Shown here one piece after another: positions 1-64,000 of a DNA stretch of 64,000 bases (positions are counted from its first letter, which is position 1; each line of letters begins with the position of its first letter). The position numbers and the translations under genes were made by a program. The notes under the pieces are model-generated. The model saw only the letters and a list, made by a program, of their open reading frames with translations, did no database searches and had not been told where the DNA came from. The stretch is taken from the NCBI GenBank assembly GCA_910583945.1, contig CAJTYF010000005.1:1402-65401 (forward strand), in the 5' to 3' direction. This DNA is from an uncultured Bacilli bacterium (GTDB lineage Bacteria; Bacillota_I; Bacilli_A; RF39; UBA660).

Positions 1-3
1 TTT

Positions 4-516
4 TTGTCTATTTTTGCTAATTTTTCTTTTTTGAAAAACTTCTTTAATACGACCTCTTCTTATCAATCATTTTTGAAAAAGTTCTTTGATTTGATGAGTT
101 TTCATATTTATCTGAGTTTGAAAGATCTTCAATTTTATAATTTATTATTTGAAAAAGAAAAAGATGAAATTAAATTGGCCCCTATCTATGATTTTGATTT
201 TTCTTTTAATGTGACTTGGAGTCCTTATTATACTTATCATTCCGAATTTGGTCAGTTTATTCTTCCCACTCCTTCCTTTGAGTGCTCGAAAAAGAAGAAT
301 TATGAATATGATGATTTAAAAACCTTTGAAACGCTTCTTCAACTTTATCCGGAATTTAAAGTATCTTTACTAAAAATACTTGATATTTCAATTGAAAAAA
401 TAATAGAAGAAGTTGGATCTTTTTTAGATTATTCTTTTTCAGAGCATTTATTTGAACATTATATTGAACAAGACGAGATTAAAAAGGAATTAATTCGCGG
501 TTTAAAACTAAAATAG
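4..516 (+). CDS. hypothetical protein; frame is open to the window edge, so probably 5'-truncated
   Basis: The frame is open from base 1. No catalytic motif was recognised. A faint 'KLAPIYDFD' resemblance to HipA-C-like kinases is too weak to call. Confidence 0.3.
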   Translation: MSIFANFSFLKNFFNTTSSYQSFLKKFFDLMSFHIYLSLKDLQFYNLLFEKEKDEIKLAPIYDFDFSFNVTWSPYYTYHSEFGQFILPTPSFECSKKKNYEYDDLKTFETLLQLYPEFKVSLLKILDISIEKIIEEVGSFLDYSFSEHLFEHYIEQDEIKKELIRGLKLK

Positions 517-569
517 CATTTTTTTCTTTACTGTTTTAGTGTATAATTAAATTATCTTAGGTGATTTTA

Positions 570-971
570 ATGGACTGGATTGAAGAAATAAAGTATTTAA
601 TGAAAGATATTGTAGTGGAGAGAGAAGAAACTTTAGGCTTTATGATTTATTTTAATTTTATTTTTTTTATAACTTTTTATTACAATAAAAATTGTTTTAA
701 TTTAATAAAATACATTAATTTTTCTTTTCAAAATCTTTTAAGTGAGCTTGAGTTTGAAAATCAAATTAGAATTGATAAAATAGATTTTTTGGAAAATTCT
801 AAAGTAAGAGCCTATAAATTTTCTAAATTTAAACAAAAAATGAATGATTTTATACTTAATTTTTCTTTAACCTCTGATAATTATTTTACTTTATTTTATG
901 AAAATATTGGTCAAAAAGAAGTTGAAATGATTCGAAAGTTGATGTCAAAAGGTGATTCTTATGCAAGTTAA
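570..971 (+). CDS. hypothetical protein
   Basis: ORF with ATG at 570, preceded by a 'taggtga' RBS and an extended -10-like 'tgtataat' near 538-546. No family recognised. Confidence 0.35.
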   Translation: MDWIEEIKYLMKDIVVEREETLGFMIYFNFIFFITFYYNKNCFNLIKYINFSFQNLLSELEFENQIRIDKIDFLENSKVRAYKFSKFKQKMNDFILNFSLTSDNYFTLFYENIGQKEVEMIRKLMSKGDSYAS

Positions 972-1596
972 TTTAGACGGTTATTTAATAGATGTTGTTT
1001 TCGTTCGAAAAAAAAATAAAAATATTTATTTTAGATTTAAAGAAGATGGCAAGCTTTATGCCACTTGTCCAAGACTTTTAAAAGAGGAAGAAGTATTTAA
1101 TCTTATTGAAAACAATAAAAAAAAGATTTTAAAAATGTATTTAAGTGTTACAAAAATGAAAGAAAATAATTTGTTTTTTAATTATTTAGGAAAAAAATAT
1201 ACAATTCTTTATGATGAAACGGTTAAAGCTTGTCGGTTTGATGGTGATATTGTACTTACTAAAAATGAAAAGATGCTTCATCAATTTTATTTGCAAGAAG
1301 TAAAGAGAGTTTTTACAGAAGAAGTAAAGCGTTTACTTCCTTATTTTAAAAATATTCCTGACTTTCAGCTTAAATTTCGTTCTATGAAAACAAGATGGGG
1401 CGTTAATAATCGAGGAAATAATACTATTACCTTAAATACGGAGCTTTTGAAAAAGGATATTGATTTACTCGATTATGTGATTATTCATGAATTGTGTCAT
1501 TTTTACGAAGGCAATCATAGTTATCGTTTTTGGGAACAGGTTTCAAAGTATTATCCAGATTATAAAAGAGCTAGAAAGAGGTTACGAGAAGAATGA
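961..1596 (+). CDS. YgjP/DUF45-type (M48/SprT-like) zinc metallohydrolase
   Basis: C-terminal 'HELCHFYEGNHSYRFWEQVSKYYPDYKRARKRL' is the hallmark HExxH...NHSxxFW...P(D/E)yk block of the DUF45 family. ATG at 961. Confidence 0.85.
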   Translation: MQVNLDGYLIDVVFVRKKNKNIYFRFKEDGKLYATCPRLLKEEEVFNLIENNKKKILKMYLSVTKMKENNLFFNYLGKKYTILYDETVKACRFDGDIVLTKNEKMLHQFYLQEVKRVFTEEVKRLLPYFKNIPDFQLKFRSMKTRWGVNNRGNNTITLNTELLKKDIDLLDYVIIHELCHFYEGNHSYRFWEQVSKYYPDYKRARKRLREE

Positions 1597-2324
1597 GAAT
1601 CGAGTCTTTAGAAAATAAAAAAGTCAAAGAGTGGGCCAAATTAAAAATAAAAAAGTATCGAGATCAAAAAGGGTTATTTTTAATTGAAGGGGATCATTTA
1701 TTAAAAGAAGCTTTAAAGAAAAATTGTGTGCAAGAGATTTTGGCAAACGATGTACGATTTAAAGTAGAAGGCATACTTTTTTTTGAAGTGAGTGAAGCTA
1801 TTTTAAAAAAACTTTCAAGTCAGGACAGTGGAACAAGTGTTTTAGCGGTTTGTAAAAAACAATATTCTCATGAAATTAAAGGAAATGTGTGTATGTTGGA
1901 TGGCGTTCAAGATCCAGGAAATTTAGGGACTATTCTACGAAGTTGTGTTGCTTTTGGTATTGATACACTTGTTAGTAGTTTGGATACAGTTGATTTTTAT
2001 AACGAGAAGGTTATACGTGCTAGTGAAGGAAGCCTTTTTCATTTGAATTTATTAAAAAAAGATTTAAAAGAAATGATAAAAGAGTTAAAGAAACAAGACT
2101 ATTTTATTTATGCAACGAATGTTCATAAGGGAGCCAATATAAAAGAAATGACTCTAAAAAATAAATATGCTATAATAATGGGGAATGAAGGTAATGGTGT
2201 AGAGGAAGCAGTACAGAATTTAGCCGATGAACTTCTCTATATTCCTATGAGTGAAGGCGTAGAAAGTTTAAATGTTGGTGTGGCAACAAGTATTCTTTTA
2301 TATGAATTTTATAAGGAGGATTAG
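1593..2324 (+). CDS. TrmH/SpoU-family RNA 2'-O-methyltransferase
   Basis: SpoU motifs 'LDGVQDPGNLGTILRS', 'IIMGNEGNGV' and 'IPM..GVESLNVGVATSILLYE'. ATGA overlap with the upstream gene. Confidence 0.85.
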   Translation: MRIESLENKKVKEWAKLKIKKYRDQKGLFLIEGDHLLKEALKKNCVQEILANDVRFKVEGILFFEVSEAILKKLSSQDSGTSVLAVCKKQYSHEIKGNVCMLDGVQDPGNLGTILRSCVAFGIDTLVSSLDTVDFYNEKVIRASEGSLFHLNLLKKDLKEMIKELKKQDYFIYATNVHKGANIKEMTLKNKYAIIMGNEGNGVEEAVQNLADELLYIPMSEGVESLNVGVATSILLYEFYKED

Positions 2325-2326
2325 AT

Positions 2327-2557
2327 ATGCATAGGTATGAAAGTCGTCTATATGATCAAATTAAAGAAAGATTGATAGAAACTTATGGTTATTCTGAATT
2401 GATGGAGTTAATGGTTTTTGAGAATGAGTTAGGAAAAAATGAATTCTATATAAAAGATTGTATAAATGGTGAGATAAAAACTTTAACTGTTGTTGATTCT
2501 CAACTTATTTTTAATATAGAAATTGCTTGTTTACTCGTTGTGGAAGATAAAAGATGA
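2327..2557 (+). CDS. hypothetical small protein
   Basis: 76-aa ORF tightly packed between the methyltransferase and rimM (ATGA overlap with rimM). No family recognised. Confidence 0.4.
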   Translation: MHRYESRLYDQIKERLIETYGYSELMELMVFENELGKNEFYIKDCINGEIKTLTVVDSQLIFNIEIACLLVVEDKR

Positions 2558-3048
2558 AACAATATGTATACATAGGAAAAATTGTTAATACTCATGGCAT
2601 TAAAGGTGAAGTTCGAATTCTTTCCCATTTTGAAAAAAAGGAATTAGTTTTTAAAAATGGTATGTCTTTTTATATAGGAGAATTAAAAAATGAATTTAAA
2701 GTTGTAGATTATCGTCCTCATAAAAATTTTGATATGGTAACTTTTGAAGGCATTCAATCTATAAATGATGTACTCGTTTATAAAGGGAAAAAAGTATTTG
2801 TGAAAAGAAAGGATTTAAATCTTTTAAAAAACGATTATTTATATGAGGATTTAATAGGTTTAGCGGTTTATGATGAAGAAAAAGAGATTGGAAAGGTTTT
2901 AGAAGTTTGGAATGCTAAGGGGAACGTTTTACTTGAGGTTCAATATGAAAAAAATTATTATATTCCTTTAAAATCTGACTATATTAAAAAAATTGATTTA
3001 GAGCAGCATAAGATTATAACCTCAAAAGGAAGTGCACTTATTTTATGA
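2554..3048 (+). CDS. rimM: 16S rRNA processing protein RimM
   Basis: N-terminal 'IGKIVNTHGIKGEVRI' is the RimM signature. Lies immediately upstream of trmD, as in most bacteria. Confidence 0.9.
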   Translation: MKQYVYIGKIVNTHGIKGEVRILSHFEKKELVFKNGMSFYIGELKNEFKVVDYRPHKNFDMVTFEGIQSINDVLVYKGKKVFVKRKDLNLLKNDYLYEDLIGLAVYDEEKEIGKVLEVWNAKGNVLLEVQYEKNYYIPLKSDYIKKIDLEQHKIITSKGSALIL

Positions 3049-3707
3049 AAATTGATATTTTAACTTTATTTCCAGCGATGTTTGATGGTTTTTTAAATGA
3101 ATCCATTATTAAAAGAGCACGAGAAAAGAATTTAGTGGAAATTCGTATTATTAATTTTAGAGATTTTTCAGAGCTATCTAATCATCAAGTCGATGATACG
3201 CCTTATGGAGGCGGTGGTGGAATGGTTCTTCGTTGTGAACCTTTAGTCTGTGCCATTGAAAACCTTCGAACTCCAAAAAGTAAGGTTATCCTAATGTGCC
3301 CACAAGGAAAAAGCTTTAAAGAATCTTACGCTCAGTCTTTAGCTTTGGAAAAACATCTTATTTTGGTGTGTGGTCATTATGAAGGCTTTGATGAACGCAT
3401 TCGAGCATTTGTGGATGAAGAAATTTCGATTGGGGATTATGTATTGACGGGAGGAGAACTTCCAGCTATGGTGATTACTGATGCCATTACACGTCTACTT
3501 CCGGGAGTGATAAAAAAAGAATCATGGGAACAGGAATCCTTTCAAGAAAATTTACTAGATTATCCTACGTATACGAAACCAAGTGTGTTTAGAGGGTTAA
3601 AAGTACCAGAAGTTTTATTGAGTGGGGATCATAAAAAGATAAAAGAATGGCGTTATCAAGAGCAAGTCAAAAAAACAAAAGAAAAAAGAAATGATCTTTT
3701 AAAGTAA
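3045..3707 (+). CDS. trmD: tRNA (guanine37-N1)-methyltransferase TrmD
   Basis: 'IDILTLFPAMF', 'DDTPYGGGGGMV', 'CGHYEGFDERI' and 'SIGDYVLTGGELPAMV' are all canonical TrmD blocks. Confidence 0.95.
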   Translation: MKIDILTLFPAMFDGFLNESIIKRAREKNLVEIRIINFRDFSELSNHQVDDTPYGGGGGMVLRCEPLVCAIENLRTPKSKVILMCPQGKSFKESYAQSLALEKHLILVCGHYEGFDERIRAFVDEEISIGDYVLTGGELPAMVITDAITRLLPGVIKKESWEQESFQENLLDYPTYTKPSVFRGLKVPEVLLSGDHKKIKEWRYQEQVKKTKEKRNDLLK

Positions 3708-3709
3708 GG

Positions 3710-4159
3710 GTGAGTGTTTTGAAGAGTTATGTTGTTAAAAAGAAGAATAAAAATAAAAAAATTAGTAAGTTTAAGATAAAAAAAGATGGTTATGAATTTA
3801 AACCAAATGTAAGAAAAGAAAATTTGATTAAAATTGATTCTTTAACCATTTATAATTTAGAAATGATAGAACGTCTTTTAGAAAAAAAGATAGAGATTTC
3901 TTTTCGAAAATTGACTAAACTTGTTTTAAATGAGATAAATGATGAAGATGGCAATCAAGGCGGGATATGCATAGCTTTAAATGAACTAACAAAATTAAAA
4001 AGTGTATTGATGAACGAATTTAAAGCTTTTATTAAAAAAGAGGATTATGATAAGTATATGAAGCGATTAAAATTATATGAAAAAGAATTGAAAAATAAAC
4101 TGATTTTTTTAGAAGAAAAGGAAAAACACAGAGAGGAGGAAGAGGTTAAACATCGATAA
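3710..4159 (+). CDS. hypothetical lysine/glutamate-rich coiled-coil protein
   Basis: 149-aa ORF with a non-ATG start in the position where rplS usually follows trmD. No similarity to L19 is visible. Confidence 0.35.
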   Translation: MSVLKSYVVKKKNKNKKISKFKIKKDGYEFKPNVRKENLIKIDSLTIYNLEMIERLLEKKIEISFRKLTKLVLNEINDEDGNQGGICIALNELTKLKSVLMNEFKAFIKKEDYDKYMKRLKLYEKELKNKLIFLEEKEKHREEEEVKHR

Positions 4160-4163
4160 ATAC

Positions 4164-4192
4164 TAGACAAATGCTTTGAAATGTGATATTAT
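4164..4192 (+). promoter_or_regulatory. sigma-A-like promoter of the polysaccharide locus (TAGACA-17-TGaTATTAT)
   Basis: tagaca at 4164-4169, a 17-nt spacer, tattat at 4187-4192 with TG at 4184-4185. It covers the GTG at 4183 used by the ORF track, which argues for the ATG at 4240 as the true start. Confidence 0.45.
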
Positions 4193-4239
4193 GTAACCAA
4201 TATTTGTTTGGGGCTGTATTTGAAAGGGGTAATTTGGAT

Positions 4240-4914
4240 ATGAATTCGGATAAAGTCTTGGTTAGAGAAAATGTTGAAACTTTGCATTTAAGTCATTCGA
4301 TTTACTTAAAAGTAAAGAGAATATTTGATGTGATGATAGGACTTTTTGGAATAGTAATGGTTTTGCCACTTGCTTTTATCATAAAAGCAATCTCTATTTA
4401 CAATAGAGATTATAATAGTATATTTTTTAAACAACAAAGAATAGGAAAAGATGGAAAATTGTTTTGGATGTATAAATTTAGAACAATGGTTCCTAATGCG
4501 GATGAAATGCTTGAAAATTTAATGAAAAGTGACGCGACTTTTAGAGAGGAATATACTGTCAATAAAAAGGTAAAGAACGATCCGAGAGTGACTAAAGCTG
4601 GAAAGTTTTTACGTAAGACTTCTTTAGATGAAATGCCTCAATTTATTAATGTCTTTTTAGGACAAATGAGTTTAGTAGGTAATCGACCTTATTTACCCCG
4701 TGAAAAGGAAGATATGGGGATTTATTTTAATCAAATTGTTAAAACTAAACCTGGTATTACGGGATTGTGGCAAACGAGTGGTAGAAGTAACGTTACTTTT
4801 AATGAAAGAGTACAAATTGAGTCTAGGTATAGCTCTTTACAAAGTGCAAAGACTGATGTCAAAATTATAAAAAATACCATTGTTCAAGTGGTAAAAAAAG
4901 ATGGAGCTATGTAA
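4240..4914 (+). CDS. initiating sugar-phosphate transferase (bacterial sugar transferase family, EpsL/CpsE/WbaP C-terminal type)
   Basis: 'FKQQRIGKDGKLFWMYKFRTM' and 'DPRVTKAGKFLRKTSLDEMPQFINVFLGQMSLVGNRP' are canonical. One N-terminal TM helix. RBS 'aagggg' before the ATG at 4240. Confidence 0.9.
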   Translation: MNSDKVLVRENVETLHLSHSIYLKVKRIFDVMIGLFGIVMVLPLAFIIKAISIYNRDYNSIFFKQQRIGKDGKLFWMYKFRTMVPNADEMLENLMKSDATFREEYTVNKKVKNDPRVTKAGKFLRKTSLDEMPQFINVFLGQMSLVGNRPYLPREKEDMGIYFNQIVKTKPGITGLWQTSGRSNVTFNERVQIESRYSSLQSAKTDVKIIKNTIVQVVKKDGAM

Positions 4915-5008
4915 AAAGTGAATTAAAAAGGGTATTGAGAGCAAAAGAAAAAGACAGTATGGGATAAGATGCCTAATGCTGTCTTTTTTTGAAAGGAGTA
5001 TGATGTTT

Positions 5009-6268
5009 ATGGAAAAGAAGAAATTGTTAGTTTTTGCAAATTATTTTTATCCAGAAGTGGCTTCTACGGCTCAAATTTTGACTGAATTATGTGATGGCTT
5101 AAAAAAAGACTATGTGATTACTGTCATTTGTTCTGTTCCTTGTTATACTGGAAAAATTGAAGAAAAATATAAAAAAGAAAAATTTTATTATGAAGCGTAT
5201 AACGGGGTTAATATTCTTAGAGTTCGAGTCAAAGAATTTTCAAAAACAAGTAAAAAAAGTAGAATTTTTCATATCTTAAGCTATTTTTTTCATTCGATTG
5301 GAGCGACTTTTAAAGTTGGGAAACAAGATGTTGTTTTTGCCATTTCTCAACCACCAGTATTAGGTGGTATTCTTGGAAATATCGGGCGAATGATTACAAA
5401 AGGAAAATTTATTTATAATATTCAAGATTTTAATCCTGAACAAATTATGGCGGTCAATTATTCTAAAAATAAGTGGCTATTAAAGTTCATGCTGCTGTTT
5501 GATCAACACACATGTAAAAAGGCAAGTTTAGTGATTACTGTTGGAAGAGATATGCAAAAAACGTTAGAACATCGTTTTAAAAATAAAAAGATTCCTAATA
5601 ATAGAGTCATTAATAATTGGACAAATGAAAGTGATATTTATCCTTTAAATAAAGATCATAAAAAAGTAATGGAATTTAAGAAAAAAAACAACTTAGAAAA
5701 TAAATTTATTATTATGTATTCTGGAAATTTAGGACTTTATTATGATTTAGAAAATTTGATTCATTTGTTTTTGAATTTTAAAAATGAAAAAGAAGTTGTA
5801 TTTGCTTTGGTTGGTGAGGGGGCTCTTAAGAAAAAATTAGAGGAAATTGTACGTGAAAATCACGCTGATAATATTACTTTTATACCTTATCAAGATAAAA
5901 AAGATTTGATTTATAGTTTAAATAGTGCGGATGTGCATCTTGTTACCAATGCAAAAGGGATTAAGGGTGTTTCTGTTCCTAGTAAAATCTATGGATGTAT
6001 GGCAACAAATGTTCCGATTTTAGGCATATTAGAAAGGGGTACTGAAGCGTCTCAAATCATTAATGATTCAAAGTGTGGTGTGGTTTGTGAAACCGGTCAC
6101 TATGAAGAAATCGAAAAAAAGTTGAAAATGATTTTAAAAGAAAAAGATTCTTTTATTAAAAAGCATTTGACGGGAAGAAAGTATTTGGAAGAACATTTTA
6201 CAAAAGATAAGTCTATTAAAAAGTACAGTGAAGCGATAGAAAGTGTTTTAAATGGTGATAGAAAATGA
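5009..6268 (+). CDS. GT4-family glycosyltransferase (WcaI/WbuB-like)
   Basis: N-terminal 'KKLLVFANYFYPEVASTAQ' and a C-terminal GT-B block 'MYSGNLG...LVGEG...YGCMATNVPILG'. Confidence 0.85.
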   Translation: MEKKKLLVFANYFYPEVASTAQILTELCDGLKKDYVITVICSVPCYTGKIEEKYKKEKFYYEAYNGVNILRVRVKEFSKTSKKSRIFHILSYFFHSIGATFKVGKQDVVFAISQPPVLGGILGNIGRMITKGKFIYNIQDFNPEQIMAVNYSKNKWLLKFMLLFDQHTCKKASLVITVGRDMQKTLEHRFKNKKIPNNRVINNWTNESDIYPLNKDHKKVMEFKKKNNLENKFIIMYSGNLGLYYDLENLIHLFLNFKNEKEVVFALVGEGALKKKLEEIVRENHADNITFIPYQDKKDLIYSLNSADVHLVTNAKGIKGVSVPSKIYGCMATNVPILGILERGTEASQIINDSKCGVVCETGHYEEIEKKLKMILKEKDSFIKKHLTGRKYLEEHFTKDKSIKKYSEAIESVLNGDRK

Positions 6269-6972
6269 AAAGAGATTATTTTATATCCGTTGCCATGGCT
6301 ACTTATAATGGCGAAAAATATATTAAAGAGCAATTGGAATCTATTTTACTACAATTAGAGAATCAAGACGAAGTAATTGTCTCTGATGATGGTTCTACTG
6401 ATCACACTTTAAAAATTATTGAATCTTTAAATGACCAAAGAATTAAAATTCTTAAAGGGCCACGAAATGGAGTGAAACAAAATTTTGCTCATGCTCTTTC
6501 CTTTTGTAAAGGAAAATATATTTTTTTGTCTGATCAAGATGATATTTGGTTAGAAAATAAAGTTAAGCATGTATTAACTTGTTTTGAAGAAAAAAAATGT
6601 GATTGTATTACCCATAATTGTGATGTTGTCAATTCTAATCATTCTGAAGTATTGATTGAAAGTTTTTTTGATTATAGAAAGTCTACACCTGGCATTTTAT
6701 CTAATATTTATAAAAATAAGTATTTAGGTTGCTGTATGGCTTTTAAAAATGAAATGCTTAAATCTATTTTGCCTATTCCTAATTCAATCGAGATGCATGA
6801 TCAATGGATTGGGCTTATATGTGAAAAGTTTGGTACCTCTATTTTTCTAGATAAAAAGCTTATTCATTATAGAAGACATGATGATAATGTTTCTCAGATG
6901 AAACATTATCCTTTGTTAAAAATGATAAAAAATAGAGTAGTCTTAATTCAACAATTTATAAAAAGAAGGTGA
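6265..6972 (+). CDS. GT2-family glycosyltransferase
   Basis: 'ISVAMATYNGEKYIKEQLESILLQ', 'VIVSDDGSTD' and 'FLSDQDDIW' (DxD) are typical GT-A family 2 motifs. Confidence 0.85.
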   Translation: MKRDYFISVAMATYNGEKYIKEQLESILLQLENQDEVIVSDDGSTDHTLKIIESLNDQRIKILKGPRNGVKQNFAHALSFCKGKYIFLSDQDDIWLENKVKHVLTCFEEKKCDCITHNCDVVNSNHSEVLIESFFDYRKSTPGILSNIYKNKYLGCCMAFKNEMLKSILPIPNSIEMHDQWIGLICEKFGTSIFLDKKLIHYRRHDDNVSQMKHYPLLKMIKNRVVLIQQFIKRR

Positions 6973-6977
6973 ATTTT

Positions 6978-8015
6978 ATGATAGAAATTTCATTTATTAT
7001 TCCAGTTTATAAGAATACTGTAGAAGAAATTGATAAATGTATAGCATCTATAAAAAAGCAAAATATTGAAAAATATGAAATTATTATTGTTAATGATGGG
7101 AGTGATGATGAAAACATTGAAAATTATTTTTTGAAAAAAACTCATCAATGTGATTCTATTATTTACTTGTCGCAAAAAAATAGTGGTTCAGCTGTAGCAA
7201 GAAATAATGGTTTAGAAAAAGCAAAAGGAGAATATGTTTTTTTTGTAGATTCTGATGATCAATTGGCTGATAATTTTTATGGTTATTTTAAAAAAATTGA
7301 GAAACAAGAAACTGATATTATGATTTTTGATTATAGTAATTGGAATCAAGAAGTAGAGAATGTCATTACATTAAATCAAAAAATGAATTTTAATAATAAT
7401 AAAGAACTTCTTTTTTCAAGTGTTATGTTTAATAATAGTATTTATAATGGATTTATGTTTGGAGCAATCTGGGGGAAATGTTTTAAAAGAATTTTCTTAG
7501 AAAAAAATGAATTAAAATTTAGAGATAAATTACGAAAATCACAGGATAGAATGTTTATGCTAGAAAGTTATTTTTATGCTAAAAAAATTGAATACTTTCC
7601 TATTCAAGAGTATCGTTACCGAATTAACGATAATAGTATCTGCCGTCAAATGAATATGAATATGATTGATTATTATTATGAATTATTTATCGAAATGAGT
7701 AATTTTTGTATAAAAAATAGTATTACTATGGATTCCTTTAAATATTTGACTTATGGAATCGTTTCAGAAATGTTGCCATTAACCATTTTTCATATAGATA
7801 ATAAAGAAAAATACAAGGAAAAAAAGAAATTGTATAGAAAAATTTCAATAAAATTTAAATTTGAAAAAGAATTAGAAAATTTATGTTTTAAGGATTTTAA
7901 TACCTTAACTCGAAAAATCAAATTTTTTCTATATAAATATCGCTTGTTTTTTATCCTTTATCTTTATTTTCATTTTAAACAAAAAAAAGAAAGAAAAAAA
8001 TCTTTTAAAAAATAA
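6978..8015 (+). CDS. GT2-family glycosyltransferase
   Basis: 'ISFIIPVYKN', 'IIIVNDGSDD' and 'FVDSDD' motifs. ATG at 6978 after an 'aaggtg' RBS. Confidence 0.85.
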   Translation: MIEISFIIPVYKNTVEEIDKCIASIKKQNIEKYEIIIVNDGSDDENIENYFLKKTHQCDSIIYLSQKNSGSAVARNNGLEKAKGEYVFFVDSDDQLADNFYGYFKKIEKQETDIMIFDYSNWNQEVENVITLNQKMNFNNNKELLFSSVMFNNSIYNGFMFGAIWGKCFKRIFLEKNELKFRDKLRKSQDRMFMLESYFYAKKIEYFPIQEYRYRINDNSICRQMNMNMIDYYYELFIEMSNFCIKNSITMDSFKYLTYGIVSEMLPLTIFHIDNKEKYKEKKKLYRKISIKFKFEKELENLCFKDFNTLTRKIKFFLYKYRLFFILYLYFHFKQKKERKKSFKK

Positions 8016-8027
8016 AGGAGAGTTTTT

Positions 8028-9182
8028 ATGAGAAAGATTTCGATATCTAATGTAATTTTTTATATATCTTATATTATGCTGATTTCTAATGTGATGCTTT
8101 CTAAAGTTACTTTTTTAGAACCTATATTGAATTTTATGCAACTGTTAGCACTATCTTTGATGGGAATTTTGATTGTTTTAAAAAATCAAAGGGTGAAAAA
8201 AAATACTTTTATTCAAATGGTTATTTTTACGATTATTATTATTCTATCTTACATATCTAGCTACCATAGTAGTGTGAGAGATAGTTCTTTGGTAATGATG
8301 TTATTTGTATTATTTTCAGCTAAAAGCATGGAATTTGATAGCCTGATTAAAATGGATTTTAAAATCAAGTGTATTTTATTTATAATGGAATTAATATTTT
8401 ATTTTTTTGATTTGACTAGTGGAAACTCTATTCTATATAGAGAAAATACTATAAGATATACTTTAGGATTTGGTCATCCTAATATTTTAGCTATAACTCT
8501 AGTTTCGATTATATTAGAATATTTTTATTTAAAGAAGGAAAAGATAAAAAAGATTTACTTACTACCTTTAGCCATTTTTATTATTATTATAGATTTATTG
8601 ACTGACAGTAGGAGTAGTTTGATACTTTTAATTTTAGTTTTTATTTTATTCTTATTTAATAATTCATTATTAAGACTGGTTTATAATAAAAAAATGAAAA
8701 AGATAGTTGTTAATAGTTTTTTAATATTTACTTTTGTGTCTTTTCTATTAGTATTTTTATATTCATCGCATACTAAGGTGGGTTTAATATTAAATAAAAT
8801 TTTTTCTAATCGTCTTTATTATATCAGTAAGATTTTAAATTATTATGATGTGAATCTATTAGGCCAAAATTTGATTCTTACTGGAGAAGAAGCAATTTCT
8901 TTGTATGGAAATTATACTCAAACTTTAGATAATTGTTATATTTATTTGCTTTTTCGATTTGGGATTTTTTCATTCTTAGTTATAGGTTATATTTTTAAAA
9001 AAAATTTCGAAATGGCTTATAATGAAAAAAATACTTATTTAATTTGGATTTTATTTTTTTTCACGATTTATGGTTTAATGGAGAAATATACGATTTCAAT
9101 TTTTTATAATGTTTTTATTTTGTATTTTATAAAATCTTTGTACGAGGAAAAATGGAATTTGGAAGTGATATCAGTTGAATAA
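8028..9182 (+). CDS. polytopic membrane protein, probable Wzy-type repeat-unit polymerase (O-antigen ligase-like)
   Basis: About 10 predicted TM segments. Sits between the glycosyltransferases and the flippase. Very low-complexity hydrophobic sequence, as is typical for Wzy. The call rests on context and topology only. Confidence 0.55.
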   Translation: MRKISISNVIFYISYIMLISNVMLSKVTFLEPILNFMQLLALSLMGILIVLKNQRVKKNTFIQMVIFTIIIILSYISSYHSSVRDSSLVMMLFVLFSAKSMEFDSLIKMDFKIKCILFIMELIFYFFDLTSGNSILYRENTIRYTLGFGHPNILAITLVSIILEYFYLKKEKIKKIYLLPLAIFIIIIDLLTDSRSSLILLILVFILFLFNNSLLRLVYNKKMKKIVVNSFLIFTFVSFLLVFLYSSHTKVGLILNKIFSNRLYYISKILNYYDVNLLGQNLILTGEEAISLYGNYTQTLDNCYIYLLFRFGIFSFLVIGYIFKKNFEMAYNEKNTYLIWILFFFTIYGLMEKYTISIFYNVFILYFIKSLYEEKWNLEVISVE

Positions 9183-10587
9183 TATTAAAAAAAATTTTAT
9201 TTATAACTTAATTTATCAATTTCTAATATTATTTATTCCTTTAGTTATTTCTCCTTATATTTCGAGAGTTATGGGCGTTGAAGGCGTTGGAATTTATTCT
9301 TACACTTATTCGGTTGTTTCTTATTTTATGTTATTTGTTTTATTAGGAGTCAATAATTATGGTAATCGTATTATTGCAAAAATTAGAGATGATAAAAAAG
9401 AATTAGCTCGAACTTTTTGGGGAATTTATTTATTCCAACTATTTATGGGTTTATTCATGTTTTTTCTTTATATTGGATATATCTATTTATTCGATGTTGA
9501 ATATAAGATTATAGCTTTAATACAATCTATGTTTATCCTTTCAGCATTAGGAGATATAAATTGGGTTTTTTTTGGATTGGAAGAAATTAAAATTACAATT
9601 TTGCGAAATATTTTAATCAAAGTAGGAACATTAATTTTTATTTTTTTATTTGTTAAAGATTCGAGTGATATAGAAATATATGCAGTTATTATGTCAGGAA
9701 TGGCAATTTTTAGTCAATTATTGTTATGGTCTTTTGTAAAAAAAAAGATTGGATTTATAAAAATAAATATGAAAGAAATATTAAAGCACATAAAACCTAA
9801 TTTGATTTTATTTATTCCAGTTATTGCAATTAGCTTGTATAAAATAATGGATAAAATTATGTTGGGCATTATGTCAAATATTAGTGAAGTCGGTTTTTAT
9901 GAAAATGCTGAAAAAATAATTAATATACCATTAACCTTGATTACAGCTTTAGGAACAGTTATGCTTCCAAGAATATCCAATTTGGTGGTTAAAAGAGAAT
10001 ATAAAAAAATAAATCAATACATTCATAAGTCTATTTTATTGGTTATGTTTATGTCGCTTGCTATGTGTTTTGGTCTTATTTCAATAGGTTATAATTTTGC
10101 TCCGCTTTATTTTGGATATGAATTTCAAAAAACAGGTTTATTGATTATACTTCTTGCACCGACTTTAATTTTTTTATCTTTTGCAAATATTTTAAGGACA
10201 TTATATTTGATTCCTTATGAAAAAGATAAAATATACATTTTGTCTGTTTTTTTAGGAGCATTAGTCAATTTATTGATGAATGTTATTTTTATTCCTAAGC
10301 TTGGAAGTATAGGAGCTTGTTTAGGAACAATTATGGCTGAATTCATAGTTATGTTTTATCAAGCTTTTTTATTGAAAAAGGAACTTGAAATAAATAAGTA
10401 TATTAAAGATATTTTTCCATTTTTTGTTAAAGCTTTAATTATGTTTATTTTAATTTATCCTATTAATTTTTTGAAAATTGAAAATTTTTTGAAAATAATA
10501 ATTCAAATAGTATTTGGAATAATTATTTATTGTTTTTTTAATAAACAATATTTACTGTATTTGTTTTCTTTAAAAAAAAAATCATAA
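9175..10587 (+). CDS. Wzx-type polysaccharide flippase (MOP superfamily)
   Basis: 470 aa, 12-14 TM. N-terminal 'NLIYQFLILFIPLVISPYISRVMGVEGVGIYSY' is typical of the polysaccharide biosynthesis protein family. TTG start. Confidence 0.8.
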   Translation: MNNIKKNFIYNLIYQFLILFIPLVISPYISRVMGVEGVGIYSYTYSVVSYFMLFVLLGVNNYGNRIIAKIRDDKKELARTFWGIYLFQLFMGLFMFFLYIGYIYLFDVEYKIIALIQSMFILSALGDINWVFFGLEEIKITILRNILIKVGTLIFIFLFVKDSSDIEIYAVIMSGMAIFSQLLLWSFVKKKIGFIKINMKEILKHIKPNLILFIPVIAISLYKIMDKIMLGIMSNISEVGFYENAEKIINIPLTLITALGTVMLPRISNLVVKREYKKINQYIHKSILLVMFMSLAMCFGLISIGYNFAPLYFGYEFQKTGLLIILLAPTLIFLSFANILRTLYLIPYEKDKIYILSVFLGALVNLLMNVIFIPKLGSIGACLGTIMAEFIVMFYQAFLLKKELEINKYIKDIFPFFVKALIMFILIYPINFLKIENFLKIIIQIVFGIIIYCFFNKQYLLYLFSLKKKS

Positions 10588-10630
10588 GTAGTTTTTTATA
10601 TGATACAATACAGTTGTTTGGAGGGATTTT

Positions 10631-12070
10631 ATGGATAAAGGAAAAAGTATTTTATTACAGGTTATTAAAATTGTATTAACAGCTTTATTATTGCTTTTAT
10701 TTAGCTTTTTTACCTTTCAAATTTTAAAATTAAACGTGTTACCTGTTAAATATTTATACTTAGGATTTACTATATTCTTTTTAGTATTTCTATTTTTAAT
10801 GTTTCTTTTATATAAAGCTAAAAATAAAATTATCAATCTATTTAGTGTAACACTTATTTTATTTGTTTCTATTGTTTTTTATATAGGAATTAAATATCTT
10901 ATTAGTACTTATTCTTTTATTGAAAATATAAAAGTAGAGTATGATACACTTAGTTATTCTGTTTTAGTTTTAAATAGTAGCGAGCTTACAAGTATAGATA
11001 ATTTGAGAGATAAAACTATTTTATATTTGAAAGATAATTATCAAGAAGAAATTAAAAAGCAATTGAATGAAAAAATTATATATCAAGAAAAATTAAATGA
11101 AGAATTTGGAAGTGTTTTAGACAATTTATTAAATAAAAATGTTCAAGCTATTGTTTTAGAAGAAAGTTATATAACCATCGCTAAAGATGAAGTAGAGGAT
11201 TTTGAAGCAAAAACAAAAGTTATTTATACTTTTGATGTTAAGATAAAAGCACATGAAGAAAATCCAAATGTTTCGATGAATATTACTATGGAACCTTTTA
11301 TTTTTTATATTAGTGGCGTTGATCAATGGGGAAATGTGAAAAGTGTTAGAGGTCGTAGTGATGTAAATATGCTTGTAATTGTTAATCCTAAAACGAATCA
11401 GATATTATTAGTTAATACTCCAAGAGACTATTATATCCAATTAGATGGTACTAAAGGATTAAAAGATAAATTAACGCATGCCGGAATCTATGGCATTGAT
11501 AAAAGTATAAAGACTTTAGAAAATTTTTATGATATTGATATTAGTCATTATTTAAGAGTCAATTTTGATTCGGTGATTAAAATTATAGATGTTATTGGAG
11601 GCATTGATATTAATTCAGACAAAGCTTTCAAGCCTCGAAACGATAGTAGATATATTAATAAAGGATGGAATCATTTTGATGGAAAATTGGCTCTTGCTTA
11701 CGCTCGTGAACGTTATGCTTATACAACGGGCGACCATCATCGGGGTGCGAATCAGCAACAAGTGATTACGGCTATTATTGAAAAACTTACTAGCTCTAGT
11801 GTTTTAATTAGTAAATATAATACGCTTTTAGATTCTTTAAATGGCAGTTTTCAAACGGATATGAGTATGGAAGAAATTACTTCTTTTATTAAATATCAAA
11901 TTGATAAAATGCCTTCTTGGAAAGTGGAATCTATTGCTGTTACTGGAACAGGAGATATGCAACCCACTTATAGCATGGGTTCAAAATTAAAGTTGTATGT
12001 TATGAATCCAGATATGAAAAGTGTAAAAATGGCTCAAGAAAAAATTAAAGAGGTTTTAAATGCAGATTAA
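10631..12070 (+). CDS. LytR-CpsA-Psr (LCP) family glycopolymer-to-wall ligase
   Basis: 'RSDVNMLVIVNPKTNQILLVNTPRDYY', 'GGIDINSD' and 'ALAYARERY...GDHHRGANQQQV' are canonical LCP blocks. Multi-TM N-terminus. Confidence 0.9.
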   Translation: MDKGKSILLQVIKIVLTALLLLLFSFFTFQILKLNVLPVKYLYLGFTIFFLVFLFLMFLLYKAKNKIINLFSVTLILFVSIVFYIGIKYLISTYSFIENIKVEYDTLSYSVLVLNSSELTSIDNLRDKTILYLKDNYQEEIKKQLNEKIIYQEKLNEEFGSVLDNLLNKNVQAIVLEESYITIAKDEVEDFEAKTKVIYTFDVKIKAHEENPNVSMNITMEPFIFYISGVDQWGNVKSVRGRSDVNMLVIVNPKTNQILLVNTPRDYYIQLDGTKGLKDKLTHAGIYGIDKSIKTLENFYDIDISHYLRVNFDSVIKIIDVIGGIDINSDKAFKPRNDSRYINKGWNHFDGKLALAYARERYAYTTGDHHRGANQQQVITAIIEKLTSSSVLISKYNTLLDSLNGSFQTDMSMEEITSFIKYQIDKMPSWKVESIAVTGTGDMQPTYSMGSKLKLYVMNPDMKSVKMAQEKIKEVLNAD

Positions 12071-12569
12071 AAAAATTATTTTTCCTTGCTTTGTTTTTCT
12101 TTGTATGGGAATGATTTTTCTATTTTCTCATCAAAATGGAAATAGGAGTGAGAGTTTAAGTGATGGTTTTGTTCTAAAAATTATAGAAACCGTTACTGAA
12201 GTAAGCAACAAGAAAGTTTCTGATAGCAAAAAAGTTGAAATAGTACAGAAGACTCGTTTTTTAATTCGTAAAAGTGCACATTTTACAATCTATTTTCTAT
12301 TAGGCTTTGTGTCTTATTTAACTTTTAAAGCGTATCAATTTAAACATCCTGTCATTTGGGCTATCCTTTTATGTTTAATTTATGCTTCTAGTGATGAAAT
12401 TCACCAATTATTTGTCAGAGAAAGAACAGGACGAATTGTTGATGTTTGCATTGATATGAGTGGAGCATTAATAGGGATAATGGTTACGCCGCTTTTTTAT
12501 CATCTTTTATTAAAAATAAAAAATAGAAAAACTACGAATAAAATCGAGAGAATGGAAGTGAATTTATGA
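12060..12569 (+). CDS. VanZ-family membrane protein
   Basis: 'RKSAHFTIYFLLG' and 'DEIHQLFVRERTGRIVDVCIDMSGALIG' match the VanZ-like family. Confidence 0.8.
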   Translation: MQIKKIIFPCFVFLCMGMIFLFSHQNGNRSESLSDGFVLKIIETVTEVSNKKVSDSKKVEIVQKTRFLIRKSAHFTIYFLLGFVSYLTFKAYQFKHPVIWAILLCLIYASSDEIHQLFVRERTGRIVDVCIDMSGALIGIMVTPLFYHLLLKIKNRKTTNKIERMEVNL

Positions 12570-12805
12570 GTGTAAGAGTAAATTATGATTTAGTGATAAA
12601 AGATATTGAAAAAAATTTTAATGGAAGATATGAGATTACTCAACATGTAGCAAAAAGAGTAGGTAATGGTGAATTTCCCAAGTCTCTTTTTAATAAATCT
12701 TACATTAATCAGGAGAAAAATGCTTTAGCACGTTATATTAAAGAAAATTATGATTATGAAGTTCAAGAACCTAAAATTATATTGCATTCAAAAGAAAAAA
12801 AGTGA
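12566..12805 (+). CDS. hypothetical small protein
   Basis: 79-aa ORF with ATGA overlap to the VanZ gene. No family recognised. Confidence 0.4.
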   Translation: MSVRVNYDLVIKDIEKNFNGRYEITQHVAKRVGNGEFPKSLFNKSYINQEKNALARYIKENYDYEVQEPKIILHSKEKK

Positions 12806-12822
12806 TTTTCTGTCATGCTTTG

Positions 12823-12850
12823 TTGACTTTTTATTGAATTATGATAGAAT
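12823..12850 (+). promoter_or_regulatory. sigma-A-like promoter (TTGACT-16-TGaTAGAAT) ahead of the first cpsCDB module
   Basis: ttgact at 12823-12828, tagaat at 12845-12850, and a TG extended -10 at 12842-12843. Confidence 0.45.
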
Positions 12851-12877
12851 AGGTGACATTTAAAGGGGAAATGGACG

Positions 12878-13579
12878 ATGTCAGAAGAAATTCATTTAAG
12901 AGAAATAGGCAGTTATTTTTTATCTAAAGTTTTTTTAATTGTTATTTTTACTTTTTCAGTGGTTTTGATAAGTGGTTTGTATTGTTTTTTTCGAAAACCT
13001 ATCTATGAATCTTCAGCTTCGATTATTTTAACAGGGTTTAGTGATGGAAAAGAAGATTCTAAAATTAGTTCAAATGATTTAAGTATAAATCAAAAGCTAG
13101 TTAAAACGTATCAAGAAATTACTAAAAGTAGAAAAGTTTTGACTCAAGTAATTGAAGATTTAAATTTAAAAGTTCGTGTAGAGGATTTGGCTTCTAAAAT
13201 TACTGTAACAGGAAAGAGTGATACTGAAATTATAGTGATAAGTGTTAAAAATTATGATGCTTGGATGGCTTGTAAAATAGCGGAGCGTATTGCAGAAGTT
13301 TTTAGTGAAGAAGTAAAATCTATTTATAATGTTTCCAACGTTAGTTTACTGGATGCACCTATTATTAATAATCGTCCGAGTAATATGAGTACTTTTAAAG
13401 TTTTAGTAATGGCTTTAATTGGTGGTTTTCTTCTATCTTTAGTTGTTGTTTTTATTATTTACTATTTTGATAATACGATAAAAAATGCTAATCAAGTCGA
13501 AGATAAAATAGGTGTCTCTGTTTTAGGAAGTATTCCTGATTTTAATAAGAAAAAAAGAATAGGGGGTAGAAGAAAATGA
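12878..13579 (+). CDS. cpsC: Wzz/CpsC-type chain-length regulator (transmembrane activator of the BY-kinase), copy 1
   Basis: Two TM helices flank a periplasmic Wzz domain ('QKLVKTYQEITKSRKVLTQVIEDLNL'). Basic C-terminal tail. ATGA overlap with the kinase gene. Confidence 0.85.
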   Translation: MSEEIHLREIGSYFLSKVFLIVIFTFSVVLISGLYCFFRKPIYESSASIILTGFSDGKEDSKISSNDLSINQKLVKTYQEITKSRKVLTQVIEDLNLKVRVEDLASKITVTGKSDTEIIVISVKNYDAWMACKIAERIAEVFSEEVKSIYNVSNVSLLDAPIINNRPSNMSTFKVLVMALIGGFLLSLVVVFIIYYFDNTIKNANQVEDKIGVSVLGSIPDFNKKKRIGGRRK

Positions 13580-14253
13580 AGGATGAATTACTTGTAAATA
13601 GCAATCCGAAATCCAGTGTAGCGGAAGCCATTCGTATGGTTCGTACTAATTTAATGTTTTCTTTAAAGGTTAAAAAAGGAAAAGTTGTTTTAATCACTTC
13701 TTCAGTTAAAGGAGAGGGGAAAAGTTTTGTGTCAGCTAATTTAGCGATTTCTTTTGCTCAAAAAGGATTAAAGGTTTTGCTTGTTGACTCTGATTTACGA
13801 TTAGGACGTTTGCATTCTATTTTTAAAATCTCTAATAAAGTAGGTTTTTCTCATTTACTTGCGGATGATGATGGAAAAAACTATAAAAGGTATATTAAAG
13901 AAACTAAAATAGAAAATCTTTATTTTATTCCAAGAGGTATGGTTCCTCCTAATCCTAGTGAACTTCTGGATTCTGTTCATGTTTTAAATTTTTTAGAACA
14001 TGTACGTCAAAAGTTTGATGTTATTTTGTTTGATGGAACGCCTATTAATGGGTTAACGGATTCGCTTGTTTTTACTAAATATGTAGATAAAGTTTTAGTG
14101 GTGAGTGCAGCCAATTATACCAAAGTCAATTTGCTAGAAAATACTATTAAATGCTTAAAAAATTTAGATGTTGACCTTGCTGGGGTTGTGGTGAATAAAA
14201 TTAAAAACCCCATTACGAGTTCTTATTGTGGAGAGTATTATACTAATGATTGA
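13576..14253 (+). CDS. cpsD: BY-kinase (CpsD/YwqD-type tyrosine autokinase), copy 1
   Basis: Walker A 'SSVKGEGKSFVSANLA', Walker A' 'VLLVDSDLR', 'PPNPSELL', and a C-terminal Tyr cluster 'SSYCGEYYTND'. Confidence 0.9.
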   Translation: MKDELLVNSNPKSSVAEAIRMVRTNLMFSLKVKKGKVVLITSSVKGEGKSFVSANLAISFAQKGLKVLLVDSDLRLGRLHSIFKISNKVGFSHLLADDDGKNYKRYIKETKIENLYFIPRGMVPPNPSELLDSVHVLNFLEHVRQKFDVILFDGTPINGLTDSLVFTKYVDKVLVVSAANYTKVNLLENTIKCLKNLDVDLAGVVVNKIKNPITSSYCGEYYTND

Positions 14254-14971
14254 TGTTCATAATCATATTTTATATGGTATCGATGACGGCTGTAAAACGA
14301 AAGAAGAAAGTCTTTCTGTGCTTGAAAAAATGTCTAATTTAGGGTATGAAAAAATTGTTGTTACACCTCATTATATGGAAGAGGCGAATTATACAGCAAA
14401 TCATGAAGAAAAAATGAAACTTTTAAAAGAATTAGAAGCTGAATTAAAACTTAAACATATTCCACTTAAACTTTATTTAGGGCAAGAAATTTATATTCAG
14501 GAATCTATTGAAGAAAAAATAAAAATGAAACAAATCAGTACTATTAATAATCAAAAAGTTCTTCTTGTGGAAATCCCTATGTTTGAAAAAATATGTGAAG
14601 CTTTAGATTTTTTAGATGAATTGATTTTTCAAGGCTATAAAATAATCTTGGCTCATCCTGAAAGGTATTTGATTTTTCAAGAAAATCCGACTTTAATTCA
14701 AGATTATCTTTCTAAAGGTATTTTTTTACAAGGAAATATGGAGTCGATTAATGGAAAATACGGAAAAAAAGCTCAAAAATTAAGTAAGTTTTTGTTGAAA
14801 AATAAAATGTATTTTGTTCTAGCCAGTGATGTTCATCATGAAAACGCCAGTTTTTTTGAAGATTTTTATAAAATAAAAAAGAAACTTCTTAAAGTCATCA
14901 ATGAAGATTATTTTAAAGATCTTTTGTTTATCAATCCTGAAAAAATGTTAAAGGATATCTTTGAAAAATAG
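14246..14971 (+). CDS. cpsB: PHP-family phosphotyrosine phosphatase (CpsB/YwqE-type), copy 1
   Basis: 'MIDVHNHILYGIDDG', 'TPHY', 'AHPERY' and 'ASDVHH' metal-binding motifs. The ATG at 14246 overlaps the cpsD stop. Confidence 0.9.
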   Translation: MIDVHNHILYGIDDGCKTKEESLSVLEKMSNLGYEKIVVTPHYMEEANYTANHEEKMKLLKELEAELKLKHIPLKLYLGQEIYIQESIEEKIKMKQISTINNQKVLLVEIPMFEKICEALDFLDELIFQGYKIILAHPERYLIFQENPTLIQDYLSKGIFLQGNMESINGKYGKKAQKLSKFLLKNKMYFVLASDVHHENASFFEDFYKIKKKLLKVINEDYFKDLLFINPEKMLKDIFEK

Positions 14972-15046
14972 TTTTTTTAAACTATTTTTTTCTATGCAAA
15001 AATAAAAATTAATGATATAATTTGTAGTAGAGTAGGAAGGGTATGC

Positions 15047-15745
15047 ATGGAAGAGTTGGATTTAAAAGATTTAATTTCGTATTTTATGTCAAAAATTATT
15101 TATTTTTTAGCAATCGTTACTTTGGTTGTTACTTTAGGATGTCTTTATCTTATTTTTTTAAAAACACCGGTATTTACTTCTAAAACGAGTGTTATTTTAA
15201 CCGGAAATAATAAAGAATCTTCTTCAACGATTACACAAACGGATTTAAGTGTTAATTCGAAGTTAGTAGGAACGTACCAAGAAATTGTTAAAAGTAAACG
15301 TGTTTTAAGTCAGGTTATTCATGAATTAAATTTAGATTATACCGTAAAAGATTTATCTAAAATGATTCGAGTCGGTGCTATAAATGATACAGAAATTATT
15401 GAAATTTCGGTAACTAATGAAGAAAATCGTACAGCTTATGCTGTGGCTAACAAAGTAGCAGAAATTTTTAGTAAAGAGGCTAAAGATTTGTATAATTTAT
15501 CTAATGTTTCTATTTTAGATAGAGCAGATATAGAAACGGTTCCATCAAATATTAATATTACAAAACAACTTTTGATTTTTTTGGGATTAGGAAGTGTATT
15601 AGGCTTTGCTGTTCTATTCTTATTTTATTATTTTGATACAACGATAAAAAGAGTTTCAGATATTGAAAGAAAATATAATCTACCAATTTTAGGTGCAGTT
15701 CCAGATTATACTAAAAAGAAGAAAAAGGGGGCTAAGAGAAGATGA
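15047..15745 (+). CDS. cpsC: Wzz/CpsC-type chain-length regulator, copy 2
   Basis: Colinear paralogue of 12878-13579 ('SKLVGTYQEIVKSKRVLSQVIHELNL'), with the same two-TM topology and basic tail. Confidence 0.85.
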   Translation: MEELDLKDLISYFMSKIIYFLAIVTLVVTLGCLYLIFLKTPVFTSKTSVILTGNNKESSSTITQTDLSVNSKLVGTYQEIVKSKRVLSQVIHELNLDYTVKDLSKMIRVGAINDTEIIEISVTNEENRTAYAVANKVAEIFSKEAKDLYNLSNVSILDRADIETVPSNINITKQLLIFLGLGSVLGFAVLFLFYYFDTTIKRVSDIERKYNLPILGAVPDYTKKKKKGAKRR

Positions 15746-16410
15746 AAAATGAAATTATAGTCGATAAAAATCCTAAATCAAGTGTTGCTGAAGCCATTCG
15801 AATTATACGAACCAATTTAGAGTTTTCTGGCATTGATAAAAAGGTAAAATCGGTGTTGATTACTTCTTCTATTCCTTCAGAAGGAAAAAGTTTTATTAGT
15901 TCTAATTTAGCGACTTCTTTTGCTCAAAATGGAAGTAAGGTTCTTTTAATGGATTGTGATATGCGTAAAGGAAGGCTACATAAAATATTTGGAATTGAGA
16001 ATGAAAGAGGTTTATCGAATTTGCTTTTAGAAGATATTGAAACCAGCTTTAAAGATTTTATTAAAAAAACAGATATCGATAATCTTTATCTTTTACCCAA
16101 AGGTGTTGTTCCTCCTAATCCAAGTGAACTTTTAAATTCACCTAAAACTAAAGCTTTGATTCATGTTTTATCTGATAAATTTGATTACGTTATTCTTGAT
16201 GGAACTCCTGTAAATGGACTGACGGATTCTTTAATTCTTACTAAATATGTCGATAAAACCGTGATTGTAGCAACTTTAAATTATACTAAAACCAACGAAT
16301 TTGAATTTACTAAGAAAAGTTTAATTAGTGTTGGAGCAGATATCGCTGGTGTTGTTGTCAATAAAACCGCTGATGTTCATAGTGGTTATTATGGCAATTA
16401 TTATGAATAG
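15742..16410 (+). CDS. cpsD: BY-kinase (CpsD-type), copy 2
   Basis: Walker A 'SSIPSEGKSFISSNLA', 'VLLMDCDMR', 'PPNPSELL', and a C-terminal Tyr cluster 'HSGYYGNYYE'. Confidence 0.9.
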   Translation: MKNEIIVDKNPKSSVAEAIRIIRTNLEFSGIDKKVKSVLITSSIPSEGKSFISSNLATSFAQNGSKVLLMDCDMRKGRLHKIFGIENERGLSNLLLEDIETSFKDFIKKTDIDNLYLLPKGVVPPNPSELLNSPKTKALIHVLSDKFDYVILDGTPVNGLTDSLILTKYVDKTVIVATLNYTKTNEFEFTKKSLISVGADIAGVVVNKTADVHSGYYGNYYE

Positions 16411-16418
16411 GAGTCGTT

Positions 16419-17156
16419 ATGATTGATATTCATTCTCATGTCATTTATGCCATTGATGATGGTTCAAGAAGTTATGAAGAGAGTCTTTCTATATTAAAAA
16501 AAATGTCAGAAATGGGCTATCGAGCTATAGTTTGTACACCTCATTATATTACGGGGAGTAAATATGTAGAAAATAATACAAATAAATTAAATAAGATTCA
16601 ATTATTGAGAGAATTTGTGGAAAAAGAAAAATTGAATCTTCATCTGTATCTAGGAAATGAAATTTATATTGATTCAGAGATTGAAAATTTAATTAAAAAA
16701 GGTGAAGTCTATCCGATTAATCATAGTCGTTATTTACTCGTTGAGTTTCCTGTTAGTCGGCTTATGAATGATTTGATGAATTTGTTATTTCTTTTAAGAA
16801 ATAAGGGGTATATACCTATTATTGCCCATCCTGAGCGTTATTTGTATTTACAAGATAATCATGAACTTTTGGATAAATTTTTAGAGATGGGTTGTTTGTT
16901 TCAAGGAAATTTTTCGTGTATTATTGGAAAATATGGGGAACATACTAAAAAGCTTTTTTTGTATATGTTGAAAAATAATTATTATCATTTTTTAGCTACC
17001 GATGTTCATCATGAAACAGACATATTGTTTCAAAAATTTCATAAAATTAAGAAAATGATTATTAAAGAAATAGGAGAAGAAGCGTTTCAAATACTGACTT
17101 ATGAGAATCCTTTAAAGGTGATTCGTAATGACAAAATTGAAATTGTTTTAAAATAA
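16419..17156 (+). CDS. cpsB: PHP-family phosphotyrosine phosphatase (CpsB-type), copy 2
   Basis: 'MIDIHSHVIYAIDDG', 'TPHY', 'AHPERY' and 'ATDVHH'. Confidence 0.9.
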   Translation: MIDIHSHVIYAIDDGSRSYEESLSILKKMSEMGYRAIVCTPHYITGSKYVENNTNKLNKIQLLREFVEKEKLNLHLYLGNEIYIDSEIENLIKKGEVYPINHSRYLLVEFPVSRLMNDLMNLLFLLRNKGYIPIIAHPERYLYLQDNHELLDKFLEMGCLFQGNFSCIIGKYGEHTKKLFLYMLKNNYYHFLATDVHHETDILFQKFHKIKKMIIKEIGEEAFQILTYENPLKVIRNDKIEIVLK

Positions 17157-17370
17157 ACAATTATCGACAAAAAAAGACTAACTGTTTTGATAGACTAAAA
17201 AAAGTTTTAAAGGAGGGTTTTGTTGAAAGTTATTTGTGAAATTTTGTTTCTCTTTTTTACTTTGATTATTTATTCTAGTTGCAAAATAAGTAGTCGGTGT
17301 AGTAAAGTAGAAGAAACAGGAGATTATAAGAACAAATAAAAAATCAATCAATGATTTTTATTCGTTCTTT

Positions 17371-18453
17371 TTATTTGCTTTTATTTATATTTAGAACAAT
17401 GCCTATTCCAATCATGCTTACAAGTAAACTACTTCCTCCGTATGAAAGAAAGGGAAGGGTTACGCCGGTTACTGGAATGATTCCAACGACGACCATTAGA
17501 TTTAAAAGGGCTTGGATGATAATTCCAAAGGAGAGTCCAAAGGAAAGGTATTTTGCAAAAAGGTCTTTTTGTTTTAAAGCTATAGATAAAACTAGATAGA
17601 ACAAAAGGAAAAAGACACTTGTTACAATGAGAACGCCTAGGAAACCAAATTCTTCACTAATGATGGAAAAGATAAAATCGGTTTGAGGTTCAGGAAGATA
17701 AAAATGTTTTTGACGAGATTTCATAAACCCTTGACCTAGCAAACCTCCAGGGCCAATGGCGTACAAACTTTGAATGATTTGAAATCCGCTTCCTAAGGGA
17801 TCCGTCCATGGATTTAGAAAGGACACAATTCTTGCCATTCTGTAAGGGGCAATAATAATTAAAATCACAATTCCAATTAGACCTACTAAACCAATTTTAA
17901 CAAAAAAGTCAATTTTAACACCAGAGGTGAAAATAAGCACAACAAGGGTTAAAACAATAACCATTGCGGTTCCAAAATCGGGTTCTAGCATGATAAGACC
18001 AAAAAATACAAAGATGACACTTAAAATTGGTAAAACACCTTTTTTAATATCAAACATATTTTTTTTGTTGTTGGCTAAGTATTTTGAAACATAAATGATT
18101 AAACCAATTTTGGCGAATTCACTTGGTTGAATGCCTAAAGAACCAATTCCAAACCAACTTCGACTTCCATTTCTAATGGTTCCAATGCCAGGAATTAAAA
18201 CGAGAATTAACAAAATAAAACAAATTAATAAAATGAGGTTCGCTTTTTCATAGTAAATTTTATAATCTGTTTTGGATAAGAAAAGCATAATGAAGATTCC
18301 AATAATAAAAAAGATACCTTGAGCTTTAATAAATTTAAAAGGGTCTTGAAATTTGTATTCCGCCCAGATACAACTTGCCGAATAAATCATAATAATTCCA
18401 AATAATGCAATGCCAATGACTAAGAAAAATAATAAGTGATTTGTTTTTTTCAT
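17371..18453 (-). CDS. ftsW: SEDS-family peptidoglycan polymerase FtsW/SpoVE/RodA
   Basis: 10-TM protein with 'GSRSWFGIGSLGIQPSEFAK', 'EPDFGTA' and 'LPFLSYGGSSL', all canonical SEDS blocks. ATG at 18453 (the track uses an upstream TTG at 18468). Confidence 0.9.
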   Translation of the reverse strand: MKKTNHLLFFLVIGIALFGIIMIYSASCIWAEYKFQDPFKFIKAQGIFFIIGIFIMLFLSKTDYKIYYEKANLILLICFILLILVLIPGIGTIRNGSRSWFGIGSLGIQPSEFAKIGLIIYVSKYLANNKKNMFDIKKGVLPILSVIFVFFGLIMLEPDFGTAMVIVLTLVVLIFTSGVKIDFFVKIGLVGLIGIVILIIIAPYRMARIVSFLNPWTDPLGSGFQIIQSLYAIGPGGLLGQGFMKSRQKHFYLPEPQTDFIFSIISEEFGFLGVLIVTSVFFLLFYLVLSIALKQKDLFAKYLSFGLSFGIIIQALLNLMVVVGIIPVTGVTLPFLSYGGSSLLVSMIGIGIVLNINKSK

Positions 18454-18565
18454 ACGATCCCTCTTCAAATTATATGAAAATCAAATTATTAAATGAATAA
18501 TAAAAAATTGCTGAATTGTTGTGAAATGAGATATAATCATTTTAAGAAAATAAAGGTGAAATGTT

Positions 18566-19321
18566 ATGAATCAAGAACAAAAAGAGAGTTGGAGGGCTTA
18601 TCAAAAAGCGTCTTTAGATTATTATAAAAATCGCAAAAGAAAGCGATTTAAAATTCTTTTTATCTGTCTTTTTCTTTGTTTTTTCATTTTTTTTGTTTTC
18701 AGACCTCTTATTGGTGAAATTGTGATTTTTATCCAGATGTCTTATCCTAATAAACGTTATGAAGTGACTTTAAATCAGCATTTATTTGAAGTTTCAGGTG
18801 AGAGTACGAAAAAAGTACCAATTGTTCCGCTCTTGCTTTATCTTGGAAGTTCTTCAAGTATATGGGGATGGCAATCTAAAGAAGTATTACCTTTTTCCAA
18901 TTTTGAACGATTTATTTTGGAAATCAAAGTGTTCAATTGCTATTATAGTGGGCAAAAAATTGGGTGTCGCCCTTTTAAAAAGGATATTGAAGATATGAAA
19001 GAGGACAAGACAAAAATCACCTATTCTTTAAAAATTTATAAATATAAAAATTATGATACAGCCGTTAATTATGTTGAGTATATAAAAAAAAGGTCTACAA
19101 TGAAACATGAAGAATTTCAAAACTATCAAAAGACCATGCGTGATGAAAATTTTAGATTAATTTATGATGGTCCGTTTGTTTCAGATATTACAGATTATAT
19201 TCATGAAAAAGGTTTATACGGCTTTGTTTTAACAGGAAAATATGGTTGGACAACCGATTATTTTGAAATGGGACTCGTGAATACTGGTAAGGAAGTGGAA
19301 CTTATTAATATTAATGGTTGA
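18566..19321 (+). CDS. hypothetical membrane-anchored protein
   Basis: 251 aa with one N-terminal TM helix. No family recognised. Confidence 0.45.
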   Translation: MNQEQKESWRAYQKASLDYYKNRKRKRFKILFICLFLCFFIFFVFRPLIGEIVIFIQMSYPNKRYEVTLNQHLFEVSGESTKKVPIVPLLLYLGSSSSIWGWQSKEVLPFSNFERFILEIKVFNCYYSGQKIGCRPFKKDIEDMKEDKTKITYSLKIYKYKNYDTAVNYVEYIKKRSTMKHEEFQNYQKTMRDENFRLIYDGPFVSDITDYIHEKGLYGFVLTGKYGWTTDYFEMGLVNTGKEVELINING

Positions 19322-19346
19322 TTTTATGTTATAATATCTTTTCGAG

Positions 19347-20285
19347 GTGATGTGTATGCATTTGTATTATTATTTAAAAGAGGATGCTTATTATGTTATG
19401 GATTGCGATCATAAATTTTATCGTTATCCTAAGAAAAATAATCTTATTCCAATTTTGTATTTAGAAAATGGTCTTCATGAAATAGAGGCTATGAAAAATG
19501 AAGAAGAAATTTTTCCTTTTAAAACTATTGAGGAATGGACAGGTGCTACATGGTTAACTGTTACGAATATCATACAAATGATTACAGTTTTAGAAAATAT
19601 TTATTTAAATGATTCGTCTTTTTCTCTTTATGGTATTGAAGCAATTATTAGTCATTTTGCTTATCATAAATATTCGGATTTTAAGAAAAAGCGTATTCAA
19701 TCAAATGAATTTTATGAAAAACTTTTGGAAGAAGAGCAAACTTTAGTTAAAGAAAAGATTCAACATTTAAAAAGTATTATTGATTACTCCAAAGAGGAAA
19801 TTTCACTTTCAGAATTTGATGTAGCTATGGAAAAGCATTATTTTGATGATGAGTCTTTTATTGAGCCTTTTATTACAAATGCTATCGATAATATGTTTGT
19901 TAATGTTTATCCAGAAAAAGTGTTTTATGATCCTTCTTTTCTAGATTATTTTCGGAGTGAGGAGACATGGCTTGAATTTGAGGATTTTATGAAGCTGGCT
20001 GATGAATTTAAAACCGTTTTTCCAGAGAGAGTTAATCAAAAGATTAAGTATTTAAAATTACTAAAAGAAAAAGATTTTTCATACTTTTTAGGGCATCTTT
20101 TTTTACTTTTACCTTTTTTAAAAAGTTTTATTGGCCAAATTAAAGAAACAAATATTCCTGATATCTTAGTGATTTATAGTTTTTATATTTTTACAGCGCT
20201 TTTCTACATTTTAAGATATCGAAATTATTCTCGAGTTTTAACCATGACAGAAAATCCGACTTTAAAAAGAAAAATTCATTTATAA
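19347..20285 (+). CDS. hypothetical protein with C-terminal TM helices
   Basis: 312-aa ORF; the exact start is ambiguous (GTG/ATG cluster at 19347-19356). No family recognised. Confidence 0.45.
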   Translation: MMCMHLYYYLKEDAYYVMDCDHKFYRYPKKNNLIPILYLENGLHEIEAMKNEEEIFPFKTIEEWTGATWLTVTNIIQMITVLENIYLNDSSFSLYGIEAIISHFAYHKYSDFKKKRIQSNEFYEKLLEEEQTLVKEKIQHLKSIIDYSKEEISLSEFDVAMEKHYFDDESFIEPFITNAIDNMFVNVYPEKVFYDPSFLDYFRSEETWLEFEDFMKLADEFKTVFPERVNQKIKYLKLLKEKDFSYFLGHLFLLLPFLKSFIGQIKETNIPDILVIYSFYIFTALFYILRYRNYSRVLTMTENPTLKRKIHL

Positions 20286-20351
20286 ATTTATTGGAAAGTT
20301 TTAGCATAAAACTTCTTTTTTTTCATAGAAATTAAAGAAGGGAGAGGCACT

Positions 20352-22259
20352 ATGTTCTTTAATCAAATTCATACTCGTATGCGAGTGGTATTACTAATAG
20401 TTTCTATTTGTTTAGTGTTAATTGTTATTCGAGTGTTTTATATTCAAGTTTTTAAATACGATAAACTTTCAAGTCTAGCAGAGAGTTTATGGAGTCGTGA
20501 ACTTCCTATTACCGCTGATCGAGGAGAGATTCGAGATCGTAATGGAAAAGTTTTAGCTACGAATATTACGACGACTTCTCTTGTTGTGATTCCTAATCAA
20601 ATTAAAAATAAGGAAGAAGTGGCAACAAAATTAGCGGAGATTTTAGGGGTTTCTTATGAAGAAATGTATCGTCATATCAGCAAGAAAACATCGATTGAAC
20701 GCGTGCATCCTGAAGGGAGAAGGCTTTCTTATGAAATTGCTGAGAAGATTAATAATTTAAATTATGATGGGGTTTATTTGGTTAAAGAAAGCAAAAGAGA
20801 TTATCCCTATGGTAATGTTTTATCTCATGTTTTGGGTTATGTGGGCATTGATAATCAAGGGTTATCAGGTATTGAACTTGAATTTGATGAATACTTAACT
20901 GGAGAAGGGGGAGCAATTAAATATTTTTCAGATGGAAAAGGGAATCGTCTTTCTTTGACTGAAATTTATGAAGAGCCTCAAAATGGAATTAATGTGGATT
21001 TAACGATTGATATTGATTTACAACTCGCGGTTGAAAATGAACTGGATAATGTCGTTTCCAAATATAATCCTGAACAAGCACTTATATTAGCAATGAATCC
21101 TAAAACAGGAGAAATATTAGCCATGGCTTCAAGACCAAATTTTAATCCTAATAATTATCAAACATCAAGTATTGAAGTCATTAATCGAAATTTACCTATT
21201 TGGATGACCTATGAACCTGGTAGTACTTTTAAGATTGTAACTTTAGCGGCTTCTTTAGAAGAGAATACGATTAATCTTTTTAAAGATAATTATTACGATG
21301 GTGGTTCCATTCATGTGGAAGGGGCGCGTATTAAATGTTGGAAAGCTGGAGGACATGGGGCAGAAACGTTTTTACAAGTAGTTGAAAACTCCTGTAACCC
21401 AGGGTTTGTCGTGATGGGCCAAAAACTTGGAGCGGAAAAATTATTGAGTTATATTAAAAATTTAGGATTTGGTAGTAAAACAGGTATCGATTTGAATGGA
21501 GAAGCCAGTGGCATTTTATTTTCACTTAATCAAATGGGACCTGTAGAACTCGCTACAACAAGTTTTGGTCAAGGAATTAGTGTGACACCTATTCAACAAG
21601 CAACAGCCGTATCAGCTGTTATAAATGGTGGTATTTTACATAAGCCTTATATTGTTTCAAAAATGACTGAACCTGAGACCAACAGTGTCATAAAACTTAA
21701 TAAGACGGATGAGGGAAAAAGAGTGATTAGTGAAGAAACAAGTAAAATGGTTCGTTTTGCACTTGAAAGTGTGGTGGCTAATGGAAGTGGTCGAAACGCT
21801 TATTTAGAGAATTATCGTATTGGAGGAAAAACAGGAACCGCTCAAAAGGTGAATAATGGCGTTTATATGGTTGGAAATTACATTGTGTCTTTTATGGGTT
21901 TTATGCCAGCGGATGATCCTGAAATTGTTGTCTATGTTGCAATTGATAATCCTAAAGGTATTACTCAATATGGCGGAGTGGTTTCAGCACCGATTGCTAA
22001 AAATGTTTTTAAAGCTGCGATTGATTTATACGGGTTTCCTAAGAGTAGTGATGTCATGCCCAAGGAATACACTTGGTTAGATACTAAATATGTAAAATTA
22101 CCTGATGTGACAGGGATGTCTTTAGAAGAAGCTAAACGTCTTTTAAAAGGATTTAAACTGATTACTTCGGGAAGTGGTGAACAAGTCGTGTATCAAAGTC
22201 CAGAAGGAAATTATTATGTGGAAGAAGGAAGTAAAGTGTCTTTAATGTTGTCTAACTGA
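20352..22259 (+). CDS. class B penicillin-binding protein (PBP2B/SpoVD/FtsI type) with a C-terminal PASTA domain
   Basis: Transpeptidase motifs STFK ('EPGSTFKIVT'), SxN ('ENSCNPG') and KTGT ('GGKTGTAQ'). PASTA-like 'VKLPDVTGMSLEEAKRLLKGFKL'. N-terminal TM anchor. Confidence 0.9.
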   Translation: MFFNQIHTRMRVVLLIVSICLVLIVIRVFYIQVFKYDKLSSLAESLWSRELPITADRGEIRDRNGKVLATNITTTSLVVIPNQIKNKEEVATKLAEILGVSYEEMYRHISKKTSIERVHPEGRRLSYEIAEKINNLNYDGVYLVKESKRDYPYGNVLSHVLGYVGIDNQGLSGIELEFDEYLTGEGGAIKYFSDGKGNRLSLTEIYEEPQNGINVDLTIDIDLQLAVENELDNVVSKYNPEQALILAMNPKTGEILAMASRPNFNPNNYQTSSIEVINRNLPIWMTYEPGSTFKIVTLAASLEENTINLFKDNYYDGGSIHVEGARIKCWKAGGHGAETFLQVVENSCNPGFVVMGQKLGAEKLLSYIKNLGFGSKTGIDLNGEASGILFSLNQMGPVELATTSFGQGISVTPIQQATAVSAVINGGILHKPYIVSKMTEPETNSVIKLNKTDEGKRVISEETSKMVRFALESVVANGSGRNAYLENYRIGGKTGTAQKVNNGVYMVGNYIVSFMGFMPADDPEIVVYVAIDNPKGITQYGGVVSAPIAKNVFKAAIDLYGFPKSSDVMPKEYTWLDTKYVKLPDVTGMSLEEAKRLLKGFKLITSGSGEQVVYQSPEGNYYVEEGSKVSLMLSN

Positions 22260-22328
22260 TGTAAATCTTTTTCCTTCTCGAAGTAAAAAATTCAAACATG
22301 TTGTATAATTTTTATACGAGGTGATACG

Positions 22329-23321
22329 ATGTTAATACTTGCTAAAGCAGCAATGGCTATTATGCTTGGTTTTGTTACTAGTATGATTTTCGGATTTTTC
22401 TTTGTTAAATTTGCTTATCGTAATCATATTGGTCAAAATGTTAGTTTAACGTTAGGGGAAAGACATTTGAAAAAAAATGGTATTCCCACTATGGGCGGAT
22501 TCATTTTTATCGTTCCTGTTTTGCTTTGTTTATTTTTACTTTATATTCGAGGGAGCATCCATCTTAGTCATAATTTATTTATTTTAGTGATCGTTTTTGT
22601 TTTGTATGCCTTTTTAGGTTTTTTAGATGATTTTTTAAAAGTTAAATTTAAAAACAATAAGGGCCTTAGTATTACGACCAAATTTTTAATTCAAATGGGA
22701 ATTGCACTTTTGTTTTTCTATATTTTTATGAAAAATGGTGGGGAACCTGTTTTGTGGATTACTAGTATTGGAATTAGTATTGATATGGGATGGATTTTTG
22801 GTATTTTTATTCTTTTTGTGTTAGTGGGAACGAGTAATGGTGTCAATATTACAGATGGTTTGGATGGACTGGCTGGAGGTCTTTCGGCGATTGCCTTTTT
22901 AGCTTTTGGAATTATTGCGTGGAATACGGGTTGGATGCAAGGGTTTGAAGAAGTAGCTATTTTTTGTTTTTTACTCGTTGGAAGTTTGTTAGGCTTTTTA
23001 ATATATAATAGTCATCCAGCTAAAATAATTATGGGGGATTTAGGAAGTTTAGCTTTGGGAGGTGCTTTAGCAACGGTTGCCATTGTTACAAGGCATGAAC
23101 TGTCATTAGTTTTAGTAGGGGGAGTCTTTGTTGTCGAAACAATTTCCAGTTTTATTCAAATTATCGCTATTCGAAAATTTCATAAAAAAATATTTAAGAT
23201 GGCTCCTTTACATCATCATTTTGAACAACTTGGATGGGATGAAAGAGATATTGTAAAACTGTTTTGGGTCGTAGGCTTTTTACTTGCCATGGCAGCTATA
23301 ACTTATGGTGTTTGGATTTAA
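22329..23321 (+). CDS. mraY: phospho-N-acetylmuramoyl-pentapeptide transferase MraY
   Basis: 'TMGG', 'GFLDDFLKV', 'NGVNITDGLDGLA', 'PAKIIMGDLGSLALGG' and 'MAPLHHHFE' are all canonical MraY. Confidence 0.95.
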   Translation: MLILAKAAMAIMLGFVTSMIFGFFFVKFAYRNHIGQNVSLTLGERHLKKNGIPTMGGFIFIVPVLLCLFLLYIRGSIHLSHNLFILVIVFVLYAFLGFLDDFLKVKFKNNKGLSITTKFLIQMGIALLFFYIFMKNGGEPVLWITSIGISIDMGWIFGIFILFVLVGTSNGVNITDGLDGLAGGLSAIAFLAFGIIAWNTGWMQGFEEVAIFCFLLVGSLLGFLIYNSHPAKIIMGDLGSLALGGALATVAIVTRHELSLVLVGGVFVVETISSFIQIIAIRKFHKKIFKMAPLHHHFEQLGWDERDIVKLFWVVGFLLAMAAITYGVWI

Positions 23322-23628
23322 CTTTTTGCTATGAAAGTCTTGTATTTAAATTCTAATTTGGTTATCCATAAATGTAAGCGTTATTTTTTTGATAGTGCCT
23401 ACTTGGTTTGTTTGACGCTATTCCTTGGCAAGTAAAATAATTTGTGTTAGGAAAGCGCTTTTTTATTAGTTTGTTTTACAAATAAGTAGAACAATCATCA
23501 GTAATAAACTAATAATAATGAATTTAAAAAAGCGATTGTCTTTTCTTATCATCTCTTTCATTTTCTTTTGACATGACATAAATCAATTTTTTTGTTATAG
23601 TAATAATCGATTTTGGAGGTGTTAGCGG

Positions 23629-23847
23629 TTGATACAACTGGAAAAAGCTGAGCGTTTATTGAGTATTGAAGCAAGCATTGCTAATCTATATCAAAAAATG
23701 ATGGACTCGGAAAAAGAAAAAAACATTGACCCTATTTACTATATGTATTTAGAAAGATTAAGAATGACGCAAAAATATGAAAGTCAATTAATACAGGATT
23801 TGTATTCTAATTTAGGGTTGGAAAAGATTTTAAAGATATTTATTTAG
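23629..23847 (+). CDS. hypothetical small ORF; possibly the 5' part of a frameshifted gene (see findings)
   Basis: 72-aa ORF with a TTG start. Its last 37 nt overlap the open upstream extension of the next ORF in another frame. Confidence 0.3.
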   Translation: MIQLEKAERLLSIEASIANLYQKMMDSEKEKNIDPIYYMYLERLRMTQKYESQLIQDLYSNLGLEKILKIFI

Positions 23848-23915
23848 AGGAAGAAAAGAAGCCTGAGGAGTTAGAATTTTATTCTGATTTTTCTATTTCT
23901 ACTCGCTTACAACAT

Positions 23916-24581
23916 TTGATATTAGACTATTTGTATTCAGATATTAAAGCTTTGTGGGAAATCCATTCTCTAGATGACGTATTAATTGAAGATGTTTATA
24001 AATTAAGACAAAATAAACTATTACATGAGAAGGCTCGTTTTGCTTATCTTAATGTGGTTTTTCTTTCCTTTTTACAATTGATTCAAAAAAAGATTCAAAT
24101 GAATTTTTATAAAGAAGAATTTTCTTCTCTTAAATATCGTCTTCTTTTTTCTTACCCCTATTTAGAAAGTCAGATGATGATGGGGAAAATGGCTACTTTA
24201 ACCAATTCTCATGTTTTGCTTTATTTTGCTTTTCGATATGGCTTATCTATTCAAAGTGTAATAGGCGAATTAAAAGAAAATAATGAATCAGATATTAAAA
24301 GGGTTATTAATGATTTGGTGTTTTTTACGCATCAAGAAGATTTTTATTTAGAACGTACTTATTTATTATTAAAGGCTCGATTATTAAATGAAAGTGATAC
24401 GACTTGTACTTATTTAGAAAATTTTATTGGGAGCTTAATTTTTAAAAAAAGTAAAGAAGTAAAAAGAGTACTAGAAGATTTTAAAGAAGTAAAGGATTTA
24501 AGAAGTTTTCAAGTTTCTGATTCGACCAATTCTGGGGCTTATTTACGAAGTTTAGAATTAACTAAAGGAGAAGAAAGTTGA
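23916..24581 (+). CDS. hypothetical protein (its frame is open upstream to 23811)
   Basis: 221-aa helical ORF. No ATG or RBS at its annotated TTG start, and the frame stays open back to 23811. Confidence 0.4.
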   Translation: MILDYLYSDIKALWEIHSLDDVLIEDVYKLRQNKLLHEKARFAYLNVVFLSFLQLIQKKIQMNFYKEEFSSLKYRLLFSYPYLESQMMMGKMATLTNSHVLLYFAFRYGLSIQSVIGELKENNESDIKRVINDLVFFTHQEDFYLERTYLLLKARLLNESDTTCTYLENFIGSLIFKKSKEVKRVLEDFKEVKDLRSFQVSDSTNSGAYLRSLELTKGEES

Positions 24582-24651
24582 CATAGTCTTTTCCTTTTTT
24601 TAATAAAATTTTTTTATTTATAGTATAATGATAATGAGAGGAATGATGCTC

Positions 24652-25743
24652 ATGAAGATTATTGTTTCAGCAGGAGGAAGTGGCGGACATATCTATCCAG
24701 CCCTTTCTATTATTGAGTATTTTCAAAAGCAAGAGAAAAATTTAGAAGTTTTATATATTGGTACTCATAATCGGATGGAAAAAGAGATTGTTCCAAAAAA
24801 GGGGATTCCTTATGAAAAACTCGAAATTTACGGATTTAATAAAGATATTAAACGTGATATTAAAAATGTTTTTTTAATTCGTAAAGCGAAAAAAAAATGT
24901 TTAAAAATTATGAAAGACTTTAAACCAGATGTGGTGATTGGTGTTGGGGGGTATGTCACGTATCCTGTTGTTTGGGCCGCTCATCAATTAGGTATTAAAA
25001 CTTTTATTCATGAGCAAAATAGTCGTCCTGGCAAAGTCAATTATTTAGTCAGTCGCTATGCGGATGTTGTGGGGATTACTTTTAAATCTTCTGAAAGTTA
25101 TTTTAAAAAAGCTAAAAAAGTCGTTTATACAGGTCATCCTTCACTGGATACGCACGTTACTGAAAAATTAGATATTCGCACTTTAGGTTTTTCTAAAGAT
25201 CAACCTCTTGTTTTGTATGTTGCGGGTAGTTTAGGGAGTTCTTCATTGAATCAAAAGATGATTGATTTTTTAAACGGACCTCGAGAAGGTTATAGCATTT
25301 TTTATGTAGTAGGAAGTAATGTTCATTTAGAAGATTTTAAAAGTCAAATTACGAATCATAAAGATTTGAAAATTGTTGATTATTTTGAAGATTTACCTAA
25401 AATTATGAGCGAATGTGAGGTTGTTATTTCTAGAGCAGGGGCAGGAACTCTTTTTGAAATTATTGCTTTAGGCAAAAAAAGTATTGTTATCCCAAGCCCA
25501 AATGTTGCCAATAATCATCAGTATTATAATGCTAAAGAATTAGAAGAGAATAATGTAATTACTGTTTTATCAGAGGAAAAACTTTCTAAGGAAATTTTAA
25601 ATGAACGAATTTTTTCCTTGCTAAAAGATAATTATAAAACTCAAGAATTGAAAAAAAATATGAAACGTTATCAAGAAAAGAAACCTTTAGAAGAAATTTA
25701 TAACCTTGTAAAGGACTTAACTTGTTCTAGTAAAAAAAGGTAA
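24652..25743 (+). CDS. murG: lipid II synthase MurG (UDP-GlcNAc:lipid I GlcNAc transferase)
   Basis: 'KIIVSAGGSGGHIYPALSI', 'VIGVGGYV', 'HEQNS.PG' and 'ISRAGAGTLFEI' motifs. ATG at 24652. Confidence 0.9.
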   Translation: MKIIVSAGGSGGHIYPALSIIEYFQKQEKNLEVLYIGTHNRMEKEIVPKKGIPYEKLEIYGFNKDIKRDIKNVFLIRKAKKKCLKIMKDFKPDVVIGVGGYVTYPVVWAAHQLGIKTFIHEQNSRPGKVNYLVSRYADVVGITFKSSESYFKKAKKVVYTGHPSLDTHVTEKLDIRTLGFSKDQPLVLYVAGSLGSSSLNQKMIDFLNGPREGYSIFYVVGSNVHLEDFKSQITNHKDLKIVDYFEDLPKIMSECEVVISRAGAGTLFEIIALGKKSIVIPSPNVANNHQYYNAKELEENNVITVLSEEKLSKEILNERIFSLLKDNYKTQELKKNMKRYQEKKPLEEIYNLVKDLTCSSKKR

Positions 25744-25774
25744 TTTTTGATAGTATTAAATAAAGGTGGATGGA

Positions 25775-26506
25775 ATGAAAAAGGATAAGAGGAAGAACGT
25801 GAAAATTCATTTAAGATTAAAACCGATTTTAGTTTTATCTTTTTTTATTTTAGTGATTAGTGTTTTTTTCTATTATTTGATGAACGTTCCTATTAAGAAC
25901 ATTTATATTGAAGGAACAACTTACTTAAAGGACAAAGAGATTATTGAGCTTTTAGAAATTAAAAATTATCCTAAACTTTTTAAGTTTACAAGTAAATCGC
26001 TAGAAAAAAAATTAGAAAATTTAGAAATGGTTCAGGCTGTAAAAGTCAGTAAGTCTTTAAATGGCGTTTTAAAAATAAAAATACAAGAAGCTCGACCTCT
26101 TTTTTATAATCGAGGTGATTATTGTTATGTTTTATCGACTGGAGCAACAACGAATAGTTATGATTTTTCAGGTATTCCTTTTTTAGTAAATTATGTACCT
26201 AATCATATTATGGAACGATTTATTAAAGAATTAGATCGAGTTTCTAATGAAAATTTAATGTTGATCAGTGAAATTGAATATGCCCCTAGTCGAAGTGAGG
26301 AAGTAGTGATTGATGATACTCGGTTTTTGTTACGTATGAATGATGGTAATGAGGTTTATATTAATTTAATTAATATTGACAGATTAAATACTTATCCTTT
26401 AATCTATTCTTTGTTTGATGAAAAAGGCATTCTAGAACTTGATTCTGATAATGAAAGAGTTGTATTTCGATCCTATAAGAGTATCGAAGAAAATAGAAGA
26501 GAATGA
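25775..26506 (+). CDS. divIB: cell-division protein DivIB/FtsQ (POTRA domain)
   Basis: Basic N-terminus, a single TM helix, then POTRA-like 'IKNIYIEGTTYLKDKEIIELLEI'. Lies after murG, as in dcw clusters. Confidence 0.75.
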   Translation: MKKDKRKNVKIHLRLKPILVLSFFILVISVFFYYLMNVPIKNIYIEGTTYLKDKEIIELLEIKNYPKLFKFTSKSLEKKLENLEMVQAVKVSKSLNGVLKIKIQEARPLFYNRGDYCYVLSTGATTNSYDFSGIPFLVNYVPNHIMERFIKELDRVSNENLMLISEIEYAPSRSEEVVIDDTRFLLRMNDGNEVYINLINIDRLNTYPLIYSLFDEKGILELDSDNERVVFRSYKSIEENRRE

Positions 26507-26512
26507 TGAATA

Positions 26513-27118
26513 ATGAAAGTAAATTATGATGTTTTAATGCAAAAAGAAATTGAAAAATTTCAAGGTAAAAAAAAGCTTTTATTGCATAGTTGTTGTGGAC
26601 CTTGTTCTTCGGCGGTTATTTTGAGATTAAAGGAATATTTTGATATTACGATTCTTTATTACAATCCTAATATCGAACCTGAAGAGGAATATATTAAAAG
26701 AAAAAATGAACAAAAAAAATTACTTGATGCTTTAGATTTGGGGATTACACTTAGAGATATTGATTACGATCATGACTCTTTTTTAAAAGTTTCTAAACAT
26801 TTAGAAACAGAACCTGAAGGTGGAGCAAGATGTCATAAATGTTATTTTTTAAGGTTACAAAAGACAGGAGAAATCGCTAGAAAAGAAGGTTTTGACTATT
26901 TTGGCACGACTTTAACGGTCAGCCCTTATAAAAATAGCGATGTAATTAATTCAATGGGATTATTGATTGAAAAAGATATGAATTTTGATATTCGTTTTTT
27001 GGTTTCAGATTTTAAGAAAAGAGAAGGCTATAAACAAAGTATTGAACTTTCTGAAAAATACCATTTATATCGTCAGGATTATTGTGGTTGTTTATTTGCA
27101 AAAGATGTCGATTCTTAA
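26513..27118 (+). CDS. queH: epoxyqueuosine reductase QueH (DUF208)
   Basis: 'LLLHSCCGPCSS', 'YNPNIEPEEEY', 'RCHKCYFLRL', 'TTLTVSPYKN' and 'YRQDYCGC' are the conserved Cys-containing QueH blocks. Confidence 0.9.
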   Translation: MKVNYDVLMQKEIEKFQGKKKLLLHSCCGPCSSAVILRLKEYFDITILYYNPNIEPEEEYIKRKNEQKKLLDALDLGITLRDIDYDHDSFLKVSKHLETEPEGGARCHKCYFLRLQKTGEIARKEGFDYFGTTLTVSPYKNSDVINSMGLLIEKDMNFDIRFLVSDFKKREGYKQSIELSEKYHLYRQDYCGCLFAKDVDS

Positions 27119-27265
27119 GAAAAGATGTCTTTTTTTAGTGTATTTTGGTATTTATAATTGATATAATTTGACATGACACGACAAAATGGTACATATTATT
27201 CGTGAAATGACTTTCCAAAAAATATTTACTATAATCTAGTTATAGTAGGAGGAGTCATAGGAAAT

Positions 27266-28396
27266 ATGAAATTAGAGAAGTTTACAAAAGGTAGTAAAAA
27301 AAGAAGTCAGGCTGTTATTTTTTTCGCTATAGCGGTTTGTTTGCTAGCGGCAGGATTTATTCTTTATCGAACGTTTGCGTTTTATGAAGAAAAAAGAGAA
27401 TTTAATGTTTTGCAAGGAAGGATTGGAGATTTTGATTATGATGTAAAGCTTGCAATAGTGGTTGATGGAGAAAAAGTAGATAAAGTACCTGAACGTGGTC
27501 TTTATAGTGTAGTAAGTACATGTAATGAAGGAGAAGCTTCAACTTGGGATTATAATGCTTGGGCACTATCTATAGAAAATATTCAAACGAATACAAAGTG
27601 TAAGGTTACTTTTACTTCAGGACTCAGTGATACAGAGTATAATAAATACATCGAAGCTGGAATTGCATTAAGAAGAAATACGTATCGAGGAAAAGATATC
27701 ACTAGTTATTATAATGATGGAAGTCTTTATACCATGATCAGTGATGGAACGTTTAAAGATATTTATGTAGGGGATTTTTTTAATGTCAATGGCGTAACAT
27801 GGCTTGTTGCGGACATCGATAATTATTTGCATAGTGGAGATCAAGATTTAACGAAACATCATGCAACGATTATCCCAGCAAAGCCATTAATGAATTTGGG
27901 AATGAATGAAACAGATACCACAGAAGGTGGGTATTATAATAGTAGAATGGCTCAAGAAACCTTACCGAGTCTAGTGGCGGCTGATGGAACAATTGGAAAA
28001 GCTTTCGGTGCTCATTTAATCGAGTATCGTAATCTGTTATCAAATCGAATTAATAAAGATACCATTAATCAAAGTGGAGGAAGATGGGTTGGAGCAAGTG
28101 ATGAATGGGGATGGTATTCAAGAAAAGCTGATTTAATGAGTGAAGTGAATGTCTATGGAACAACAGTGTGGTCATCAAGTGGCTATGATATAGGAATAGA
28201 TAATCGTCAGTATGCAATTTTTCAACTAAAACCAGAGTATATTAATAGTTATGGGACAGCAAGATTTCATTATTGGTTAAAAAGTGTCTCTGGTGCGACT
28301 AGGTTTGCTCATGTCGCCGGTAACGGGAATTCCGGCTACACCTGGGATGGCGCGTCCAACGCGTATGGTGTTCGCCCCCGCTTCCTGATCGGTTAA
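27266..28396 (+). CDS. DGR target (variable) protein: N-terminal signal-anchor, C-terminal C-type-lectin-like variable region
   Basis: TM helix 'AVIFFAIAVCLLAAGFILY'. The C-terminus 'YWLKSVSGATRFAHVAGNGNSGYTWDGASNAYGVRPRFLIG' is encoded by the VR, which matches the three downstream template repeats. Confidence 0.85.
   Translation: MKLEKFTKGSKKRSQAVIFFAIAVCLLAAGFILYRTFAFYEEKREFNVLQGRIGDFDYDVKLAIVVDGEKVDKVPERGLYSVVSTCNEGEASTWDYNAWALSIENIQTNTKCKVTFTSGLSDTEYNKYIEAGIALRRNTYRGKDITSYYNDGSLYTMISDGTFKDIYVGDFFNVNGVTWLVADIDNYLHSGDQDLTKHHATIIPAKPLMNLGMNETDTTEGGYYNSRMAQETLPSLVAADGTIGKAFGAHLIEYRNLLSNRINKDTINQSGGRWVGASDEWGWYSRKADLMSEVNVYGTTVWSSSGYDIGIDNRQYAIFQLKPEYINSYGTARFHYWLKSVSGATRFAHVAGNGNSGYTWDGASNAYGVRPRFLIG
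28285..28379 (+). repeat. DGR variable repeat (VR)
   Basis: 95 nt align without gaps to 29692-29786 (TR3). There are 12 mismatches, and 10 of them sit at template adenines. The homology core 'tctctggtgcgact...gcgtccaacgcg.atggtgttcgccccc' is shared with all three TR copies. Confidence 0.9.
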
Positions 28397-28434
28397 TCCT
28401 CAAATCTGACCCCCTTGTGGGGTCTTGAGGATTA
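28394..28434 (+). promoter_or_regulatory. nested GC-rich hairpin immediately 3' of VR (candidate DGR target-recognition cruciform and/or attenuating structure)
   Basis: 10-bp outer stem (taatcctcaa at 28394-28403 pairs with ttgaggatta at 28425-28434). 6-bp inner stem (gacccc at 28408-28413 pairs with ggggtc at 28419-28424) with a 5-nt loop. It starts at the stop codon. No T-run follows. Confidence 0.6.
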
Positions 28435-28455
28435 AAAAGAGAAGGAGGAATTTTG

Positions 28456-29016
28456 ATGAGTGTTGTAAAAAGTAAAAGAAAGCTTTCAACAATGGAGTTT
28501 TTTCATAACGCTCTTTTGTTAAGAAAGAGCGTTACGGAACTTTTGATGCGTGATTTCGGTGTAAAAGGATTCAAGCGAAATATCAAATTTGTAGGAAGTG
28601 TTGAACATTTTGAACCAGAAGATAAAATATTGGTGGAAGAAGTGTTTGAAAAATACAATATGGGTAGATGTTTTGAAGATGAATATCCTGAGTGGTTGAT
28701 TGATAAAGAAAGAGTTTATTTTTTGGATATCTTGCGAAGCTTGATAAAAAATATTGTAAAAGCGAATACAATTTATCCGGTTAATATGAATGAATATAAA
28801 GAAAGAAGAAGTTATCAAAATAATGCCATTGGGGATTGTGAAGATCTTCTTCAAGAAATGCAATATATGATTTCAATTGTTCCAGTCGATGCTGAAAAAT
28901 ATATGCAATATGTAGAAATGATTGAAAAAGAAATTGCTCTTTTGAAAGGGTGGCGAAAAGGAGATAATAAAATTGCCAGTCGATTAGAAAAGAAAAAAGA
29001 AGAGTCGAAAGACTAA
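28456..29016 (+). CDS. avd: Avd-like accessory variability determinant (basic four-helix-bundle-type protein), unusually long
   Basis: Lies between the target and the TRs. Lys/Arg-rich, predicted all-helical. Strong RBS 'ggagg' 8 nt before the ATG at 28456. The assignment rests on context plus composition, not on a motif I can name. Confidence 0.6.
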   Translation: MSVVKSKRKLSTMEFFHNALLLRKSVTELLMRDFGVKGFKRNIKFVGSVEHFEPEDKILVEEVFEKYNMGRCFEDEYPEWLIDKERVYFLDILRSLIKNIVKANTIYPVNMNEYKERRSYQNNAIGDCEDLLQEMQYMISIVPVDAEKYMQYVEMIEKEIALLKGWRKGDNKIASRLEKKKEESKD

Positions 29017-29039
29017 AAATTTGTGGTATGTAGTAGTGG

Positions 29040-29095
29040 TAATCCGTTTCAAAAATATATGAATTAAGTATAATTCAATTTGATACGGATTTTTT
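29040..29095 (+). terminator. long AT-rich hairpin plus T5 after avd (possible terminator or 5' structural part of the DGR RNA)
   Basis: aatccgt (29040-29046) pairs with acggatt (29084-29090). An inner tgaatt/aattca stem is present. Followed by ttttt at 29091-29095. Confidence 0.3.
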
Positions 29096-29132
29096 GTGTT
29101 CAAAAATATTGGATAAAATTTGTAATCTTGGT

Positions 29133-29227
29133 TGTCTCTGGTGCGACTAGGTTTGCTAATGTCAGCGATAACGGCAATTCCAACAATGGCTGGAACGCGT
29201 CCAACGCGAATGGTGTTCGCCCCCCCC
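29133..29227 (+). repeat. DGR template repeat copy 1 (TR1)
   Basis: Shares both ends with the VR. AAY-rich core 'aatgtcagcgataacggcaattccaacaatggctggaacgcgtccaacgcgaat'. One codon shorter than VR/TR3. Ends in C8. Confidence 0.8.
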
Positions 29228-29413
29228 TGATTCGATATGTTCATAGATAGTAAGACTACGAGTCGATATGAAAATATGGAAGGAAATTTTATCCATCCGA
29301 AAGGTAAAAATAAATTTTGATGTTACTAGATACGTCTAGGGTAACTAAAAACAAAATTGATGGAAGATATATTAGTTTTTTTATAGATGTTGGGTAAAGC
29401 TTGTATAGCTTAG

Positions 29414-29506
29414 TGTTCTCTGGTGCGACTCAGTTTGCTAATATAGGCGGTTGGGGTGATTCCAATAACAACTGGAGCGCGACCAACGCGAATGGTGTTC
29501 GCCCCC
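29414..29506 (+). repeat. DGR template repeat copy 2 (TR2)
   Basis: Core 'aatataggcggttggggtgattccaataacaactggagcgcgaccaacgcgaat'. The most divergent copy. One codon shorter than VR/TR3. Ends in C5. Confidence 0.75.
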
Positions 29507-29691
29507 TGATTCGATATGTTCATAGATAGTAAGACTACGAGTCGATATGAAAATATGGAAGGAAATTTTATCCGTCCGAAAGGTAAAAATAAATTTTGAT
29601 GTTTTTCTAAATACGTTTAGGAACTGTTTACAAAATAATAAAATGGATTGTTATATTAGATAAATTATGGGTAAAATTTGTAATATTGCTT

Positions 29692-29787
29692 TGTCTCTGG
29701 TGCGACTAGGTTTGCTAATGTCAACAGTAACGGTGATTCCAACAACAACTGGAATGGCGCGTCCAACGCGAATGGTGTTCGCCCCCC
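29692..29787 (+). repeat. DGR template repeat copy 3 (TR3), best cognate of the local VR
   Basis: Same length as the VR. Core 'aatgtcaacagtaacggtgattccaacaacaactggaatggcgcgtccaacgcgaat'. By hand count, 10 of its 22 adenines are substituted in the VR. Ends in C6. Confidence 0.9.
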
Positions 29788-29955
29788 TGATTCGATATGT
29801 TCATAGATAGTAAGACTACGAGTCGATATGAAAATATGGAAGGAAATTTTATCCATCCGAAAGGTAAAAATAAATTTTGATGTTACTAGATACGTCTAAG
29901 GTAACTAAAGACAAAATTAACTTAATAAATTAAGAGTTTTAAGTAGAATAGATGG

Positions 29956-29998
29956 TGAATTAAGATTTCTTTTTCCACGCAAATGAAATCTTAATTCA
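29956..29998 (+). promoter_or_regulatory. perfect 14-bp inverted repeat (15-nt loop) between the last TR cassette and the RT start
   Basis: tgaattaagatttc (29956-29969) pairs with gaaatcttaattca (29985-29998). No T-run follows. Located 62 nt upstream of the RT ATG. Confidence 0.5.
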
Positions 29999-30060
29999 AC
30001 ACCTCATATCTTGACTTTGCCTCTTTTCTACTCAAAAGTTTTAATAAAAGGTGAAAGATT

Positions 30061-31248
30061 ATGAATAAAGAAATGAAAATTTTAAGTGATGCCAATCAAT
30101 TGATTGAAGCTTTTAATCAAACTAAAAAGGAAAGTATATGGAAAGAATCTGTACAAAATTATGAAGCCAATTTACTTCGAAATACTTACTTACTAAGAAC
30201 GAGTTTAAGAGATGGGACCTATAGACAAAGAGCCTTTTATGAGTTTACTTTAAATGAAAGAGGTAAAACAAGATATGTGAAATCTATGCATATTACTGAT
30301 CGAGTTGTTCAAAGGAGTTTATGTGATAATATTTTGATTCCTAGACTTCAAAATTATTTGATTTATGATAATGGAGCGAGTCTTAAAAATAAAGGGATTG
30401 ACTTTTCTAGAAAACGATTGGAGACACATTTGCATCGTTTTTATCGAAAAAATGGAAGTAATGAGGGCTATGTTTTACTAATTGATTATAGTAAATTTTT
30501 TGATAATATTCGACATGATAAATTGGCGGAGCTTTTAGAAAAGAAGATTGATTCTCCTGAATTTATGACATTTGTGAAGCAGCTTCTTAAGACCTTTTCT
30601 ATTGATGTGTCTTATTTATCTGATGAAGAATATAAAAACTGTCTAAATAAGCTCTATAATTCTTTGGAACATTCAAAAATTGACCGAAGTTTATTAGTTG
30701 GAGAAAAAATGATGGAAAAGTCAGTAGGAATTGGAAGTCAAATTTCTCAAATATGTGGTATTTATTATCCAACAAGAATTGATAATTATTGTAAAATTGT
30801 TAAGGGCATGAAATATTATGGAAGGTATATGGATGATGTTTACGTAATTCATAAGGATAAAGAGGTATTAAAACAATTATTAAAAGAAGTGGATGAATTA
30901 TCTAAAGAATTAGGATTGTTTATTAATCAGAAAAAAACACAAATTGTTAAATTAAGACATGGTTTTACTTTTTTTAAAATTAAATATAATTTAACAGAAA
31001 GTGGGAAAGTTTTAAAACGATTAGTACCAAAAACCATTACAAGAGAAAGACGGCGACTTAAAAAGTATAAAAAATTAATGGAAGAAGGGAAAATGAGTTA
31101 TAAAGATATCGAACTTGCTTATAAGTCTTGGCGAGGAAATGCTTTAAGGTATCATGCTTATACGAGTGTTAAAAATTTAGATGCTTTGTTTGACCAACTT
31201 TATGTAAAAGAATGGAAAGGAAAGAATGAAGATGAGCTTACTTTATGA
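30061..31248 (+). CDS. DGR-type reverse transcriptase
   Basis: RT motifs 'LLIDYSKFFDNI', 'SVGIGSQISQICGIYY' (the DGR-specific I/LGxxxSQ block), 'GRYMDDVYVIH' (YxDD) and 'GLFINQKKTQIV'. RBS 'aaaggtga' before the ATG. Confidence 0.95.
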   Translation: MNKEMKILSDANQLIEAFNQTKKESIWKESVQNYEANLLRNTYLLRTSLRDGTYRQRAFYEFTLNERGKTRYVKSMHITDRVVQRSLCDNILIPRLQNYLIYDNGASLKNKGIDFSRKRLETHLHRFYRKNGSNEGYVLLIDYSKFFDNIRHDKLAELLEKKIDSPEFMTFVKQLLKTFSIDVSYLSDEEYKNCLNKLYNSLEHSKIDRSLLVGEKMMEKSVGIGSQISQICGIYYPTRIDNYCKIVKGMKYYGRYMDDVYVIHKDKEVLKQLLKEVDELSKELGLFINQKKTQIVKLRHGFTFFKIKYNLTESGKVLKRLVPKTITRERRRLKKYKKLMEEGKMSYKDIELAYKSWRGNALRYHAYTSVKNLDALFDQLYVKEWKGKNEDELTL

Positions 31249-31591
31249 TCAATATCAAAATTTAAAAGAGAGAGATAAAGACACTTATTATTTGTTTCGA
31301 AGTGGGAATTTTTATATTTTTTTAGGAGAGGATGCAGATCGTATTAACCAGTTTATGGTTTTAAAACGAACACCTTTTTGTAAAGAAACTATAAAATGTG
31401 GTTTTCCAGTAAGAAGTTTAGAGGCCTATTTAAAAGTTTTTAAAAATCATGGTCTTACGATTCGAGTTATTGAAAAGGAGGAAAAAAAGAGTATTGAACC
31501 CATTCTTAAAGATTTAAAAAAGTTGGATATTGAGGCGATTACTCCAATTAAAGCTTTAAATATTTTGAAAGAAATTAAAGATTCGCTTTAA
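31226..31591 (+). CDS. stand-alone MutS domain I-like (mismatch-binding N-terminal domain) protein, DGR accessory candidate
   Basis: 'YDQYQNLKERDKDTYYLFRSGNFYIFLGEDADRINQFM...KCGFPVRSLEAYLKVFKNHGLTIRVIEK' aligns by eye with the MutS N-terminus ('[34 protein letters not shown]...[28 protein letters not shown]'). Overlaps the RT gene by 23 nt. Confidence 0.7.
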   Translation: MKMSLLYDQYQNLKERDKDTYYLFRSGNFYIFLGEDADRINQFMVLKRTPFCKETIKCGFPVRSLEAYLKVFKNHGLTIRVIEKEEKKSIEPILKDLKKLDIEAITPIKALNILKEIKDSL

Positions 31592-31610
31592 TTAAAGGGA
31601 AAGTTTTATA

Positions 31611-31638
31611 AAAAGGCTTGCTCGCAAGTCTTTTTTTT
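31611..31638 (+). terminator. rho-independent terminator closing the DGR operon
   Basis: aaaa-ggcttg-ctcg-caagtc-tttttttt: a 6-bp stem (one G-U pair), a 4-nt loop and a T8 run. Confidence 0.75.
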
Positions 31639-31765
31639 GCTAAAATACAAGTGGCTAAAAAATTAGCAAATAAACATGTGAAAGGGATTAAAGTTATCGA
31701 GTGCCGAAGAGGTGATAGGTTTAAGAAGATCTTTTACAGATGTATAACGAAGGGAGAAATGATTT

Positions 31766-32695
31766 ATGGCCGTTGTTTCTATGGGATATTTATTAGAAGC
31801 AGGAGTTCATTTTGGACATCAAACCAAAAGATGGAATCCAAAAATGAAGCAATATATTTTTGCAGCAAGAGATGAAATACATATTATTGATTTACAAAAA
31901 ACAGTAGAAAAATTAGAAGAGGCGTATGCCGAAGTTAAGTCTATTGCAGATAATGGAGGTACTTTCTTATTTGTAGGGACTAAAAAGCAAGCCAGTGAAG
32001 TATGTAGTGAAGAAGCGATTCGTAGTAATAGTTACTATGTTTGTGAAAGATGGCTTGGTGGAACTTTAACAAATTTTAGAACGATTAGAAGAAGAGTAAA
32101 ACGTCTTGAAGAAATTGAAGCAATGGAAACAAATGGTGTTTTCGAAGTTTTACCGAAAAAAGAAGTTATTGGTTTAAAGAAGGAATATGATAAATTAAAC
32201 CGTGTGTTATGTGGTATAAGAGAAATGAATAAATTACCACAAGCGATTATTATTGTGGATCCTAAAAAAGAAATTAATGCAATAAGAGAAGCTAGAAAAT
32301 TAAATATACCTGTTTTTGGTATAGTGGATACGAATTGTGATCCAGATGATGTTGACTATCCGATTCCAGCAAATGATGATGCAGTTCGAGCTGTAAAAGT
32401 CGTGATTGGTGTTTTAAACAATGCGATTTGTGAGTCAAGAGGACTTGAAATGGTTGATTATGTAACCGAAGATGATAAGAGCAAATCTGTGACTTCTATG
32501 CCAACTGATATATCTGTTAAACCTACTAAAGAAGAAAATGGAGAAAAAAAGGTTCGTAAAGAACAAGAAAATACTTCTAAAGAAAAAGATTATGAAAGTT
32601 TAAATTTATCTGAACTTAAAAATATAGCTCGTGAACAAGGTGTTAAGGGTTATTCTACAATGAAAAAAGAAGAAATTATTAGTCAATTAAAATAA
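31766..32695 (+). CDS. rpsB: 30S ribosomal protein S2 with a C-terminal Rho_N/SAP-like extension
   Basis: '[19 protein letters not shown]', 'FVGTKKQA', '[10 protein letters not shown]' and 'VDTNCDPD' are canonical S2. About 75 extra C-terminal residues end in '[31 protein letters not shown]'. Confidence 0.95.
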
Positions 32696-32712
32696 AGAAA
32701 GGATAATTAAAT

Positions 32713-33591
32713 ATGGAAATTACAGCAAGTTTAGTAAGAGATTTACGTGAAGCAAGTGGCGCTGGAATGATGGATTGTAAAAAAGCGTTAAATGCTTGTG
32801 ATGGGGATTTAGATAAAGCCATGGATTATTTAAGAGAAAATGGTATTGCTAAAGCTGAAAAAAAGAGTGGTCGTATTGCCGCTGAAGGCCTTGCACAAGT
32901 TTTTGTTGAAGGAAATAAAGCCGTTATTTTAGAAGTAAATAGTGAAACGGATTTTGTGAGTAAAAATGAAGAGTTTACCGAAATGATTCAAACCATTGGT
33001 TCAACTGTATTAAAAAGTGATGTACAAGATTTAGAAAGTGCATTAAAAATTCAATTAGAGGAAGGTACAATTGAAGATTTAATCGTTAGTAAGACAGCGA
33101 AGATTGGTGAGAAACTTTCTTTAAGACGTTTAGAAGTTGTTACTAAAAATGAAAGTGAAGTTTTTGGTTCTTATCTTCATTTAGGAGGAAAAATAGCCGT
33201 GTTGACTGTTTTATCAGGAACGGATGAAGGTGTTGCTAAAGATGTAGCAATGCAAGCCGCAGCGATGAAGCCTGATTATGTTCAGATTAGTGATGTTCCA
33301 GAAGATGTCGTTGCTCGTGAAAGGGAAGTTTTAAAAGAACAATCTATGAATGAAGGAAAGCCCGCTGATATTGCTGAAAAGATGGTTGAAGGAAGATTAA
33401 AGAAATTTTATAAAGAAATTTGTTTGGTTGAACAAGCTTTTATTAAAGATGGAGATATAAGTGTTGGAGAATATGTTTCTAAACATAATTGTTCTATAAA
33501 TACCATGATTCGTTATGAAGTTGGCGAAGGTATGGAACATAGAAGTGATAACTTTGCTGAAGAAGTTATGAGTCAAGTAAAAGGAAATTAA
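32713..33591 (+). CDS. tsf: elongation factor Ts
   Basis: 'ITASLVRDLREASGAGMMDCKKAL', 'LRENGIAKAEKKSGRIAAEG' and 'SETDFVSKNEEF'. Confidence 0.95.
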   Translation: MEITASLVRDLREASGAGMMDCKKALNACDGDLDKAMDYLRENGIAKAEKKSGRIAAEGLAQVFVEGNKAVILEVNSETDFVSKNEEFTEMIQTIGSTVLKSDVQDLESALKIQLEEGTIEDLIVSKTAKIGEKLSLRRLEVVTKNESEVFGSYLHLGGKIAVLTVLSGTDEGVAKDVAMQAAAMKPDYVQISDVPEDVVAREREVLKEQSMNEGKPADIAEKMVEGRLKKFYKEICLVEQAFIKDGDISVGEYVSKHNCSINTMIRYEVGEGMEHRSDNFAEEVMSQVKGN

Positions 33592-33639
33592 GACGTTTAG
33601 TCTTTTTTTTCTTTTTTAGAGTTGGTATAATTGGGTTGA

Positions 33640-34224
33640 GTGATGGTTATGAAAAAAAAGAATGTTTTTAAGTTAATTTGTTTCCTTTTAATGATTTATT
33701 TATTTATAATTCTAGGTAAAAAAGATTATCATTTAGAGGTGAGTGATAATATTCGTTTTAGTAATGAATATAAAGATATTCATCGGAATAATGTTTATAA
33801 ATATGTGAATGATGGAGAAGTTTTAGATGTTTTAAATGGAAAATCTGGCGTTATTTTGAATTGTTTTTCTTCAAATATTTGGTGTCATTATTATGCGGAA
33901 TATTTAAATGAAGTGGCTTTAGAAAATCAACTTCAAGAAGTTTATTATTATGATTTTAAAAGAGATCGAAGTCTTAAAAATATGACTTACAATAGTATTG
34001 TTTCTAAATTGAATGATTACATTAGCTATGATGATAATGGCAAAGGCGATTTGTATGCTCCTAGCATTATGATTATTATTAATGGGCAAGTGAGTTACTT
34101 TTTAGATGAAGTGAAAACCATTAAAGGTAAGGTGAATCCAGAAGATTATTTTACGGATTATAAAAAGAATTTGTTAAAAAGTAATTTAGATGTGGCGATT
34201 AAAGAATATTTACAAAAAAAATAA
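33640..34224 (+). CDS. membrane-anchored thioredoxin-fold-like protein lacking the CxxC motif
   Basis: N-terminal TM helix. 'GVILNCFSSNIWCHYYAEYLNEVALEN' resembles the WCxxC region of thioredoxin-like bacteriocin-accessory proteins, but reads WCHYY. The start is ambiguous (33640-33649). Confidence 0.45.
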   Translation: MMVMKKKNVFKLICFLLMIYLFIILGKKDYHLEVSDNIRFSNEYKDIHRNNVYKYVNDGEVLDVLNGKSGVILNCFSSNIWCHYYAEYLNEVALENQLQEVYYYDFKRDRSLKNMTYNSIVSKLNDYISYDDNGKGDLYAPSIMIIINGQVSYFLDEVKTIKGKVNPEDYFTDYKKNLLKSNLDVAIKEYLQKK

Positions 34225-34258
34225 GATATTTTATAATAGAATGAGATAGGGAGAATGT

Positions 34259-34786
34259 ATGAATATAGAACAGAAAATGACTAAAGCGATTGAGTCTTTA
34301 GAAAGTAAATTAATTAATATTAGAGCTGGAAGAGCGAATCCAGCGATGTTAAATGGAATCATGGTGAATTATTACGGAAGCTTGTCACCTATTCAAAGCT
34401 TAGCTAATGTTACGGTGCCTGAGGCTAGACAATTAATGATTAAACCATTTGACAGGAGTACTTTAAAAGATATTGAAAGAGCCATTAATGAAGCTAATAT
34501 TGGTATTACACCAACAAATAATGGTGAAATTATTATATTAACGATACCTGAACTTACTGAAGAGAGAAGACGTGAATATGTAAAACAAGCAAAAGAAGTG
34601 TGTGAGGAAGCAAGAGTGGCTTTAAGAAATATAAGACAAGATGAGAATAATTCAATTAAAAATGGAGAATATACGGAAGACGAACAAAAAAGAATGTTAG
34701 ATGATGTACAAGAAACGATTAATAAATATAATAAAATTGTTGATGAAAAATTAAAAGAAAAAGAAACTGAGTTAATGACTGTTTAA
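34259..34786 (+). CDS. frr: ribosome recycling factor
   Basis: 'L..IRAGRANPAMLNGIMVNYYG...PIQSLANVTVPEARQLMIKPFD' and 'PELTEERRREYVK'. Confidence 0.95.
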   Translation: MNIEQKMTKAIESLESKLINIRAGRANPAMLNGIMVNYYGSLSPIQSLANVTVPEARQLMIKPFDRSTLKDIERAINEANIGITPTNNGEIIILTIPELTEERRREYVKQAKEVCEEARVALRNIRQDENNSIKNGEYTEDEQKRMLDDVQETINKYNKIVDEKLKEKETELMTV

Positions 34787-34799
34787 TTAAGAGGGAAAA

Positions 34800-35207
34800 A
34801 TGGAAGAAACTTTTGAATTTTTAAAAGTAAAAACACAAGTAAATTATGTGGCCACTATAAAAGCAGGGGGGGGACCTAATTTAAGGCCTTTTGGAGACCC
34901 TATATTGTTTGATAATAAAATTTATGTTTTAACCAATAAACAAAAAAATGTTTCCAAAGAAATTGAATTAAATAATCAGGTTTGTATCGTTGCTTATGAT
35001 GGAACAAACTGGATTCGAATATATTGTAAATTAATTGATGATAGTAATAATATAGAAGTAAAAAAGGCGATGATAAACGAATTTAATTGGATGGATGAGG
35101 CCGGTTATACTTTAGAAAATCCTGATTTTCAGGTTTTGTATTTAAATGAAGTGGATGCAAGAATTTGTGACTCAAATGGTATAGAACTTGCTTGTTATAA
35201 ATTTTGA
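34800..35207 (+). CDS. pyridoxamine 5'-phosphate oxidase-fold family protein
   Basis: 'FEFLK......YVATI.....NLRPFGDPILFDNKIYVLTNKQKNVSKEI..NNQVCIVAYDGTNWIRI' follows the small PNPOx-like (FMN-binding split barrel) family pattern. Confidence 0.7.
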   Translation: MEETFEFLKVKTQVNYVATIKAGGGPNLRPFGDPILFDNKIYVLTNKQKNVSKEIELNNQVCIVAYDGTNWIRIYCKLIDDSNNIEVKKAMINEFNWMDEAGYTLENPDFQVLYLNEVDARICDSNGIELACYKF

Positions 35208-35279
35208 CGTATTACGTCTTTTTTTTGTAAATAAATGTGAAATTGTTTAAAAATTGTGAATAGAAAGAGAGAGGATTTT

Positions 35280-35507
35280 ATGGCTAATTTAACAACCGCT
35301 ATCAGTGTTCAAATTGACAGTGAAGATAAAGAAAAAATAACCCCTATACTTCAAAAATTAGGTATTAGTATGAGTGGACTAATTAACATGACAATTAAAC
35401 AAGTAATAATGCGTGAAGCGGTTCCTTTTGCTCTTGAAATACCTAAAAAAGAAGATGATTTACTTAAATATTTTACTAAGGAAGAACTCGAAGAATTATT
35501 AGATTAG
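35280..35507 (+). CDS. RelB/DinJ-family antitoxin-like protein (no cognate toxin adjacent)
   Basis: 'ISVQIDSEDKEKITPILQKLGISMSGLINMTIKQVIMREAVPF' is the DinJ ribbon-helix-helix pattern. ATG at 35280 after a purine-rich RBS. Confidence 0.7.
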   Translation: MANLTTAISVQIDSEDKEKITPILQKLGISMSGLINMTIKQVIMREAVPFALEIPKKEDDLLKYFTKEELEELLD

Positions 35508-35565
35508 AGTTGTTTGAATTTTTAAAAATAACAATAAGAATAGTAGAAAAGTGAGGAATCTTAAT

Positions 35566-36084
35566 ATGAATATAAAATTGGTGAACCCGACATTACAATT
35601 AAAAGAAAAAGCTTTAGAGTACCGTCAAGAACATTTTAATTCTAATGAGTTTGTCATTAATGGAAGCGAAATGCTTGATAAAATGAAGTCCTATGAAGAG
35701 TGGTTAGAGAGAATTACGCGTAATAAAAAGGCTGAGACAGTAGATCCTAATTGGGTGGTTACCGATACTTTCTTTGCTCTACGGGAGAGTGATCAAAAAA
35801 TAATTGGAATGATTGATTTTCGTCATGAGTTAAAGGGAGTTTTAAAATATTTAGGTAACTGTGGCTATAGTGTGAGACCTAGTGAACGAAGAAAAGGATA
35901 TGCGACTGAAATGTTAAAATTATTGCTTCAATATGCTAAAAGTTGTGGTTATAAAAAGATATATTTATCCGTCGAAAAAGAAAATGCTCCTTCTCATCAA
36001 ACGATTTTAAAAAATGGAGGACAATTGGAAAAAAAACTTTTCTATGAAGGACAAGAAATTTATAGTTATAAAATCGAGTTATAA
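35566..36084 (+). CDS. GNAT-family N-acetyltransferase
   Basis: 'RRKGYATEMLKLLLQYAKSCGYKKIYLSVEKENAPSHQTILKNGG' is the acetyl-CoA binding motif A/B region. ATG at 35566. Confidence 0.8.
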   Translation: MNIKLVNPTLQLKEKALEYRQEHFNSNEFVINGSEMLDKMKSYEEWLERITRNKKAETVDPNWVVTDTFFALRESDQKIIGMIDFRHELKGVLKYLGNCGYSVRPSERRKGYATEMLKLLLQYAKSCGYKKIYLSVEKENAPSHQTILKNGGQLEKKLFYEGQEIYSYKIEL

Positions 36085-36167
36085 TTTGTTAAAAAATGTC
36101 GGCAATTTATTGATAAACTTTCATTTTGGTGCTATAATCTAGGTAGTTTTGTGAAAGGAGGGATTGT

Positions 36168-36350
36168 ATGACAAAAGTTGAGGTTAATGGTAACTTAGAA
36201 AAGGCTATGAAAACTTGGAAAGTAAAAGTAGCTAGAAGTGGTGTCCCTTCTGAACTTAAGAAAAAGAAACATTATGAGAAACCAGGAGTAAAAAGAAGAG
36301 AAGCTAAAAAAGAAATGATAAGAAATGCTAGAAAGCATAGAAGTTATTAA
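36168..36350 (+). CDS. rpsU: 30S ribosomal protein S21
   Basis: 60 aa. 'LEKAMKTWKVKVARSGVPSELKKKKHYEKPGVKRREAKKE' follows the S21 pattern. Confidence 0.9.
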   Translation: MTKVEVNGNLEKAMKTWKVKVARSGVPSELKKKKHYEKPGVKRREAKKEMIRNARKHRSY

Positions 36351-36362
36351 AAGGTGAGAATC

Positions 36363-36803
36363 ATGTTTAATCAAATTGGAGAAGATTTAAAAGAAGCTTT
36401 AAAAAATCAAGAAAAGTTAGTTTTATCGGTTCTTAGAATGGTAAAGAGTGCTTTACAGTTAGAAAAAATTAATAAGAAGGATGATTTAACCGATGAGGAA
36501 GTTCTTGCTGTAATAAAAAAACAAATTAAAATGCGTCGTGATTCTATTGTAGAATTTGAAAAATTTGATAAAAAAGAAGAAATTGAAACTTTAAATCAAG
36601 AAATTGAAATATTAAATCGTTATTTGCCAGAAGCATTAAGTGAAGAAGAGATTGATAAAGCTATTGATGACGTTTTTGATACGCTTAAGCCATCAGGAAT
36701 TAAAGATATGGGAGCAATTATGAAAGCTTTACAGTCTATTGCTTCTCAAGTGGACATGAGTGAGGTTTCAAAAAAAGTAAGAAAGAGACTTTCAAACATC
36801 TAA
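36363..36803 (+). CDS. yqeY: GatB/YqeY-domain protein
   Basis: 'DLKEALKNQEK..LSVLRMVKSALQ', 'LTDEEVLAVIKKQIKMRRDSI' and 'EIEILNRYLPEALSEEEI'. Follows rpsU, as in Bacillus. Confidence 0.85.
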   Translation: MFNQIGEDLKEALKNQEKLVLSVLRMVKSALQLEKINKKDDLTDEEVLAVIKKQIKMRRDSIVEFEKFDKKEEIETLNQEIEILNRYLPEALSEEEIDKAIDDVFDTLKPSGIKDMGAIMKALQSIASQVDMSEVSKKVRKRLSNI

Positions 36804-36819
36804 TTTTAGATGTTTTTTC
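36796..36819 (+). terminator. rho-independent terminator after yqeY
   Basis: acatcta-attt-tagatgt followed by a T-run; overlaps the stop codon. Confidence 0.6.
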
Positions 36820-36853
36820 TTTTTTAAAAACATATAGTTATATAGGTGATTCT

Positions 36854-37096
36854 ATGCATCTTTATAAAACAATGAAAAATTTTTTAATTGATAATGATTA
36901 TTATGTCGATTTTTATAAAAATTGTATACATGTTTTTGGTTATATTGATATTGTGAAATTAACGAGTGAAGAAATTGTCTTACAAATGCCTTCGTTTTCT
37001 TTAAATTTAACTGGAAATCATTTTGTGGTGAAAGCTTTAGAGAAACGAGAAATTTTGATTGAAGGAGACGTTTTGAATGTGGGGTTTGTTCGATGA
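36854..37096 (+). CDS. yqfC: sporulation protein YqfC (YabP family)
   Basis: 80 aa. 'IHVFGYIDIVKLTSEEIVLQ......LTGNHFVVKALEKREILIEGDVLNVGF' fits the YabP/YqfC pattern. Synteny with yqfD. Confidence 0.7.
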   Translation: MHLYKTMKNFLIDNDYYVDFYKNCIHVFGYIDIVKLTSEEIVLQMPSFSLNLTGNHFVVKALEKREILIEGDVLNVGFVR

Positions 37097-38232
37097 AACA
37101 TTATATTTATATTCGAGCAAAAGTCATTCATAAAAATAAAATTTTAATGAAGTTTTATAAAAATAGAATCAATGTTTATGATGTTCAAGAAAGAGATTCT
37201 TATTTGTATCTAAAAATTGATATTAACGATTTTAAAAAAGTAAAGAAAACGATTGTTACTTCGAAGTTTTATTATATTGATGACAGTGGTCTGTTTCATT
37301 TAAAACGTGTTTTAACGCCTTTAAAAGTTCTTAGTGTGCTCTTCTTTTTAATTCTGGTTAATTTTTTTAGTCAAGTGATTGTTAGTGTCACTGTGATTCA
37401 TGAAAATAAAGAAATTCGAAATTTAGTGACTAAAGAATTAGAAGAAAAAGGGATTAAAAGTTTTAGCTTAAGAAAAAATTATGAGGCCTTGAATGCCATC
37501 AAAAAAGAAGTTTTAAATCAATATAAAGATCAATTGGAATGGTTGGAAATTGAAAATGTTGGGATGAAATATATTGTTCGAGTAGAAGAAAGAATTATTA
37601 ATCAGCCTAAAGACCCCAAAGGATTTTGTCATATTGTGGCTTCAAAAAGCGGGATTGTGGATCAAGTTAAAGTGAGTCATGGTGAAGCATTGGTTCAAAA
37701 AGGAAAATATGTTGAAGCGGGCGAGGTATTAATCAGTGGGGAGATTAAATTCAATGAAGAAGTGAAAAATAATGTGTGTGCGGAAGGGGAAATTTTAGCG
37801 GAAGTTTGGTATCAAACGAATGTTAGTTTACCCGTTCAGTATCAAGAAAAAGAAAAGACAGGTAAAAAAAGGTATAATTTAGGGATAGGCATGAAAAGTG
37901 GAAATTATAAAATATTTAAACCTCGGCTTCAAAATTATGTCACAGAAGAAAAAGAATGGTTTCGTTTTTTTGATTTTGCTCTTATTAAAATGACCGAATA
38001 TGAAGTTTTAAATCATGAGCGACGTTTAACACTTGAGGAAGGGGTTTCCATTGCTTTAGAGAAAGCGGATTTGAATGTACAAATGAAATTAAAAGAGAAT
38101 GAAAAAATTATGACAAGAAAAGTTTTGAAAAAAAGTATAAATAATAGTACAATAGATGTAGAAATATTTTATTCCGTTTTAGAAAATATTGGAAAAGGGG
38201 AGGAATATTTCGTAACAGAAGAAGAGGGATAG
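37093..38232 (+). CDS. yqfD: sporulation protein YqfD-like
   Basis: 379 aa with one central TM helix. ATGA-coupled to yqfC. Size, topology and synteny match Bacillus yqfD. No strong motif can be quoted. Confidence 0.65.
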   Translation: MKHYIYIRAKVIHKNKILMKFYKNRINVYDVQERDSYLYLKIDINDFKKVKKTIVTSKFYYIDDSGLFHLKRVLTPLKVLSVLFFLILVNFFSQVIVSVTVIHENKEIRNLVTKELEEKGIKSFSLRKNYEALNAIKKEVLNQYKDQLEWLEIENVGMKYIVRVEERIINQPKDPKGFCHIVASKSGIVDQVKVSHGEALVQKGKYVEAGEVLISGEIKFNEEVKNNVCAEGEILAEVWYQTNVSLPVQYQEKEKTGKKRYNLGIGMKSGNYKIFKPRLQNYVTEEKEWFRFFDFALIKMTEYEVLNHERRLTLEEGVSIALEKADLNVQMKLKENEKIMTRKVLKKSINNSTIDVEIFYSVLENIGKGEEYFVTEEEG

Positions 38233-38234
38233 TC

Positions 38235-38861
38235 ATGATTGTAGATACTCTAAGTGATGCCATAAAAAGTGTCTGGCCGATGATGGTCATCTTTTTGGTG
38301 GTGATTGTTGCCATACGTGTTTCTTATATACGTATTAATCATGAGAGATTTGTGTTTTATAAAGAGTTTTGGAATTTAATTTTTGTCGTTTATGCATTAC
38401 TTCTTTTCCAACTTTTAACCAGTACAGAAATGAATACCGCTAGTGGTCTTAATTTGGTGCCATTTACTGAAATTTTTCGCTATAAGATTGGTAGTAAATT
38501 GTTTATGTTTAATGTTGTCGGGAATATTTTAATTTTTGTTCCTTTTGGCTACTTTGTTTCAAGCTATGTGAAGGCTAGTAAGATTTCTCATATTCTTTTT
38601 ATTAGTTGTATAACAAGTTTGACGGTAGAACTCGTGCAGCTTCAAATTGGAAGATCTTTAGATATCGATGATGTTTTTTTAAATGTTATTGGTAGTGTGC
38701 TAGGTTTTATGCTCTTTATTGGTTTAAGTGCTATTAAAAAACATTTGCCTCGTTTTTTACAAAGTGACCTTTTTTATAATGTGATTTGTGTGGTTTTATT
38801 TCTTTTATCTCTTCTTTATTTTGCTAAGGTGATAGGTTTAGGGTGGTTTAATTGGCTATAG
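38235..38861 (+). CDS. VanZ-family membrane protein (second copy in the window)
   Basis: 'NLVPFTEIF', 'NILIFVPFGYF' and 'ELVQLQIGRSLDIDDVFLNVIGSVLGF'. Confidence 0.75.
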   Translation: MIVDTLSDAIKSVWPMMVIFLVVIVAIRVSYIRINHERFVFYKEFWNLIFVVYALLLFQLLTSTEMNTASGLNLVPFTEIFRYKIGSKLFMFNVVGNILIFVPFGYFVSSYVKASKISHILFISCITSLTVELVQLQIGRSLDIDDVFLNVIGSVLGFMLFIGLSAIKKHLPRFLQSDLFYNVICVVLFLLSLLYFAKVIGLGWFNWL

Positions 38862-39295
38862 AAATTGAAAATATTTATGGTTACGATCAAGACTATGATT
38901 ATTTAAATCAGGTTATTGATTTGACGCTAGAGGTGGAAAAAATAGAAAATGCTGTCTTTTCGGTTATTTTTGTCGATGAAGCTAAAATTCAAAAAATCAA
39001 CCGAGAATATCGTGGAGTGGATCGCGTAACGGATGTTATTTCTTTTGCTTTTGAAGACTCTATAGATGTTTCTTATGATTTTCGTTTTTTAGGGGATATT
39101 TATATTTGTATTCCTCGAATGAAAGAACAAGCTTTAGAATATGGTCATTCAGAGAAAAGAGAGTTATCGTTTTTGGTGGTGCATGGTCTTTTACATTTAC
39201 TTGGGTATGATCATCAAACTGAAGAAGAAGAAAAAGAAATGTTTTCAAAACAGGAGGTAATTTTAAATGCAGCAAATATCAAGAGAGAAGCTTAA
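38852..39295 (+). CDS. ybeY: rRNA maturation endoribonuclease YbeY
   Basis: 'VTDVISF', 'LGDIYIC' and 'HGLLHLLGYDH' zinc site. TTG start. Confidence 0.9.
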   Translation: MAIEIENIYGYDQDYDYLNQVIDLTLEVEKIENAVFSVIFVDEAKIQKINREYRGVDRVTDVISFAFEDSIDVSYDFRFLGDIYICIPRMKEQALEYGHSEKRELSFLVVHGLLHLLGYDHQTEEEEKEMFSKQEVILNAANIKREA

Positions 39296-39668
39296 AGAAA
39301 AAGGAATTAAAAGAATTTTTAGAAGCATAAAATGTTCTTTAGATGGTCTTTATTATGCTTATCGTTATGAACAAAGTTTGTGGCTTCATGGTCTTTTATC
39401 CTTTTTATCCATTCTTTTAGGTCTTTTTTTTAGAATTAAATTAAGTGAATGGGCTATTTTATTTATTGCTTTAGGCTCTATTTTAAGTTTAGAACTCTTA
39501 AATACCGCTATCGAAGCCAATGTGGATTTAGTTACTTTAGAATATCATCGTTTGGCTAAAATAGCAAAGGATTGTGGAAGTGCCGCAAGTTTTGTGATGT
39601 CTATTGTAGCTTTTATTATTTTTTTAATGGTTTTTGAACCTTATTTTGTGAAATTTTTAGGAATTTAG
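39267..39668 (+). CDS. dgkA: diacylglycerol/undecaprenol kinase DgkA family
   Basis: Three TM helices. 'EQSLWLHG' and 'ELLNTAIEANVDLV' are DgkA blocks. Confidence 0.85.
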   Translation: MQQISREKLKEKGIKRIFRSIKCSLDGLYYAYRYEQSLWLHGLLSFLSILLGLFFRIKLSEWAILFIALGSILSLELLNTAIEANVDLVTLEYHRLAKIAKDCGSAASFVMSIVAFIIFLMVFEPYFVKFLGI

Positions 39669-39679
39669 AGAGGTGTTTT

Positions 39680-40564
39680 ATGCGAAGTGGATTTGTTAGT
39701 TTAATTGGAAGACCGAATGTTGGAAAGTCAACGCTTTTAAACGCGTTAATTAATGAACATGTGGCGATTATATCGGATAAAGCGGGAACGACCAGAAATA
39801 TTATTCAAGGTATTTATAATGAAGAGGGCGTTCAAATTGTTTTTGTCGATACTCCAGGCATTCATAAACCTAAAAGTAAATTGGGTAAAATTTTAAATAA
39901 ACAAAGCTATGCTCTGATGCAAGAAGTCGACGCGGTTTTGTTTATCGTGGATGCCTCTTCTCCGTTTGGTCCCACTGACCAAAGTATTTTAAATGCCCTT
40001 AAAAACACAACCTCTCCCGTTCTTTTAATTTTAAATAAAATTGATAAAATTGAAGATAAAATGCTCATCAAAGTGATTGATAATTATAAAGATTTATTTC
40101 CTTTTGCGGATATTGTTCCAGTGAGTGGGCTTAAAAAAGATAATTTAAACGTTTTAGTTAAAGTGATTAAAAAATATTTAAGGGATGATGTAAAATATTT
40201 TGATGAAGAGTTGTATACGAGCAATAGTGTTTCCTTTATGATTAGTGAATTTGTAAGAGAAAAGATTCTAAATTCTACAATAGAAGAAGTTCCGCATAGT
40301 ATTACCTGTGTTACAACAAAATATGAAGAACAGGAAACTCTTGTCAAGGTGATGGTGGATATTATTGTTGATCGCGATTCAATTAAAAAAATTGTGATTG
40401 GTAAAAAAGGAGAACGGCTTAAAATGGTTGGGACCGAAGCACGTAAAGATATTGAAAAATTGTTAGGGAAAAAGGTTTATTTGGAGCTTTATGTTAAAAC
40501 GATTAAAAAATGGAGAGAGAAAGAAAAAATGCTTCAAGAACTTGGTTTTAATGAATTTGAATAA
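39680..40564 (+). CDS. era: GTPase Era
   Basis: G1 'GRPNVGKSTLLN', G3 'DTPG', G4 'NKID', and a C-terminal KH domain 'VIGKKGERLK'. Confidence 0.95.
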   Translation: MRSGFVSLIGRPNVGKSTLLNALINEHVAIISDKAGTTRNIIQGIYNEEGVQIVFVDTPGIHKPKSKLGKILNKQSYALMQEVDAVLFIVDASSPFGPTDQSILNALKNTTSPVLLILNKIDKIEDKMLIKVIDNYKDLFPFADIVPVSGLKKDNLNVLVKVIKKYLRDDVKYFDEELYTSNSVSFMISEFVREKILNSTIEEVPHSITCVTTKYEEQETLVKVMVDIIVDRDSIKKIVIGKKGERLKMVGTEARKDIEKLLGKKVYLELYVKTIKKWREKEKMLQELGFNEFE

Positions 40565-40618
40565 AAAGTTTAAAATTTGCTCATTATATTCTTAGAAAGA
40601 AGAAATGAGGCAAAGATT

Positions 40619-40723
40619 ATGAATAAAAAAGAGTTATGGACGGTTTTTAAAAAGACAGGAAAGGTTGAAGATTATTTAGCTTATGTGAAAGTGAAGCGTG
40701 AAGATAGTGATCAAGAAAGTTGA
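40619..40723 (+). CDS. yqzL: YqzL-like small protein (not in the supplied ORF track)
   Basis: 34-aa ORF 'MNKKELWTVFKKTGKVEDYLAYVKVKREDSDQES'. The W..F..TG..E.YL pattern and the era-recO position match Bacillus yqzL. RBS 'gagg' 8 nt upstream. Confidence 0.6.
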   Translation: MNKKELWTVFKKTGKVEDYLAYVKVKREDSDQES

Positions 40724-41444
40724 AGGAATAATTATTAACGAGACGCCTTATGGCGAAACGTCAAAAGTGATGCAAATTTTTACGAAAGAATTAGGAATCA
40801 TAAGTGTGATGGGAAAAGGAGTCAAATCTATTAAGAGTCGTTTACGTCCTCTTACCATGAAATTTACTTATGGTTTTTTTTATCTTTATTATAAAGAGGA
40901 TAAATTATCCATTCTTAAAGAAGTGGATGTGATTGATTCTTTTAAAAAGATTAAAAGCGATATTCTTACTATTAGTTATTTGAGTTATTTAAGCGAATTA
41001 AGTACACAAGTGTATAAACATTTTATGAATGAATCCGTTTACGATTTACTTATTCAAGTTTTAAATAAAATGGAACAAGGAATGAACCCTTTAATTTTAA
41101 CCAATATTTTAGAAATCAAATATTTGGATTTTTTAGGGGTGCAACTTTATTTAGAAGGGTGTGTTCTATGTGGAAGTAAAAATAATATTGTGACTATTGA
41201 TGCGGACAGTGGTGGTTATGTTTGTAAGAAGTGTTATCGAAATCAAATAGTCGTCAGTCAAAAAACAATTAAACTCATTCGTATGTATTATTATGTTGAT
41301 GTCTTTTCAATTAGTAAAATTAGTATTAGTGAGGAAGTGGCTAGAGAGATTAATTTTTTTCTTAATCGTTATTATGAAAAATATACAGGGCTTTATTTAC
41401 AGAGTAAACAGTTTTTAAATCAAATGCTTAAAATTCAAAATTAG
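40698..41444 (+). CDS. recO: DNA repair protein RecO
   Basis: 'EGIIINETPYGETSKVMQIFTKELGIISVMGKGVKS' OB-fold N-terminus and zinc finger 'CVLCGS...YVCKKC'. GTG start at 40698 or 40707. Confidence 0.9.
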   Translation: MKIVIKKVEGIIINETPYGETSKVMQIFTKELGIISVMGKGVKSIKSRLRPLTMKFTYGFFYLYYKEDKLSILKEVDVIDSFKKIKSDILTISYLSYLSELSTQVYKHFMNESVYDLLIQVLNKMEQGMNPLILTNILEIKYLDFLGVQLYLEGCVLCGSKNNIVTIDADSGGYVCKKCYRNQIVVSQKTIKLIRMYYYVDVFSISKISISEEVAREINFFLNRYYEKYTGLYLQSKQFLNQMLKIQN

Positions 41445-41506
41445 TTAGTTCTTGTATCTAAAGGGATATTAATATATAATAGAAGTAAGAATAAACGAGG
41501 TGGCTT

Positions 41507-42328
41507 ATGAAGAAAAAAGATGGTTTTATTGCAATTTCTTTAATTTATTCTTTCTTTTTAGTTTTTTTGGCACTTTTATTTTCAATTGCTATGGATTATT
41601 CAGAAAATAGAATTTTGTTAAATGATGTTAAAAAAGAGACACAGGAATATTTAGATACACTAGGTGAATTTAATCCTATTTTTATTGAGAATCGCAATTA
41701 CACTGTGGGTGAAGAGGTCTCATATGCTTATGAAACTTGGCAAGTACTTGAAGATAATCGTGAACGAGGTGAGGTAAAACTTATTTTGAATCGGATTTTT
41801 ACTCGGGCTGAAATTGAAAGAGCTTTTTTACAAATCAAAGAACAGACACCTAATAAAGAAATACCGATGATAGCTTTAAATTCTCTTACTGGAATGATTC
41901 AAATGTGTTTGAATTTTAATGCTTCATTAACTTCTGCGAATACTTCTTATTGTGGCTATGGAAGCCTTACTAATTATCGTTATTATAATTATGGAAATAG
42001 TGTGGTAAGACATGTTTTGAATTCTTGGTATAATGATAATTCTACTTTAAAAAAAGCTGAAAGAGTGGGCTATTTAAATTTATTAAGTTTTGGAGATGGA
42101 TTAAAAGATTATTCTGGAGCAAATAATCTTTATGAATTGTTTATTCGTCTGCCTTTAGTAAGCGAAGCGGGTGTTATACAATCTTTAACGGGAGAGAAAA
42201 ATATTTGGTATGTTGAAGGGGAACATTTAAATAGTTTAAGTTATATAAAAACAGCAAATGGACGTGATTTGGCTACAAATCAAAAGGGCATACGTCCTGT
42301 TATTGTCGTAAAGAAAAATTTAAGTTAG
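41507..42328 (+). CDS. membrane-anchored hypothetical protein; possible non-diversified relative of the DGR target scaffold
   Basis: N-terminal TM helix. Internal 'TWQVLED' and a C-terminal 'KGIRPVIVVKK', compared with 'TWLVADID' and 'YGVRPRFLIG' in the target 27266-28396. There is no nucleotide match to the TRs. Confidence 0.5.
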   Translation: MKKKDGFIAISLIYSFFLVFLALLFSIAMDYSENRILLNDVKKETQEYLDTLGEFNPIFIENRNYTVGEEVSYAYETWQVLEDNRERGEVKLILNRIFTRAEIERAFLQIKEQTPNKEIPMIALNSLTGMIQMCLNFNASLTSANTSYCGYGSLTNYRYYNYGNSVVRHVLNSWYNDNSTLKKAERVGYLNLLSFGDGLKDYSGANNLYELFIRLPLVSEAGVIQSLTGEKNIWYVEGEHLNSLSYIKTANGRDLATNQKGIRPVIVVKKNLS

Positions 42329-43125
42329 CTGACTTTGTTTAAAAGATAAATGCTTAAATAACTTAATGTTAAAGCTAGACTGTATTTTAAAAGAGGAAGG
42401 GTTTTAAAAATTGGAGACGGAATTAAAACGATAATGCTTCCAATGACCATTCCTAAGATAAGATTCATGAAAGCGTTCGGAGCTTTTTTTAAGAAGTGAT
42501 GAGAAACTTTACTTCCAAAATAGAAGCCTAGAAGGTCTCCAATAAAATAGAAGAGTAAAGGAATAATAAAATAGAAGGTTTGAAGGGTTAAATGGGCAAG
42601 GAATGATTTGTATAAGTAGTAAGGCCCTAATATCATCATAATGAGAGATCCTGAAATACCCGGGATAATGGTAAAGAAGCCATCAATTGCTCCACTAAAC
42701 ATAAAAAGAATTAAAAAAATGAGATTTAGTTTTGGAAATTCTGTCATGACTTTTGAGGACTCGACAGGAATAAAATTTAAGGCAAAAATAATGATTAAGC
42801 CAAGAAGAAAATAATTTTTTTGAAGTTTAATTTTGTTTTCTTTTATTAAATAGGGAACTTGAAATAAAACGAGACCACTAAAGAAAATAAGGGTTTCATT
42901 TGGAATGAAATAAAATAATAATTCAATGATTCTAGAAAATGTAATGGCCCCTAGAAAGATTCCTATAATGACCGAAAAGAGGATTATTTTATTTTTTTTT
43001 GTTCGAAAGTTTGAAATGACCTCTGTTAAAAATTCAAATTTTTTCATTAAAACTAAAATAGTTCCACCACTAATTCCTGGGATAAGACTTACAACACCAA
43101 TTAAAAAACCTGTAAAGAAATTCAT
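42325..43125 (-). CDS. DUF368-family membrane protein (family implicated in undecaprenyl-phosphate translocation)
   Basis: Duplicated 'IPGISGG'/'IPGISGS' motifs ('SLIPGISGGTILVLM', 'TIIPGISGSLIMMILG') and about 8 TM helices. ATG at 43125 (the track starts at a TTG at 43137). Confidence 0.85.
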   Translation of the reverse strand: MNFFTGFLIGVVSLIPGISGGTILVLMKKFEFLTEVISNFRTKKNKIILFSVIIGIFLGAITFSRIIELLFYFIPNETLIFFSGLVLFQVPYLIKENKIKLQKNYFLLGLIIIFALNFIPVESSKVMTEFPKLNLIFLILFMFSGAIDGFFTIIPGISGSLIMMILGPYYLYKSFLAHLTLQTFYFIIPLLFYFIGDLLGFYFGSKVSHHFLKKAPNAFMNLILGMVIGSIIVLIPSPIFKTLPLLKYSLALTLSYLSIYLLNKVS

Positions 43126-43206
43126 ATTTTTCACCAATTTATTTTATGTGTAATTGTGCATTTTTAGAAGTTATGTTATTATAATTATAAGGAGGAGGTC
43201 GTTGTT

Positions 43207-43761
43207 ATGCCAATATGGTTATGGATTGTTCTTGGAATCTTGATTGTTGTTATTCTTTTTGTTGTTACAAGTTATAACCGTTTAGTAGTTTTAAGAAATC
43301 GAGTAAAGGATCAATGGGCCCAAATTGATGTTCAATTAAAAAGAAGGTTTGATTTGATTCCTAATCTGGTTGAAACGGTTAAAGGCTATGCGAAACATGA
43401 GAGTGAAACACTAGAAAATGTTATTAAAGCTAGAAATACATTTTTAAGTGCTACTACCCCTGATACGGAGATGGAAGCGGATGGAGAATTAATGAAAGCC
43501 ATTACAAAGTTATTTGCTTTAACTGAAAGTTATCCTGAATTAAAAGCCAATACCAATTTTATAGAGTTGCAAACAGAGCTTAGACAAACAGAAGAAAAAA
43601 TTGCTAGTAGTCGTCAATTTTATAATGATACAGTTTTAACTTATAATAATAAAATTGAAGTGATTCCTACTAATATTGTTGCATCTTTATTTAACTTTAA
43701 AAGAGAAGCTTTTTTTGAGGCTCAAGAAAAAGAGAGAGAAAATGTACAAGTTAAATTTTAA
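43207..43761 (+). CDS. lemA: LemA-family protein
   Basis: 'YNRLVVLRNRVKDQWAQIDVQLKRRFDLIPNLVETVKGYAKHE', plus an N-terminal TM helix. Confidence 0.9.
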   Translation: MPIWLWIVLGILIVVILFVVTSYNRLVVLRNRVKDQWAQIDVQLKRRFDLIPNLVETVKGYAKHESETLENVIKARNTFLSATTPDTEMEADGELMKAITKLFALTESYPELKANTNFIELQTELRQTEEKIASSRQFYNDTVLTYNNKIEVIPTNIVASLFNFKREAFFEAQEKERENVQVKF

Positions 43762-43797
43762 GCTTCGGCTTAAATTTTTCTTTTTAAGGAGTGGGTT

Positions 43798-45687
43798 ATG
43801 AAAAAAATATGGGTACTCATTATTTGTTTGGTTTTGTGTGTTCCTTGTCTTTGTAGAGCTAGCAAGGTGGATTATGAAATTGAACATTTTTATGTGGAGG
43901 CAACGGTTTTAAATGATGGTGATCTTTTAGTTAAAGAGCTTATTGTTTTAGATGGAACGTTTAATGGTTACACTCGGGATTTAGTTTATAGAAATGATCG
44001 CTTAGATGGAGATGATTTTGCTAATAATGTTTTATATAATGCTCGGGATATTGAAGAAATTGAAGTGGCGGCTAAAAAGGTTTCAACGGTTACTTTTGAT
44101 ACCCTTCATGATACAGATTTTGATGTTTTAAAAAACAATTCTAGTATAAATTATCGTTATGAAAAAAGTTTTTTAGATAATAAAAATGGGTACAGTTATA
44201 AAATGTATTATGGTTCGAATAGAGAAAAAGTTGCTTTTCGTTTGACTTATAAAGTAAAAGATGCTTTAGTTATGCATGAAGATGTTTCTGAACTTTATTG
44301 GACGTTTATAGGAGATGGCTTTTTAGATTCTATTCACGATTTGAAAATAGAAGTTTCTTTACCTTTTGAAGATTCTAGTGATTTATTTAGAGTGTGGGCC
44401 CATGGTGATGTGGCTGGAGAAATCAAAAAAGAAGGGAATCAAAAGATAGTTGCTTCGATTGATTCTTTAGATAAAAGAAGTGCAGTAGATTTAAGAACCA
44501 CATTTAGTTCCTCTTTATTAAATTCTTCTCTTGTTACTAAGAAAAGTCACCAAAAGGCGTTAGATAAAATTATTGAAGTGGAAACAAAAAGAGCGGAGGA
44601 AGCGAATCGTTATCGGTCAAAAATTAAGTTTATTTTTAATTTTATTAAATTTTCGAGTATATTTTATATTATTCTTTTAATTATTATTTGGATAATCGTT
44701 TATCTTAAATACGATAAGGAATATGAGAGTCTTTTTAATCTTCAGTACAATCGGGAATTTATTGATGATTATAATGTAGAAGTGGTGGATTATTTAATGA
44801 ATAAATCCATTACCCCTAATGCTCTTAGTGCTTCTATTTTAAATTTGGTTTATAAAAAGGTTATTAAGTTTGAAGCGATGGAAAGTCAAAAGAAGAAAAA
44901 GGATTATGTTTTTACTTTAATTGGAGAAACAACCCATTTAAACGAAACAGAAAAATATTTGGTTGATTTTTTGTTTAATAAAGTAGGCAATCAAACGACT
45001 TTTACCACGATTGAATTACAAGCCTATGCTAAGGGAGAAAAAACAATGGATTTGTTTTGTTCGAGTTATACAGCATGGAAAAATAAGGTTATAGCGGATG
45101 GCAAACGTGAACATTTTTTTGAAGATGCTATTGCTCCTAAAGTTATTGGTGCTGTATTTTTGATGTTGAGTATTTTAATTCTTGTTTTTGCGTTTACAAA
45201 TGTAGTGATTTCTGTTTATCCCTTTATTAGTCTGTTTTTTGGTTTTATCTTTTTTATTTATACGCTTGTTTTTACTAAAAAAACTAAAAAAGGAATTGAA
45301 CATTATCGAAAATGGAAAGCTTTTAAAAAGTTTTTAGAAGATTTTGGTACGTTTAATACGAAGGAATTGCCAGAATTTATATTATGGGAGCGTTATATGG
45401 TTTATGCAACTGTGTTTGGCATTGCAGAGAAAGTTTCTAAAGTTATGGATGTTAAAATGCAAGAATTGAATCCTAATGCTACTTTAGATGGTTATTCTAT
45501 TTCATATTATGACTTTTACATGTTTCGTTCTATTAATGATATGGTTCATTCTACAATGAATGCAAATACTTCAGCTATTACCGCAGCACGTGTTCAATCT
45601 TCAAATTCCTCTGGATCTGGCTTTGGTGGAGGTTTCTCTTCTGGAGGAGGATTTGGAGGAGGCGGTGGCGGTGGTCATGGCTTTTAA
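43798..45687 (+). CDS. DUF2207-family membrane protein with a glycine-rich C-terminal tail
   Basis: Signal peptide, large extracytoplasmic domain, 3 TM helices and the tail 'SGSGFGGGFSSGGGFGGGGGGGHGF'. The usual partner of LemA. Confidence 0.8.
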   Translation: MKKIWVLIICLVLCVPCLCRASKVDYEIEHFYVEATVLNDGDLLVKELIVLDGTFNGYTRDLVYRNDRLDGDDFANNVLYNARDIEEIEVAAKKVSTVTFDTLHDTDFDVLKNNSSINYRYEKSFLDNKNGYSYKMYYGSNREKVAFRLTYKVKDALVMHEDVSELYWTFIGDGFLDSIHDLKIEVSLPFEDSSDLFRVWAHGDVAGEIKKEGNQKIVASIDSLDKRSAVDLRTTFSSSLLNSSLVTKKSHQKALDKIIEVETKRAEEANRYRSKIKFIFNFIKFSSIFYIILLIIIWIIVYLKYDKEYESLFNLQYNREFIDDYNVEVVDYLMNKSITPNALSASILNLVYKKVIKFEAMESQKKKKDYVFTLIGETTHLNETEKYLVDFLFNKVGNQTTFTTIELQAYAKGEKTMDLFCSSYTAWKNKVIADGKREHFFEDAIAPKVIGAVFLMLSILILVFAFTNVVISVYPFISLFFGFIFFIYTLVFTKKTKKGIEHYRKWKAFKKFLEDFGTFNTKELPEFILWERYMVYATVFGIAEKVSKVMDVKMQELNPNATLDGYSISYYDFYMFRSINDMVHSTMNANTSAITAARVQSSNSSGSGFGGGFSSGGGFGGGGGGGHGF

Positions 45688-45710
45688 TTCATTAAAAATA
45701 GATTGTATTT

Positions 45711-45734
45711 AGAAAAGTGAACTTTTCTTTTTTT
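45711..45734 (+). terminator. rho-independent terminator after the DUF2207 gene
   Basis: agaaaag-tgaa-cttttct followed by T7. Confidence 0.6.
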
Positions 45735-45740
45735 ATGAAA

Positions 45741-45768
45741 TTAGCACTCATATATTGACAAGTGCTAA
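45741..45768 (+). promoter_or_regulatory. CIRCE-like HrcA operator overlapping the -35 box
   Basis: TTAGCACTC-N10-AAGTGCTAA. One arm mismatch, and a spacer of 10 nt rather than the canonical 9. Confidence 0.6.
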
Positions 45769-45783
45769 GCATACTATTATAAT
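45755..45783 (+). promoter_or_regulatory. consensus sigma-A promoter of the hrcA operon
   Basis: TTGACA (45755-45760), a 17-nt spacer, TATAAT (45778-45783). Confidence 0.75.
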
Positions 45784-45787
45784 GGTA

Positions 45788-45814
45788 TTAGCATTTGTTT
45801 AAAAAGAGTGCTAA
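45788..45814 (+). promoter_or_regulatory. CIRCE HrcA operator just downstream of the -10 box
   Basis: TTAGCATTT-N9-GAGTGCTAA. Canonical spacing, with two mismatches in the left arm. Confidence 0.75.
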
Positions 45815-45829
45815 ATCCGAGGTGATCGT

Positions 45830-46843
45830 ATGGGAGAAAGGCAAGAGAATATTTTAAAAGCTATTGTTGAAGCCTATATTAAAACGGCCAAACCAATTGG
45901 TTCTAAGTCTTTATGCAAACGCTTTAAATGTTCCAGTGCAACGATTCGTAATGAAATGGGTGAATTAGAAAATCTAGGGTTGCTCGAAAAAAATCATATT
46001 TCTTCGGGAAGAGTACCTAGTGAAAAAGGTTATAAATATTATGTGCAATATTTAATGAAACCAAAAGAATTAACGGGAGAAGATGTATTAAAACTGCAAA
46101 CTATTTTTCATAATAAAGAATTGCAACTCAATGATTCGATTAATAAAACCGTTGAAATTATAAGTGAACTTACTAATTATACAAGTGTTATTTTAGGAAA
46201 AAGTTCAAAAGAAAATACTTTACAAAAAGTAGAAATTATTCCTCTTGGAGAAAGCAATAAAATTATTGCTATGGTTTGCACAGATAAAGGTATTATGAAA
46301 AATAAACAGTTTTTTGTAGAAGATCAAAAAGAAATAGCGGAAATTGTGAAAACAAGTGAAATGATTAATAAACGACTTGTTGGAACACCAATTGATGAGG
46401 TTTCCGAACGTTTGGAATTCGAAATCAAACCGATTATTAGTAAACAAATGAAACAATATGAAGCGATTTATAATATCTTTGCGGATGCGTTTCAAGATTT
46501 TTTAAATAATAGTCAGAATGTTTATTTTGGTGGAAAAACTAAAATTTTTGATGAACCCGAATATAATGATGCGATGGAGATTAAAAGACTGGCCAGTAAA
46601 TTTGAAGATAAGGCTCTTATAAGAAGAATTGAAGAAGCCAGTGATAGTGAAGATATTAAAATTTATATTGGTAATGAAACTGAGTTTGACCCAAATGTTA
46701 CGATTATAAAAAGTAAATATAAACTGAATGGTGAAGAAGGAACTATTGCGATTATCGGACCTAAAAGAATGGAGTATGACCGAGTGGTTGGACTATTGTC
46801 ATACTTACAAAAGGAATTAAATGGTGAGGAGGAAAATAAGTGA
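45830..46843 (+). CDS. hrcA: heat-inducible transcription repressor HrcA
   Basis: 'RQENILKAIVEAYIKTAKPIGSKSL' winged-helix N-terminus. Operon context with grpE and dnaK. Confidence 0.95.
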   Translation: MGERQENILKAIVEAYIKTAKPIGSKSLCKRFKCSSATIRNEMGELENLGLLEKNHISSGRVPSEKGYKYYVQYLMKPKELTGEDVLKLQTIFHNKELQLNDSINKTVEIISELTNYTSVILGKSSKENTLQKVEIIPLGESNKIIAMVCTDKGIMKNKQFFVEDQKEIAEIVKTSEMINKRLVGTPIDEVSERLEFEIKPIISKQMKQYEAIYNIFADAFQDFLNNSQNVYFGGKTKIFDEPEYNDAMEIKRLASKFEDKALIRRIEEASDSEDIKIYIGNETEFDPNVTIIKSKYKLNGEEGTIAIIGPKRMEYDRVVGLLSYLQKELNGEEENK

Positions 46844-47364
46844 ATGAAGCGATAAAAGAAGAACAAGTAAAAGTAAAAGAGGTTAAGAAGCCTAAAAAAA
46901 ATAAATCAAATCAAGAAATAGAAAAAATAAAAGAAGAAAATAAAACTCTTCATGAACGTGTCTTACGATTAAATGCGGAGATACAAAATATGAGTCGAAG
47001 GTATGAAGAAACCATTTCTAAACTTAGAAAATATGATGGCGAAGAGTTTGCAAAAGAGATTTTACCCGTCTTAGATAATTTTGAAAGAGCGATTAAATTA
47101 GATGATAATGATTTAACTGACGAACTTTCTAAATTCTTAAGTGGTTTTAAAATGATTTATACCAATTTTGTCAATGTTTTAAACGCTAAAGAAGTTAAAG
47201 AAATTGAGTGCTTAGGCAAAGAGTTTGACCCGAACTTTATGGAAGCTGTTTTAACGAGTAAAGAAGAAGGCATTCCAAAGGATCAAGTCATGGAAGTTTT
47301 ACAAAAAGGATATATGTATAAAGATAAATTGCTTCGAGCAGCAATGGTAAGGGTAAGTGAATAA
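46840..47364 (+). CDS. grpE: nucleotide exchange factor GrpE
   Basis: Coiled-coil N-terminus. 'ILPVLDNFERA', 'G..FDPNFMEAV' and 'VLQKGYMYKDKLLRAAMVRVS'. GTG start overlapping the hrcA stop. Confidence 0.9.
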   Translation: MNEAIKEEQVKVKEVKKPKKNKSNQEIEKIKEENKTLHERVLRLNAEIQNMSRRYEETISKLRKYDGEEFAKEILPVLDNFERAIKLDDNDLTDELSKFLSGFKMIYTNFVNVLNAKEVKEIECLGKEFDPNFMEAVLTSKEEGIPKDQVMEVLQKGYMYKDKLLRAAMVRVSE

Positions 47365-47365
47365 T

Positions 47366-47881
47366 ATGGACCCTAATTATTATATTGATAAAGAAACTTA
47401 TGCAGTGTATGAAGAAGCTCCTTATACCTTTAGTTGTGATAAAAAAATTGCTTATGCTGTTTCTGAAATGAATAAAAAAGGTTATAAAACAGAGGCAGCT
47501 TGTAGTGGACATTATAAAGTAGAGTTTCAAGAAGATTTGAATGTTGATAAAAGCTTTTTAAATGAGTGCCAACAAAATCCTAGATGTATCATAAAAGAAG
47601 TTAGAGAAAAGAATTTTGATGTTTGGACAGAAATTGATTATACTATTTTGTATGTTTTGTTTAAGGAAAGATATGATTTTTTAGAGCTACCCGAAAATTT
47701 TACTATGGATGCTTATAATGATCTTTTTCCTAATACACGAATTCAAGCATTTATTTCTTATTATGATGAGACAGGAAAAAGAAAATCGAAAGAAGAAATT
47801 GAACTTGAAATAGATAAAAATTGTGAAAGATTAAATGAATGGGCAAAAAGATTGCCATTGAATGAAGAAAGGATGATTTAA
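47366..47881 (+). CDS. hypothetical protein inserted between grpE and dnaK
   Basis: 171-aa ORF that starts 1 nt after the grpE stop and ends 1 nt before the dnaK ATG. No family recognised. Confidence 0.5.
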
Positions 47882-47882
47882 A

Positions 47883-49703
47883 ATGAGTAAAATTATAGGA
47901 ATAGATTTAGGAACAACCAATTCATGTGTTGCTTATTTAGAAGGAGGAAAACCCGTTGTTATCGCTAATAGTGAAGGTAACAGAACAACTCCAAGTGTAG
48001 TGGCTTTTAAACCAGATGGAGAAAGACTTGTCGGTGAAAATGCCAAAAGACAAGCAGTAACCAATAAAAATACGGTTTCATCTGCTAAAAGAGAGATGGG
48101 AACGAATTTTAAGTTTGATATTGATGGAAAAGAATATACTCCTCAACAAATTAGTGCTGAAGTATTAATGAAATTAAAAAAAGATGCGGAAAGTTTCTTA
48201 GGAGAAACGGTTACTAAAGCCGTTATTACAGTACCAGCTTATTTTAATGATGCACAAAGACAAGCAACGAAAGATGCTGGTAAAATTGCTGGGTTAGAAG
48301 TTGAACGTATTGTTAATGAACCAACTGCTGCAGCGCTTGCTTATGGACTTGATAAACAAGATAAATTACAAACAATTTTGGTTTATGACTTAGGTGGAGG
48401 AACATTCGATGTTTCTATACTAGAACTTGGAGATGGTATTTTTGAAGTAAAAGCAACCAGTGGTAATAACCGTTTAGGTGGCGACGACTTTGATAATCGT
48501 GTTATTGATTATTTAGTAGATGAATTTAAGAAAGAAAACAGTATTGATTTAAGTAAAGATAAAATGGCCATGCAAAGACTTAAAGATGCTGCTGAAAAAG
48601 CAAAAAAAGATTTGTCTGGCATGAGTAGCACACAAATTAGTCTACCATTTATTAGTCAAAATGAGTCTGGACCAGTACATTTAGAAGTGAATTTAACGAA
48701 GGCTAAATTTGAAGATTTATGTCGTGATTTATTTGATTCAACATTAGAACCTGTTCATAAAGCTCTTAAAGATGCTAAATTAGATAAAAATCAAATTGAT
48801 CAAGTTATTTTGGTTGGTGGTTCTACACGTATTCCATATATTCAAGAACTTGTTAAGAAAGAACTTGGAAAAGAACCTAATAAAGGCGTTAATCCAGATG
48901 AAGTTGTTGCGATGGGTGCTGCCATTCAAGGTGGCGTGTTAACTGGAGAAGTTGAAGATTTAGTTTTACTTGATGTTACACCATTATCTTTAGGTATTGA
49001 AACATTAGGTGGCGTGATGACTGTGTTAATTCCAAGAAATACAACCATTCCAACAAGTAAGAGTCAAGTGTTCTCAACGGCTGCAGATAACCAACCTGCT
49101 GTAGATGTCCATGTTTTACAAGGAGAAAGACAAATGGCTGCGGACAATAAGACTTTAGGAAATTTCCAACTTACTGATATTCCACCAGCACCAAGAGGAG
49201 TACCTCAAATTGAAGTTAAATTTGATATTGATGCCAATGGTATCGTAAATGTTACTGCCAAAGATTTAGGAACGAATAAAGAACAAAAAATTACGATTCA
49301 ATCTTCTACTGGTTTAACCGACGAAGAAATTGATAAGATGGTAAAAGAAGCTGAAGCTAATAAAGAAGCGGATGAAAAGAGAAAAGAAGAAGTAGAAATT
49401 AGAAATAATGCCGATTCTTTAGTATTCCAAGCTGAAAAAGCAATTAAAGATTTAGGCGATAAAATAGAAGAAAAAGAAAAAACTGAAGCCGAAGAAAAAA
49501 TTAATGCCTTAAAAGAAGCTTTAAAAGGTAGTGATTTAGAAGATATTAAGAAGAAAACTGAAGAATTAGAAAAATCAGCCATGGATTTAGCAACGAAAGT
49601 CTATCAACAAAATGCGGCGGCTGGAAATACTGAAGCCCCTAATGATAATGCTGATTCAAATAAGAACAGTAATGTAGAAGAAGCAAATTACGAAGAAAAA
49701 TAA
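47883..49703 (+). CDS. dnaK: chaperone DnaK (Hsp70)
   Basis: '[14 protein letters not shown]', '[12 protein letters not shown]' and '[11 protein letters not shown]'. Confidence 0.98.
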
Positions 49704-49713
49704 TAAAGGAATG

Positions 49714-49739
49714 AAGGTTCTAGGGAACTAGAACTTTTT
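49714..49739 (+). terminator. rho-independent terminator after dnaK
   Basis: gttctag-ggaa-ctagaac followed by T5, flanked by A/T pairs that extend the stem. Confidence 0.65.
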
Positions 49740-49763
49740 CATACGTTTTTGAAAGGAATACTT

Positions 49764-51557
49764 ATGGCAAAAAAAAGAGAAGAATATAGTGAGCAATTAA
49801 AATGGAATGTAAAAGATTTGTATGCAAGTGAAAAGGAATACAAAAAAGACTTTGAAGAAGTTGAGAGTCGTTTAAAAGAATTGGCTTTATTTAAAGGCCA
49901 TATTATGGAAAGTGCAAAAAAATTACTTGCTTTACTTGAATTGGATACAGAAGTAGATAAAAAAATAGAGCAAATCTATGTCTATGCCCATATTCAAAAT
50001 GATCAAGATACTACAAATGTAAAGTATCAAGTTCTGTATAAAAAAGCCTATAAATTGTATGAAAGTTATAGAGAAACTACATCTTTTATTGTTCCAGAGA
50101 TTTTAAAATCAACTGAAGAAGTGGTAGAAAATTTTTTAAAAGAGGAAAAAGGTCTTCAAAGTTATGAAAGAATGTTAAAAGATTTGTTTAAAATGAAACC
50201 TTTTATTTTAGATGAAAGTAGAGAACAGTTAATTTCACAGTTTTCAGGGTTAATGGGAGTTCCTGATGAAGTATTTTCTTATTTAACGGATGCAGATTTG
50301 AAATTTGGAACGATTTTAAATGAAAATGATGAAGAAGAGGAATTAACCGAGAAAAGTTATCGTAAGTTTATCGAAAGCCCTAATAGAGAAGTTCGAAAAA
50401 ATGCCTTTTTAAAATTATTTACAACTTATGGTGATTTTAAGAATACCTATGCAGCACTTCTTGCAAGTGAAGTTGCTAAAAATAATAAAATAGCCCTTAT
50501 TCGTAGCTACAAAAGTACTCTTCATTCTTCTCTTTTTGGAAATGACATTCCGGAGTCTGTTTACTTTAATTTAATTGCTACTGTAAAAAAGAATATTGCC
50601 CCTTTATCGAAGTTTTGGAAAATTAAGAAGAAAAATTTAGGAGTAGAAGAACTTCATTTATATGATACATTTGCAAGTGGTATTAAAATACCTACTAAAA
50701 CATATAGTGAAAATGACGCTAAACAAGTTATTTTGGATTCTTTGAATGTTTTAGGGGAGAATTATATTAAAGATTTAACTCAAGCGTTTGATGAAGGTTG
50801 GATTGATTACCCACCGAATGATGGTAAAAGAAATGGGGCTTATTGTACGGCTTGTTATAATGTGCACCCTTATGTGCTCTTGTCTTTTGATGGTACTTTA
50901 AATAATGTGTCCACTTTGGCTCATGAACTTGGGCATGCCATGCATTATTACTATGCTATAAAAAATCAAAGTTATCAAGATTATGGGTATTCCATTTTTG
51001 TTGCAGAAGTAGCCAGTCAAGTGAATCAAATTTTATTAAGCAAGCATTTGATTGAAAAAAGTACGAGTAAAGAAGAAAAGATGTACTTAATTGATGATTT
51101 AATTAGCGATTTTAAATCGACGATTTATCGTCAGACCATGTTTGCAGATTTTGAATTACAAATTCATGAAAAAGAACAAAAAGGCGAAGTTTTAACCCAT
51201 GAACTATTAAGTGATTTGTATTATAAGTTGAATCAAGAATATTTTGGTGAAAACATTACAATTGATGATGAAATTCGTTATGAATGGGAAAGAATACCCC
51301 ATTTCTATATGAAGTTTTATGTGTATCAATATGCAACAGCTTATGCCGCAGCGATTAAAATTGCGATGGATATATTAAATCAAAAAGAAAATGCGTGTGA
51401 GCATTATCTAGAGTTCTTAGGACTCGGTTGTACCAAAACGCCGATTGAATCGTTAAAAGTTGCGGGTGTTGATATGACACGTGAAGAAACTTTACAGGAA
51501 GCATTTACCTATTTTGAAGATTTAGTTCGAGAATTAAAAGAATTAAGTGAGGAGTGA
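49764..51557 (+). CDS. pepF: oligoendopeptidase F (M3B family)
   Basis: Zinc site '[14 protein letters not shown]' with the downstream 'VAEVAS' glutamate. About 598 aa, typical of PepF. Confidence 0.9.
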
Positions 51558-51561
51558 TTTT

Positions 51562-52674
51562 ATGGCGAGTAAACGAGATTATTATGAAATATTAGGGGTA
51601 TCAAAAGGTGCCAGTGATGAAGAAATCAAAAGGGCTTTTCGTAAATTAGCAAAACAATACCACCCTGATGTCAATAAAGAAGCCGATGCAGAGGAGAAAT
51701 TTAAAGAAATAGGGGAAGCGTATTCGGTTTTATCGGACCCACAAAAAAGAAGCCAATATGATCAATTTGGTCATGCAGCCTTTGAAGGTGGTGGGGCTTC
51801 AGGTTTTGGAGGCTTCCAAGATGTTGATTTAAGCGATATTTTAGATGAATTATTTGGGGGATCCTTTAACTTTGGTTTTGGTGGACGTTCGAGAACTAGT
51901 GGGAATCGTGCTACTAAAGGCCGTGACCGTTTGGTAAAAATGAATTTAACTTTTGAAGAAGCTGTTTTTGGCTGTAAAAAAAGTTTAGATATTGAGTTAA
52001 ATGAGGAATGTAGCAAATGCCATGGAGTGGGTGGTTTTAAAGAAAAGACTTGTAAGAAATGTAATGGTCGTGGTTCAATTATCAGTGAACAAAGAAGTTT
52101 ATTTGGCATGTTTCAAACCCAAACCGTTTGTGATGAATGTGGCGGAAAAGGAAAAACTTTTTCTGAAGTATGCAATGTTTGTCGTGGGTCTGGTAAAGTA
52201 AGAAATAATAAAGAAATTGTGGTGACCATTCCTGAGGGTGTTGATACGGGCTATCAACTACGTATTAGTGGTAAAGGAGAAGCCGGAAGTAATGGGGGAC
52301 CTAATGGCGATATTTATATTGAATTTAATGTGATTAAGCATGATTTCTTTGAGCGAGTAGATGAAGATATTTATTTAGAAGTTCCTATTACTATTGCCGA
52401 AGCGGCTTTAGGATGTAAAAAAGAAATTCCGACTTTAGAAAATAACGTCATTTTAGAAATCAAAGCTGGAGCTAATACTGGAGATAAATTAAAACTAAAA
52501 GGAAAAGGAATTAAAGTGCCTAATTCTTTACGAAAAGGCGATTTATTTGTAGTTTTGAATGTGGTAACACCATCCAAATTAGATCGTAAACAAAAGAAAT
52601 TATTAGAAGAATTGCAAGCAAGTGGAATAGATGATAATGCGGTATTTAAAAAATTTGCTAAACACTTGAAATAA
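51562..52674 (+). CDS. dnaJ: co-chaperone DnaJ
   Basis: J domain 'DYYEILGV...YHPD', a G/F-rich linker, and four CxxCxGxG zinc repeats. Confidence 0.95.
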
Positions 52675-52706
52675 AGATTATTGTGATGATAATCTTTTTC
52701 TTTTTA
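52674..52706 (+). terminator. rho-independent terminator after dnaJ
   Basis: aagattat-tgtgatg-ataatctt followed by tttctttttat. Confidence 0.6.
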
Positions 52707-52736
52707 TGATAAAATGATAAAAAGTGAGGAAATTTT

Positions 52737-54395
52737 ATGCGTAATAAAGATTTTTGGCGAAAAATATTTTTTTTGATTTTAATAGGAGTGGTAGTTGGAA
52801 TTGTTTTCTTTTTTCAAACAAAAAAAGAAGGATTTCATGAAGATGAAATTTATTCTTTGGGTTCAGCGGTTAATCCTTATGATGGGCTTTTATCAAGTTA
52901 CGGAGTTAAAGATATTCATACACTTATGATGGAAAAATATGTAAATGATGCCAATTTGTTTCAAGAAACGAAAAATATGATTCATTATGTTGTACATGGG
53001 CAAGATTATCAAAGTGAAATGGATGAATTAAACAATAGACAGATTCCCGTTTGGAAAACGAAAGAAGAAGTAAGAGATTATATTATTTTGAAAAAAGAAA
53101 ATATTTTTAATTTTAAAGCCTTATATATCAATCAAGCAAAAGATAACCATCCGCCTTTGTTTTATACGCTTGTTCATTTTTCTAGTATTTTATTTGGCGG
53201 TTCTTTTTCTAAATATACGGTTTTTGTGGTGAATATCCTTGTTTATATTGGGAGTTGTTTTCTCTTAAAGAAAATATTAAACTTATTAGATAAAAATCAT
53301 TTGCTTTTTCCGGTTTTAATTTTTTATGGGTTATCAATGGGGACCATTAGTATGGTTTTATATCAGCGTATGTATATGCTTTTGACTAGTTTTATTTTGC
53401 TTTATTACTACTTTTGTTTAGTTTTTTATAAAAATGATTTTCAGTTTACAAAATCATTAAAATGGAAAATGGGAATAACCGCTGTTTTAGGATTTTTGAC
53501 CCAGTATTTCTTTGCTATTTTTGCTTTCTTTCTTTTTGGATTCTTGTGTCTTAAAATGATTAAAGAGCATAAATATAAAGAAATGAAAAGTTTTATTATT
53601 TATCATCTTGTTTGGGCAATCTTAGGAATTTTATTGTTTGTACCTAGTATCTATCATTTGTTTTTTACAGACCGAGGGCTTACTAATTTAAATAATCAAG
53701 GGTATTTTAAAAATTTAATTGTTTATATTCATCATTTACTTTATGCTTTTAGTATTTCTTCTTTTGGAGGAATACTTGTTCTTGCTTTTCTTTTGTTTTG
53801 TTTAAAAAAGATCGGAAAGAATTTTATGTTTTGTTTCACTTTTATTCCTGGTATTTTGTATTTTTTTCTTGTAGTCAAAATGACTTCTTTTCAAGAATTA
53901 AGATATATTATGCCTTTAATACCATTTCTTAGTCTGTCTTTATTTTTCTTTTTTGATATTCTTTTTACTTTTAAATATAAAAATATTGTTCTTCTACTTT
54001 TTTCTTGTGTGGCGATTTTGAATGGATTTATATTCTCCAAACCTCAGTTTTTGTATACAGAATATAAAAATTGTTTAACTATTGCTTCTCAAAATAGAGA
54101 AAAATCATTTGTTTATGTTTATGATAATTTTTTTAATCATTTACAAAGTGTTCCAGAAATGCTTTTATACAAGAGAACAATGATTATTAATGTCAACAAA
54201 AATGAAGAAAAATATTTTTTAGAAGATGAAAGTCTAAATCAGGAAAATGATTTTATTTTAGCCATTAAATCCTATTTAGATAATGAAAATATACTTCATA
54301 AAATAAAAGAAAATACAGATTTTAAAACGTGTACATTACTTTATGGGGTAAATTCTAAAGAACTAAATACTAATTTATATTTATGTTCGAAATAA
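52737..54395 (+). CDS. polytopic membrane protein, probable GT-C (ArnT/PMT, GT39-like) glycosyltransferase
   Basis: More than 10 TM helices. An early loop 'FHEDEIYSLGS' and a 'DNHPPLFY' motif resemble GT-C glycosyltransferases. This is a family-level call only. Confidence 0.5.
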   Translation: MRNKDFWRKIFFLILIGVVVGIVFFFQTKKEGFHEDEIYSLGSAVNPYDGLLSSYGVKDIHTLMMEKYVNDANLFQETKNMIHYVVHGQDYQSEMDELNNRQIPVWKTKEEVRDYIILKKENIFNFKALYINQAKDNHPPLFYTLVHFSSILFGGSFSKYTVFVVNILVYIGSCFLLKKILNLLDKNHLLFPVLIFYGLSMGTISMVLYQRMYMLLTSFILLYYYFCLVFYKNDFQFTKSLKWKMGITAVLGFLTQYFFAIFAFFLFGFLCLKMIKEHKYKEMKSFIIYHLVWAILGILLFVPSIYHLFFTDRGLTNLNNQGYFKNLIVYIHHLLYAFSISSFGGILVLAFLLFCLKKIGKNFMFCFTFIPGILYFFLVVKMTSFQELRYIMPLIPFLSLSLFFFFDILFTFKYKNIVLLLFSCVAILNGFIFSKPQFLYTEYKNCLTIASQNREKSFVYVYDNFFNHLQSVPEMLLYKRTMIINVNKNEEKYFLEDESLNQENDFILAIKSYLDNENILHKIKENTDFKTCTLLYGVNSKELNTNLYLCSK

Positions 54396-54520
54396 AAGAA
54401 TTTTTTTCTTCTTGTAGTTATCTAATTAAGAAGGTTAGGAAGTTTGTTTTACGATAAATATGTAAATGCTTTTGTTCACTTTACAGATTTAAGAATTTTG
54501 TGGTAGAATGAAATAAGGAA

Positions 54521-55039
54521 GTGATGCAAATGGGCCGTTTTATGAGTGACGTTCTAGGATTTATAAAAAGCTTGAATCCTATAGATATCTTGCTTTATTT
54601 TGCGGTAGTCATTTTGATTGTATTAATTGTGTCATTGATTTATATAATAAAAACCAGTGATGATGAAGAAAGTGAAGAAGAGAGTCCTTCTTATTATGAT
54701 GAAACCAAAAATGATGATTTAGATTTAAAAGAAGTCATGGCCGATTTAAATAAAACGGCTTCTATTCCTTATGAGGAAACAACTTCTTACGAGGAAGAAC
54801 AAGAAGAAAAAGCCATTATTAGCTATGAAGAGTTATTAAGAAAAAGTAAATTTGGTCGACTTGATTATGAAGAAAATGAAACTAAAAATGATGAGATTAC
54901 AATTAAAAAAGTAAATTTAGAACATTTATCCAAACCGAAATTGAAAGAAGAGCTACCAAAAACGAATAATTTATTTAAGTACGAAAAGGAAGAAGCGTTT
55001 TTAAAAGCATTAAAACAATTAAACGAATTATTGAATTAA
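54521..55039 (+). CDS. hypothetical membrane-anchored acidic protein
   Basis: One TM helix followed by a Glu/Asp-rich tail. The start is ambiguous (54521-54542). Confidence 0.4.
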   Translation: MMQMGRFMSDVLGFIKSLNPIDILLYFAVVILIVLIVSLIYIIKTSDDEESEEESPSYYDETKNDDLDLKEVMADLNKTASIPYEETTSYEEEQEEKAIISYEELLRKSKFGRLDYEENETKNDEITIKKVNLEHLSKPKLKEELPKTNNLFKYEKEEAFLKALKQLNELLN

Positions 55040-55057
55040 AAGAAAAAGAGGGGTTTT

Positions 55058-56338
55058 ATGAAGTTTTATATTATTACCTTAGGGTGTAAAGTCAATACTT
55101 ATGAAAGTGAAGTGATTAAAGAAAAACTACTTAATCGTCATTTTTCTCTTGCTATAAATGAAGAGGAGAGTGATATCGTTATTATTAATACTTGTTCTGT
55201 TACCAATATGGCTGATAATAAATCTAAAAAAATGGTACGTCGTGCTAAGCGAATGAATAAAATTGTTGTTGTTTGTGGATGTAGTAGTGAGAATATTGAA
55301 AAAGATTATAAAGAAATAGGTATTGATGTTTTAATTGGAAATAATGAAAAAAGTAAAATAGACGTCTTAATAGAAAATTATTTAGAAACTAAACGAAGTT
55401 ATGAAAAGTTTTATCATACGCGTGAGCTAGCTTTTGAGGATATGGAAGTTTCTAAATTTACAAGTTTAACTCGAGCCTTTGTGAAGATTCAAGATGGATG
55501 TAATAATTTTTGTAGTTATTGTATTATCCCTTATGTTCGGGGAAATGTTAGAAATAAAGATTTTTTTAAAGCCATAAAGGAAGTGGAAACCCTTGTTTAT
55601 AATGGACATAAAGAAATTGTTTTAACGGGTATTCATACCGGTTCTTATTATGATCATGGCAAAGATTTAGCAGATTTAATACATGAGATTAGTAAAATTA
55701 AAGATTTAAAACGCATTCGTATTTCTTCTATTGAAGTGACAGAACTGAGTGATAAAATGTTGTTAGAAATTGAAGAGAATGAGAAAATTGTGAATCATTT
55801 TCATGTGCCTTTACAAGCGGGAAGTGATGAAATTTTAAAGTCTATGAATCGAAAATACGATCTTTCTTATTTTGAAGAAAAACTAAGGCACTTACGTCAA
55901 ATAAAAAAAGACGTTTCAATTACGACGGATGTTATTGTAGGGTTTCCTGGTGAAACCGAAGCGTTATTTTTAAAAACAATAGAGACTGTAAAAAAATTTG
56001 CATTTTCTAAAATTCATGTTTTCCCTTATTCTATTCGTACAGGAACGCTTGCTAGTCGAATGCCTAATCAAGTTTTAGATTCCGAAAAACATAAGCGTAG
56101 TCAACTTTTAAACCAAGTGAGTTTGGAATTGGAACAACAATTTTTAGAGACTTTTTTAAATCAAGAATTAGAAGTATTGATTGAACAAGTTTTTGAACAT
56201 TATAGTCTAGGAACAACCTCTAATTATATTAAAGTGCGTCTTAACAAAAAAATGAATAAGAATGAATTTGTAAAAGTAAAAATTATTTCTTGTCAAGAAG
56301 CTTATTTAATTGGTGAAGAACTCATTTACATTTCTTGA
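55058..56338 (+). CDS. mtaB: radical-SAM methylthiotransferase, MtaB (YqeV)-type
   Basis: UPF0004 N-domain Cys residues, radical-SAM 'CNNFCSYCIIPYVRG', and a TRAM-like C-terminus. Lies downstream of dnaJ, as Bacillus yqeV does. Confidence 0.8.
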   Translation: MKFYIITLGCKVNTYESEVIKEKLLNRHFSLAINEEESDIVIINTCSVTNMADNKSKKMVRRAKRMNKIVVVCGCSSENIEKDYKEIGIDVLIGNNEKSKIDVLIENYLETKRSYEKFYHTRELAFEDMEVSKFTSLTRAFVKIQDGCNNFCSYCIIPYVRGNVRNKDFFKAIKEVETLVYNGHKEIVLTGIHTGSYYDHGKDLADLIHEISKIKDLKRIRISSIEVTELSDKMLLEIEENEKIVNHFHVPLQAGSDEILKSMNRKYDLSYFEEKLRHLRQIKKDVSITTDVIVGFPGETEALFLKTIETVKKFAFSKIHVFPYSIRTGTLASRMPNQVLDSEKHKRSQLLNQVSLELEQQFLETFLNQELEVLIEQVFEHYSLGTTSNYIKVRLNKKMNKNEFVKVKIISCQEAYLIGEELIYIS

Positions 56339-56362
56339 TTTTAGAGTATAATTATAGATAGG

Positions 56363-56758
56363 GTGAAGACTATGTTTAAGGATACTTATTTTCCAAAGTT
56401 TAAAGTTTTAGAGAACAATACGACCATAGGAGAGTTAGAAGTCAATCAAGATTTTATTAAGCAAAATACCTTTTATCAACCCATGATTCGTGAAAAGGAA
56501 ACAAAAGAAGTTCTTAAAGTGGGAACGCGAGATAATGAAGTCATTCAAAAATTTATTATTGCTTCAATGAATGATTATTATAATCGTTTGTTGAACTCTA
56601 ATGGGAATGAGAGAAATATAATGCTTACTAATTACAATCGCTTGTATGATTTGTGGAAAGAACTTTTTAATTATAAAAGAACTAATAATATAACAGAAAT
56701 CAATAAAACGTATGATATGTTTACGTATGGACTTTATTTAATTGGTTATGAAATGTAA
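56363..56758 (+). CDS. hypothetical protein
   Basis: 131-aa ORF (ATG at 56372 is a possible start). No family recognised. Confidence 0.4.
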   Translation: MKTMFKDTYFPKFKVLENNTTIGELEVNQDFIKQNTFYQPMIREKETKEVLKVGTRDNEVIQKFIIASMNDYYNRLLNSNGNERNIMLTNYNRLYDLWKELFNYKRTNNITEINKTYDMFTYGLYLIGYEM

Positions 56759-56820
56759 GAAACAGATTGTTTCTTTTTTTTATTGTGTTATAATTTTATT
56801 AGAAACGATAGAGGTGTTAT

Positions 56821-57069
56821 ATGGGGTATTTTAGTAGGGCGGATCAGGTACGAAAAAACTCTAAAGGAGAGTTACAACTTCAAATGATTGAATTTATTTT
56901 AAGAGTTTATCCAGATAGGGATTCATTTGAACTGATCAATTTTTCTTTTAATAGGCTTCGTCAACTTTACAATCAAGCGAAGAAAGAGAATGAAAAAAGC
57001 AAATATCTAAATGTTAATACTTTTCTAATGACTTATGATGAATACAATGAGATGAGTTATGGAAGATAA
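56821..57069 (+). CDS. hypothetical small protein
   Basis: 82-aa ORF overlapping the recombinase start by 11 nt. Confidence 0.4.
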   Translation: MGYFSRADQVRKNSKGELQLQMIEFILRVYPDRDSFELINFSFNRLRQLYNQAKKENEKSKYLNVNTFLMTYDEYNEMSYGR

Positions 57070-57958
57070 AATTGAATCTTTTTTAAATGATTTAAGCGTT
57101 GAAAAGAATTATAGTGAAGCTACTATTAAAACGTATCGAAATGAGCTTTATAAATATCAAGAATATATTGAATGGAAAAAGATAGATTATCGTTTAGTTA
57201 ACAAAGAGGTTGTCAGAGATTATTTAAAGTATCTCGATAAACTGAATTATAAAAATCGAAGTATTTCCACTAATATTAGTGCTATTCGAAGTTTTTATGG
57301 TTATTTGGTCATTCACCAAGTTTTAAGTAAAAATATTTTTAATGGGATTCGTAATCCTAAACTAGAAAAAACGCTTCCTAATTTTTTAAGTGAAATTGAT
57401 GTTTCAAAGATTTTGGAGTTTTCTTCACTGCCTAATTATAAAAAAAGTATTTATACGACTCGGGATGAGTTGATTTTAAATTTGCTTTATGATACGGGAT
57501 GTCGTGGTCAAGAATTGGTTTCTATTTGTTTAAAGGATATTGATTTTAAAGAGAAAAGTATTAAAGTTTTAGGAAAAGGGAGTAAAGAAAGAATTGTGTT
57601 TTATGGTGAAAATACCGAAGACGTTTTAAATTGTTATTTAAAGGATAGAGCGACTTTGTTAGGGGAAAAAAATTCGAAGTATTTATTGGTTACGAAAGAA
57701 AGTGGACGGATGACTTCTAGAAGGGTGGCTCAAATTATCGATGAGATTGTTTTATTGGTGGCAGTAAGGCATCATGTAACGCCCCATACGCTTAGACATA
57801 CTTTTGCCACCCATCTTTTAAATAACGGAGCGGATTTAAGAAGTGTCCAAACCTTACTTGGTCATTCTAGTCTTGGGACGACTCAAATTTATACACATGT
57901 TTCAAATGAAAGATTACGGAGTGCGTATTTGAAAGCTCATTTGGATCATAGAAAGTAG
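57059..57958 (+). CDS. tyrosine site-specific recombinase, XerC/XerD-like
   Basis: N-terminal SAM-like core-binding domain ('YSEATIKTYRNELYKY'). Catalytic 'R...HTLRHTFATHLLNNGADLRSVQTLLGHSSLGTTQIYTHV' with R-H-R-H-Y residues. Confidence 0.85.
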   Translation: MEDKIESFLNDLSVEKNYSEATIKTYRNELYKYQEYIEWKKIDYRLVNKEVVRDYLKYLDKLNYKNRSISTNISAIRSFYGYLVIHQVLSKNIFNGIRNPKLEKTLPNFLSEIDVSKILEFSSLPNYKKSIYTTRDELILNLLYDTGCRGQELVSICLKDIDFKEKSIKVLGKGSKERIVFYGENTEDVLNCYLKDRATLLGEKNSKYLLVTKESGRMTSRRVAQIIDEIVLLVAVRHHVTPHTLRHTFATHLLNNGADLRSVQTLLGHSSLGTTQIYTHVSNERLRSAYLKAHLDHRK

Positions 57959-58015
57959 TTGAAACTTTTTTATCTTTTGTGATATAGTAATAAAATTGAA
58001 AAGAGTTGATTTAAA

Positions 58016-58138
58016 ATGTATACAATTGTAAATGAAAAAGGTATTAATAGTGATGGTAAAATGACTTATGATATTTTTGGTGTTGGTTTGGCGAATACTT
58101 CTGATGGAAAACTTGATTTTGATTTGATAAAAGCATAA
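58016..58138 (+). CDS. candidate 40-aa small ORF coupled to the next gene (not in the ORF track)
   Basis: 'MYTIVNEKGINSDGKMTYDIFGVGLANTSDGKLDFDLIKA'. Its stop lies 3 nt before the ATG at 58142. The RBS is weak. Confidence 0.3.
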   Translation: MYTIVNEKGINSDGKMTYDIFGVGLANTSDGKLDFDLIKA

Positions 58139-58141
58139 TTA

Positions 58142-58714
58142 ATGCAATTTAAAAAGAACATGTCTTATATTAGCACAGCTGATTACGCTCTTATAAGAAT
58201 GCTTAATGATAGTGACAAAAAAAGCGTTTTTTCTAATTCTTCAACGATGGTCTTTTTTAAAGGAATGGAAAGTCAGATAGACTTATCTCGTCTTATTAAT
58301 CGAGATAAAAATTATCTTTACTGGAGTCGTTTTATTACTTTATTTTATTTAGAAAAAAAATATCCTCATTTTTTAGAAATGGCAAAAAAATGTTTTGATT
58401 TTTCAAAGGAATCCAATTTTTCAGTATCTTCTGATTTTCTTTATTTGCTTAAAATGACACAGGCTTTAAATTTGCGAATCATAAAAAAAACACAAGTAAA
58501 AGAAATGGTGACATCCGAAGATTCATCAATGAAAATAGATTGGGTCTCTTTGTTTCTTCCTATTTTTAGGGCTAATATATTGTCTTTGATGCTTTTAACT
58601 GGAGAGACTCATTATTATAGTGAAGGATTCAACAAAACTCCAATTATTATCGATGGAGAGAAAAGCGAGATTTTAGATTCCTATCAGTTTAAAAGAACTT
58701 TAAATAAAAAATAA
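58142..58714 (+). CDS. hypothetical protein
   Basis: 190-aa ORF. No family recognised. Confidence 0.45.
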   Translation: MQFKKNMSYISTADYALIRMLNDSDKKSVFSNSSTMVFFKGMESQIDLSRLINRDKNYLYWSRFITLFYLEKKYPHFLEMAKKCFDFSKESNFSVSSDFLYLLKMTQALNLRIIKKTQVKEMVTSEDSSMKIDWVSLFLPIFRANILSLMLLTGETHYYSEGFNKTPIIIDGEKSEILDSYQFKRTLNKK

Positions 58715-58812
58715 TCATTTAATTGTCTATTTTTTGTCAAAAACACGGTGTTGGGTTTACGTGTTTTTTTTTCGTTGTTATAATGATTTTAGATAATATA
58801 GGAGGATTTTTT

Positions 58813-61443
58813 ATGGCAAAGTATGTTTATTTGTTTCGTGAAGGCAATAAAAATATGAAAGATTTGTTAGGAGGAAAAGGAGCGAATTTAGCTGAGATGA
58901 TTAGTATTGGGTTACCTGTTCCTCAAGGTTTTACCGTAACAACTGAAGCGTGTAATGATTATTATGCTAATCAAGAGGTTATTAGAGAAGAAATTAAGAC
59001 TGAAATTATTCAGCAATTAAAGGAATTAGAACGTATTACAGGAAAAGTTTTAGGAAATAAGGAAAATCCGCTTTTGGTGAGTGTTCGAAGTGGAGCACGA
59101 GCTAGCATGCCAGGTATGATGGATACTGTTCTTAATTTAGGATTAAATGATGAAGTAGCGGAAGGTTTTTCTAAAATAACGAATAATAAAAGATTTGTTT
59201 ATGATTCTTATAGAAGATTTATTCAAATGTTTGCGGATGTTGTAAAAGGTTATCCAAAAAGTTCTTTTGAAAGATATTTAGATGATTTCAAAAAGAAAAA
59301 AGGTGTTTCTTACGATATAGAATTAACCGAAGATGATATGATTGTTTTGACGAGTGATTTTAAAAAAATTTATAAAGATTTGGCTGGAGTTGATTTTCCA
59401 AGTGATCCAATTGAACAATTGATTGATGCTATCACAGCTGTTTTTAGAAGCTGGAATAATGAAAGAGCCATTTATTATCGAAGAATGAATGATATCCCAG
59501 CGGATTGGGGAACGGCTGTGAATGTTCAAGAAATGGTTTATGGAAATCGTGGAGAAAATTCTGGAACAGGGGTAGCTTTTACTCGAAATCCCGCAACAGG
59601 AGAAAATGAGCTTTATGGAGAATATTTAATGAATGCTCAAGGCGAAGATGTTGTGGCGGGCATTCGTACCCCAGAACCCATTGATAAGCTTAAAGAAGAA
59701 ATGCCACAAGTCTATCAAGAGTTTTTACAGTATGCTAAAGTATTAGAAAATCATTATAAAGATATGCAAGATATGGAATTTACGATTGAAAATGGGAAAC
59801 TTTATATGTTGCAAACTCGAAATGGAAAAAGAACGGCGACAGCAGCTATTAAAATAGCGGTTTCATTAGTTCAAGAAGGTATGATTCGTGAAAGCGAAGC
59901 TTTATTAAAAGTGGAACCTAAGCAATTGGATGCTTTACTTCATCCAACTTTTAGTGAAGAAGCATTAAAAAATGGCAAAGTTTTAGCTAATGGTTTGGCA
60001 GCAAGTCCAGGAGCTGGAGCGGGTAAAATTTATTTTAATGCTCAAGATGTGATTGCCCATCATAAAAATGGTGAAAAGACGATTTTAGTTCGTTTGGAAA
60101 CGAGTCCTGAAGATATTGAAGGGATGAATCATGCTGAAGGTATTTTAACAATACGTGGTGGGATGACTTCTCATGCAGCAGTGGTTGCTAGAGGTATGGG
60201 AAGATGTTGTGTTAGTGGTTGTGGAGATTTAGTTTTAGATGAAATAAACAAAACAATTACTACGCGTGAAGGTATTATTTTACATGAGGGCGATGAGATT
60301 TCTTTAGACGGAAGTACTGGTAAGATTTATTTAGGTGTTTTAGAGAGTGTTGCTCCTTCTATAAGTGGAGATTTTAAAACTTTTATGGATTGGGCGGATC
60401 AAACAAGACGTTTAAAGATTAGATGTAATGCCGATACACCAAAAGATGCTACCATTGCTCGTGAATTTGGAGCGGAAGGTATTGGGCTCGTTCGAACAGA
60501 ACATATGTTTTTTGAAAGTGAACGAATTTTTAATTTTCGAAAAATGATTGTTAGTGAATCAAAAGAAGAAAGGGAGAAAATGTTAGAGGCTATTTTACCT
60601 TATCAAAGAAGTGATTTTGAAGCTTTGTTTAAGGTTATGGCCCCTTATCCTGTTGTGATTCGTTATTTAGATCCTCCTTTACATGAATTTTTACCTAAAG
60701 AGAGAAATGAAATTGAGGCTTTAGCACATAGTTTAAATCTTACTTATGAGGTGTTACAAAAAAGAATTGATGCTTTAAAAGAATTTAATCCTATGATGGG
60801 ACATAGAGGGTGTCGTCTGGCTGTTACTTATCCTGAAATTGCTAAAATGCAAACTCAAGCGGTTATTGAAGCGGCTATTCAAGTGAATCAAAATGGTTTA
60901 AATGTGGTACCAGAAATTATGATTCCTTTAACTTGCGATATTAAAGAATATAAATATGTAAAAGATATTGTTGTAAAGACCGCTGAGGTCATTATTCAAA
61001 ATTCTGGAGTCGATTTAAAGTATCAAGTGGGGACCATGATTGAACTTCCAAGAGCTACGATTATTGCGGATGAAATTGCTAAAGATGCGGAATTCTTTTC
61101 TTTCGGCTCAAACGATTTAACTCAAATGATTTATGGATTTTCAAGAGATGATGCGGGTAAGTTTTTAGAAGATTATTATAAAAAAGGTTTATTTGAAAGT
61201 GATCCGTTTGCAAGAATAGATGAAATTGGTGTTGGAAGTATGATTAAAATGGCTATTGAAAAAGGAAAAAGCGTTCGAGAAAATCTTGAATTGGGTATTT
61301 GCGGTGAACACGGTGGAGATCCGGCTAGTATAGCTTTTTGTAATAAAATTGGACTTGACTATGTTTCTTGCTCGCCTTTTAGAGTACCAGTTGCCCGTCT
61401 TGCGGCGGCACAAGCGTCCATAAAGGCAAACCAATCAAAATAG
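58813..61443 (+). CDS. ppdK: pyruvate, phosphate dikinase
   Basis: 'LLGGKGANLAEM', phosphohistidine loop 'GGMTSHAAVVARGMG', and PEP-utilising C-domain 'GSNDLTQ'. ATG at 58813 after a 'ggagga' RBS. Confidence 0.95.
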   Translation: MAKYVYLFREGNKNMKDLLGGKGANLAEMISIGLPVPQGFTVTTEACNDYYANQEVIREEIKTEIIQQLKELERITGKVLGNKENPLLVSVRSGARASMPGMMDTVLNLGLNDEVAEGFSKITNNKRFVYDSYRRFIQMFADVVKGYPKSSFERYLDDFKKKKGVSYDIELTEDDMIVLTSDFKKIYKDLAGVDFPSDPIEQLIDAITAVFRSWNNERAIYYRRMNDIPADWGTAVNVQEMVYGNRGENSGTGVAFTRNPATGENELYGEYLMNAQGEDVVAGIRTPEPIDKLKEEMPQVYQEFLQYAKVLENHYKDMQDMEFTIENGKLYMLQTRNGKRTATAAIKIAVSLVQEGMIRESEALLKVEPKQLDALLHPTFSEEALKNGKVLANGLAASPGAGAGKIYFNAQDVIAHHKNGEKTILVRLETSPEDIEGMNHAEGILTIRGGMTSHAAVVARGMGRCCVSGCGDLVLDEINKTITTREGIILHEGDEISLDGSTGKIYLGVLESVAPSISGDFKTFMDWADQTRRLKIRCNADTPKDATIAREFGAEGIGLVRTEHMFFESERIFNFRKMIVSESKEEREKMLEAILPYQRSDFEALFKVMAPYPVVIRYLDPPLHEFLPKERNEIEALAHSLNLTYEVLQKRIDALKEFNPMMGHRGCRLAVTYPEIAKMQTQAVIEAAIQVNQNGLNVVPEIMIPLTCDIKEYKYVKDIVVKTAEVIIQNSGVDLKYQVGTMIELPRATIIADEIAKDAEFFSFGSNDLTQMIYGFSRDDAGKFLEDYYKKGLFESDPFARIDEIGVGSMIKMAIEKGKSVRENLELGICGEHGGDPASIAFCNKIGLDYVSCSPFRVPVARLAAAQASIKANQSK

Positions 61444-61758
61444 AAAATGATTATGATTTGTTTTTATGCTAGTTTTAACAAAAATTGGATTAATATCAAT
61501 ATAAGTATAATGTAAAGCCAGAATATGATATAATTAATTTGGATGTAATATAATCAGCTATCAAAGTTTAATTTATATATAATTTGCCACCCAAAACAGT
61601 AGTACAAGCCTCAATACGCGAAAGTGTGGACAAATAGTCCGTAGTAGAGAGTTACTTGACATTGATAATAGTAATAACTAAATTATAATTGAATATACTA
61701 TAAATTTATACTAATTGGCATTTTCAGAAAAGGATAGTTTCTTGCATAAAAAATGTTT

Positions 61759-61791
61759 GAAAACTCTATCAATTGGTAGAGTTTTCTTTTT
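61759..61791 (+). terminator. strong rho-independent terminator about 315 nt downstream of the ppdK stop
   Basis: gaaaactcta-tcaattgg-tagagttttc (10-bp stem) followed by tttttc. Confidence 0.7.
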
Positions 61792-61904
61792 CTTTATGAT
61801 AAGATTGTCTCAGGAGTTGATAATATGCAAGTACAAACTGGATTTATTTATCATATTAATATAGACAAAATTAAAGAAAAAATGTTAAAAGATAGGTGAT
61901 AATT

Positions 61905-62543
61905 ATGGCTTTTGATTTTAAAAAAGAATATAGGGAATATTATATGCCAAAGAATAAACCAAGTATTATAAAAATACCTAAAATGAATTATATTGCAGTT
62001 AGAGGTAAAGGTGATCCAAATGAAGAAAATGGGGATTATAAAAATACAATAAGTTTATTATATGGCGTAGCGTATACAATAAAAATGAGTTATAAAGGCA
62101 TGCATAAAATAGATGGTTTCTTTAATTATGTCGTTCCACCACTTGAGGGCTTTTGGTGGCAAAATGGCATGAATGGAACTATTGATTATAATAATAAAGA
62201 TGCCATGCATTTTATATCTGTTATTCGATTACCAGACTTTGTAACAAAGAGCGATTTTGATTGGGCTATAGAGGAAGCAACTAAAAAGAAAAAAACAGAT
62301 TTTTCAAGAGTAGAGTTTATTACTTATGATGAGGGGATATGTGTTCAATGTATGCACTTAGGTTCTTATGATGATGAGCCCATGACGGTCGATTTAATGC
62401 ACGATTTTGCAAAAGAAAATGGTTATAGAATTGATATAACTGATACAAGATTACACCATGAAATATATTTAAGTGATCCAAGAAAATGTGATGTGAGTAA
62501 ATTAAAGACAGTTATAAGACATCCAGTTAAGAAGATTAAGTAG
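61905..62543 (+). CDS. GyrI-like small-molecule-binding domain protein
   Basis: 'FDFKKEYREYYMPKNKPSIIKIPKMNYIAVRGKGDPN' and 'PPLEGFWWQ' match the widespread Firmicute GyrI-like family. ATG at 61905. Confidence 0.7.
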   Translation: MAFDFKKEYREYYMPKNKPSIIKIPKMNYIAVRGKGDPNEENGDYKNTISLLYGVAYTIKMSYKGMHKIDGFFNYVVPPLEGFWWQNGMNGTIDYNNKDAMHFISVIRLPDFVTKSDFDWAIEEATKKKKTDFSRVEFITYDEGICVQCMHLGSYDDEPMTVDLMHDFAKENGYRIDITDTRLHHEIYLSDPRKCDVSKLKTVIRHPVKKIK

Positions 62544-62734
62544 TTTATTGTTTTAAAGAAACATTTTATAGTTTTCGTGATTTAAAGCTTACAAATTATA
62601 TGAAAATAAACAGAGAGAATGTTAGCAATAAACTTGCTTTTTTTCTTTGTTTTATTTGATAGAAAAGGTGAAAATTAAAGTTGGTTCGCATACATTTTTA
62701 ATGATTCTTTTAAAATAAATGAGGAGGGATTTAT

Positions 62735-63262
62735 ATAGTTTACAAATGGGTCTATAAAACTCCAGAAGGACTAGATGATCTGTTAATGATTAGTGATGGA
62801 GAGTATTTGACAGGATTATGGTTTATTAATTCAAAAGATGCTTCTAAACATATTACTGATTGCGAAGAAAAAAACTTGCCAATATTTAAAGAAACAAACC
62901 AATGGTTAGATATTTATTTTAGCGGTAAGAATCCAAATTTTATTCCTAAATATAAAATTATAAATTTAACTCCGTTTAGACAGGAAGTCATAGATATAAT
63001 GAACTCTATTCCTTATGGTAAAACTTTAACTTATAATGATATATCAAAGATTATAGCTAAAAATAGAGGCATTGAAAAAATGTCTAGTCAAGCCGTTGGA
63101 GGAGCTGTAGGAGCAAATCCTATTTGTATTATTATTCCTTGTCATCGAGTTGTTGGGATAAATGGAAATTTAACAGGCTATGGTGGTGGGATAAAAAATA
63201 AAGTTGCGCTTTTAACTCATGAACACAATGATATGAAAAATTTCTTTGTTTCTAAAAAATAG
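62735..63262 (+). CDS. ogt: methylated-DNA--protein-cysteine methyltransferase (Ogt/MGMT); start probably non-ATG, upstream of the track call
   Basis: Active site 'IIIPCHRVVG', helix-turn-helix 'GKTLTYNDISKII' and 'YGGGI..K..LL'. The conserved N-terminal strand 'YKTPEGLDDLLMISDGEYLTGLWF' lies upstream of the ATG at 62786. Confidence 0.85.
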   Translation: MVYKWVYKTPEGLDDLLMISDGEYLTGLWFINSKDASKHITDCEEKNLPIFKETNQWLDIYFSGKNPNFIPKYKIINLTPFRQEVIDIMNSIPYGKTLTYNDISKIIAKNRGIEKMSSQAVGGAVGANPICIIIPCHRVVGINGNLTGYGGGIKNKVALLTHEHNDMKNFFVSKK

Positions 63263-63849
63263 GATTGGAATGTTTTAGATGTATTTTAAATAAAAGGAAA
63301 ATATTTAGAATAGGTTATAAAAAGTTTGATCTTGTAAAGTTATCATTTTTACAATTTTTAGATGGCTTAACTAGCCATTGCTAACGGGTTATTGATAATA
63401 AAGTAGTTCTTGAAGGAGAAGTATTTTATATAAGATAAACGAAATTTTGGAAAATATATTGTTGAAAAAAGAAAAGGTCTATCATTTTCTAATTCTATAC
63501 ACCAATGTAAAAGATTTTGATTTAACATTTGGATATAAGCAAAATGTACAAGAATTAGATTTATCTAATTTTAGAATATCTGTTAAAAGTGATTAAGAAA
63601 AGGGACAATTGCAAGTAATTGGAATAGGAGAATTAAAAGATAAAAATATAGTGGTCGAAAAATTATAATATTAATTTCAGCCATAAATTACAAGTTTAGG
63701 CTTTGTAAAGTTTCTTTTAATTTTAACTATTAGTATATAGCTTTTATTTACTATTCATGTTGTGGATATGCTGTTACTTCTTTTAAAATGAATTATTAGT
63801 TTATTTGGGATGTTGCTTTATTAAATAGAATATGGAGGAATTTGATTTT

Positions 63850-64000
63850 ATGTCAAGAGAAATAAAAAATAAAGAATTAGAAAATACAAGATTAGCTACT
63901 CGTTATGGTGGTTGGATGTATTGCAATCAATGCGAAGAAAATATAGGGTATTTGTGTTATTCTACTTATGATTGTTTAGAATTAAAATATAAATGTAATT
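63850..64000 (+). CDS. partial Cys-rich ORF running off the window end
   Basis: ATG at 63850, 11 nt after 'ggagg'. 'MSREIKNKELENTRLATRYGGWMYCNQCEENIGYLCYSTYDCLELKYKCN...' suggests a zinc-ribbon-like protein. 3'-truncated. Confidence 0.35.
   Translation, partial: MSREIKNKELENTRLATRYGGWMYCNQCEENIGYLCYSTYDCLELKYKCN

Follow-up and report, generated by a model that had tools for sequence, protein, structure and literature searches.

Why would a DGR operon carry, directly behind its reverse transcriptase (RT) gene and overlapping it, a gene for a small protein that resembles the mismatch-binding domain of MutS? The question is raised by a 64-kb stretch of DNA from an uncultured Bacilli bacterium (here called the window). 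A reading made from the sequence alone had described the small frame as a protein consisting of MutS domain I only, translationally coupled to the RT, and had suggested for it a role at the mismatched heteroduplex of cDNA and target, for example in shielding it from host mismatch repair.

The MSL gene and its start codon

The open frame 31226-31591 on the plus strand (121 aa) shares its first nucleotides with the 3' end of the RT gene (30061-31248; 395 aa), an overlap that had been put at 23 nt. However, all 28 aligned homologues start with 'MS...' at the second in-frame ATG, at position 31232, and an SD-like motif, GGAAAGGAAAG (31214-31224), lies about 8-10 nt 5' of this ATG. Because both observations point to the same codon, the MutS-like gene, MSL, probably extends from 31232 to 31591 on the plus strand, with a product of 119 aa and an overlap of 17 nt, 31226 being the alternative start. 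The frame described from the sequence is real, and the length of its overlap has to be revised.

A dN/dS ratio near 1 had been named as the sign of a spurious overlap frame. Comparison with orthologues of 77-89% identity gave values of 0.09-0.23, far from 1 and indicative of purifying selection on a genuine, conserved gene. A spurious frame, for which the small size of the gene is the sole argument, can practically be discarded in view of these ratios, of a confidently predicted fold, and of homologues that match it in length and architecture, 37 of them close and more than 1,800 distant.

MutS domain I with an altered wedge motif

The resemblance to MutS domain I, originally seen by eye, was confirmed by profile searches and by structure prediction, both of which had been proposed as checks. 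MSL matched the Pfam model MutS_I with an E-value of 1.7e-12 (48 bits; gathering score 20.6) and the NCBIfam model mutS1 with an E-value of 6e-13, the latter with its N-terminal 85 residues only, which cover positions 5-88 of the 840 positions of the model and no others. A profile search of the PDB likewise returned MutS N-termini only. The AF2 model (mean pLDDT 89.5) has the fold of MutS/MSH domain I; the best 50 Foldseek matches were all MutS/MSH3 chains, mostly with an rmsd of 1.5-2 Å over 74-90 aligned columns, and the modelled domain superposes on MutS/MSH, including the E. coli and Thermus aquaticus proteins, at 1.6-1.9 Å. The domain comprises aa 6-89 (31247-31498, plus strand), as delimited by Pfam, AF2, Foldseek and family-wide motif counts.

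MSL is therefore a genuine homologue of MutS domain I that has no domains II-V. Canonical MutS has connector, lever, clamp and ABC ATPase domains, all four of which are missing from the 119-aa protein, in agreement with the earlier remark that it has no ATPase or clamp domain. Unlike canonical MutS, it is not expected to form a sliding clamp or to bind MutL in the canonical way, and it is not a mismatch-repair MutS. The 64-kb window encodes no full-length MutS.

Bacterial MutS and MSL share a Gly-x-Phe-Tyr wedge motif, which reads 'GNFYI' in the window. Phe27 (31310-31312) occupies the position of E. coli MutS Phe36, whereas Ile29 (31316-31318) stands at the position of Glu38, so that MSL retains the Phe of the canonical Phe-x-Glu contact motif and has Ile for the Glu. 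The retention of the stacking Phe and the replacement of the Glu, noticed in this single sequence, hold for the family: the motif G-x-F-[YF] was found in 174 of 186 members, and the next residue is one of Ile, Leu and Val in almost every one of the 174 and Glu in none. In MutS, specific DNA binding depends on Phe36, and mismatch discrimination as well as ATPase coupling on Glu38 (PMC3848065). MutS variants E38A, E38Q and E38T still crystallise on a G.T mismatch (PDB 1wbb, 1wbd, 1wb9).

A C-terminal tail resembling the end of MutS

The label of a 'domain-I-only' protein is correct insofar as domains II-V are gone, but it is not quite right, because the tail is a MutS-CTD-like helix-loop-helix and not featureless. 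The last approximately 30 residues (aa 89-118; 31496-31585, plus strand; helices predicted by AF2 at 89-96 and 105-118) show a moderate sequence similarity to the very end of E. coli MutS (residues 823-852), which is part of its C-terminal oligomerisation domain (CTD). An hhalign comparison of a profile of 119 MSL family sequences with the E. coli MutS CTD gave a probability of 87.7% and an E-value of 3.4e-6 over 30 residues. The second-domain alignments of HMMER were weak and not significant on their own, the isolated CTD chain 3zlj_C matched MSL with an E-value of 0.78, and four MSL homologues carry a precomputed PF27441 MutS_C annotation. Both tails share the pattern LD-x-D-x-x-TP-x-x-AL. 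The equivalent of MutS Pro839 is invariant across 28 close homologues, and the equivalent of Asp835 is acidic, namely Glu101 in the window and Asp in most homologues. The isolated CTD of E. coli MutS is an autonomous oligomerisation module (PMC1636413).

The DGR operon of the window

MSL closes a DGR operon that consists of a promoter region, a target gene with its VR, an Avd-type gene, three TR units, the RT gene, MSL and a terminator-like hairpin. An RT and a TR/VR pair with adenine-specific differences, by which DGRs are recognised, are present, and all features are on one strand. The base composition shows no break between the cassette, MSL and the flanking regions.

The putative promoter lies 3' of queH in a conserved region (27162-27235, plus strand), in which an element of about 50 nt (27162-27211) is followed by a -35-like ATGACT, a 17-nt spacer and a -10-like TATAAT (27207-27235). 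The element shares 84-86% identity with the sequence immediately 5' of MSL in two loci that lack an RT (L001 and L013), where the same -35/-10 spacing stands before MSL itself. The target gene (376 aa; 27266-28396, plus strand) has its VR at the 3' end (about 28285-28379). It is followed by the Avd-type gene (28453-29016, plus strand; 186-187 aa), the product of which matched no Pfam or NCBIfam model. When the 186-aa Avd-like family was compared by hhalign with bAvd from other DGRs that carry MSL, the similarity was not significant (probability 0.5%); its identity was settled by PHROG 3206, 'Avd protein of DGR' (E 1.9e-7, aa 93-183). No HRDC domain was found by Pfam or NCBIfam in the cassette proteins scanned.

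Three tandem units of about 280 nt (29102-29918, plus strand), found by repeat families D1-D7 and end-motif searches, each contain a template repeat and a conserved downstream segment of about 140 nt. The template repeats, also on the plus strand, are TR1 (about 29133-29227), TR2 (about 29415-29506) and TR3 (29692-29786), of which TR3 matches the VR best (87%). The whole alignment of the VR with TR3 has 13 mismatches at TR adenines and 13 elsewhere. Of these other 13, 11 belong to the flanks and not to the repeat core, so that inside the core there are two non-adenine differences only (GGTGAT/GGGAAT), the rest being at TR adenines. The product of the RT gene (plus strand) matched Pfam RVT_1 with an E-value of 1.8e-15, and its homologues at an identity of at least 60% number in the thousands.

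Between MSL and rpsB, a terminator-like hairpin (31610-31638, plus strand) combines an A-tract, a GGCUUGC-UCGC-GCAAGUC stem and a U-run. It is visible in the centroid fold, the z-score of the whole segment is not significant, and a consensus terminator scan listed no terminator, this hairpin included. No RNA family was detected when 27000-32000 was scanned against Rfam.

A member of a published accessory family

The gene is a new example of the published MSL family of DGR accessory proteins, and the earlier remark that small MutS-like frames had been noted in DGR surveys was right: Wu et al. 2018 named them 'MSL' ('Architecture D'; PMC5758913). The definition in that paper (112-283 aa, MutS-related, in a DGR cassette with avd and without HRDC) describes the window protein, with its 119 (or 121) residues, its MutS homology, and its avd-containing cassette without HRDC. 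With a computed value of 9.0, its pI lies about one standard deviation above the mean given there (7.2 ± 1.7). Unlike the MSL described there, the window gene lies 3' of, and overlaps, an RT gene from a lineage otherwise without MSL. The passages of the paper that were consulted do not mention a CTD-like tail, a loss of Glu38 throughout the family or orphan copies such as those described below. The same accessory gene occurs as Msl in the Bacteroides DGRs Bfr, Bth and Bun (Macadangdang et al. 2024 preprint, 10.1101/2024.11.15.621889); those systems belong to Bacteroidota and have pilus-tip targets, whereas the window comes from an uncultured member of the Bacilli. The literature searched contains no experiment on any MSL and no demonstrated function, in line with the earlier statement that no mechanism had been shown.

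Distribution, modularity and orphan copies

Co-occurrence with DGR RTs, which had been proposed as a check, is broad: the sample held about 18 distinct lineages with MSL, and in about 14 of them a DGR RT is encoded within about 2 kb of it. Two gene orders were seen. RT precedes MSL, usually with an overlap, in the window clade and in L039, L046 and L047, and with a 20-nt gap in L041; the order MSL, Avd, RT is found in L004-7, L021-24, L027-31, L033-35 and L037. As had been described, MSL of the window shares an operon with the RT gene and overlaps it; the RT-MSL junction varies among sister lineages (overlaps of 20 and 4 nt and one gap of 20 nt), so that tight coupling is typical and not fixed. 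In five sublineages the two genes overlap or abut, with MSL/RT identities of 89/95, 77/87, 65/78, 62/79 and 55/71%, and within the MSL-Avd-RT group the two identities also track each other.

Judged by identity, the MSL of the window is nearest to MSLs of another DGR lineage, and the gene appears to be modular: it is 64% identical to the MSL of L007, while the corresponding RTs share 32%. Conversely, the RT lineage of the window is usually without MSL, whether its DGRs serve prophage tail fibres or occupy another site in the chromosome; the nearest DGRs of this lineage outside the host clade lack the gene, and two RT relatives at 60-63% identity sit in prophage baseplate/tail-fibre modules without it. 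As close RT relatives work without MSL, it is not essential to this type of DGR. The absence of the frame from orthologous DGRs, together with a lack of conservation, had been named as a reason to reject it; the absence was indeed found in the nearest DGRs of the same lineage, and the gene is nevertheless not spurious, because it is strongly conserved.

Related genomes keep MSL alone at the queH-rpsB locus, with a matching promoter and no RT within ±8 kb. Genomes that carry MSL include GCA_965115305.1, GCA_949039225.1 and GCA_948482395.1, and the CANSRH01 MAG has an orphan copy. The orphan orthologues have a dN/dS of 0.076 at a dS of about 1.4, that is, they are under strong purifying selection, and this long retention indicates that the role of MSL is not strictly tied to a neighbouring DGR. 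MSL identities track those of RpsB, Tsf and QueH, as vertical inheritance would predict. Around MSL in L001 and L013, tblastn and blastn found no relics of RT, Avd or target, only the shared promoter element, and thus relics cannot tell loss from insertion. The locus tree makes a single DGR loss in the L001/L013 branch more parsimonious than repeated insertion at one nucleotide position.

A metagenome scan with a narrower MSL alignment gave 13 loci. Scans of IMG/VR phage contigs with narrow patterns found no close MSL relative and two loci for a distant subgroup, and an absence of MSL from phages is only suggested by such patterns.

A possible shield for the cDNA:VR heteroduplex

Among DGR accessory proteins, MSL is the one with an ancestry that points straight at the fixation of cDNA into the target gene. 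Recent work has shown that host MutS erases most retrohoming events: in the Bacteroides DGR Bov, which is without Msl, retrohoming rose 5-10 fold once host mutS was deleted, and the effect was all-or-none (10.1101/2024.11.15.621889). When engineered DGRs are used in E. coli, mutS is removed from the host or a dominant-negative MutL is supplied.

Of the roles considered, the most likely one for the MSL of the DGR operon, which we infer and would stop short of calling probable, is that of an oligomeric, non-signalling mismatch binder that shields the cDNA:VR heteroduplex from host mismatch repair. Its anatomy is that of a 'mini-MutS', with domain I and its stacking Phe, a short linker and a CTD-like helix-loop-helix. 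It would oligomerise via the C-terminal helices, and the Phe wedge would sit on the densely mismatched heteroduplex of mutagenic retrohoming. With an aliphatic residue in place of Glu38 and no ATPase, MSL would be unable to become a sliding clamp or to recruit MutL, and it would stay in place as a static occupant that sends no signal and prevents the parental VR from being restored by host MutS. The same end might be reached by another route, if MSL poisoned host MutS oligomers via the shared C-terminal module. As MSL is paired with unrelated RT lineages and persists where a neighbouring DGR is absent, its apparent target is DNA or a host factor and not a particular RT. A heteroduplex-binding role of this kind is consistent with the present data and with the published effect of MutS on retrohoming; it would fail here if the host had no mismatch repair.

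The goal proposed for MSL resembles that of engineered DGR and retron editing, in which deletion of mutS or dominant-negative MutL E32K lets the mismatched heteroduplex escape repair; however, engineered suppression disables repair globally via another protein, whereas MSL would, by analogy, be a decoy that the element itself naturally encodes. Since its distribution is modular and independent of the RT, it could perhaps be used in engineered DGR or retron editors, where it might be a small natural substitute for mutS deletion. The retained Phe, the Glu that is never retained and the CTD-like tail turn a vague idea about MSL into features that can be addressed experimentally.

A wider variant of shielding, which we regard as possible but rather unlikely, is that MSL is a portable, RT-agnostic 'mini-MutS' kept as a standing gene, which oligomerises via its tail, may mix with host MutS, and blunts mismatch repair locally or conditionally, which would let any DGR, whether next to it or at a distant place in the genome, fix its mutations. 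The orphans at the queH-rpsB locus would then be functional, as trans-acting or DGR-independent modulators of mismatch repair, and not relics.

Other functions

The Phe wedge, a CTD-like tail able to pair with the CTD of host MutS, and the strong linkage to DGRs would also suit a positive mismatch sensor or recruiter that recognises the cDNA:VR heteroduplex and tethers host MutS or another host factor through its tail, so that repair or replication fixes the cDNA strand over the parental strand. This is unlikely, since host MutS lowers retrohoming where tested, BPP-1 retrohoming does not require MutS (PMC5758913), and MSL lacks the connector and ATPase regions, with which MutS engages MutL.

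It is rather improbable that MSL is simply a resident chromosomal gene with a DGR-independent job, for example in modulating mismatch repair or recombination, in front of which a DGR happens to lie. The solitary copies with the shared promoter, their low dN/dS, the agreement of MSL identities with those of the neighbouring chromosomal genes and the usual lack of MSL in the RT lineage of the window would all be in accord with such a gene. However, most sampled family members belong to DGR cassettes, which come from several phyla and have two or more architectures, the overlapping or abutting RT and MSL genes of the five sublineages have diverged in a correlated manner, and the single loss is the more parsimonious history. 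Moreover, the absence of RT covers ±8 kb, and the RT-less genomes may hold a DGR elsewhere.

Quite improbable is a subunit of the RT-Avd-RNA particle that aids cDNA synthesis, for example by keeping mismatched A:N primer-template ends of the RNA:DNA hybrid in place for extension by the error-prone RT. Characterised RT-Avd systems such as that of BPP-1 make adenine-mutagenised cDNA without MSL. In addition, MSL is common to RT lineages that are about 30% identical and is missing from close relatives of the window RT, which argues against a co-evolved contact with the RT. In favour of such a subunit, the overlapping frames suggest stoichiometric co-expression, and Wu et al. 2018 report three DGR RTs with a fused C-terminal MutS_I motif (PMC5758913). 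These fusions join domain I to a DGR RT and are equivalent to the RT-MSL overlap in the window, where the two are separate genes. As they put the domain where cDNA is made or integrated, they also speak for the proposed shield.

The MSL gene and its DGR cassette

The window contains an entire DGR, all elements of which lie on the plus strand, and MSL is its final gene. Promoter-like sites (27168-27235) lie ahead of the target gene (27266-28396, 376 aa), which carries the VR (28285-28379), and are followed downstream by an Avd-type ORF (28453-29016, 186 aa; PHROG 3206, 'Avd protein of DGR', E 1.9e-7), three tandem units of ~280 nt (29102-29918), each made up of a TR and ~140 nt of conserved sequence downstream of it, and the RT gene (30061-31248, 395 aa, stop codon TGA 31246-31248), the 3' end of which MSL overlaps. 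Folding indicated a hairpin with a U-run (31610-31638) between MSL and rpsB.

The sequence-only reading had described MSL as a 121-aa ORF (31226-31591) overlapping the RT gene by 23 nt. The ORF and the overlap stand, but the start is likely to be the second in-frame ATG, at 31232, which matches the N-terminus 'MS...' shared by all 28 aligned homologues and is preceded at suitable spacing by an SD-like purine run, GGAAAGGAAAG (31214-31224); because of these two features, the product is most likely a protein of 119 aa and the overlap 17 nt. The dN/dS values, proposed in the same reading as a check for a spurious ORF, are 0.09-0.23 in comparison with orthologues of 77-89% identity, so that the ORF is constrained and the idea that it is a mere by-product of the overlap can be dismissed.

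Among the TRs of the window, TR3 matches the VR best. Inside the repeat core, all differences are at TR adenines with the exception of two, VR GGGAAT (28339-28344) versus TR3 GGTGAT (29746-29751), where TR1 reads GGCAAT; across the whole alignment, mismatches at TR adenines and at other bases number 13 each, and 11 of the non-adenine ones are in the flanks rather than the core. The two core differences hint that the TR has drifted or that different TR units have served as template at different times. End-motif searches across the 64-kb window revealed no second VR. TR3 is longer than TR1 and TR2 by 3 nt, and both also depart from it at positions other than adenines. Counted as copies of the TR/VR 3'-end motif (one copy being the VR where the contig includes the target gene), TR units vary among strains, with approximately one at the related locus L017, two in L008, three in the window and L010, and four in L009; L016 has three motif copies, the VR not being placed among them.

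Domain organization of MSL

The homology to MutS domain I that had been recognized by eye is statistically solid: MSL matches Pfam MutS_I with E 1.7e-12 (48 bits, cut-off 20.6) and NCBIfam mutS1 with E 6e-13, the latter match being confined to the first ~85 of the 840 model positions, and the significant matches in a PDB profile search were MutS N-termini exclusively. An AlphaFold2 model built with 28 homologues as input (mean pLDDT 89.5) retrieved only MutS, MSH3 or related chains among its top 50 Foldseek matches in the PDB, most alignments covering 74-90 columns with an rmsd of 1.5-2 A. The absence of any ATPase or clamp domain was upheld, as was the reading of the motif, in which Phe27 aligns with E. 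coli MutS Phe36, and Ile29 replaces Glu38. An exhaustive profile search yielded 1,888 cluster representatives with E values of 1e-3 or lower; the top 150 are, with few exceptions, 100-145 aa long and align with the whole of the profile. The motif G-x-F-[YF] is present in 174 of 186 family sequences, and the position after it is occupied by Ile, Leu or Val with few exceptions and in no case by Glu. In MutS, Phe36 is needed for specific binding, and Glu38 for discrimination and signalling to the ATPase (PMC3848065); E38 mutants have nonetheless been crystallized on a mismatch (PDB 1wb9, 1wbb, 1wbd). The representative search also returned a giant protein (P0126, 2323 aa) that is unlike the small MSL proteins and has five MutS_I-like stretches; the one inspected, SGGFYHTYEEDAKRA, has His at the Glu38 position.

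The claim that MSL consists of domain I alone requires modification. Its last ~30 residues, a predicted helix-loop-helix in the AlphaFold2 model, are colinear with residues 823-852, at the very end of E. coli MutS, the family pattern LD-x-D-x-x-TP-x-x-AL-x-x-L-x-x-LK corresponding to LDPDSLTPRQALEWIYRLK. HMMER gave only weak second-domain scores against the MutS CTD, and the isolated CTD chain 3zlj_C scored E 0.78; hhalign of a 119-member MSL profile with the E. coli CTD gave a probability of 87.7% (E 3.4e-6), and four homologues have precomputed Pfam MutS_C (PF27441) matches. The comparisons point, with moderate confidence, to a resemblance between the tail and the MutS CTD. In E. coli MutS, the CTD can act on its own as an oligomerization module, in which D835R disrupts tetramers but not dimers (PMC1636413), and P839E is a dimer mutant according to PDB entry 6i5f. 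MSL is likewise acidic at the position of Asp835, and it retains the equivalent of Pro839, which is invariant in the 28 close homologues.

A known class of accessory gene

Small MutS-like ORFs do occur in DGR surveys, as the sequence-only reading had suggested. Wu et al. 2018 (PMC5758913) divided DGR accessory genes into four classes, of which MSL is one; it was present in 16 of 372 DGRs, is 112-283 aa long and was invariably accompanied by avd and never by HRDC ('Architecture D'). The same authors described three DGR RTs that bear a fused C-terminal MutS_I motif. The window gene shows the defining features, except that its pI of 9.0 is borderline for the published values, and almost certainly belongs to this class; it is thus another case of MSL and not a new system. 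The nearest relative is annotated as a hypothetical protein at NCBI. Msl is also present in three Bacteroides DGRs (Macadangdang et al., bioRxiv 10.1101/2024.11.15.621889), and the same study reported that deletion of the host mutS increased retrohoming 5-10 fold, in an all-or-none manner, in a DGR without Msl. In a 2026 preprint a dominant-negative MutL was added to an engineered DGR, MutS-like homologues being the stated reason. Our literature search on DGR MSL retrieved no published experiment on MSL itself.

Linkage to DGRs

Co-occurrence with DGR RTs, which had been suggested as a check, is strong but not absolute: among ~18 distinct MSL lineages whose flanks could be used, ~14 show a DGR RT no more than ~2 kb away, in one of two layouts. 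When MSL follows the RT, the genes overlap by 4 nt in L047, ~14 nt in L039, 17 nt in the window clade and 20 nt in L046, and are separated by a 20-nt gap in L041; the second layout is MSL-Avd-RT. The MSL proteins of the window and of L007, which has an MSL-bAvd-RT layout, are 64% identical, the respective RTs merely 32%, and no similarity between the Avd proteins was detectable; within the MSL-Avd-RT group, MSL identities rise and fall with those of the RTs. The sequence comparisons indicate that the association is modular. The window RT belongs to a very large lineage, and MSL is absent beside two relatives of 60-63% identity, both in prophage baseplate/tail-fibre modules, and beside one of 75% identity at a der-lexA chromosomal site. 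Orthologous DGRs without the ORF, combined with a lack of conservation, had been named as grounds for rejecting it; related DGRs without the ORF were found, but the ORF itself is conserved.

Where the same RT lineage occurs in tail-fibre DGRs of prophages, an ORF of 77-78 aa (PHROG 17180, unknown function; L042 6172-6405, L043 6172-6408) lies where MSL does in the window, overlapping the 3' end of the RT gene, and may be an alternative accessory gene. In L039 (1238-3758), two MSL-like ORFs flank a distant DGR RT (2297-3316), the downstream one overlapping the RT end as in the window. In L020 (1081-3133), MSL is separated from a target-like gene, 50% identical to the window target, by two ORFs on the minus strand (246 and 450 aa), which look like an insertion into a DGR cassette; the contig stops before any RT.

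Possible function

The interest of MSL lies in its putative mechanism and in several testable handles, namely the Phe that is kept while Glu never is, the CTD-like tail, the modular recruitment across RT lineages and the orphan copies under selection. What is established is how the protein folds, that its wedge Phe is conserved, that it lacks Glu38 and all ATPase and clamp machinery, where it stands in the operon, that it is broadly linked to DGRs and that its sequence is constrained. We tentatively propose, at somewhat less than even probability, that MSL would form oligomers via its CTD-like tail, that its Phe wedge would bind the multiply mismatched cDNA:VR heteroduplex and that, because it cannot signal, it would block host MutS from reverting the VR; in a variant, MSL would mix with host MutS through the common tail. 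That MSL instead positively recruits host repair is unlikely, and that it is a resident gene independent of the DGR is slightly less probable still.

Two groups of related genomes, L001-3/L019 and L013-15, have orphan copies of MSL at the locus of the window, divIB-queH-...-rpsB-tsf-frr, where the surrounding +/-8 kb contain neither an RT nor an Avd nor a target gene. A ~50-nt element and a -35/-10 pair stand before the target gene in the window and directly before MSL in the orphan loci. MSL identities parallel those of RpsB, Tsf and QueH, and the resulting tree, ((window, L008, L011), (L041, (L001, L013))), would be explained most parsimoniously by a single DGR loss in the L001/L013 branch, after which MSL has apparently been retained under strong constraint (dN/dS 0.076 at dS about 1.4). 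DGR relics were not detectable around the orphan MSL of L001 and L013.

The ~50-nt element just 3' of queH (window 27162-27211, L001 about 5707-5751, L013 about 3626-3676) shows 84-86% conservation irrespective of whether it precedes the DGR target gene or MSL; it has two direct repeats, roughly C[AG]TG[AG]A[AC][TC]GAC, ~31 nt apart, adjoins the -35 box and may be an operator controlling the operon. Orphan MSL is followed by unrelated small genes, a membrane-like ORF of 121 aa or an ORF of 270 aa, and then by a conserved 73-aa ORF. Downstream of tsf, L001 encodes a 353-aa protein (9458-10519) with 40% identity to the N-terminal ~130 aa of the window DGR target and no VR-like C-terminus.

The least probable of the functional alternatives, a role as cofactor of the RT particle, would agree with the position of MSL beside the RT gene; we favour protection of the heteroduplex from host MutS because of the published cost of MutS to retrohoming, because MSL occurs irrespective of the RT lineage, and because MSL is rare in the phage contigs scanned (IMG/VR, with narrow scan patterns).
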